This document shows, one piece after another, positions 1 to 32,496 of a DNA stretch of 32,496 nt; the stretch's first letter is position 1, and each line of letters begins with the position of its first letter. The position numbers and the translations under genes were made by a program. The notes under the pieces are model-generated. The model saw nothing but the letters and a program-made list of their open reading frames with translations, had not been told where the DNA came from and did not search any database. Source of the DNA: an uncultured Aminicenantes bacterium (GTDB lineage Bacteria; Acidobacteriota; Aminicenantia; UBA2199); contig CBDAFS010000051.1 in NCBI GenBank assembly GCA_965195285.1, positions 1 to 32,496 on the forward strand, written 5' to 3'.

Positions 1-48
1 TCAAGGAATTTGACAGGAATTAAGCCAAAATTAAACAGAAAATCTTTT

Positions 49-795
49 CTATTTTGTTCTCTTTATTTCAATGGCTTTGAGGTATTTCAGGGCGGTTCCC
101 CATGATGAGACCAGGGCGATGACCAGACCCGGGAAACCGTCAAGTATTCCCATCTTCCAGACATAAAACCTGAGAAAGGTAATGGGTGGCAGCAATACAG
201 CCCTCAAATAGAGACATTTTGTTGACCGGGCAATATCCTGGGCCTGCAGGCGGGAATAGCGGTTGATGCGCTGCAGGTGATCATCCAGGTTCCGGTAGGT
301 GAAATGGATAATATCTCCCCCGATACCCCGTACCTGACCATCCAGCATCAGGCCTTCATGTACCCTTCCCTTCCATCTGCTTTTGGATTTACGGAACAGC
401 CTTAATTTCCGGTCCGGGTACCAGCCGGAATGCCTGATCCATTTTCCCAGGTAATAGGTCTTGCGGTTAATCAGGAAGCCGTCAACCGGAATTTCCTGCT
501 GCATCTTTAATTTCAGAATTTCCTGTTTCAATGATTCCGATATGCGTTCATCGGCATCCAGGTTCAGTACCCAGGGATGTTTGGCTTTGTCAAGAGCCAG
601 ATTCTTCTGGGTGCCATAGTCGGTAAACGGGTTCTGGTAGATTTCACAATTGTAGCGGCGGGCAATTTCCAGGGTGTTATCGGTTGAATACGAGTCCAGT
701 ATCACGATTTCATCCGCAATTTCCGCGACACTCTTCAGGGCATCTTCCAGCCGGTCTTCCTCATTCAGGGTGATGATAACAACAGAAATCTTCAT
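49..795 (-). CDS. Glycosyltransferase family 2 (WaaE/KdtX/LgtF-like LPS beta-1,4-glucosyltransferase)
   Basis: N-terminal ISVVIITLNEE, DSYSTD, LNLDADE (DxD), GWYPDRKLRLFRK, VHE and LDGFPGL are motifs typical of this GT2 subfamily. Confidence 0.88.
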   Translation of the reverse strand: MKISVVIITLNEEDRLEDALKSVAEIADEIVILDSYSTDNTLEIARRYNCEIYQNPFTDYGTQKNLALDKAKHPWVLNLDADERISESLKQEILKLKMQQEIPVDGFLINRKTYYLGKWIRHSGWYPDRKLRLFRKSKSRWKGRVHEGLMLDGQVRGIGGDIIHFTYRNLDDHLQRINRYSRLQAQDIARSTKCLYLRAVLLPPITFLRFYVWKMGILDGFPGLVIALVSSWGTALKYLKAIEIKRTK

Positions 796-801
796 TTTAA
801 A

Positions 802-830
802 AACATACCTGAATACGGTTACATTGTCAA
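802..830 (-). promoter_or_regulatory. sigma70-type promoter for the GT2 gene, probably leaderless
   Basis: Minus strand TTGACA (830-825), 17-nt spacer, TATGTT (807-802); ATG 6 nt further on at 795; no SD. Confidence 0.55.
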
Positions 831-856
831 ATTGACGGTGTTTTTGTGCGTTTTTT

Positions 857-885
857 TTGAAGATTTCCTGTGAATGTATTATAAT
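857..885 (+). promoter_or_regulatory. sigma70-type promoter for 897..2147
   Basis: TTGAAG (857-862), 17-nt spacer, TATAAT (880-885). Confidence 0.6.
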
Positions 886-896
886 CTGTTTGAATC

Positions 897-2147
897 ATGA
901 AAATGCTGAAAAGTAAAGAGCGGAGAGATACTTTCCTGTTGATCACCATGGGGGTTATCTTTATCCTCTTTCTGGTTTACCTGTTTGTCCCCCTGGGCAA
1001 AAAGAGCCCGGAACCGGTTGAAACCGGAACCAAACCGCCTGAGAATAAAAAAAAGAAACCGGTCAATATGTCGAATATCTCCCCCATCACCGGGGGTGTT
1101 TTGGCCGGGTTCAATGGAAGAATTGAAGCTGAACTGGAGGGTGTCCTGGATTTCCTGAAACAATCCCCCCGGCCCTTTCAGAATTATCCGGTTGATGGTT
1201 TGAAATCAGTTCTTTTTTCGGCTGAGGATCAAACCGATACGGACCAGGACCTGTCGCCACTGTTTGAGGTCATCCAAAAAGTACAGCGGATTAATTTTTA
1301 TGATCTCAAGGATATATTTGAATTTGATTTCCCGGAAGGTGTTGACCAAACCCTGATATTCAATTTGTATACTGGCCTGTTCATGCTTAAACTCAGGGAG
1401 GGAAAGCTCATCCGGGAGATCACTGAGTTTCCGGATACCATGTTCAAGAGAATCGTCAATTGCTGGCCTTACCTGCAGATCAACAATGAGATCGAGAAGG
1501 ATTTTCAATCGCTACCGGTTTTGTTTTATTTTTATATGCTGCTTCAGCGGCTGGATATTTTTCCTGCCACCGATGTGGCGGCTTTCTTAAAGGAGAGGAT
1601 CGGTGATATCAGGGATTTATCACCGGGGAAATTGATCGACCAAATCGGTAACTATTTGGGTTTTTCCCGGGATCCCCAGATCTACCGGATGAGCTGGACC
1701 GAGGAAGATTATTTGAATCCCGACGATCATGGAAGCTACGCCAATTTGAAAATAAATACCTATGTTTTTCTGCGCCAGAAATATCTGGTATTCCCGGATT
1801 TTCAAAATACCAAAAACAATAAATGGATCAGGGATTTGAAAAAATCAGATTCCGGGGATATCGAGCTGATCGATTTTCAGCTCTCCGATGAAGATCCGGT
1901 CAAAAACATTCAGATTCAAACCATTTATTATGCGCCGGGAAAGTCCCAATTCATTATCCTCTTGGATCGGCATGATTTTACCGATCAGTCCGGATTTCTG
2001 GGGCGGTTAATCCATCAGCGTTTGCTGGAGGTTCAGCAGTATTTTCTGAGTGTTGATTTTACTTCCCGCTTCAATGCTCCCGGGTCTTTCAAAACAGGGC
2101 TTTTGAATTTCGGGTGTTTTTTAAAAAAGCAGGTTCCGGTCAAATAG
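897..2147 (+). CDS. Hypothetical single-pass membrane-anchored protein
   Basis: 416-aa ORF; basic N-terminus, one hydrophobic helix (FLLITMGVIFILFLVYLFVPL), Pro/Lys linker; no family motif recognised. Confidence 0.7.
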   Translation: MKMLKSKERRDTFLLITMGVIFILFLVYLFVPLGKKSPEPVETGTKPPENKKKKPVNMSNISPITGGVLAGFNGRIEAELEGVLDFLKQSPRPFQNYPVDGLKSVLFSAEDQTDTDQDLSPLFEVIQKVQRINFYDLKDIFEFDFPEGVDQTLIFNLYTGLFMLKLREGKLIREITEFPDTMFKRIVNCWPYLQINNEIEKDFQSLPVLFYFYMLLQRLDIFPATDVAAFLKERIGDIRDLSPGKLIDQIGNYLGFSRDPQIYRMSWTEEDYLNPDDHGSYANLKINTYVFLRQKYLVFPDFQNTKNNKWIRDLKKSDSGDIELIDFQLSDEDPVKNIQIQTIYYAPGKSQFIILLDRHDFTDQSGFLGRLIHQRLLEVQQYFLSVDFTSRFNAPGSFKTGLLNFGCFLKKQVPVK

Positions 2148-2688
2148 TCAGCCGTTCTTTGAAGGGGAGAAAGGTCATAAAGTCGGCATGATGTACGATA
2201 TAAGCTTCGGTTGAACGTTTAACCAGGTCCCCCTCTTTGGCATGGGTGGCAATGATGTGGCAGACTTCCGGGGGGATCTCGCAGGTTTCGGCCAGGCTGA
2301 CACCGGAAAAGGGATGACGGAGATATTTGCCGTAGTTTCCCTGAATCACCTGCCCATCCTGTTTTTCATATTCCAGCAGTTTTCCCACATCTGCCAGTAT
2401 AGCTCCTGCGATTAAAACATTCATGTTGACCGGCAGTTCATTCTTGAAAAAACGGTTCACGGTCTCGCCACTGGCCTTGGAAATATGAACCACGGCTCTT
2501 TTATGATCCATGAAACTGACCTTGATATTTTTTACCAGCAGGGTAAAGGGCATGACCCGGAGGTCATCAGCGTTCAATGCGCTCTTTCCCAGGGCCAGGC
2601 TCCAGGTTTTTGCGGTATTTTCTCTCAAGGTTTCGTCCTTGATCCAATCCAGTTCCGGCCATAATGCGCTAACTTCTTTGTCTATCAT
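2140..2688 (-). CDS. HD/HDIG-superfamily phosphohydrolase-like protein with HD changed to AD
   Basis: H...GAILADVGK...RHPFSG...IIATH...VHHAD pattern; SD AAGGAG upstream. Confidence 0.75.
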   Translation of the reverse strand: MIDKEVSALWPELDWIKDETLRENTAKTWSLALGKSALNADDLRVMPFTLLVKNIKVSFMDHKRAVVHISKASGETVNRFFKNELPVNMNVLIAGAILADVGKLLEYEKQDGQVIQGNYGKYLRHPFSGVSLAETCEIPPEVCHIIATHAKEGDLVKRSTEAYIVHHADFMTFLPFKERLTI

Positions 2689-2790
2689 GTTTTGCTCCTT
2701 GTTATTACCATTTTATAAAATTTCCGCAGGCTTGTAAAGTAATTGAATTGGGTGATGGGTTGTGGTATTTTTATCAGTGCAGGAGGCAAT

Positions 2791-5169
2791 ATGAGAATCC
2801 GATTATCCGTTTTTTTGATCACCATTATGGCAGGCGTTTTTCTGGGGGCCGATTATGAAGTCACCCGGGTGGATTTCCTGTCAGAATACCGACTTGAGGT
2901 GAATGGAGCCGGCCCTCTGCTGGTCAAGTCAGATCCGATCAGAAATAAAATCATTGTGGCCCATACCTATACTTCTTCTGTCTCCTTGATTGACGGCCGG
3001 GATCATTCGGTGCTGAATATACCCATCCGGAGCCGGATCCCCCAGTATCTGAAAGATGAGGCACTGCAAATAGATTCTGCCACCGGCCATATATACCTGA
3101 TTGGAAACCGCTGCCTTCATGTGGTGATCCCGGAGAAAAAAAAGGCAATCACCATTCCCACCAATGATCAGTTTGAAATGGTTGCTATCAATGAGGCCAG
3201 CGGAGATGCCTGTCTGGTGGGAAGATCCAGCCGTAACCTGGTCCTTGTGTCGCTTAAAACCGGAAAAATCAGGACCCTTGCATGGCTGTCTCACCGGGAA
3301 ACCATGGTGAACCTGAATCAGACCCCTCCACCCCCCATTCGCAAGGTGGTCTGGGACCGGAAATCGAATAGCTGGGTGGCGATTGACGGATTCAGTGCCA
3401 GGCTGTTTGTATTCTCCTCTTCCGGGAGGATTTTAAAGGAGAGGAAACTGAAGGTAAAGCCGGGAGTCCGCTGGCATTTTGCGGCATACAATCAAAACAA
3501 CCACTGTCTGTATCTGGTCATCGAAACGGATAAAAGAAAAGTGGTTGAAGCAGTCAAGATAGATATTCGCCGGGGCCGGGATCTGGCTGTAACCCTGCCC
3601 GAATTCAGTGAAGCGGTGGGGATAAACTATAACTCCCATTTGGATGAAGTTTATATTCCCTATGACAATCATCCCAGTGTTCACGTGGTTTCTTTCCGGC
3701 AGGGAGGAAAGGTCAGTGAGATCAAAATACCGGCCTATGGCAATGATGCCTCTGCCATTGATCTGGATAACCAGAAGTTGTTTGTATCCAGCTGGGCCTA
3801 TGGAGAAATCAATGTGCTGGACCTGGGCCAGAGAAAATTAACCAAAAGAATACGGAATCTGGGTATTATTCCCCATATGTTCAGCATGAGTTTTAATCCG
3901 GCCAACCAAAACTTATATATTCCCATTGGGGCCACAGCGGTAAACGGTTCTTTCGGAGCTGCTGTCACCTGCCTGGATACCCGGACCTTTAAAACCAGGA
4001 AAGTGTATACCGGCTGGGCGCCGGTGGATTCAGTGGCCCTGAAAAACCGGGATGGCGTTCTGGTCTTTAATTCCGAGGATTCTTTTGCCGAAGTGCAGCC
4101 GGATGGGAGCTCCCGATTTTTAAGGCTTCCCTGCGATTATCCCGGCCGGGTCGTTACCCTGCCGGACGGCTATATCTGTCTGGCCTATGGTCCCCATCAA
4201 GCTTACTGGCCGGTGGTTTATATCTGGGGGGCCAAGAATGGAATCCTGGGTATCCACCCGGAGACTTTTGAATTCTACGACCGCCGGATCCCCAGGCTGG
4301 CCCAACAGATAGCAGTGGACAGATCAGGGGTTTTGTATGCTCTACAGAACAACTGGGGCCGGGAAAAACAGTTTGTCATTTCCCTTCCCGATGCCATCCG
4401 AAGTCCCAACCAGGGAGATATGCGCTGGGAACTGGATGACATGGTTGTCCGGGAAACCACCCAGAGAATATTGAAATATGATTCCGATCACCACTGGCTG
4501 TATATGGTGAGGGTAGGTGAGAGGGATGATGAAGCCGGTGTCCTGCAAGTCCTGGATCTGAATAGCCGGAAGGTTTTGTTCAGATGCCCGGTGGGATTGA
4601 CTCCGGTTGGTCTTGCTTTCAACCGTAAACGGATTGCGGTCGGTAATTTTGATAGCAACAGCATTACAGTGGTGAATAAAGCCGATTTCAGCATCACCCG
4701 ACTGGAAACCGGAGAAAAACCACTGGATTTGATTTACCGGGGGGATGAATTGGTGGTGATCAATCACCAGGAAAGGACCCTGCAGTTTCCGGGTGGGGAT
4801 TCAGTCAAGTATCCCCTGCCGGGGCCGGGAAGACCGGATGGCCTGTTTGATTCCGGCAAAGAACTGATCCTTACTTCACACAGTTCCGATCGGTTGCAAA
4901 TCCACTCATTTTCGGTTCAGAGCCGGACCTTTCATTTAATCCATGAAGAGCGGTATCCCTATGGTGAAACCAGTTTTGATACCAATAATACGGCCTTTTT
5001 TGTGAGGGGGCAATTTGGAGATGGTCTGTTCAGGATCAATCGAATCTTACAGGACAGCCAGGGCTGTTTGTGGATCAGCGATTTTCTTTCCGGAAAACTT
5101 TTTATCATAAAACCAGAATCTGTGGTCTGCCCGGGGCAGGGTTCGGGTAAAGGTGAATCCGGATATTGA
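2791..5169 (+). CDS. Secreted multi-blade beta-propeller protein (YncE/YVTN-like)
   Basis: Start moved from TTG 2743 to ATG 2791: SD AGGAGG at about 2781, TTGAAT-17-TATTTT promoter at 2743-2771, signal peptide MRIRLSVFLITIMAGVFLGA. Repeats such as VGLTPVGLAF..IAVGNFDSNSITVVN and TGEKPLDL. Confidence 0.7.
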   Translation: MRIRLSVFLITIMAGVFLGADYEVTRVDFLSEYRLEVNGAGPLLVKSDPIRNKIIVAHTYTSSVSLIDGRDHSVLNIPIRSRIPQYLKDEALQIDSATGHIYLIGNRCLHVVIPEKKKAITIPTNDQFEMVAINEASGDACLVGRSSRNLVLVSLKTGKIRTLAWLSHRETMVNLNQTPPPPIRKVVWDRKSNSWVAIDGFSARLFVFSSSGRILKERKLKVKPGVRWHFAAYNQNNHCLYLVIETDKRKVVEAVKIDIRRGRDLAVTLPEFSEAVGINYNSHLDEVYIPYDNHPSVHVVSFRQGGKVSEIKIPAYGNDASAIDLDNQKLFVSSWAYGEINVLDLGQRKLTKRIRNLGIIPHMFSMSFNPANQNLYIPIGATAVNGSFGAAVTCLDTRTFKTRKVYTGWAPVDSVALKNRDGVLVFNSEDSFAEVQPDGSSRFLRLPCDYPGRVVTLPDGYICLAYGPHQAYWPVVYIWGAKNGILGIHPETFEFYDRRIPRLAQQIAVDRSGVLYALQNNWGREKQFVISLPDAIRSPNQGDMRWELDDMVVRETTQRILKYDSDHHWLYMVRVGERDDEAGVLQVLDLNSRKVLFRCPVGLTPVGLAFNRKRIAVGNFDSNSITVVNKADFSITRLETGEKPLDLIYRGDELVVINHQERTLQFPGGDSVKYPLPGPGRPDGLFDSGKELILTSHSSDRLQIHSFSVQSRTFHLIHEERYPYGETSFDTNNTAFFVRGQFGDGLFRINRILQDSQGCLWISDFLSGKLFIIKPESVVCPGQGSGKGESGY

Positions 5170-5194
5170 CTTATTCTCGGTTTTGTGTTATAAA
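5166..5194 (+). promoter_or_regulatory. sigma70-type promoter of the rplU operon
   Basis: TTGACT, 17-nt spacer, TATAAA with TG extended -10. Confidence 0.65.
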
Positions 5195-5223
5195 AAAGAA
5201 GATTTTTAGTTGGAGTAATAAAA

Positions 5224-5751
5224 ATGTTTGCAATTCTCGAAACAGGCGGAAAACAGTACAAAGTTGAAGAAGGCGATATCATCGAAGTGGAACATATTGA
5301 TGAAAATATGATATCCAAGGAGAACCAGGTTAACTTTAAGGAAGTACTGCTGATCAGGAATAACGATCTGTATCTGGGGCAACCTTATGTAGAAAATGGT
5401 AAAATAGAGGCCAGGATTCTGGAAGCATTTAAATCGCCCAAGATCATCATTTTTAAGAAAAAATCAAAAAAGGGATACAAGCGGACCCAGGGTCACCGGC
5501 AGATGCTACACCGCTTAAAAATAGAAAAAATTGAGATTGGCAAGTCCACCGGGCCGAAAGAAACGACAGCGGCACCGAAACATGAGATCAAAACCAGGGC
5601 CAAAAACGGTACTGCAAAACCTTCCAAAACCGGTCCCGCGGTCAAAAAAGTTGTCTCGCCGGCCCCGAAAAAATCCTCAGCCAAGACAGCTCCGAAAAAA
5701 CCCGCACCCCCGAAAAAACCGCCTGCCGCTAAAGGTAAGGAGAAGAAATAA
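5224..5751 (+). CDS. rplU: 50S ribosomal protein L21 with Lys/Ala/Pro-rich C-terminal tail
   Basis: [18 protein letters not shown]...[21 protein letters not shown]. Confidence 0.97.
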
Positions 5752-6002
5752 TGGCACACAAAAAATCAGCCGGAAGTGCTCGAAATGGACGCGACAGCGC
5801 CTCCAAGCGATTGGGGGTAAAGAAGTATGGTGGCGAACAGATTAGTGCCGGTGCGATCATTATCAGACAGCGGGGAACCAAATTCAATCCGGGCAAAAAT
5901 GTGGGCAGGGGAAGGGATGATACACTCTTTGCCCTGATTTCGGGTAATGTCAGATTTTTACAACGCAAAAACAAACGGTTTGTGGAGATTGAACCCAAAT
6001 AG
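5751..6002 (+). CDS. rpmA: 50S ribosomal protein L27
   Basis: [24 protein letters not shown]...[23 protein letters not shown]. Confidence 0.98.
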
Positions 6003-6120
6003 TTTTTTGTTTTTCAAGCCAGTTCCCTCTCATTCCCGTTTTGGTCCAAAGCTATCAATAACTGAATTCCTTGAATATAAAGAAGCCGTTTCCTTCAGGG
6101 CTATCGGTAAATTTTAATCG

Positions 6121-7122
6121 ATGTTTGTTGACAGGGCTGTGGTAACCTTTATAGCCGGTGATGGCGGTAATGGCTGTATCAGTTTCCGCCGGGAAAAATT
6201 TGTCCCTAAAGGCGGACCCGATGGAGGTGACGGCGGAGATGGCGGCAGTATCATTTTGATCAGCAAATCGGGAAAACATTCGCTGGTGGACTTTAAATTT
6301 CGGAATATTGTCAGATCTCCCAAAGGCAGACATGGAAGCGGAGCAAAAAAGAGTGGGAAAAATGGTCAAAATGAAATCCTGCCTGTCCCGGACGGCACAG
6401 TGGTTAAAACCTATCCGGATGAAAAATTGATATTTGATTTTGACCGGGAAGCCATTGAATGGGAAGTGGCCCGTGGTGGTAAGGGGGGGCGGGGGAATAT
6501 CCATTTCAAGTCTGCACGCCATCAAACCCCCCGGATCGCCGAACCCGGTGGCAAGGGAGAAACCATAAAGGTGATCCTGGAATTGAAATTGATTGCCTTT
6601 GCCGGACTGGTCGGGCTTCCCAATGCCGGCAAATCTACCCTGATTTCAAAACTCAGTGCTGCTAAACCCAAAATCGCCGATTACCCCTTTACGACTCTAA
6701 TTCCCCATCTCGGGGTGGTTTATAATGGCTATAACAGCCTGGTGATGGCCGATATCCCGGGGATCATTAAAGGCGCCCACCTGGGTGAAGGTATGGGACA
6801 GGATTTTCTGAGACACATCGAGAGAAATAAATTGCTGGTTTTTTTGATTGACCTGTCAGTGGATTCATCCCCTTCACCGCTGGAGACATTTGAAGTCCTT
6901 CGAAATGAACTGAAGTTGTATAAAACCAGTTTAACCGCTAAAAAATTCATGGTGGTGGGCAATAAGATCGACCTGGTCGCTGAGAAAAGCAGGGAGCGCG
7001 TTGATGAATTGAAAAAGTTTTGCAGGCAGATCAAAATCGATTATGTTGAGGTTTCGGCACTGAAGGGTATTAACCTGGATAGCCTCAAAAAAATGATATT
7101 CGGATACTTTCATGAAAAATAA
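6121..7122 (+). CDS. obgE: GTPase ObgE/CgtA, short form without C-terminal extension
   Basis: Gly-rich Obg fold (FRREKFVPKGGPDGGDGG), G1 GLPNAGKS, G2 YPFTT, G3 DIPG, G4 NKID, G5 SA. Confidence 0.97.
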   Translation: MFVDRAVVTFIAGDGGNGCISFRREKFVPKGGPDGGDGGDGGSIILISKSGKHSLVDFKFRNIVRSPKGRHGSGAKKSGKNGQNEILPVPDGTVVKTYPDEKLIFDFDREAIEWEVARGGKGGRGNIHFKSARHQTPRIAEPGGKGETIKVILELKLIAFAGLVGLPNAGKSTLISKLSAAKPKIADYPFTTLIPHLGVVYNGYNSLVMADIPGIIKGAHLGEGMGQDFLRHIERNKLLVFLIDLSVDSSPSPLETFEVLRNELKLYKTSLTAKKFMVVGNKIDLVAEKSRERVDELKKFCRQIKIDYVEVSALKGINLDSLKKMIFGYFHEK

Positions 7123-7753
7123 AATTGGATTATTGGGGGGAACATTCAATCCGGTTCATAACGGGCATATTGAAATCGGTCTGAAGGTTTTAGAGGCCTT
7201 TGATCTGGAACAGATTCTGTATGTCCTGTCGGCAAACCCGCCGCATAAGCAAAGTATTGTCCGCACACCGGCCCGAATCCGTTGGAAAATGCTGGATCGT
7301 GCCCTGGCTCCATTTCCCGGGTTAGTTCCCTGTGATGTTGAAATGAAGCGATCAAGACCGTCCTGGACCATTAAAACCATTCAGATATTGAAAAAAGCCT
7401 ATCCTGAGAAATTGTTTTACTTCATTTCGGGCAGTGAGGGCTTTCTGAAAATCAAAACCTGGAAGAACTACCGCCAACTTCTGCAGTCGGTCTTTTTTAT
7501 TGTACTGTTGAGGAAACTTCCTCATCTCCAGAAAGTGCAGGATTTGCTGATGGCAGAAGATATTCCCTGCTGTCTCAATGCCGAATTCACCCTTGATTTA
7601 CCGGGTGTCTATATTTATGCCTATGAATCTCCACAACTCCAGTTGTCCTCAACCCGGATTCGGAAACGGATCCGCTTAAACCAGCCGGTTGTTCAATTGG
7701 TACCGGAGGAGATCATGAAAATCATAGAGGAGAATAATTTGTATGGATCTTAA
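7112..7753 (+). CDS. nadD: Nicotinate-nucleotide adenylyltransferase
   Basis: GGTFNPVHNGH (HxGH), PPHK, SSTRIR; lies between obgE and rsfS. Confidence 0.93.
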   Translation: MKNKIGLLGGTFNPVHNGHIEIGLKVLEAFDLEQILYVLSANPPHKQSIVRTPARIRWKMLDRALAPFPGLVPCDVEMKRSRPSWTIKTIQILKKAYPEKLFYFISGSEGFLKIKTWKNYRQLLQSVFFIVLLRKLPHLQKVQDLLMAEDIPCCLNAEFTLDLPGVYIYAYESPQLQLSSTRIRKRIRLNQPVVQLVPEEIMKIIEENNLYGS

Positions 7754-8138
7754 CGATTATAAGTTTATCACCGCGGATTTGAAAAAGCGCAAGATCCCCC
7801 CGGTAATCAAACGCGTGGTTTCAATTATTCTGGATAAGAAGGGTGAAAAAACCATTGTATTGAAATTGAAGGGGATAAGTGATATAACTGACTTTATGGT
7901 TATTTGCAACGGGAACTCATCAAGCCAGAACAAAGCCATATCCGATGAGGTCCAGAAACAGTTAAGAAAAGAATACAACCGGAAAGCCTTCGGCGTTGAA
8001 GGGGAAAACAATACCGATTGGATCCTTCTGGATTACATCGATTTTGTAATTCATGTTTTTTCTCCGGAAAACAGAGAAAAATATTCTCTGGAAAAATTAT
8101 GGATGGATGGAAAGAAATATTATTTTTACCGGGATTAA
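7743..8138 (+). CDS. rsfS: Ribosome silencing factor RsfS (Iojap)
   Basis: DKKG, TDFMVICNG, EG...WILLDY.DFVIHVF..E.R..Y.LEKLW. Confidence 0.95.
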   Translation: MDLNDYKFITADLKKRKIPPVIKRVVSIILDKKGEKTIVLKLKGISDITDFMVICNGNSSSQNKAISDEVQKQLRKEYNRKAFGVEGENNTDWILLDYIDFVIHVFSPENREKYSLEKLWMDGKKYYFYRD

Positions 8139-9027
8139 CAATTTAAAAGATCAGAAATCCCTGGGGGTTAAAAAAAAGATTGAAAAAATCGCTGACCTGT
8201 CCACCAATGTGCTGATTTTCGGCGAAACCGGTGTGGGTAAGGATTTTTGGGTTTACTATCTGTCTGAATTCAGTCATTTCAACAACATCCTGAATTTACA
8301 TTGCGGTGATGTTCCGGAAACCCTGCTGGAGAGTGAGTGGTTTGGATACAGGCGCGGCGCCTTTACCGGGGCCAACCGGAATTATGAAGGCAAATGGAAG
8401 CAGGCCGGGGAGGGAATCTTATTTTTAAACCAGATCGATTTGTTGAGCCTCAACTTGCAGTCCCGGCTGTTGAGGATCATTGAGAGAAAAAAATATTTCC
8501 CTCTGGGTTCAAACCGTGAAACCGATATCCCAGCCCGATTTGTTTTTTCAGCCGATGAGGACATCGAAGATAAAGTCAGGAGGGGTGAATTCCGCCAGGA
8601 CCTGTTTTTCAGGATATCATCCTACAAAATCCATGTCCCGCCCCTTAGAGAGAGAAAGAACGATATCCTCCCTCTGGTCTTGTTTTTTGCCAGAAGGGCG
8701 GGGTTGCAGATCAATATTAGCTCTGAAGGCATGAAAAACCTCAAATCATACCGCTGGATTGGCAATATCCGGGAAATTGAAAATTTTATCCACAACCTGT
8801 CTGTGGTCGGATCAAAACTGGATGACGAAGGTATTTACAGCCTGCATCGGCATTCTGGCGATTTGCTGGAGAGCGTGAAGATTTCCGATATGTCTCTATC
8901 TGAAATGGAAAAGGAGTATATTTTATTCCTGTTAAAGAAATACCGCAGCAAGGTAAGGGTGGCCGATATACTGAAGATTTCCAGAAAATCCCTGTACAAT
9001 AAATTGAAAAAATATGAGAATGATTGA
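8107..9027 (+). CDS. Sigma54-interacting AAA+/Fis-HTH regulator with no sensory domain and a degenerate Walker B
   Basis: GETGVGKD (Walker A), ESEWFG..RGAFTGA, FLNQID (Walker B), FRQDLFFRI, PPLRER, WIGNIREIEN, C-terminal ADILKISRKSLYNKLKKY. Start is likely ATG 8107 rather than 8053. Confidence 0.9.
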   Translation: MERNIIFTGINNLKDQKSLGVKKKIEKIADLSTNVLIFGETGVGKDFWVYYLSEFSHFNNILNLHCGDVPETLLESEWFGYRRGAFTGANRNYEGKWKQAGEGILFLNQIDLLSLNLQSRLLRIIERKKYFPLGSNRETDIPARFVFSADEDIEDKVRRGEFRQDLFFRISSYKIHVPPLRERKNDILPLVLFFARRAGLQINISSEGMKNLKSYRWIGNIREIENFIHNLSVVGSKLDDEGIYSLHRHSGDLLESVKISDMSLSEMEKEYILFLLKKYRSKVRVADILKISRKSLYNKLKKYEND

Positions 9028-9478
9028 GCTGCTCTGTATCGGAGGTCTTAAATTCAAGGAATTAAAGCCAGTTGAACAACAATTCGTTAAGCGGATTAAT
9101 GGGTTTTTTAAATTTACCCTCACCCAGCTGAAAGATATCGGCTTAACGGATGAACGTCGGGTTAAAGAAAAAGAGGCAGAAAAGATTCAAAAACATCTGA
9201 ACCGTGATGATTTTGTCGTTGGTCTTGATGAAAGGGGCAAACAGATGAGTTCTACCGATTTTGCCGGATTCTTATCCCGTGAAATTACCCGGGCCCGGGG
9301 CCGTATCGTTTTTTTAATCGGGGGATTTTCCGGCTTATCTTCGGTTCTGGATGAACATATAGATTTGAAATTATCCTTTTCCAGAATGACCTTTTCCCAT
9401 GATATTTTCAGGATTGTTTTTCTGGAGCAACTCTACCGGGCCATGACTATTCTGAAAGGGATCACCTATCACCGCTGA
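9014..9478 (+). CDS. rlmH: 23S rRNA pseudouridine-1915 N3-methyltransferase
   Basis: LDERGKQMSS, FLIGG, LSFSRMTFSH, EQLYRA, C-terminal YHR. Confidence 0.93.
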   Translation: MRMIELLCIGGLKFKELKPVEQQFVKRINGFFKFTLTQLKDIGLTDERRVKEKEAEKIQKHLNRDDFVVGLDERGKQMSSTDFAGFLSREITRARGRIVFLIGGFSGLSSVLDEHIDLKLSFSRMTFSHDIFRIVFLEQLYRAMTILKGITYHR

Positions 9479-9491
9479 TTAAATTTCTGCA

Positions 9492-9520
9492 TTGATTTAC
9501 AATAGATTCTTTTGTATGAT
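9492..9520 (+). promoter_or_regulatory. sigma70-type promoter of pepP
   Basis: TTGATT, 17-nt spacer, TATGAT; SD AAGGAG before ATG 9550. Confidence 0.6.
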
Positions 9521-9549
9521 GATGTTTAATCAGAAAAGGAGATTGAAAA

Positions 9550-10935
9550 ATGTTTGCAAAAGATACTTACCTTGAAAGAAGAAAAAAACTGAAAGAGCAG
9601 CTGGATTCCGGTTTGGTTGTTTTTCCGGGAAATTGTGAGAGTGCCATGAACTATCCTGCCAATCCCTATCATTTCAGGCAGGACAGTAGCTTTCTTTATT
9701 ATTTCGGGCTTGATCTACCCGGTTTCGACGGGGTTATCGATATTGATGAAGACCGGGATTATATATTTGGAAATGATTTTACGGTTGATGATATTATCTG
9801 GACCGGTCCACAGCCCACTGTCAAAGACCTGTCCGCAGATGCCGGGGTGGGTGATACCGGAGATTTCGCTCAGTTTGCTGAAAAGATCAATGCTGCCCTG
9901 GAGGGCAAGAGAAAGATCCACTTCCTTCCCCCATACCGGGCGGAAAACGCTCTCAAGCTTTCGGCTCTGCTGGGGATTTCACCGGAGTTTTTGAAAACCT
10001 ATGTGTCTATTGACCTGATCAAGATCATGGTGGCCCAGAGGTCATTAAAATCAGACCTGGAAGTAAAGGAAATTGAAAAAGCCCTGGAAATTTCATATGA
10101 AATGTATTCAATGGTGATGCAGATGGCTCGACCGGGCGTCTATGAGCGGGAGATCGTGGGAAAGATTGAGGGCATTGTAGGCAGTTACGGGTCTCATATT
10201 GCTTTCCCGACTATCTTGAGCATCCACGGGGAAACCCTGCACAACCATTGCCACGGTAACCGGCTGGAAATGGATCAATTGCTGGTGGTTGATTCCGGGG
10301 CCGAATCTCCGGAACATTATGCCTCGGATATCACCCGGACCCTGCCGGTTGGCGGTGCGTTTACGTCCCGTCAGAAAGAGATTTATGAAATCGTACTGAA
10401 ATCGCAGTTGACTGCCATTGAAGCCATAAAGCCAGAAAAAAAATATAAAGATATTCACCTGCAGGTGGCTGAAGTGATGGTGAACGGGTTGAATGATATC
10501 GGGCTGATGAAGGGAGATGTCAAGGAGGCGGTTAGTCAGGGTGCCCATGCCCTGTTTTATCCCCACGGATTGGGCCACATGATGGGACTGGATGTCCATG
10601 ACATGGAAGATATCGGAGAAGACTTTGTGGGATATAACCAGCAGGTGAAACGGAGCGACCAGTTCGGATTGGCCTACCTGAGGCTGGCCAGGAGGCTCCA
10701 GCCCGGTTTTGTGTTCACGGTTGAACCGGGTATGTATTTTATACCCGCTTTGATTGATCAGTGGAAATCCGAAAACAAATTCAACCAGTTTATCAACTAT
10801 GACAAGGTTGAAGGATATAAAAATTTCGGTGGAATCCGGATTGAAGATGATGTCCTGGTTACCGATACCGGGTACCGGGTACTGGGCAGGCCCATTCCCA
10901 AAACCGTCTCGGAAATTGAAAACATCATGAAATAA
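9550..10935 (+). CDS. pepP: Xaa-Pro aminopeptidase (M24B)
   Basis: FRQDSSFLYYFG, D.GAE...YASDITRT, HGLGH..GLDVHD, TVEPG, GIRIEDD. Confidence 0.93.
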   Translation: MFAKDTYLERRKKLKEQLDSGLVVFPGNCESAMNYPANPYHFRQDSSFLYYFGLDLPGFDGVIDIDEDRDYIFGNDFTVDDIIWTGPQPTVKDLSADAGVGDTGDFAQFAEKINAALEGKRKIHFLPPYRAENALKLSALLGISPEFLKTYVSIDLIKIMVAQRSLKSDLEVKEIEKALEISYEMYSMVMQMARPGVYEREIVGKIEGIVGSYGSHIAFPTILSIHGETLHNHCHGNRLEMDQLLVVDSGAESPEHYASDITRTLPVGGAFTSRQKEIYEIVLKSQLTAIEAIKPEKKYKDIHLQVAEVMVNGLNDIGLMKGDVKEAVSQGAHALFYPHGLGHMMGLDVHDMEDIGEDFVGYNQQVKRSDQFGLAYLRLARRLQPGFVFTVEPGMYFIPALIDQWKSENKFNQFINYDKVEGYKNFGGIRIEDDVLVTDTGYRVLGRPIPKTVSEIENIMK

Positions 10936-11080
10936 CATTTATAATTCTACTAATACGAATTTCCCCAAAAATGTTTTGAAGTTTCAATATTTGCTATTGT
11001 CATTTATACAACACTATCTCCATAGTTACTTAAAATCATATCTTAAATTATTAAATTTTTCTTTGTTTTTTTTAGTATAT

Positions 11081-11109
11081 TTGACTTCTAATTGGTGAGA
11101 TGTTATAAA
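11081..11109 (+). promoter_or_regulatory. sigma70-type promoter of the treT-like gene
   Basis: TTGACT, 17-nt spacer, TATAAA with TG extension. Confidence 0.6.
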
Positions 11110-11168
11110 AGAAAAATTATACGAATGAGTAAATATATTCATATAAAATTTACAAAAGAGGTTAAATA

Positions 11169-12383
11169 ATGAGAAGTTTGGATGAGTACCTTCCCATTGT
11201 GGGAGAGGAGGTTATTGGAAACATTTTCCAACGGGCTCATCGCTTGGTGAACAAACATATTGTCCACATCAATTCCACAGCCCATGGTGGAGGTGTAGCC
11301 GAAATACTGAATAGCTTGATTGTTTTGTTGAATGATATTGGAATTGATTCAGGTTGGAGAGTTCTAATAGGGCCTTCGGATTTTTTTGTGGTTACCAAGA
11401 AGTTCCACAATGCCTTACAGGGTCAACCTATAAATTTAACCAATAATAAAAAAAATCTTTATATGGAAACCAACGAAAGATTTTCCCATTTTACACATCT
11501 GGACCACGATTGCGTTATTATCCATGATCCCCAACCCCTTCCTTTGATTAAGTTTGAAAAAAAGAGACAACCCTGGATCTGGAGATGTCATATTGATATA
11601 ACCAATCCCAATAGAAAGCTTTGGGAATATATCAAATCATTTGTTCTCCGTTATGATATCATGATTATTTCAAGTAAAGCTTTTAGAAAAGATGATCTTC
11701 CCCTGGAACAGAGAATCATCCACCCTTCCATTGATCCTCTTTCCCATAAAAACATGGATTTGTCAGACGAGACTATTTTAAAAACTCTGAAAAAATTTTC
11801 AATTCCTTTGGATAAGCCCATTATTACTCAGGTTTCCCGTTTTGATCCCTGGAAAGACCCAGAAGGTGTATTAAAAGTGTATGAGTTGGTTAAAGAGAAG
11901 GTAGACTGCCGTCTAATTTTTTGCTATAACATGGCTCCAGACGATCCAGAAGGTATCAAGGTATACAATAAAATGGCAAAAAGAGCCGCAAAACATCTGA
12001 ATTCCGGAGATGTTCTGTTTGTCCTGGGTGACAATCAAATTCTTGTGAATGCTTTACAGAGGAAATCCGATGTTGTTCTTCAGAAATCAACCCGGGAAGG
12101 ATTTGGACTGACTGTTTCTGAGGCCTCATGGAAAGGTGTTCCGGTTGTCGCTTCAAAAATCGGAGGGATTCCAGAACAGATTATTAATAATGAAACAGGA
12201 TTCCTGGTGGAACCCACTGATTTTTCAGGATATGCTGAGAAGATAATCACTCTATTAAAAGATAATAAATTTGCTAAAGATATGGGTAAAAAGGGAAAAG
12301 AGTTCATCAGAAAGAACTTTTTGATTACTCGTCATATTGGTGATTATTTAGATCTGTTAATAGATATACTGAATAATTATTAA
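11169..12383 (+). CDS. treT: Trehalose synthase TreT-like glycosyltransferase (GT4)
   Basis: HINSTAHGGGVAEIL, TKKFHNALQG, IHDPQP, WRCHID, QVSRFDPWKDP, DDPEG, QKSTREGFGLTVSEA. Confidence 0.88.
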   Translation: MRSLDEYLPIVGEEVIGNIFQRAHRLVNKHIVHINSTAHGGGVAEILNSLIVLLNDIGIDSGWRVLIGPSDFFVVTKKFHNALQGQPINLTNNKKNLYMETNERFSHFTHLDHDCVIIHDPQPLPLIKFEKKRQPWIWRCHIDITNPNRKLWEYIKSFVLRYDIMIISSKAFRKDDLPLEQRIIHPSIDPLSHKNMDLSDETILKTLKKFSIPLDKPIITQVSRFDPWKDPEGVLKVYELVKEKVDCRLIFCYNMAPDDPEGIKVYNKMAKRAAKHLNSGDVLFVLGDNQILVNALQRKSDVVLQKSTREGFGLTVSEASWKGVPVVASKIGGIPEQIINNETGFLVEPTDFSGYAEKIITLLKDNKFAKDMGKKGKEFIRKNFLITRHIGDYLDLLIDILNNY

Positions 12384-12506
12384 CCTATAATTTATTTATA
12401 GGAGTAAAAATCATGAATTCCTAGAATTATAATTACTGACCATATTTGATGGTTTGACATTCTGGTTCATTTTGATATATTTATAGAGAGGGGATGATAC
12501 AAGCTA

Positions 12507-14714
12507 ATGGTACAAAATAAACGTCAGAAAAAAAAATTTTATATCATTTCCAACCGTCTTCCAATTTCTGTCAGGAGAAAAAAAGAGCAATTCAGTATTC
12601 AGCAAAGCCCGGGTGGATTGGCAACCGGACTCCGGATGATTACTCAAAAAGAAGACCTATATTTAATCGGATGGCCAGGATTATGGCCCTATAATGAAAA
12701 CGAAAAAGAAGACATAAAGAGCATGTTAAAAGAGCACCACTGCCATCCTGTCTTTCTCTCTCCTCCTGATTTAGAAAAGTATTATTATGGATTTACCAAC
12801 AAGGCCCTCTGGCCTCTTTTTCATTATTTTCCAACCTATTGTTCATTTGAAGAATCAGAATGGGAAGCTTATAGAAGAGTGAATCAAAAATTTTTTAAAG
12901 AAGTCTCAAAATTGGCTGGTCCAGAAGATATTTTTTGGATTCATGATTACCATCTTATGCTTCTTCCCTCTTTATTGAGGGAAAAATTTCCCCGAAGTTC
13001 TATTGGTTTTTTTCTCCACATACCATTTCCATCCTCTGAGGTGTTTCGCATATTACCCTGGCGAAAAGAAATTCTCGAAGGCCTTCTTGGTGCTGATTTA
13101 ATAGGTTTTCACACCTATGAATATGCACGACACTTTTTAAGTAGCGTTTTACGACTTTTAGATATTGAGCATGATTTGGGATCGATTTCAGTAGATAACA
13201 GGATTGTTAAAGTGGAAAACTTTCCTATGGGGATTGATTTTGAGAGTTTTGAAAAAATTCTCGAACAGACCTCGATTCAAAGAGATATTAAGAAACTTCA
13301 AGAAGAAACTAAAGCAGAAGAGAGAAAGATTATACTTTCTGTTGACCGTTTGGACTACTCCAAAGGAATACCACAGAGATTAAAGGGTATTGAGCTTTTC
13401 TTGGAAACAAATCCCCAATGGCATAAAAAGCTTATATATATTATGCTCTGTGTCCCTTCCAGGACAAAGGTGAAACATTATTCTCTGCTCAAAGAAGAAG
13501 TGGATGGTCTAGTGGGGAAGATTAATGGTCGTTTTGGAAGTCCAAGCTGGATTCCCATCCACTATATGTATCGTTCACTCCCTTTTAATAAACTTGTACC
13601 ATTATATTACATGGCTGATGTTGCTCTGGTTACGCCTTTACGCGACGGTATGAATCTGGTTGCCAAGGAGTTTGTAGCCTCAAAAAAAGAAAAGAAAGGT
13701 GTGTTGATTCTTAGTGAGACTGCAGGTGCTGCTTCTGAATTAGGAGAAGCCTTACTTGTAAATGTGAATAATAAAGAAGATATAGCAGAAGCTTTGTCTC
13801 AAGCTCTGAATATGAGTGAAGAAGAACAGAAGTCAAGAATGGAATTAATGAGGAAGCGACTTTTTAATTATGATATATTCAAATGGACAAAAAGCTTTAT
13901 TAAAAGACTCGAAGAGGTAAAAAAAATTCAAGCCCGACGTGAGCACTGGAAACTTAACAGTAAGTGGCAAAAGAAGCTTATTTTGGATTATAAAAAAAGT
14001 AAAAAAAGACTCTTACTGTTAGATTATGACGGCACTCTTATTTCTTTTACTCAAAAACCTGATCAGGCGCAACCGGATAAAGAGTTGATAAGGCTTCTTC
14101 TAACTTTGTCCCAAAATGCTTACAATAAGGTGGTTATCATCAGCGGACGTGACAGTTCAACCTTGCAAAAATGGCTGGGAAAGATTCCTTGTGCTCTAAT
14201 TGCAGAACACGGTGCAATGATTAAAAATGGTCCTGATCAGGATTGGAAGAAACAAAAGGACTTCTCAACTGAGTGGAAGGATCAAATCAAGTCAATTTTG
14301 AATACTTATTCCCTCCATGTTCCCGGTTCTTTTGTGGAAGAAAAGGATTATGGAATTGCCTGGCATTACCGAAGGGCCAATCCAGATTTGGGTCAATTGA
14401 GGTCAAGCGAATTGTTTGAATATCTTAGTGAATTTTTGGCTAATACAGACTTACAGGTCATGCATGGAAATAAAGTTATTGAAGTAAGGGTAGCAGGTAT
14501 TAATAAGGGAGAGGCTTCAAAATATTTTTTAGGTTTGAAACCTTTGGACTTTATCCTTGCTTTAGGTGATGATTGGACAGATGAGGATATCTTTAAAATT
14601 TTACCACCGTCTGCCTATTCAATCAAAGTAGGTTTTAAAACAACCCATGCTCGATTCTACATAGAATCTCCTGAAGTCTGTCGAAATCTCCTGCGTGAAT
14701 TAATGAATGCCTAA
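12507..14714 (+). CDS. Bifunctional trehalose-6-phosphate synthase/phosphatase (OtsA-OtsB fusion)
   Basis: [48 protein letters not shown] (GT20); [26 protein letters not shown] (HAD phosphatase). Own TTGACA/TATATT promoter at 12454-12481. Confidence 0.95.
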
Positions 14715-14727
14715 AAAAATTTAGGTT

Positions 14728-14979
14728 ATCAATTTTGCTACTTTAAAGGAAAGAGATCAGGTTGGTAAATAAACTTTCGAGTGTATTAAGTAAGCCTGAG
14801 CGGAAGTTTGTATTAGAGATGTTAATGGGGATATTAATTACCGGTAGTGTAAATTTAACCCGTATCGCTGGGGAGTTGAGGAGAGCTACCGGTTTGAGAA
14901 GCAGGATTTTGGCATAGAGAAATCAATAGTGAGGAGATATCCAAGAATAAAAACATTGATAGGTTTAACCTTACCTTAA
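14728..14979 (+). mobile_element. Relic of an IS4-like DDE transposase, frameshifted and internally deleted
   Basis: Manual translation gives INFATLK (14728-14748), then after a frameshift RKEIRLVNKLSSVLSKPERKFVLEMLMGILITGSVNLTRIAGEL, then in another frame from 14863 YRWGVEESYRFEKQDFGIEKSIVRR (RW.xEE..R..KQ catalytic-Glu region). Confidence 0.72.
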
Positions 14980-15010
14980 TTCACCATCAAAGAAGAGATA
15001 ACCTCATTAA

Positions 15011-15038
15011 TAGGGCAACCGCAAGGGTTGCACCCTAC
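15011..15038 (-). repeat. REP-like GTAG hairpin
   Basis: Minus strand GTAGGGTGCAACCCTTGCGGTTGCCCTA: GTAG foot plus imperfect palindrome. Single copy in the window. Confidence 0.5.
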
Positions 15039-15111
15039 AATTTTCTTACCCTTTATTCATAATCTTCTATAGATATTTGTAAATTTTAGGTGGTGGATTT
15101 TGGCCTGCAGA

Positions 15112-15140
15112 TTGACTTTTGGGATGTTGTTAAGTATTAT
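15112..15140 (+). promoter_or_regulatory. sigma70-type promoter of rex-CNNM-smpB
   Basis: TTGACT, 17-nt spacer, TATTAT. Confidence 0.6.
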
Positions 15141-15170
15141 ATTATTTATTTTAAACAATAAACCGGTGAG

Positions 15171-15830
15171 GTGGATATGAAAAAGAAAATCAGTCTGCGT
15201 GTCATCAGACGCATATCATTTTACTATGAGGCCATGCTCAAACTGGATCTTCCCGAGGATGAATATATCTCATCAAAAAATCTGGAAGAAATCACCGGGG
15301 TATCCTGCAATCAGGTCCGGCAGGATTTTTTCTACCTGGGTATCTCAATCGGCAAGCAGAAGAAGGGCTATCAGGTCAAAAAGCTTTTCAGCGAATTGAA
15401 ACGTATCCTGTCGGTGGACAAAGGGGCCAAGGTGATTGTGATCGGGGCCGGGCGCCTGGGACGGGCCCTTTCGGAATACAAGTTGTTTAAAGTGCGGAAC
15501 ATTCATGTGGCTGCCCTGTTTGATATCAAACCGGAACTGGTGGGCAAGGTGCTGGAAGTCAAGGGCGAAAAAATTTCCATCTATCACCTGGACCGACTGG
15601 AGACTTTTCTGAAAGGCCATAAGGATATCCGGATTGCCATGCTGGCGGTTCCGGAGAATGCTGCCCAGGAGGTCTTGGATAAGCTGATCAAACTGGGTAT
15701 AAAGGGAATTGTCAATTTTGCACCCAGGATTCTGAAGCTGCCCAGAAGCGCCCGGAATATTCAACTGGTCAATGATTGTATCGGGGATTCTCTGTATAAA
15801 ATTGTCTACCAGATCTATCATAAAAGTTAG
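15171..15830 (+). CDS. rex: Redox-sensing transcriptional repressor Rex
   Basis: N-terminal wHTH (ISS..L....GV...QVRQDF.YLG...G....GY.V), Rossmann GAGRLGRAL, AVP..AAQ, GIVNFAP. Start may be ATG 15177. Confidence 0.85.
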   Translation: MDMKKKISLRVIRRISFYYEAMLKLDLPEDEYISSKNLEEITGVSCNQVRQDFFYLGISIGKQKKGYQVKKLFSELKRILSVDKGAKVIVIGAGRLGRALSEYKLFKVRNIHVAALFDIKPELVGKVLEVKGEKISIYHLDRLETFLKGHKDIRIAMLAVPENAAQEVLDKLIKLGIKGIVNFAPRILKLPRSARNIQLVNDCIGDSLYKIVYQIYHKS

Positions 15831-15864
15831 CACAGGATAGTTATAGATCAATCCGGGGGAAACC

Positions 15865-17112
15865 ATGTTTTCGATTTACATTTCATTTTTTGTTGTTTTG
15901 ATTCTGTTCAGTGCCTTTTTTTCATCAGCTGAAACATCGCTGCTGTCGCTGGATAAAATCAAACTGGCCCACAAAGTGAAAAAGAAGAATAAAAAAGCCG
16001 TTATGCTTATCAAAATTCTAAAATCTCCGGATGAATTTTTCTCCACCATCCTGATTGGGAATAACCTGGTCAATATTGCGGCCGCTTCCCTGGTCACTAT
16101 TCTCTTTTCCAAATTTCTCCGTGTCAATGAAAATCTTATCCTGTTGCTTTCCACTGCCTGTACCACCGTGATCATCCTGTTTTTCGCCGAGATCATTCCC
16201 AAAACCTATGCCTTTCGGTTCAGTGAAAAGCTGTCCTATCTTTATGCCTATCCCATAAAGTTTTTCAAATTTCTTTTTTTCCCGCTGGTTAAAATCATCT
16301 CCTTTTTTTCCAATTTCTTTTTCAGGAAAAAAATGTTAAAACTGGACCAGAAGGAATTTTCTACCGAGGAGATCAAGCACTTCCTGGAATCGGAAATCCA
16401 GTTTTTCAAATACAGCCCGGAAACCCTGAAAATTGTCCACGAAATCATTGATATTGCCCAGAAGGATATCAAAAATGTCATGACCCCCCGGCCCAAAATC
16501 ATTGCCCTGGAAGTAGATTCGGATCTTAACCAGCTCAAAGAGATCATCCTGAAAAAAAGAATTACCAAGATCCCCCTGTATAAAGATAATTTGAATAACA
16601 TTACCGGGGTGATCTATACCAATAAGTTGTTATTCGAATTAATAGACTGTGATTTTCAGGATCTGAAAATGGACCGGATTTCGGAAAAACCTGTCTTCAT
16701 ATCGGAATATTCTTCCCTGAATTATGTCCTGAAGGAATTTAAAAGGAACCGTACTAATTTTGCGGTCATTCTGGATGAATATGGAAGCACAATCGGTATC
16801 ATTACCCTGAATGATATTTTCAGGGAAATCTTCGGGGAAATTGAGATCAAGCGAACCCCTATCAAGCGGATTGATTCCAACACCTTTATAATTGAAGGCT
16901 ATCTGGCGGTCGAAGACTTGAATGCCCAGCTGTATCTCGATCTGCCGGAAAAAAAGGATTATACTACTTTATCCGGTCTGTTTGTCTTCCATTTTGGCCG
17001 GTTTCCCCGGGCTGATGCTACCATCACCATCAAAAATATCCAAATGAAGGTAAAGAAAATGGGAGAGCGGAAAATAGAGAAAATTTGGTTGAAAAAAAAT
17101 GAGGAATCATAA
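15865..17112 (+). CDS. CNNM/DUF21-CBS-CorC (hemolysin-family) membrane protein
   Basis: SAFFSSAETS, TILIGNNLVN, EIIPK, VMTPR, DEYG...GIIT..DI..EIFGEI, C-terminal CorC_HlyC-like domain. Confidence 0.9.
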   Translation: MFSIYISFFVVLILFSAFFSSAETSLLSLDKIKLAHKVKKKNKKAVMLIKILKSPDEFFSTILIGNNLVNIAAASLVTILFSKFLRVNENLILLLSTACTTVIILFFAEIIPKTYAFRFSEKLSYLYAYPIKFFKFLFFPLVKIISFFSNFFFRKKMLKLDQKEFSTEEIKHFLESEIQFFKYSPETLKIVHEIIDIAQKDIKNVMTPRPKIIALEVDSDLNQLKEIILKKRITKIPLYKDNLNNITGVIYTNKLLFELIDCDFQDLKMDRISEKPVFISEYSSLNYVLKEFKRNRTNFAVILDEYGSTIGIITLNDIFREIFGEIEIKRTPIKRIDSNTFIIEGYLAVEDLNAQLYLDLPEKKDYTTLSGLFVFHFGRFPRADATITIKNIQMKVKKMGERKIEKIWLKKNEES

Positions 17113-17127
17113 CCACAGCAGGTCAAA

Positions 17128-17580
17128 ATGAAAAACATTACTGTCAATAAAAAGGCCCTTCATGAGTATGAGATTATTGAAAAGTTTGAGGCCGGTATGG
17201 TCCTGAGGGGGAGCGAAGTCAAATCGATCCGGGAGGGAAAGGTGAACCTGAAAGACGCCTATGTACTGATCCGGGATCGGGAGGCCTTTTTAAATAACAG
17301 TCATATTGCCGCTTATTCCAATGCCAGTTACAACAATCATGAGCCGGAAAGGGAGCGCAAGCTGCTCCTGAACCGGAAAGAGATCGCGAAAGTTCACAAG
17401 AAAATCAAGGAGCGTGGATTTAGTTTGATTGCCCTGCGCATGTATTTCAATCCCAAAGGAATTGTCAAATTGGAAATTGCCCTGGCAAAGGGGAAGCGGC
17501 GATGGGAAAAAAAGCAGAAGATAAAGGAAAGAGACATAAAAAAAGATGTTGACCGGGAATTAAAACACTATAAGTCCTGA
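17128..17580 (+). CDS. smpB: SsrA-binding protein
   Basis: NKKA.HEY, EAGMVLRGSEVKSIR, RKLLL.RKEI, LAKGKR. Confidence 0.97.
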   Translation: MKNITVNKKALHEYEIIEKFEAGMVLRGSEVKSIREGKVNLKDAYVLIRDREAFLNNSHIAAYSNASYNNHEPERERKLLLNRKEIAKVHKKIKERGFSLIALRMYFNPKGIVKLEIALAKGKRRWEKKQKIKERDIKKDVDRELKHYKS

Positions 17581-17614
17581 AAAGATGCAGTTTCGGGCGA
17601 TATATTACTTAAAT

Positions 17615-18283
17615 TCAGGTTTGCATGATTTTCAGGGCCAGATAGGAAAATGAGATCTTGACGGTTGAAATAAATAAGAAATACAATAAAACAACCAGCA
17701 GGGTCTTTTTGAAACGCATTTTGGAAAAAACCGATACACCGGCAGCCAGGGCCACCAGGTACCAGAGGTAAAAAATATCAAATTTGGAGATGATGAAAAA
17801 AGCCAGGGTATTGGGGGTAACGGAGAGCAGGGTGGCTGGATTCAGCAACCGAAGCAGGGGCAGACCTGAAAACAGGGATATGATCCCCACCAGCATGGGA
17901 ATTACGGTTCCGATCACCGAGGCATTGACCACCAGGGAAAAATAGTTGGAATACGTTCCTTCTGCCCGGGCAATGCCGTAAAACAGATAGATAAAAAAGG
18001 TGGCAATGGCCATGATGATCATGGTGAGAATAACCGCCCAGAAAGAGGTCATGACCAGCCTGAATCCCGAAATAGTACCCACCTGTTCAAAATGTTCCTG
18101 AATCCACTCGTTGGTGCTGGCGGTCTTATCAATTAACCGGGGTGCTGATATATAGGTGAAGACAAACACCATGCAGAGAATGAAGGCCATGGTAGCAATC
18201 CACTGCTTCTGGTCCATTATCCGACCCAGGGTCTGGCCGGGACTGAGGATGATTCCTTTGAGGTTGTTTAAAAAATCGGTCAT
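17615..18283 (-). CDS. Yip1-family membrane protein
   Basis: GIILSPGQT.....W N-terminus, about 5 TM helices, DIFYLW...L..GVS. Confidence 0.7.
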   Translation of the reverse strand: MTDFLNNLKGIILSPGQTLGRIMDQKQWIATMAFILCMVFVFTYISAPRLIDKTASTNEWIQEHFEQVGTISGFRLVMTSFWAVILTMIIMAIATFFIYLFYGIARAEGTYSNYFSLVVNASVIGTVIPMLVGIISLFSGLPLLRLLNPATLLSVTPNTLAFFIISKFDIFYLWYLVALAAGVSVFSKMRFKKTLLVVLLYFLFISTVKISFSYLALKIMQT

Positions 18284-18486
18284 TGTTTCACTCCAAAAGG
18301 GTTTAAAGGATGATTTTACACCAATTTACCGGTTTCTGCCAGACAAAATCCGATTTTTATGAAAATCATTAAGTCCTTGAAAAAACTTTAAAACATTGAT
18401 TAAATAGGTTATAATTATATTATGCAATATGTTTCGGAGGGGTTGTTTCAGATGGTTGCAGTCTGATTACCGGAAAGGATACCTAA

Positions 18487-19173
18487 ATGAGATCGATTAA
18501 AGAAAATTTTGATGTGGTTAGTGAAAAAATAGAAAAAGCCTGTATCAGGTCCGGCAGGCAGGCAGCGGAGATTCAATTACTCGGGGTGTGCAAAGGTCAG
18601 CCGGTTCAAAAAATCGTTGAGCTCCACAATTGCGGAGTTCGTTTAATGGGGGAAAACCGGACCCAGGAAGCGGAGATTCACCAGCAACAACTACAGAAAC
18701 TGGATATCGAGTGGCATTTTATCGGGAAACTTCAGAAGAATAAAATCAATAAGATTTTAAAAAATTTTCATTTTATTCAGTCGGTTGACGGAATAAAATC
18801 CCTGGAACACATCAACAAAAGGGTCAGTGAAGATACCGAGGTCTTTATTGAAATCAACATTGGAGAGGAGGTCAACAAATCGGGATTCACCATAAAGGGT
18901 TTGAAAAAGGCCCTGGATTATATTTCCTACTTAAACCGGGTCAAAATTACCGGCCTGATGACTATTCCGCCTTATTTTGAGGAAAGTGAAAATGTTCGAC
19001 CCTATTTTAAAAAAATGAAAGAATTGAAACAGGAATTAAATGGCATGCAATTATCTAACTTTGACCTCAAAGAGCTATCTATGGGTATGAGTGATGATTT
19101 TGAAATTGCGGTTGAAGAGGGTTCAACCCTGCTCAGAATCGGAACCGCTCTGTTCGGACGAAGGATTCAATGA
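18487..19173 (+). CDS. yggS: PLP homeostasis protein YggS/PlpP
   Basis: GVCK (PLP Lys), GENR.QE, WHFIGKLQKNK, GLMTIPP, LSMGMSDDFEIAVEEGST..RIG. Confidence 0.95.
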   Translation: MRSIKENFDVVSEKIEKACIRSGRQAAEIQLLGVCKGQPVQKIVELHNCGVRLMGENRTQEAEIHQQQLQKLDIEWHFIGKLQKNKINKILKNFHFIQSVDGIKSLEHINKRVSEDTEVFIEINIGEEVNKSGFTIKGLKKALDYISYLNRVKITGLMTIPPYFEESENVRPYFKKMKELKQELNGMQLSNFDLKELSMGMSDDFEIAVEEGSTLLRIGTALFGRRIQ

Positions 19174-19478
19174 TCACGGGAAATTTATTAAAAGCCATTG
19201 CTCAGTTTATTCACCTGGTTATCAATTTGTATATTCTGGTCATTATTGTCCGGGCGGTAATTTCCTGGGTGGGGACAGTTCCACCCAACAAATTCATTTA
19301 TATTCTCAAACAATTGACCGATCCGGTTTTTCGCCTGGTCCACCGTTATATTCCGTTTGCCATCATGGGAGGTATTGATATCTCTCCGATCATTATTATT
19401 ATTTTGTTGTACTTTATTGATAATTTCTTTACCGGCATGATGATGGGATATGCCAATAAATTAATTTTGGGAGGATAA
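19170..19478 (+). CDS. yggT: YggT/YlmG membrane protein
   Basis: RAVISW, LTDP, GGIDISPI. Confidence 0.9.
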   Translation: MITGNLLKAIAQFIHLVINLYILVIIVRAVISWVGTVPPNKFIYILKQLTDPVFRLVHRYIPFAIMGGIDISPIIIIILLYFIDNFFTGMMMGYANKLILGG

Positions 19479-19483
19479 TTAAA

Positions 19484-19972
19484 ATGAAATTAGCACCTCA
19501 GGATATACTAACCCAGCAGTTCGGATCCAAAGTCAAGGGGTATGACAAGGATGAAGTAAAGAATTTTCTGATCCAGGTGGTTGAAACCCTGGAGAATGAG
19601 ATTCAGGAAAAGGAAAAGCTGAGAAAAAACCTGGAAAAGGTCAGGGAAAAACTGGAAAAATTTGAGAAAAGAGAAGAAATATTGAGGGACACCCTGGTTT
19701 CGGCCCAGAAATTTTCGACTGAGATCAAAACCAATTCCCAGAAAGAGTCGGAATTGATCATCCGGGAAGCAGAAATGAAAGGCGAGGAGATTGTGAAGAG
19801 CGCCATTGACCGGCAAAAGGATCTGAAGGAGGAAATCAGGAGCCTGAAGTTCAAAAGGCGGGAAATCGAGACCGACCTGGTCAATATGTTGAATTCCCTG
19901 AAGGAATTGATCGAATCCTACCAGAAAGAAGACGTAGAGTTTGACAAGGTCGAGTACTTAAGCGGTAAATGA
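19484..19972 (+). CDS. divIVA: DivIVA-domain coiled-coil protein
   Basis: MKLAPQDI..QQF...VKGYDKDEV..FL followed by a coiled coil. Confidence 0.88.
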   Translation: MKLAPQDILTQQFGSKVKGYDKDEVKNFLIQVVETLENEIQEKEKLRKNLEKVREKLEKFEKREEILRDTLVSAQKFSTEIKTNSQKESELIIREAEMKGEEIVKSAIDRQKDLKEEIRSLKFKRREIETDLVNMLNSLKELIESYQKEDVEFDKVEYLSGK

Positions 19973-20044
19973 ATTGAATATCCGATTGGGGCTGCTCATT
20001 GGTTCCCAATGGTGTGAAATAAATAAATTGAACTGGAGGATAGA

Positions 20045-21091
20045 ATGACTGATAGCAAAGATCAAAGAGATGCTGCTGTAAACAATGCGATTTCCCAGAT
20101 TGAAAAACAGTTTGGAAAGGGTTCGATAATGAGACTGGGTAGCGAAAATGTGGTCAATGTTCCCGCCATTTCGACGGGCTGCCTGTCTCTGGATATCATT
20201 ACCGGAATCGGGGGATTCCCCCGGGGCCGGATGATTGAAGTTTATGGGCCTGAGGCCTCAGGCAAAACCACCATTGCCCTGCAGGCCATTGCCGAAGCCC
20301 AGAAAGTCGGGGGAAACGCTGCCTTTATCGATGCCGAGCATGCAATGGATCCGGTTTATGCCCAGAAGCTGGGTGTCAATATTGATGAGCTGTATGTGGC
20401 CCAACCCGATTATGGAGAGCAGGCACTTGAGATTGCGGAGATACTGGTACGTTCGGGAGGTGTTGATATTATTGTGATTGACAGTGTTGCTGCCCTCGTA
20501 CCCAAGGCAGAACTGGAAGGTGATATGGGAGACAGCCATATGGGATTGCAGGCCCGCTTGATGAGCCAGGCCCTCCGGAAACTGACGGCCATCGTGGCCC
20601 GCTCCAAGACCGTCTTTGTTTTTGTCAATCAGATGAGACAAAAAATCGGCATGTTTATCGGTAATCCGGAAACCACCTCCGGTGGTCGTGCCCTGAAATT
20701 TTACACTTCCATCCGGCTTGAAGTGAGAAGGATTTTAACCCTTAAGAGCGGAAATGACATTGTTGGCAGTCGCACTCGCTTGAAGATCGCCAAGAACAAG
20801 GTCGCCCCCCCCTTTAAAGTCATGGAAGTGGATTTGTTGTTCGGAGAGGGTGTATCCAAAGAGGGTGAGATTATAGACCTGGGCATTTTATACGGGATCA
20901 TTTCCAAAACCGGGGCATGGTATTCATACGGGGAAAACAAACTGGGTCAGGGCAAGGAGGCGTCCAGGCAGCTGTTGAAAGAAAACAAGCCCCTTTTCCA
21001 GGAATTGAAGGATCAAATCATGCAAAAATCCGGGCTGGCCAAGGAAACCTCAACGGAACCGCCTGAAAAATCCCCTGATAAAGATGATTGA
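20045..21091 (+). CDS. recA: Recombinase RecA
   Basis: [56 protein letters not shown]. Confidence 0.99.
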
Positions 21092-21111
21092 TGGACTGAT
21101 GTTCGGACCTC

Positions 21112-21670
21112 GTGAACGTTGAATTTATTCTTTTACTGGTTTCATCGATTATCATTTTCGGTTATATCAGTGAACTGGTTTTCAAAAAGGTCGGTATCCC
21201 CGATACCCTGTTCCTGATTGTACTGGGTTTCGTGATGGGACCCGGCAGGCTCAACATCATTAAACCGGACTCCCTTTCGGTTCTGGCTCCTCTGTTCATC
21301 ACCGTGACCCTGGTTTTCCTGTTGTTTGACGGGGCTCTCACCATCGACCTGAAATCCTTTGCCGAGGGAATCGGACCCGGAATTAAAATTGCTGTTTTCA
21401 ATTTTGCCATATCCGTCTTGGTCATCGCCGGTGTGTTGACGGTGCTGAACTTTGGGCTGCTGGAATCTGCCATGATTGGTTTTTGCCCGGGGGATTGCTT
21501 CGGCGATTATCATATTGATCGCAGATCGCCGGGGGTTGGCTTACGAATCCCTGCTCTTTGATACGGTTTATATTGTGATTACCGCTACCATCGTATTGAG
21601 TTCAATCCGGGTGTATTTCTATGACCGGTACCGGAAACGATTGGAATCAAATCAGAAAAAGACCAAGTGA
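21112..21670 (+). pseudogene. NhaP/CPA1-type cation:proton antiporter with internal deletion and frameshift
   Basis: N-terminal part (KKVGIPD.L.LI.LG...GP, LLFDGAL.ID) runs to about 21483. In another frame from 21482, FARGIASAII plus a last helix matches the CPA C-terminal RG motif. The middle helices are missing. Confidence 0.7.
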
Positions 21671-21717
21671 ATCCAAGATAAATTCTGGCCAGGGGAGATA
21701 CCACTGAAATATAGGAT

Positions 21718-22662
21718 TTACTGTTCGGTATCGCAGTAGAGGCATTTTTTCATTTTGCGGGGCATGGTCTTGTGGCAATTCCAACAGACATAATCGGTCC
21801 GTTTGTTTCGGGCCGTGATCCGGTTCTTGATGCTCTTGATTTCAAAAGCATTGTCCTCTTTTTCGCCTTCCATGTTGTTAAAATCGGTGATCAGTTCGGT
21901 AACCGTCTTATAGCGGGTGGATAAATCCGGTGACAGGGTTTTCATCAGGATCCAGTTCAGGCGGGTGGAGACCGAGGTGTTTTTCTTGATCAGGGGCGTG
22001 ATATTCCCTGACTTGGCCATTTTATAGATTTCCATGGGGTTGGCCATGACGATCGGGGGGAATCCGGTGACCATTTCGTAAAACAGGCAGCCGGCCGAAT
22101 AGATATCGGATGGAAAAACCGCCTTGCCCTCGAACTGTTCCGGTGCCATATAGGGAGGAGATCCGATCCGGGTGGTGGCATACTGTTTTTCATTCAATAA
22201 AGTAGAAGTACCGAAATCAGTGATTTTAATGTTGTTTTTTTCATCGAGTAGAATATTGGATGGTCTGATATCCCGGTGTATCACTTTGTGCTTGTGGGCA
22301 AATTCCAGAGCAGACAGAATCTGTTTGAAGTAATGAAGGGAGGTTTTTATGCTCAACTTTTCCTCCTCATCGATCAGGGTTTCAATGTCCGTTCCCTTGA
22401 TGTACTCCATGACCATGATGATGGTACCGTCGATGATATCCACGGTGAGCAGCTTGACAATATGGGGGTGATCCAGGAGCTTGGACTGAAGCACGGATTC
22501 CTGAAGCAGTTTTTCGGTTTCAGTGCCGATCCGGTGCGGGATTTTCAAGGCCCTAAAGGTCTTTAAATAAGTGTCTTCGGACAGATAGATGGTCCCGAAC
22601 CCACCGCTGCCCAGTTTTTTTAATATCTTGTATTTCCCGATCTGTCCTTTTAATTCAATCAC
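21718..22662 (-). CDS. Cytoplasmic Hanks-type Ser/Thr protein kinase with C-terminal Zn ribbon
   Basis: LGSGGFG, ALK, HRDIRPSN, DFG, GSPPYMAPE, SDIYS.G; CWNC-x10-CLYC at the C-terminus; no TM segment; GTG start with SD-like AGGTGAG. Confidence 0.92.
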   Translation of the reverse strand: MIELKGQIGKYKILKKLGSGGFGTIYLSEDTYLKTFRALKIPHRIGTETEKLLQESVLQSKLLDHPHIVKLLTVDIIDGTIIMVMEYIKGTDIETLIDEEEKLSIKTSLHYFKQILSALEFAHKHKVIHRDIRPSNILLDEKNNIKITDFGTSTLLNEKQYATTRIGSPPYMAPEQFEGKAVFPSDIYSAGCLFYEMVTGFPPIVMANPMEIYKMAKSGNITPLIKKNTSVSTRLNWILMKTLSPDLSTRYKTVTELITDFNNMEGEKEDNAFEIKSIKNRITARNKRTDYVCWNCHKTMPRKMKKCLYCDTEQ

Positions 22663-22704
22663 GTTCTCTCACCTGGCCTGACTGAGGCTTTTGACAATAT
22701 TATC

Positions 22705-23814
22705 TCATAAGTATAGTTCTTTTTCTTTTTTGGTGAGGGGATCTTTTTCCTGTTCAATTTTTCTTAATTCTTTAAACAGTTCTTTTTCCCTTTTGGTCAT
22801 CTTCCGGGGGGTGATGACCTTGATAATGATCAGGAAGTCTCCCTTTCCCCAGCCGTGTACATTCTTGAATCCCTTGCCCTTGACCTTTATGATCTTATTG
22901 TTCTGGGTTTCGGGCGGTATCTTGATTTTTTCGGTTCCGTAAAATGTCTTGATCTTGACTTCATCACCCAGGGCAGCCTGGGCAAAACTAATGTTGAGCT
23001 CATGGATTAAATCATTGTCCTGTCTTTTAAGATGCTCATCTTCCCGGACCTGAACGATCAGGTACAAATCGCCGGGTCTGCCCCCGTTGATTCCCTCTTC
23101 ACCCTCCCCGGACATCCGCATTTTGTTGCCATTATCGATACCGGGGGGAAGGGTGATTTTTATTTTATTACTGAACGGTATTCGCCCGCTGCCCCTGCAT
23201 TTCTTGCAGGGATGGGAGATGATTTTGCCGTTTCCCTTGCAGACCGGGCAGGTGGTGGATATGGAAAAGAATCCCTGGCTCCGTCGGATACTCCCGCTTC
23301 CGCCGCACTGTTTGCAGGTTTCGGGGGATTTGCCGGGTTCGCTTTTGCTGCCCTGGCAGATATCACAATTGATTTCCTTTTGAACGGTGATGGATTTTTC
23401 AATGCCCTGGTAGGCTTCTTTCAGGCTCAGTTCCAGCTCCACAGCGATGTCGTTTCCCCTCTGATCATGCCGCCGTCGCTGGCTGGAAAACGGGGACTCG
23501 AAGCCAAACAAATTACCCAGGATATCTTCGAAACCGGTGAATGTCGAATCTGAAAAAAATGAAAAATCATTGAATCCGTTGGCCCTTGATTTCAAGCCAT
23601 CAAAACCGTAGCGGTCAAAGAGTTGCTTTTTTTCCTCATTGCCTAATACGGAATAGGCCTCGGATGCTTCCTTGAATTTTTCTTCCGATTCGGAGTTTCC
23701 CTGGTTACGATCCGGATGGTATTTCAGGGCCAGCTTACGGTAAGCCTTTTTGATCTGCTCGGTGGTGGCGTTTCTGGGAACACCCAATACTTCATAGTAG
23801 TCTCGTTTGGACAT
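22705..23814 (-). CDS. dnaJ: Chaperone DnaJ (class A)
   Basis: J domain with HPD, G/F region, four CxxCxGxG-type repeats, GDLY. Confidence 0.96.
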
Positions 23815-23817
23815 GGC

Positions 23818-25632
23818 TTATTTTTCAAATTCATTCACCAGAATCTGATTGATCTTTATTCTGATGGCCTGAATCTTCCTTAGCAAATTATCGAGTAGAG
23901 CGGGATCATCCTCTTCCAGTACCTTTTCCGTTTTGGATAATACTCGCTTTATTTCGCTCTTGTCGGTCAGTTTGATTTTATCGTCATGGCGTTTGAAAAA
24001 ATATTCGACGGTTTCGTATTCTTCGGTTATTTTGGTTTTCAGTTCATTGAGGCGGATCCGGTTTTTGTCCATCTCGTTGTATTCTTCGGCTTCAGCGATA
24101 ATTCTCTGGATGTCTTCCGGAGACAGGCCGCTGGCCGGCTGGATTTTCATGCTCTGGGATAGTCCGGTCTGTTTGTCTTTGGCAGAAACCCGGACTATTC
24201 CATTGGAATCGATTTCAAAGGTCACTTCGATCTGGGGGATTCCCTTGGGAGCCAGCGGGATACCCACCAGGTCAAAAAATCCCAGTGATTTGTTTTCAGA
24301 GGCGATCTCCCTTTCTCCCTGAAGCACATGAATTTTCACGGTTCTCTGGTTGTCGTTGATGGTGGTAAAAACCTTTGATCTTTTGATGGGAATGGTGGTG
24401 TTTTTCTCAATCAGTTTATTAATCTGGTCGCCCTTTGTTTCAACACCCAGGGAAAGGGGTGTTACATCAAGCAGAAGCAGATCTTTGACCTTTCCTCTGA
24501 TGATTTCGGATTGGAGGGCCGCGCCCTGAGCAACCACTTCCTCCGGGTTCAGATCCAGATAAGGTTCTTTTTGAAAAAATTCAGATATTTTTTTCTGAAC
24601 CAGGGGCATCCGGCTCTGGCCTCCCACCAGAATCAATCTCTCGATCTGGTCCGGTGTGACATTGATCTCGTCCATTGATTTTTTGATCAGGCCAAGGGTA
24701 CGGTTGATGAGTTCAATGGTTTCATGCTCGAACTGGGACCGGGTTAATTTTTTCTGAAAGTGAAAATTGGTCCCGTCCGGAAAATGGAAGAGGTAGGGGA
24801 TAGATATAAGGGTTTCTTCATTGAAAGACAGTTCGATTTTGGCTTTCTCGGCTACCTGAAGTATCCGTTGCAGGGTATTCCGGTCATGAATAATTTCAGT
24901 GGTGAGTTCGGATTCAAGCTTGTCAATGATCCAATCAATGATCTTGATATCAAAATCGCTGCCGCCCAGAAATGTGTCCCCCAGGGTTGACAATACCTTG
25001 TACACATCCCCCATGACCTCCACAATAGATATGTCAAAGGTTCCGCCGCCCAGGTCATAAACAGCGTATAAACCGTCCTTGTTAATCTTTGGTCCGTAAG
25101 CGATTAAAGCGGCAGTGGGCTCATTGATGATTCGAATAACATTCAAACCGGCGATTTCTCCGGCATTTTTAGTTGCCTGTCTCTGGGCATCATTAAAAAA
25201 AGCCGGAACTGTGATGACTGCATCCTCAATTTTTTCACCCAGATATTGTTCGGCAATATTTTTCAGGTAGCTCAGCAGCATTCCCGAAATTTCTTCAGGT
25301 GAAGCCAGCTTGTCTCCCATTTTAATCATGGCATCGCCATTTTCCGCCCCGACAATTTCATAACCCACCATTTTTTGCATGGCCTGAACTTCTTTTCTGT
25401 CAAATTTTCTGCCCATCAGTCTCTTCACTGCCCAGATGGTGTTCTGACTGTTGGTAACGAATTGCCTCTTGGCGATATTGCCATAGATTCTCTTTCCCTC
25501 CCGGTTGAGGGCAACGATGGAAGGGATAACCCGGGTTCCTTCGTGATTGGGAATAATGGCCGCATCCTTGCCTTCCAGGTAGCTGATGCAGGAATTGGTG
25601 GTGCCGAGATCGATCCCTAAATTAATCGCCAT
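23818..25632 (-). CDS. dnaK: Hsp70/DnaK chaperone (divergent)
   Basis: GIDLGTTNS, INEPTAA, DLGGGTFDIS, LVGGQSRMP, DLLLLDVTPLSLG, QGER, PQIEVTF. Confidence 0.93.
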   Translation of the reverse strand: MAINLGIDLGTTNSCISYLEGKDAAIIPNHEGTRVIPSIVALNREGKRIYGNIAKRQFVTNSQNTIWAVKRLMGRKFDRKEVQAMQKMVGYEIVGAENGDAMIKMGDKLASPEEISGMLLSYLKNIAEQYLGEKIEDAVITVPAFFNDAQRQATKNAGEIAGLNVIRIINEPTAALIAYGPKINKDGLYAVYDLGGGTFDISIVEVMGDVYKVLSTLGDTFLGGSDFDIKIIDWIIDKLESELTTEIIHDRNTLQRILQVAEKAKIELSFNEETLISIPYLFHFPDGTNFHFQKKLTRSQFEHETIELINRTLGLIKKSMDEINVTPDQIERLILVGGQSRMPLVQKKISEFFQKEPYLDLNPEEVVAQGAALQSEIIRGKVKDLLLLDVTPLSLGVETKGDQINKLIEKNTTIPIKRSKVFTTINDNQRTVKIHVLQGEREIASENKSLGFFDLVGIPLAPKGIPQIEVTFEIDSNGIVRVSAKDKQTGLSQSMKIQPASGLSPEDIQRIIAEAEEYNEMDKNRIRLNELKTKITEEYETVEYFFKRHDDKIKLTDKSEIKRVLSKTEKVLEEDDPALLDNLLRKIQAIRIKINQILVNEFEK

Positions 25633-26251
25633 TTTTCTTTACTGGGATTGCCACTTTGGTCAGACTGGGCCTGAGCAATTTGTTGTGGTAAGAGTAGCCT
25701 TTCTGGTATACCTCCACCACCATGGATTCTTCAATATCCTCCTGTTCAGTTTTTGACAGGGCCTGGTGGTAATTGGGATCAAAGGGTTGATTCAGGGCCT
25801 CGATTTCTTCCACCTGGCATTTTTTTAACAGGTCCATCATTTGTTTATAAATCATTTCAACTCCCGACAGGATCGATTTTTCAGTCGGGGAGGTGTTTTT
25901 GCTGTTCAGAGCCCTCTCCAGATTATCGATGATGGGAAGCAGGCCCAGTAAAAAATCTCCCAATGCATATTTATAGTATTCTTCCTTTTCTTTTTTGATT
26001 CGCTTGCGGAAGTTGTCTACTTCCGCCAGATTTCTCAGGTATTTATCTCGGATTTCATCCCTCTCTTTGACCACTTTTTTGAGTATTTCTTCCTGTTTTT
26101 TCAATTGTTCCTGAATTTTCTTGGGGATATGCTGCTTTTTAGAGTTTCTTTCCCTGTGGGAACTTTTTGCTTCAGTACTTTTCTTATCATCATCAATATG
26201 TTTTTCGTCCGGAATGTAAGTGATTTTTATCTTATCTTTCTGATCGGTCAT
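25622..26251 (-). CDS. grpE: Nucleotide exchange factor GrpE
   Basis: AEVDNFRKR, DNLERAL, FDPNYHQA, QKGY....LLRPS; SD GGAGG. Confidence 0.95.
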   Translation of the reverse strand: MTDQKDKIKITYIPDEKHIDDDKKSTEAKSSHRERNSKKQHIPKKIQEQLKKQEEILKKVVKERDEIRDKYLRNLAEVDNFRKRIKKEKEEYYKYALGDFLLGLLPIIDNLERALNSKNTSPTEKSILSGVEMIYKQMMDLLKKCQVEEIEALNQPFDPNYHQALSKTEQEDIEESMVVEVYQKGYSYHNKLLRPSLTKVAIPVKKNGD

Positions 26252-26300
26252 TTAATACCTCCACATTTTTTCCTACGGTCTGCAATAAAAATCCATTCAC

Positions 26301-26312
26301 ATGTATATACAT
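26301..26312. promoter_or_regulatory. Candidate operator palindrome
   Basis: Perfect palindrome ATGTATATACAT just downstream of the predicted grpE transcription start. Confidence 0.4.
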
Positions 26313-26320
26313 TTTGTCAA

Positions 26321-26349
26321 ATTTTAATATAACGGGGTGAAAAAGTCAA
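26321..26349 (-). promoter_or_regulatory. sigma70-type promoter of the grpE operon
   Basis: Minus strand TTGACT (26349-26344), 17-nt spacer, TAAAAT (26326-26321). Confidence 0.6.
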
Positions 26350-26417
26350 TGTTTGTGGGTCTGACCGGTTCAGTGGAGCCGGATCCCGTATCCGGCCTGT
26401 TCAAATTTTTATCCGTG

Positions 26418-26446
26418 TTGAAATTTTTTTTTTTTTTTTTTATAAT
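26418..26446 (+). promoter_or_regulatory. sigma70 promoter with a pure poly-T spacer
   Basis: TTGAAA (26418-23), 17 T (26424-40), TATAAT (26441-46), upstream of the MFS ATG at 26490. Confidence 0.7.
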
Positions 26447-26489
26447 GGATAAATTGATGTTTATTGAAAATATGAAATAAGGAAAAAAA

Positions 26490-28130
26490 ATGACAGAAAA
26501 ATTGAAACAAACTTTAAAGGATTCAGCACCATTACGTTGGTTTGTAATGATATTGGTCAGTGGATTGATGTTTGGAACTTATTGGTTCCAGGATTTCTTT
26601 TCTGGTTTAAAAACCATGATGGAAAGCCAGATGGGTTTCACCTCCTCTCAATTCGGATTGCTGATAGGGTTAACGACGATTGCCAATATTTTTGGTATGA
26701 TCATTGTCGGTGGTATTATTCTCGACAAGTGGGGCATACGAATTTCGGGAGTTTTATATGGAGCTGTCGCCACCCTGGGAGCAGCAATAACAGCTTTGGG
26801 CGCCAGTGATTTCTTTTCAAGCGATCCCTCAACAAAATTACCCATTATGATCATTGGAAGAATACTATTCGGTGTGGGATTGGAAGTGACCTGTGTTGTG
26901 GTACTCAGGACCATTGTGAAGTGGTTTAAGGGTTACGAACTGGCCCTGGCAATGGCCATTAGCATGGCATTTGGACGTCTGGGGTCAGCTATGGGAATTG
27001 CATTATCGCCTGATATAGGTCAAGGAGTGATTCAACCGGCAATAAATTTTGCCGCAACACTGATAGGTATCGGTTTAATCATGTTCATCGTATACGTATT
27101 ATTTGATGTAAAAATTGACAAGCAATTAAAAGATAAAGCAAAAGGTTTTGAGGAGGAAGAAGATAAGTTCAAATTCTCCGACCTGGTCCAATTGCTTACC
27201 AATAAAGCTTTTTGGTTGATTGCATTGCTTTGTGTGGCTTTCTATTCGGCAGTATTCCCATTTATTCAGTATGCAGCCGATCTGCTGGTTAATAAGTTCG
27301 GGTTTACTTACAGTCTTCCGGAATCCGCTCCCCAGATTACCATTTTCGGGAGTCCTGCTCTTGGGAATGCCAGTATATTTATCGGGTTGTTTATATTTGG
27401 CATTGCATTTTCTTTGGTACCAGCAAAAATAAAAGATAAAACCGGTAAGATTCTTTCTATTTTCATCATTTTTGTCATGTTTATTATCTTCCTGTATTTA
27501 CTCAAAGATACTCTGTCCGTATGGATTAAAAATGGTCCCAAGGTTGCCAGTTTAATACCTCTGGGCACGATTTTATTCACACCAATTTTCGGAAACATGG
27601 TAGACCGAAAAGGAAAAGCAGCTTCCATTATGATTCTGGGCTCACTGCTCATCATTTTTGCTCACCTTTCGCTTTCGGTATTCAATGTTGTTGCTCTGGG
27701 TTATCTGGGTTTGATTAGCCTCGGTGTTTCTTTTTCCCTGCTTCCGGCTGCCATGTGGCCATCAGTGGCAAAAATTGTCCCCAAAAACCGATTGGGAACT
27801 GCCTATGCAACCATGTTTACGATTCAGAATTGGGGGCTGGGGGCGTTTTTCTGGGGAATAGGTAAAGTCCTGGATTTGGTGAACCCTACCGTTGTCAGCA
27901 AAATACAGGAAATAAGAAGTAATCTGGAAGCTCAGGGTCTGTCAGTGGTGGATATAAGCAAAGAAATGGAGAAACTCAAAGGCCTTGGTGAAATTCCTTC
28001 ATATAATTATACAATCCCCATATTAATGCTGGTTGTTCTGGGTGTTCTTTCCGTATTTTTAGCACTTCAATTAAAAAAATTAGATAAAGAACGAGGACTC
28101 GGATTAGAACTCCCATCATCGAGCAGTTAA
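26490..28130 (+). CDS. MFS transporter (MFSD1-like), with probable extra TM pair
   Basis: GGIILDKWGIR and GNMVDRKGK (motif A-like), GRILFGVGLE, KWFKGYELALA, PAAMWPSV.KIV. Confidence 0.88.
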   Translation: MTEKLKQTLKDSAPLRWFVMILVSGLMFGTYWFQDFFSGLKTMMESQMGFTSSQFGLLIGLTTIANIFGMIIVGGIILDKWGIRISGVLYGAVATLGAAITALGASDFFSSDPSTKLPIMIIGRILFGVGLEVTCVVVLRTIVKWFKGYELALAMAISMAFGRLGSAMGIALSPDIGQGVIQPAINFAATLIGIGLIMFIVYVLFDVKIDKQLKDKAKGFEEEEDKFKFSDLVQLLTNKAFWLIALLCVAFYSAVFPFIQYAADLLVNKFGFTYSLPESAPQITIFGSPALGNASIFIGLFIFGIAFSLVPAKIKDKTGKILSIFIIFVMFIIFLYLLKDTLSVWIKNGPKVASLIPLGTILFTPIFGNMVDRKGKAASIMILGSLLIIFAHLSLSVFNVVALGYLGLISLGVSFSLLPAAMWPSVAKIVPKNRLGTAYATMFTIQNWGLGAFFWGIGKVLDLVNPTVVSKIQEIRSNLEAQGLSVVDISKEMEKLKGLGEIPSYNYTIPILMLVVLGVLSVFLALQLKKLDKERGLGLELPSSSS

Positions 28131-28169
28131 TTTTTACTTGGTAAGAAAAAAGATCGGGTAATAAACCAA

Positions 28170-29387
28170 TTGATCCTTGTAATAAAACTCTTAATAATTG
28201 TTGCTGGGCTGATCGTTTTTTTAAGATTAAAACTCAGTTTGATTCTTTCTATACTTTTATCCTCGGTCCTGACCATTATCTTGCTGCAGGTGAATGTAAA
28301 AACCGCCCTGATATCTTCGGCTGAAATACTGGTTGAACAAAAGACCATTCAACTGTTGGTCATCATGTTCATGGTTTTGTATATAGGTGCGGTGATGAAA
28401 TCAAAGCAGATGTTTGTCAAATTGATCAATTCCCTGAATTGTTTTATCCGTGATAAGAGAATAGTGGCCATGGTGGGACCTGCCATACTCGGATTTCTCC
28501 CCAGTCCCGGAGGGGCTCTCCTGTCAGCCCCTATGGTGGAAGCATCAATAAAAAAAATGAATTGGAAACCGGAGTTCAGCACCTTCATAAATTTCTGGTT
28601 CCGGCATTTCTGGGAATTTATCTGGCCGGTCTATGCGGGGTTATTGTTGTTTCAGACCATGAGCGGCATTCCATTAAAAAAAATCATTCTCTATCAATCC
28701 CCATTCACCGTGCTCAATATTGGTACCGGGTTACTGGTTTCGTTTGTCTATTTTAAAAAATATAAGATACGGCGGGAATTACCGGATAATAAAAACAATA
28801 TTATCGGAACAACGAAAGAGTTTTTTGAAGGTTTCTGGCCGATATTGTTAGTGGTCCTGTTGTTTTTCGTCATATCTCTGCCACTATACCTGAGTTTAAT
28901 CTGTGCTGCTTTACTATTGACTATTATGACCCGATTAAAAGTCAAGGAGATCTTATCCCTTTTATTTTCAAAATTTATTTTAAAGACTTCCCTTTTAATT
29001 GTCTCGGTGCTGGTTTTTCAAAAAATCCTCTCCATTTCGCCTGCTTTTGAAATTTTGAAAACCTGGGATATGTCCCTGGGAATGATTGTTCTATTTGCCT
29101 TTTTTATCTCTTTCACCATGGGATTTTTGACCGGTGTGAATGTGGCTTATATTGCCATCGCCTATCCCATTCTTTTTCCCCTGATTGAACACCTGCCCAA
29201 TTTCTTCTATTTGGCTTTATATATTTATGTGATCGGTTTTGCCGGCATTCTGCTCTCCCCCCTTCACCTCTGCCTGGTGTTGACCAATGAATACTTCAAG
29301 TCCTCCCTGTACCGGGTCTATAAATATATGGCCTTTCCGGTGGGTATGATGGTGGCGGTTTCCACCGGGCTGGTGCTCTTACTCTGA
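28170..29387 (+). CDS. DUF401-family integral membrane protein
   Basis: GFLPSPGGALLSAPMV, NFWFRHFWE..WP.Y, LLSPLHLCLVLTNEYF; TTG start. Confidence 0.8.
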   Translation: MILVIKLLIIVAGLIVFLRLKLSLILSILLSSVLTIILLQVNVKTALISSAEILVEQKTIQLLVIMFMVLYIGAVMKSKQMFVKLINSLNCFIRDKRIVAMVGPAILGFLPSPGGALLSAPMVEASIKKMNWKPEFSTFINFWFRHFWEFIWPVYAGLLLFQTMSGIPLKKIILYQSPFTVLNIGTGLLVSFVYFKKYKIRRELPDNKNNIIGTTKEFFEGFWPILLVVLLFFVISLPLYLSLICAALLLTIMTRLKVKEILSLLFSKFILKTSLLIVSVLVFQKILSISPAFEILKTWDMSLGMIVLFAFFISFTMGFLTGVNVAYIAIAYPILFPLIEHLPNFFYLALYIYVIGFAGILLSPLHLCLVLTNEYFKSSLYRVYKYMAFPVGMMVAVSTGLVLLL

Positions 29388-29395
29388 TCTTTACC

Positions 29396-31603
29396 ATGAC
29401 CCTTTTATTCGGTATGATCATTTTATCCAGTTCGGTTTTGCTGTTTCTGGTGCAACCGCTGGTTTCAAAAATGATTCTGCCCCTTTTCGGGGGTACGCCT
29501 TCGGTCTGGACATCCTGCATGCTTTTTTTTCAGCTATTGCTGCTGGCCGGATATTTATATGCCCATTTTATTTCGGTCAAGCTTTCACTGAAAGCACAAA
29601 TATGGCTGCATGGCGCTTTGTTGTTACTGGCTGGCCTATTTCTGCCCTTTCAGTTTTCAGAGAAAATGGTGGCTTCGTTTTCCTGGCAGTCCAACCCGGT
29701 ATTTCTGCTGATCGGGCTTCTGTTGGTGGGTATTGGTTTCCCCTTTTTTGTCCTGTCGGCCGGCTCACCCCTGATTCAGAAGTGGTTTTCGCGCACCACT
29801 CACCATTCAGCCCGGGACCCGTATTTTCTTTTTGCAGCCAGTAACACCGGAAGCCTGGTGGCCATCCTGGCTTATCCCCTGCTGATTGAGCCGCGAATTT
29901 CCCTTCAGTATCAGAGCCGGCTCTGGACCCTGGGCTATGGAATTCTGGTCATTTTAATGGGGTTAATCGCCGGATTGAGCTGGTTTTACCGGAAAACTGC
30001 CAGGCCGGGGGATGGTGAAAAGCCAGCCTGTCCTAATCCGGAACAAAGGCAGTCAATAACGGTGAAAAGCCGGTTGAACTGGATTCTCCTGGCCTTTGTA
30101 CCCTCCAGTCTCATGCTGGGGGTGACCTCTTATATGACAACCGATATTGCCAGTGTACCCCTGTTGTGGGTGATTCCGCTGGCGCTGTATCTGATATCCT
30201 TTATCCTGGTGTATACCCGGAGAACCCTGATCCCCTTCTCTGTGATCCGCAAGGTTTTTCCGGTAACGGCGGTGGTGACGGTGTTCATGATGCTGACTGA
30301 AATAGAGAAGCCGGTCTGGCTCGTTTTCTGCTTTTACCTGTTGTTCTTTTTTATGGCAGCCCTGGCCTGTCACGGCCGGCTGGCCCGGGATCGGCCGCCC
30401 ACCTCCCATCTCACGGCCTATTATGTGTATATTTCCATCGGAGGTGCTCTGGGGGGTTTTTTCAATGCCATTCTGTCTCCGGTCATTTTCAATAAAATTA
30501 CCGAGCTTCCGCTGGTGCTGGTGCTGGCCTGCCTGATATTTTCTGAGTCAGGTTTCAAGAAATGGCATCCCAAGGATATTATCTATCCGGCCGGGGTTGG
30601 CATTTTGACCGCACTGCTGGCGGTCTTTATCCCCCGTGTTACCCTGGAGCCCTACCAGTTGTGGATGCTGGTGATATTCGGGATCCCCCTGTTTGCCGGG
30701 TATACCTTTGTCAATCGCCCGCTTCGGTTCGGCCTGGCTATTGGGGCTATACTGTTAGGCAGTATGGTTTATCCGGATATATACGGCAAGGAGGTCTTCA
30801 CCGAACGGAATTTTTTCGGAAATATCCAGGTTAAATATGATGAGACCGGTCCCTATCACCGGCTATTCTACGGAACCACCCAGCACGGTCTGCAGTTTAC
30901 CCGGCCCGGGCGCCGTCATGAAGCCCTGGCCTATTATCACCGGTCCGGACCTTTCGGAGATATTTTTGAGGCCTACCGGTTTAATCCGGCCTCGGATTCG
31001 GTGGGAGTCATTGGACTGGGAATCGGGAGCATGCTGTCTTATTCGGGTCCGGGACAGAAATGGACTTTTTACGAAATTGATCCGGCAGTGATCCGGATTG
31101 CCCGGGATACCCGGTTTTTTACCCATGTGCTCGATGCCCGGGCTGATGATATCAACATCGTTCCCGGAGATGCCCGGCTGATGATCCGGAAAGCCCGGAC
31201 CGGAGAATACGGACTCTTGATTGTGGATGCTTTCAATTCCGATGCCATTCCGGTTCATTTGATTACCTGTGAAGCCTTCGAGCTCTACCTGTCCAAGCTG
31301 ACCGATAAAGGCCTGCTGGCTATTCACATAACCAATAAAAACCTTGACCTGACCCCGGTGATCAGGGATGTGGCTCAGCATTTAAACCTGTTCTGTATCT
31401 TTCAATATGATTCGGAAATTGATCCGGAAGATGAAACCACCCGGGGCAAGTTCCGCTCTCTGTGGGCGGTCATGACCCGTGACATGGACAATCTGGGTCC
31501 CATACTGAAGCAGAAACAATGGCGGGTTTTACCACCCCGGGATAATCCAAAACCCTGGACCGATGATTTTTCCGATATCATCGGGGTGCTGAAGTGGTTT
31601 TAG
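29396..31603 (+). CDS. Fused multi-TM / spermidine-synthase-like SAM-dependent transferase
   Basis: LLFLVQP...K.ILP.FGG...VW N-terminus; C-terminal RNFFG, GTTQHG, IGLGIG, YEIDP, GDAR, VDAFNSDAIP.HL.T.EA, WTDDFS. Confidence 0.85.
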   Translation: MTLLFGMIILSSSVLLFLVQPLVSKMILPLFGGTPSVWTSCMLFFQLLLLAGYLYAHFISVKLSLKAQIWLHGALLLLAGLFLPFQFSEKMVASFSWQSNPVFLLIGLLLVGIGFPFFVLSAGSPLIQKWFSRTTHHSARDPYFLFAASNTGSLVAILAYPLLIEPRISLQYQSRLWTLGYGILVILMGLIAGLSWFYRKTARPGDGEKPACPNPEQRQSITVKSRLNWILLAFVPSSLMLGVTSYMTTDIASVPLLWVIPLALYLISFILVYTRRTLIPFSVIRKVFPVTAVVTVFMMLTEIEKPVWLVFCFYLLFFFMAALACHGRLARDRPPTSHLTAYYVYISIGGALGGFFNAILSPVIFNKITELPLVLVLACLIFSESGFKKWHPKDIIYPAGVGILTALLAVFIPRVTLEPYQLWMLVIFGIPLFAGYTFVNRPLRFGLAIGAILLGSMVYPDIYGKEVFTERNFFGNIQVKYDETGPYHRLFYGTTQHGLQFTRPGRRHEALAYYHRSGPFGDIFEAYRFNPASDSVGVIGLGIGSMLSYSGPGQKWTFYEIDPAVIRIARDTRFFTHVLDARADDINIVPGDARLMIRKARTGEYGLLIVDAFNSDAIPVHLITCEAFELYLSKLTDKGLLAIHITNKNLDLTPVIRDVAQHLNLFCIFQYDSEIDPEDETTRGKFRSLWAVMTRDMDNLGPILKQKQWRVLPPRDNPKPWTDDFSDIIGVLKWF

Positions 31604-31607
31604 GCAG

Positions 31608-32231
31608 TCAAAACAGGTCCTCGATGTTTCCTGCCCCATGTCGCAGGATTTCAGGGGGATTGACGGTAAAATCAATCACAGTTGAAGGAATGTTGGGGGT
31701 AATCCCGCTATCCAGAATCAGGTCAAGGTCGTATTTGAATTTATCGGCTATTTCCTGGGGATTGGTAAAAAAATCGTCACTTCCCTTGGGAACACTGGTG
31801 CTGAGCATGGGCCGGCCCAGGAACTCCACCAGACTCCGGGTTACCACCGAATCCGGCATGCGGACACCGACAGTTCTTCTTTTTTGCAGGTGAAGTATGG
31901 AGCGGGGCACTTCTTTGGAGGCAGGAAGGATAAAAGTGTATTTTCCCGGCAGTACCCGGCGCATGACCCGGAAGGCATTATTGGGAATATGGGCCCAGTT
32001 GGCGATATCCTTGAAATCGGAAAAGATAAAACTCAGGAGTTTCTGATTGGAGACCCTTTTGATCTTGAAAATTCTGGAAACCGCATCCCGATTGAGAATA
32101 TCGGCTGCCAGTCCGTAGATGGTATCGGTGGGATACACGATGACCCCGCCGTTGGTCAGGATTTCCACCGCATCCAGGATGATCTTCTTGTCCAGGTTGT
32201 AGGGGTCGATTTTCTGAATGTCTACAATCAT
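31608..32231 (-). CDS. Sua5/YciO/YrdC-family protein (threonylcarbamoyl-AMP synthase-like)
   Basis: GGVIVYPTDTIYGL, KR, LPG.YTFIL, VGVRMPD, LSTS, PSTVID, RHGAG. Confidence 0.9.
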   Translation of the reverse strand: MIVDIQKIDPYNLDKKIILDAVEILTNGGVIVYPTDTIYGLAADILNRDAVSRIFKIKRVSNQKLLSFIFSDFKDIANWAHIPNNAFRVMRRVLPGKYTFILPASKEVPRSILHLQKRRTVGVRMPDSVVTRSLVEFLGRPMLSTSVPKGSDDFFTNPQEIADKFKYDLDLILDSGITPNIPSTVIDFTVNPPEILRHGAGNIEDLF

Positions 32232-32317
32232 GTTGTTTTCCGGTTTTATTGAATACTACATTATAAATGAAAAGGGGAAAAAAGAAAATATTTAGGGCCT
32301 GGCGGTTTGCATGATGC

Positions 32318-32346
32318 TTGCAAATATCGGGTTTATCGATTAAAAT
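32318..32346 (+). promoter_or_regulatory. sigma70-type promoter of tadA
   Basis: TTGCAA, 17-nt spacer, TAAAAT. Confidence 0.55.
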
Positions 32347-32364
32347 CTGGATTTTGAAGGCAAA

Positions 32365-32496
32365 ATGGTTGAAAAAGACATTTTTTTTATGAAGCAGGCA
32401 CTGGCGGAAGCCAGGATGGCCCGGGACCGGGGTGAAGTGCCGGTGGGGGCTGTGGTGGTTCGGGACGGAGATATAATCGGCCGGGGATATAATTCA
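32365..32496 (+). CDS. tadA: tRNA adenosine(34) deaminase, 5' part (cut by window edge)
   Basis: Manual translation [44 protein letters not shown]; EVPVGAV is the TadA-type N-terminal motif. Not in the ORF track. Confidence 0.85.

Follow-up and report, generated by a model that had tools for sequence, protein, structure and literature searches.

A sensor-less sigma-54-activator-type protein that lacks the Walker B catalytic glutamate, encoded directly behind rsfS in Aminicenantes

Every sigma-54 activator of the textbooks is a motor driven by ATP, and the residue that laboratories mutate to stop it is the glutamate of its Walker B motif. The stretch of DNA considered here (the window: 32,496 nucleotides from an uncultured Aminicenantes bacterium) contains a gene, referred to below as X, whose activator-type product lacks just this residue. 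The question raised by the locus is whether X is a motor in decay or a regulator that has been kept in this state and, if the latter, what such a protein might do with ATP and with the sigma-54 RNA polymerase.

Gene X and the operon in which it lies

The reading frame of X (Table 1) is also open from further upstream, at 8053; the start at 8107 is preferred because each of the best 120 of 4588 matches is 297-320 amino acids long and because its ATG lies at a junction that is conserved in the family. [quoted passage not shown] The AAA+ domain begins at residue 16, and no Pfam match to an N-terminal sensor or receiver domain is found in X. The NCBIfam model of PspF gives 168.9 bits against a cut-off of 443.55, and the equivalog cut-off is reached by none of the 25 NCBIfam families listed. 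The AlphaFold2 model of X (pLDDT 87.6) finds NtrC1 (1ny5) as its top Foldseek match (rmsd 1.6 over 244 columns), PDB entry 4qnm of PspF also being among its fold matches, and the motifs of X pair residue by residue, column for column, with the solved NtrC1 chains. By its AAA+ domain, Walker A motif, GAFTGA loop, Arg fingers and sensor II, X is a protein of the bacterial enhancer-binding (bEBP) type in which the catalytic glutamate of Walker B is absent.

Table 1. Gene X, its motifs and its neighbors in the window
Feature	Coordinates	Strand	Evidence
rplU, rpmA, obg, nadD, upstream in cluster	5224..7753	+	Pfam
rsfS, ribosome silencing factor	7743..8138	+	Pfam RsfS 1.1e-31
Gene X, 306-aa sensor-less sigma-54-activator-type protein	8107..9027	+	translation, no internal stop
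Walker A GETGVGKD, Lys45	8221..8244	+	NtrC1 GESGVGKE
His65, 'glutamate switch' Asn position (PspF N64)	8299..8301	+	NtrC1 alignment
GAFTGA loop (L1), sigma-54 contact, residues 84-89	8356..8373	+	NtrC1 GAFTGA
Walker B ILFLNQ, Asn108-Gln109 for Asp-Glu (AAC CAG, 8428-8433)	8416..8433	+	NtrC1 LFLDEI vs LFLNQI
Sensor I region FSAD, Asp150 (canonical AATN)	8545..8556	+	NtrC1 AATN
Arg-finger motif FRQDLFFR, Arg163 and Arg169	8590..8613	+	NtrC1 FREDLYYR
Sensor II GNIRE, Arg222	8761..8775	+	NtrC1 GNVRE
Fis-type helix-turn-helix HTH_8 (PF02954), residues 264-303	8896..9015	+	Pfam 6.7e-08
rlmH, SPOUT methyltransferase	9014..9478	+	Pfam SPOUT_MTase 1e-42

Most of this had been anticipated by a first-pass annotation made from the DNA letters: translation, Pfam and the NtrC1 alignment bear out every detail of its account of an open reading frame with Walker A, GAFTGA, Arg fingers, sensor II and HTH intact, and it was equally right about the FLNQID and FSAD variants, the missing sensory domain and the two overlaps with flanking genes. 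X overlaps rsfS by 32 nt; the last two bases of the Asp codon in the RsfS motif LWMDG, together with the base that follows, form the ATG of X. Among the loci checked, the same junction is shared by 10 of 10 others in f1 (the window's GTDB family, in which the records of close relatives are labelled Candidatus Aminicenantes), by 4/4 in family f4, 3/3 in f5 and 2/7 in f6. On the other side X overlaps rlmH by 14 nt, and in 12 of 16 related loci X is followed by rlmH. The upstream gene order is kept in all 15 related loci that reach that far, 14 of them extending to rplU and one (L023) holding only the end of nadD. X is thus fixed in the slot behind rsfS. A complex prediction for X with RsfS returned a score of 0.00 ('no answer'), which speaks neither for nor against binding.

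Conservation and selection within the family

X was found in 61 of the 65 other f1 genomes; in one of the remaining four the contig stops inside rsfS, and in the other three RsfS was not detected. Residue counts were taken over a set of 121 proteins, composed of the window's X and the best 120 of its 4588 matches, and in this set glutamate at the second Walker B position occurs 0 times. The first Walker B column reads N in 112 and D in 9, the second Q in 112, R in 6 and K, G and N in one each. The rest of the nucleotide-handling apparatus is retained in the same 121: the Walker A Lys in 120, both Arg fingers and the sensor II Arg in all, and the Asp at sensor I in 105, with Asp111, two residues past Gln109, invariant. 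GAFTGA, exact in 114 of the 121, is part of the most conserved block of X, and the HTH is strongly conserved as well.

Both positions of the asparagine-glutamine pair show synonymous codon turnover, and across 35 distinct genes the pair is spelled AAC-CAG 16 times, AAT-CAG 7 times and AAT-CAA 5 times. Measured against the only unsaturated relative, dN/dS is 0.133 for X, close to rsfS (0.125) and nadD (0.138), with rlmH at 0.225. With no glutamate in the 121 proteins, three codon pairs and a dN/dS of 0.13, the N-Q pair is selected, not decayed, and is held by purifying selection, as the first-pass annotation had supposed of its two acid-to-amide changes. The opposite reading, that N-Q is decay in a dying gene or a sequencing error, can point to an in-frame TGA in the X of one genome, G090 (1 of 62 matches in the family survey, which comprises the 61 other genomes and the window's). 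It has to contend with an intact frame and the same motifs in the 121 proteins from many assemblies, and with an RNA-library contig from another study that spans 8306-8507 with 7 differences, none of them at 8428-8433; family conservation, dN/dS and codon turnover refute it, and its probability is vanishingly small. RNA-library contigs from three studies match X in all (at 8851-9004, 8212-8401 and the 8306-8507 just mentioned); they are short and do not prove transcription or co-transcription.

Activators behind rsfS across Acidobacteriota and the sigma-54 system

A gene of this kind is not confined to f1. When the group is defined by position (directly 3' of rsfS, about 300-350 aa, AAA+ and HTH only), X fits the definition, and rsfS is also followed immediately by a short activator gene in 19 of 83 genomes that belong to the class but not to f1, and in 41 of 100 from the rest of the phylum Acidobacteriota. 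Among these 60 genes outside f1, 18 have a canonical D-E Walker B and 42 lack the glutamate, which is replaced by G, H, L, M, Q, R, S or N. The notion of N-Q as an invention of one lineage in an otherwise ordinary protein needs revision. The first-pass annotation had taken D-E or random residues in close orthologues as the sign of strain-specific decay or sequencing error; distant orthologues do have them, and close ones do not. Changes between D-E and glutamate-less states number at least 5 among 58 rows of a 94-row tree and 4 on a more careful 46-row tree.

What has been lost along with the glutamate, and what has not, is informative. Arg fingers are missing from 15 of the 42 glutamate-less genes and from 0 of the 18 D-E genes, whereas the Walker A Lys and the sensor II Arg are each kept in 59 of the 60 and position 4 of GAFTGA is Thr or Ser in 60 of 60. 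As read from these sequences, the pattern is the trace to be expected if hydrolysis was dropped with nucleotide binding and the L1 loop retained. The sister families f2, f5 and f6 have lost their Arg fingers, and family f30 lacks the Phe of GAFTGA, so a function common to the whole clade may need neither rings nor sigma-54.

The D-E genes behind rsfS resemble X in position, in domain order and in belonging to one size class of about 310-350 aa; they differ in having mostly Asn at sensor I, where X has Asp, and are 28-39% identical to X. Family f1 sits on a long stem, and a quick tree of 94 rows places it among generic activators; the careful tree, built from an author-chosen subset of 46 rows (1-2 per family, with the long rows f57, f61 and f63 excluded), unites the generic activators at 96/96 with f1 outside. 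Signature columns divide 2 vs 1 on f1 orthology. The case for orthology is made by synteny, the start-codon junction shared within the class and the careful tree; the AU test on the 46-row subset does not reject placement of f1 with the generics (p 0.708). A profile search of 1.84 billion representatives brought up 94,529 proteins at 1e-30 or better, and the profile did not separate rsfS-linked genes from generic activators, so that only further examples were gained.

The sigma-54 system itself is present: rpoN, which the first-pass annotation had proposed to look for, lies on contig C53 of the same genome and encodes the AID (activator-interacting), CBD and DBD domains. Besides X the genome encodes 11 full-length sigma-54 activators, and in each of them Walker B is D-E. 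In this genome rpoN is linked to hpf, a parallel to the fixed linkage of X to rsfS. At the level of the class, rpoN is near-universal (144 of 151 genomes, and 102 of 102 good ones) and as a discriminator for X separates nothing. Promoters and enhancers for sigma-54 are less forthcoming, and none was found near X. In the window the -24/-12 consensus is matched at no more than 9 of its 11 bases, and none of these weak matches (8-9 of 11) lies between genes in the vicinity of the operon. Motif density at rsfS-linked loci (0.39-1.19 per 10 kb) is not enriched over loci without the gene (0.88), and comparison of 90 rsfS-linked loci with 59 lacking the gene yields no fixed motif position. Genome-wide, consensus matches number 29 where a rough chance estimate gives ~27, so the promoter scan has little power.

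Function of an activator without the catalytic glutamate

A mutant of E. coli PspF that was engineered at the same residue serves as the guide. PspF E108Q, in the available portions of the report describing it (PMC4132715), has less than 1% of ATPase activity, binds ATP 30-fold more tightly and is constitutively hexameric; its complex with sigma-54 polymerase is ATP-dependent and requires GAFTGA, and its activity peaks at about 0.02 mM ATP, low ATP allowing activation on duplex DNA. By this standard 'hydrolysis-dead', as the first-pass annotation described X, is an overstatement: the loss of the glutamate stands, but the PspF mutant with its residual ATPase still activates sigma-54 polymerase at low ATP (in the same partial account).

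The reading preferred here, for which the chances appear about even, is that X would be an ATP-binding, barely hydrolyzing regulator that engages sigma-54 polymerase in the manner of PspF E108Q. X would be the local form of a sensor-less activator-type gene that much of the phylum Acidobacteriota carries directly after rsfS. It would bind ATP and hydrolyze it very poorly, would be produced together with RsfS through translational coupling, and at its DNA sites would form a stable ATP-bound oligomer whose GAFTGA loop would contact sigma-54 RNA polymerase, as in the engineered protein. Should these four steps hold, the output of X would be governed by the ATP level and by the amount delivered from a ribosome-maintenance operon, not by a sensor domain. 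That the glutamate-less form is conserved suggests that X probably regulates by binding and not as a motor. Against this reading stand the failure to find a sigma-54 promoter or enhancer near X in a scan of little power, the Asp-to-Asn change that E108Q does not have, the loss of Arg fingers or of the GAFTGA Phe in other families, the long stem of f1 with its differing placement in the two trees, and the in-frame TGA of G090. As to net effect, we lean to weak, binding-driven activation over unproductive holding of the polymerase, on the ground that canonical activator orthologues occupy the same slot in other lineages. A more ambitious version, to be regarded as speculative and improbable, makes X and its glutamate-less relatives natural counterparts of E108Q whose ATP site would itself act as the sensor: they would bind ATP tightly, at low ATP their binding would suffice to switch on sigma-54 promoters, plentiful ATP would bring self-inhibition, and X, made in fixed proportion to RsfS, would form with it a starvation module in which RsfS or free 50S subunits might act on X in trans, much as PspA acts on PspF.

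Three other accounts take the conservation of X as given. That X is no longer linked to sigma-54, and acts in the way of the atypical enhancer-binding proteins, binding nucleotide and DNA either as a repressor or as an activator of the sigma-70 type, with an AAA+ domain that serves only for oligomerization, is unlikely but of some substance, since non-consensus Walker B motifs are a property of the known atypical proteins (in the accessible part of PMC6158489) and Rhodobacter capsulatus NtrC needs ATP binding without hydrolysis (as the available text of bioRxiv 10.1101/2023.06.06.543975 has it), while sister lineages lose Arg fingers and GAFTGA residues stepwise and no sigma-54 promoter was found near X in the window. 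It sits uneasily with the GAFTGA loop, which is altered or deleted in all atypical proteins named in what is available of those sources and exact in 114 of the 121-protein set (X and the best 120 of 4588), and with Arg fingers that are invariant in that set.

It is distinctly improbable that X is a working ATPase and an ordinary always-on activator in which Asp150 or Asp111 has taken over as catalytic acid. The conservation of the two residues (105 and 121 of the same 121) is what it would require, and f1 and f4, the Arg-finger keepers of the class, share the Asp at sensor I; however, the glutamate-less families f21, f41, f43 and f33 keep their Arg fingers with Q, S, T or N at that position, and we know of no sigma-54 activator with a relocated catalytic acid. 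The isosteric E108Q change is, moreover, sufficient on its own to bring PspF below 1% (PMC4132715, as far as available). Just as improbable is that X, as a non-hydrolyzing subunit, enters rings built by some of the 11 paralogous activators and tunes or poisons them. PspF rings with alternating defective subunits are partly functional (in the available part of PMC4132715), and the 150 best representatives in the profile search include natural proteins of two domains, one with a canonical Walker B and the other with a degenerate one, but no partner can be named and the strongly conserved HTH of X argues for DNA sites of its own.

The preferred E108Q-like reading aside, a single gene, recognizable by its position, has lost the glutamate repeatedly within one phylum and has kept the residues for ATP binding and the loop for sigma-54. 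The outcome is a ready-made series, from D-E through N-Q, D-Q, D-G and D-R with Arg fingers to forms without Arg fingers, that could be used to probe what ATP binding alone does at sigma-54 promoters in vivo. Its constant linkage to rsfS points to an undescribed tie of sigma-54 control to ribosome silencing in bacteria that grow slowly and are mostly uncultured and, if the ATP site were indeed the sensor, ribosome shutdown would be coupled to a sigma-54 program in the starvation module.

The literature searched on sigma-54 in Acidobacteria and Aminicenantes, on RsfS-RlmH and on degenerate bEBP Walker B motifs yielded, judged by title or abstract, no published description of X. The best match among solved structures, in sequence (34% identity) and in fold, is NtrC1 of Aquifex aeolicus, which differs from X in its receiver domain and in its D-E Walker B; the E239A mutant of NtrC1 was reportedly made for trapping ATP. 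PspF E108Q is closer in kind. Both are sensor-less proteins made of an AAA+ domain and an HTH, both have Gln for the catalytic Glu, and neither has lost GAFTGA, the Arg fingers or sensor II. The 'glutamate switch' Asn of PspF is also present in 105 of the 121 X-family proteins (X and the best 120 of 4588; H in 13, G in 2, Y in 1), although the window's X has His. E108Q is engineered and changes the Glu only; X is natural, conserved and carries in addition Asn for the first Walker B Asp, which may weaken its binding of Mg-ATP. X also has no pspA-type neighbor or divergent sigma-54 operon, lying instead in rplU-rpmA-obg-nadD-rsfS-X-rlmH. The absence of an N-terminal sensor or receiver domain is shared with the PspF/HrpRS group, which a table in PMC7175178 lists as having no regulatory domain and as controlled by proteins in trans.

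With the atypical enhancer-binding proteins (VpsR, TyrR, PhhR, HupR, HsfA, NtrX and the NtrC proteins of R. capsulatus and Caulobacter) X shares the sigma-54-activator fold and a non-consensus Walker B. VpsR, with N-D at that motif, works with sigma-70, and TyrR, HupR, HsfA, PhhR and NtrX are grouped with it as atypical (both in the available part of PMC6158489). Going by the portions of these sources at hand, some of the atypical proteins regulate without hydrolysis, most have a receiver or sensor domain, and they act at sigma-70 promoters with GAFTGA lost or altered; X has no such domain and its GAFTGA is exact.

Anatomy of the rsfS-linked gene X

The sigma-54-activator-type gene X is real and conserved. 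In the window it stands within the common cluster rplU-rpmA-obg-nadD-rsfS-rlmH, overlapping rsfS by 32 nt and rlmH by 14 nt, and a Pfam search finds no domain N-terminal to its residue 16. The catalytic Glu of Walker B is absent. The AlphaFold2 model is confident (pLDDT 87.6) and superposes on NtrC1 with an rmsd of 1.6 over 244 columns. Translation, Pfam and the NtrC1 alignment fully confirm what the first-pass annotation had read: the motifs, the Asn108-Gln109 (N-Q) Walker B, the overlaps and the missing N-terminal domain. The flanks of the cluster hold open reading frames of other kinds, which are included in the table.

Features of the window and of X (motifs from residue-by-residue alignment to solved NtrC1 chains)
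Feature	Position	Remarks
ORF, 416 aa	897-2147 (+)	no Pfam match at 1e-4
ORF, 182 aa	2140-2688 (-)	no Pfam match at 1e-4
ORF, 808 aa	2743-5169 (+)	no Pfam match at 1e-4; stops 54 nt before rplU, same strand
rplU	starts 5224	cluster gene
rpmA	starts 5751	cluster gene
obg	starts 6121	cluster gene
nadD	starts 7112	cluster gene
rsfS	7743-8138	cluster gene, directly 5' of X
X	8107-9027 (+)	306 aa, between rsfS and rlmH
rlmH	9014-9478	cluster gene, directly 3' of X
Xaa-Pro aminopeptidase gene		downstream of rlmH
TreT-type synthase adjoining OtsA-OtsB fusion (735 aa)	11169-14714 (+)	downstream of cluster; two trehalose synthesis routes
X sigma-54 interaction domain	residues 16-176	Pfam, 2.1e-44
X AAA+ lid	residues 181-234	Pfam
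X Fis-type HTH	residues 264-303	Pfam
X Walker A		GETGVGKD
X L1 loop		GAFTGA
X Walker B		LFLNQI (NtrC1: LFLDEI)
X sensor I		FSAD (NtrC1: AATN)
X Arg fingers		FRQDLFFR
X sensor II		GNIRE

Maintenance of the N-Q pair

The window and the best 120 of 4588 database matches to X (all 297-320 aa, 59-96% identical and, where named, labelled Aminicenantes or Acidobacteriota) make a set of 121. Position 108 is Asn in 112 of these and Asp in 9; position 109 is Gln in 112, Arg in 6, and Lys, Gly and Asn in 1 each, with Glu in none. Arg163, Arg169 and Arg222 are each present in 121/121, Lys45 in 120/121 and an exact GAFTGA in 114/121, while the 'glutamate switch' position is Asn in 105 and His in 13, the window's X among the latter. 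Judged from these sequences, the ATP-binding residues, Arg fingers, sigma-54 loop and HTH are strongly constrained. Among 35 distinct genes with DNA, N-Q is written with three kinds of codon pair (16, 7 and 5 genes), the others reading D-Q (2), N-N (3), N-R (1) and N-H (1), and a Glu codon occurs at the Walker B position in none. Measured against the single relative with unsaturated synonymous sites, X has a dN/dS of 0.133, rsfS 0.125, nadD 0.138, obg 0.212 (over 171 codons) and rlmH 0.225. X is found in 61/65 other genomes of its GTDB family (f1). In one of the remaining four the contig stops within rsfS, and the other three, which are 60-71% complete, have no RsfS match either. The lack of Glu, the varied synonymous codons, the low dN/dS and this wide presence establish that the N-Q pair is maintained, as had been proposed, and not decaying.

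An in-frame TGA interrupts 1 of the 62 X matches, the window's own included (G090:C93:86854-87750, locus L115); a sequencing error, recoding or a pseudogene could each account for it. At four of 16 close relatives (L022, L023, L024, L033) the cluster stops at X, with unrelated ORFs, some on the opposite strand, in place of rlmH; thus the constant partner of X is rsfS, not rlmH. In genome G138 (L035/L103) rlmH shows 92% identity to the window's copy over its first 101 codons (dS 0.38), against 62-76% and saturated dS for obg, nadD, rsfS and X of that contig, a mismatch at the X/rlmH border that could reflect recombination or a chimeric contig.

rsfS-linked genes across the class and phylum

RsfS was located in 83/85 genomes of the class's 11 other families, and the DNA downstream of each was read and searched with the window's proteins. 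In 19/83, comprising f2 (5/5), f4 (4/4), f5 (3/3) and f6 (7/7), rsfS and rlmH are separated by a short activator-type gene; it is absent in all 64 genomes of the other seven families, in 59 of which rlmH comes after rsfS within the stretch, contig ends cutting some stretches. RsfS is present in 121/121 phylum genomes sampled (including 2 whose DNA was not read). Outside the class, with downstream DNA read for 100 of 111 genomes, such a gene lies right behind rsfS in 41/100, spanning 20/48 families, and is followed by rlmH in 29/41.

The 60 rsfS-linked genes outside f1 give one phylum-wide picture in which D-E and Glu-less states are mixed. Walker B is D-E in 18, and Glu is lost in 42 (D-G 9, D-L 6, D-R 5, D-M 5, S-S 5, D-H 2, D-Q 1, D-D 1, E-N 1, and seven more with G or S). 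The Walker A Lys and the sensor II Arg are each retained in 59/60, and Thr/Ser at GAFTGA position 4 in 60/60, so that no lineage appears to have abandoned nucleotide binding or the L1-loop core. Arg fingers are lost in 15/42 Glu-less genes and 0/18 D-E genes; their loss looks to have come after that of Glu, in some lineages. The window's genome has 11 further activators, every one of them D-E; the 16 'generic' tree rows were hand-picked from D-E matches and hence are no test. Since at least 5 Glu-state changes are needed among 58 rsfS-linked rows on a quick 94-row tree, and 4 on a careful 46-row tree, the gene looks ancestrally canonical, its catalytic Glu given up several times.

Is X of f1 the same gene? 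It is 28-34% identical to the class's other rsfS-linked genes versus 31-38% to generic activators, that is, no closer to the former. The 94-row tree places f1 among generic activators (stem 1.16, support 90, unstarred); in the 46-row tree 17 generic and paralogous rows form a 96/96 clade with f1 outside, in an unresolved base with f4+f5 and f2+f6, and an AU test leaves f1-with-generics unrejected (p 0.708). The start codon speaks for common origin: the ATG is built in an identical way, from a fixed pair of bases in the Asp codon of the RsfS motif LW[MG]D[AG]K and the base after them, in the window, in 10/10 other f1 loci checked, and in f4 (4/4), f5 (3/3) and f6 (2/7). Orthology is likely.

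Among the best profile-search representatives, P0130, P0135, P0140, P0150 and P0151 each combine two or three sigma-54 interaction domains in one long chain, one of these domains having a degenerate Walker B (D-Q, D-G, E-N, N-G) with a GAFTGA-like loop; they resemble natural covalent pairings of a live with a dead domain.

Sigma-54, mechanism and known systems

The check on rpoN that had been proposed turns out positive: the window's genome encodes sigma-54, activator-interacting domain included. The N-Q lineage also has an unusually divergent sigma-54, whose DNA-binding domain scores ~160-181 bits in nearly all full-length f1 matches as against ~178-215 bits across the class's 11 other families. 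Outside the window, a ribosome hibernation factor gene (Pfam Ribosomal_S30AE; L314, C53:19571-19840) lies some 10 nt beyond rpoN (ORF end near C53:19560), so that sigma-54 and an activator-type gene both adjoin ribosome-silencing genes in this genome. Linkage of rpoN and hpf is common in other bacteria.

On the most likely reading, X would engage sigma-54 polymerase with slow turnover, driven by binding, in an amount that, since it has no sensor domain, would be set by the RsfS-making operon; a table in PMC7175178 has sensor-less activators controlled by proteins in trans. The engineered PspF E108Q, as described in PMC4132715, has <1% ATPase, binds ATP 30-fold more tightly, is hexameric regardless of nucleotide and forms an ATP-dependent, GAFTGA-dependent intermediate complex with sigma-54 polymerase; its activity is highest at ~0.02 mM ATP, and activation extends to duplex DNA when ATP is low. 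The binding-driven reading is weakened by the extra Asp-to-Asn change, by sister families without Arg fingers, and by the failure to find a sigma-54 promoter near X (-24/-12 consensus at >=10 of 11 bases in the window; rsfS-linked loci are not enriched).

X might instead still hydrolyse ATP by means of an acid at another position, for which Asp150 and Asp111, conserved in the set of 121, are candidates; neither is common to the other Glu-less lineages. It might serve as the non-hydrolysing subunit of mixed rings, or act independently of sigma-54 in the manner of 'atypical' EBPs, among them VpsR with its N-D Walker B (PMC6158489), a reading against which the retained GAFTGA speaks.

A literature search found no description of an rsfS-linked X gene. 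Its value lies mainly in a natural series on ATP hydrolysis in sigma-54 activation; it also matters as a link to ribosome silencing. X reaches no equivalog cut-off among the 25 NCBIfam families listed and is not a PspF; on paper it works in the manner of PspF E108Q. The Walker B feature that defines canonical activators is missing, and the GAFTGA whose loss defines atypical EBPs is kept.
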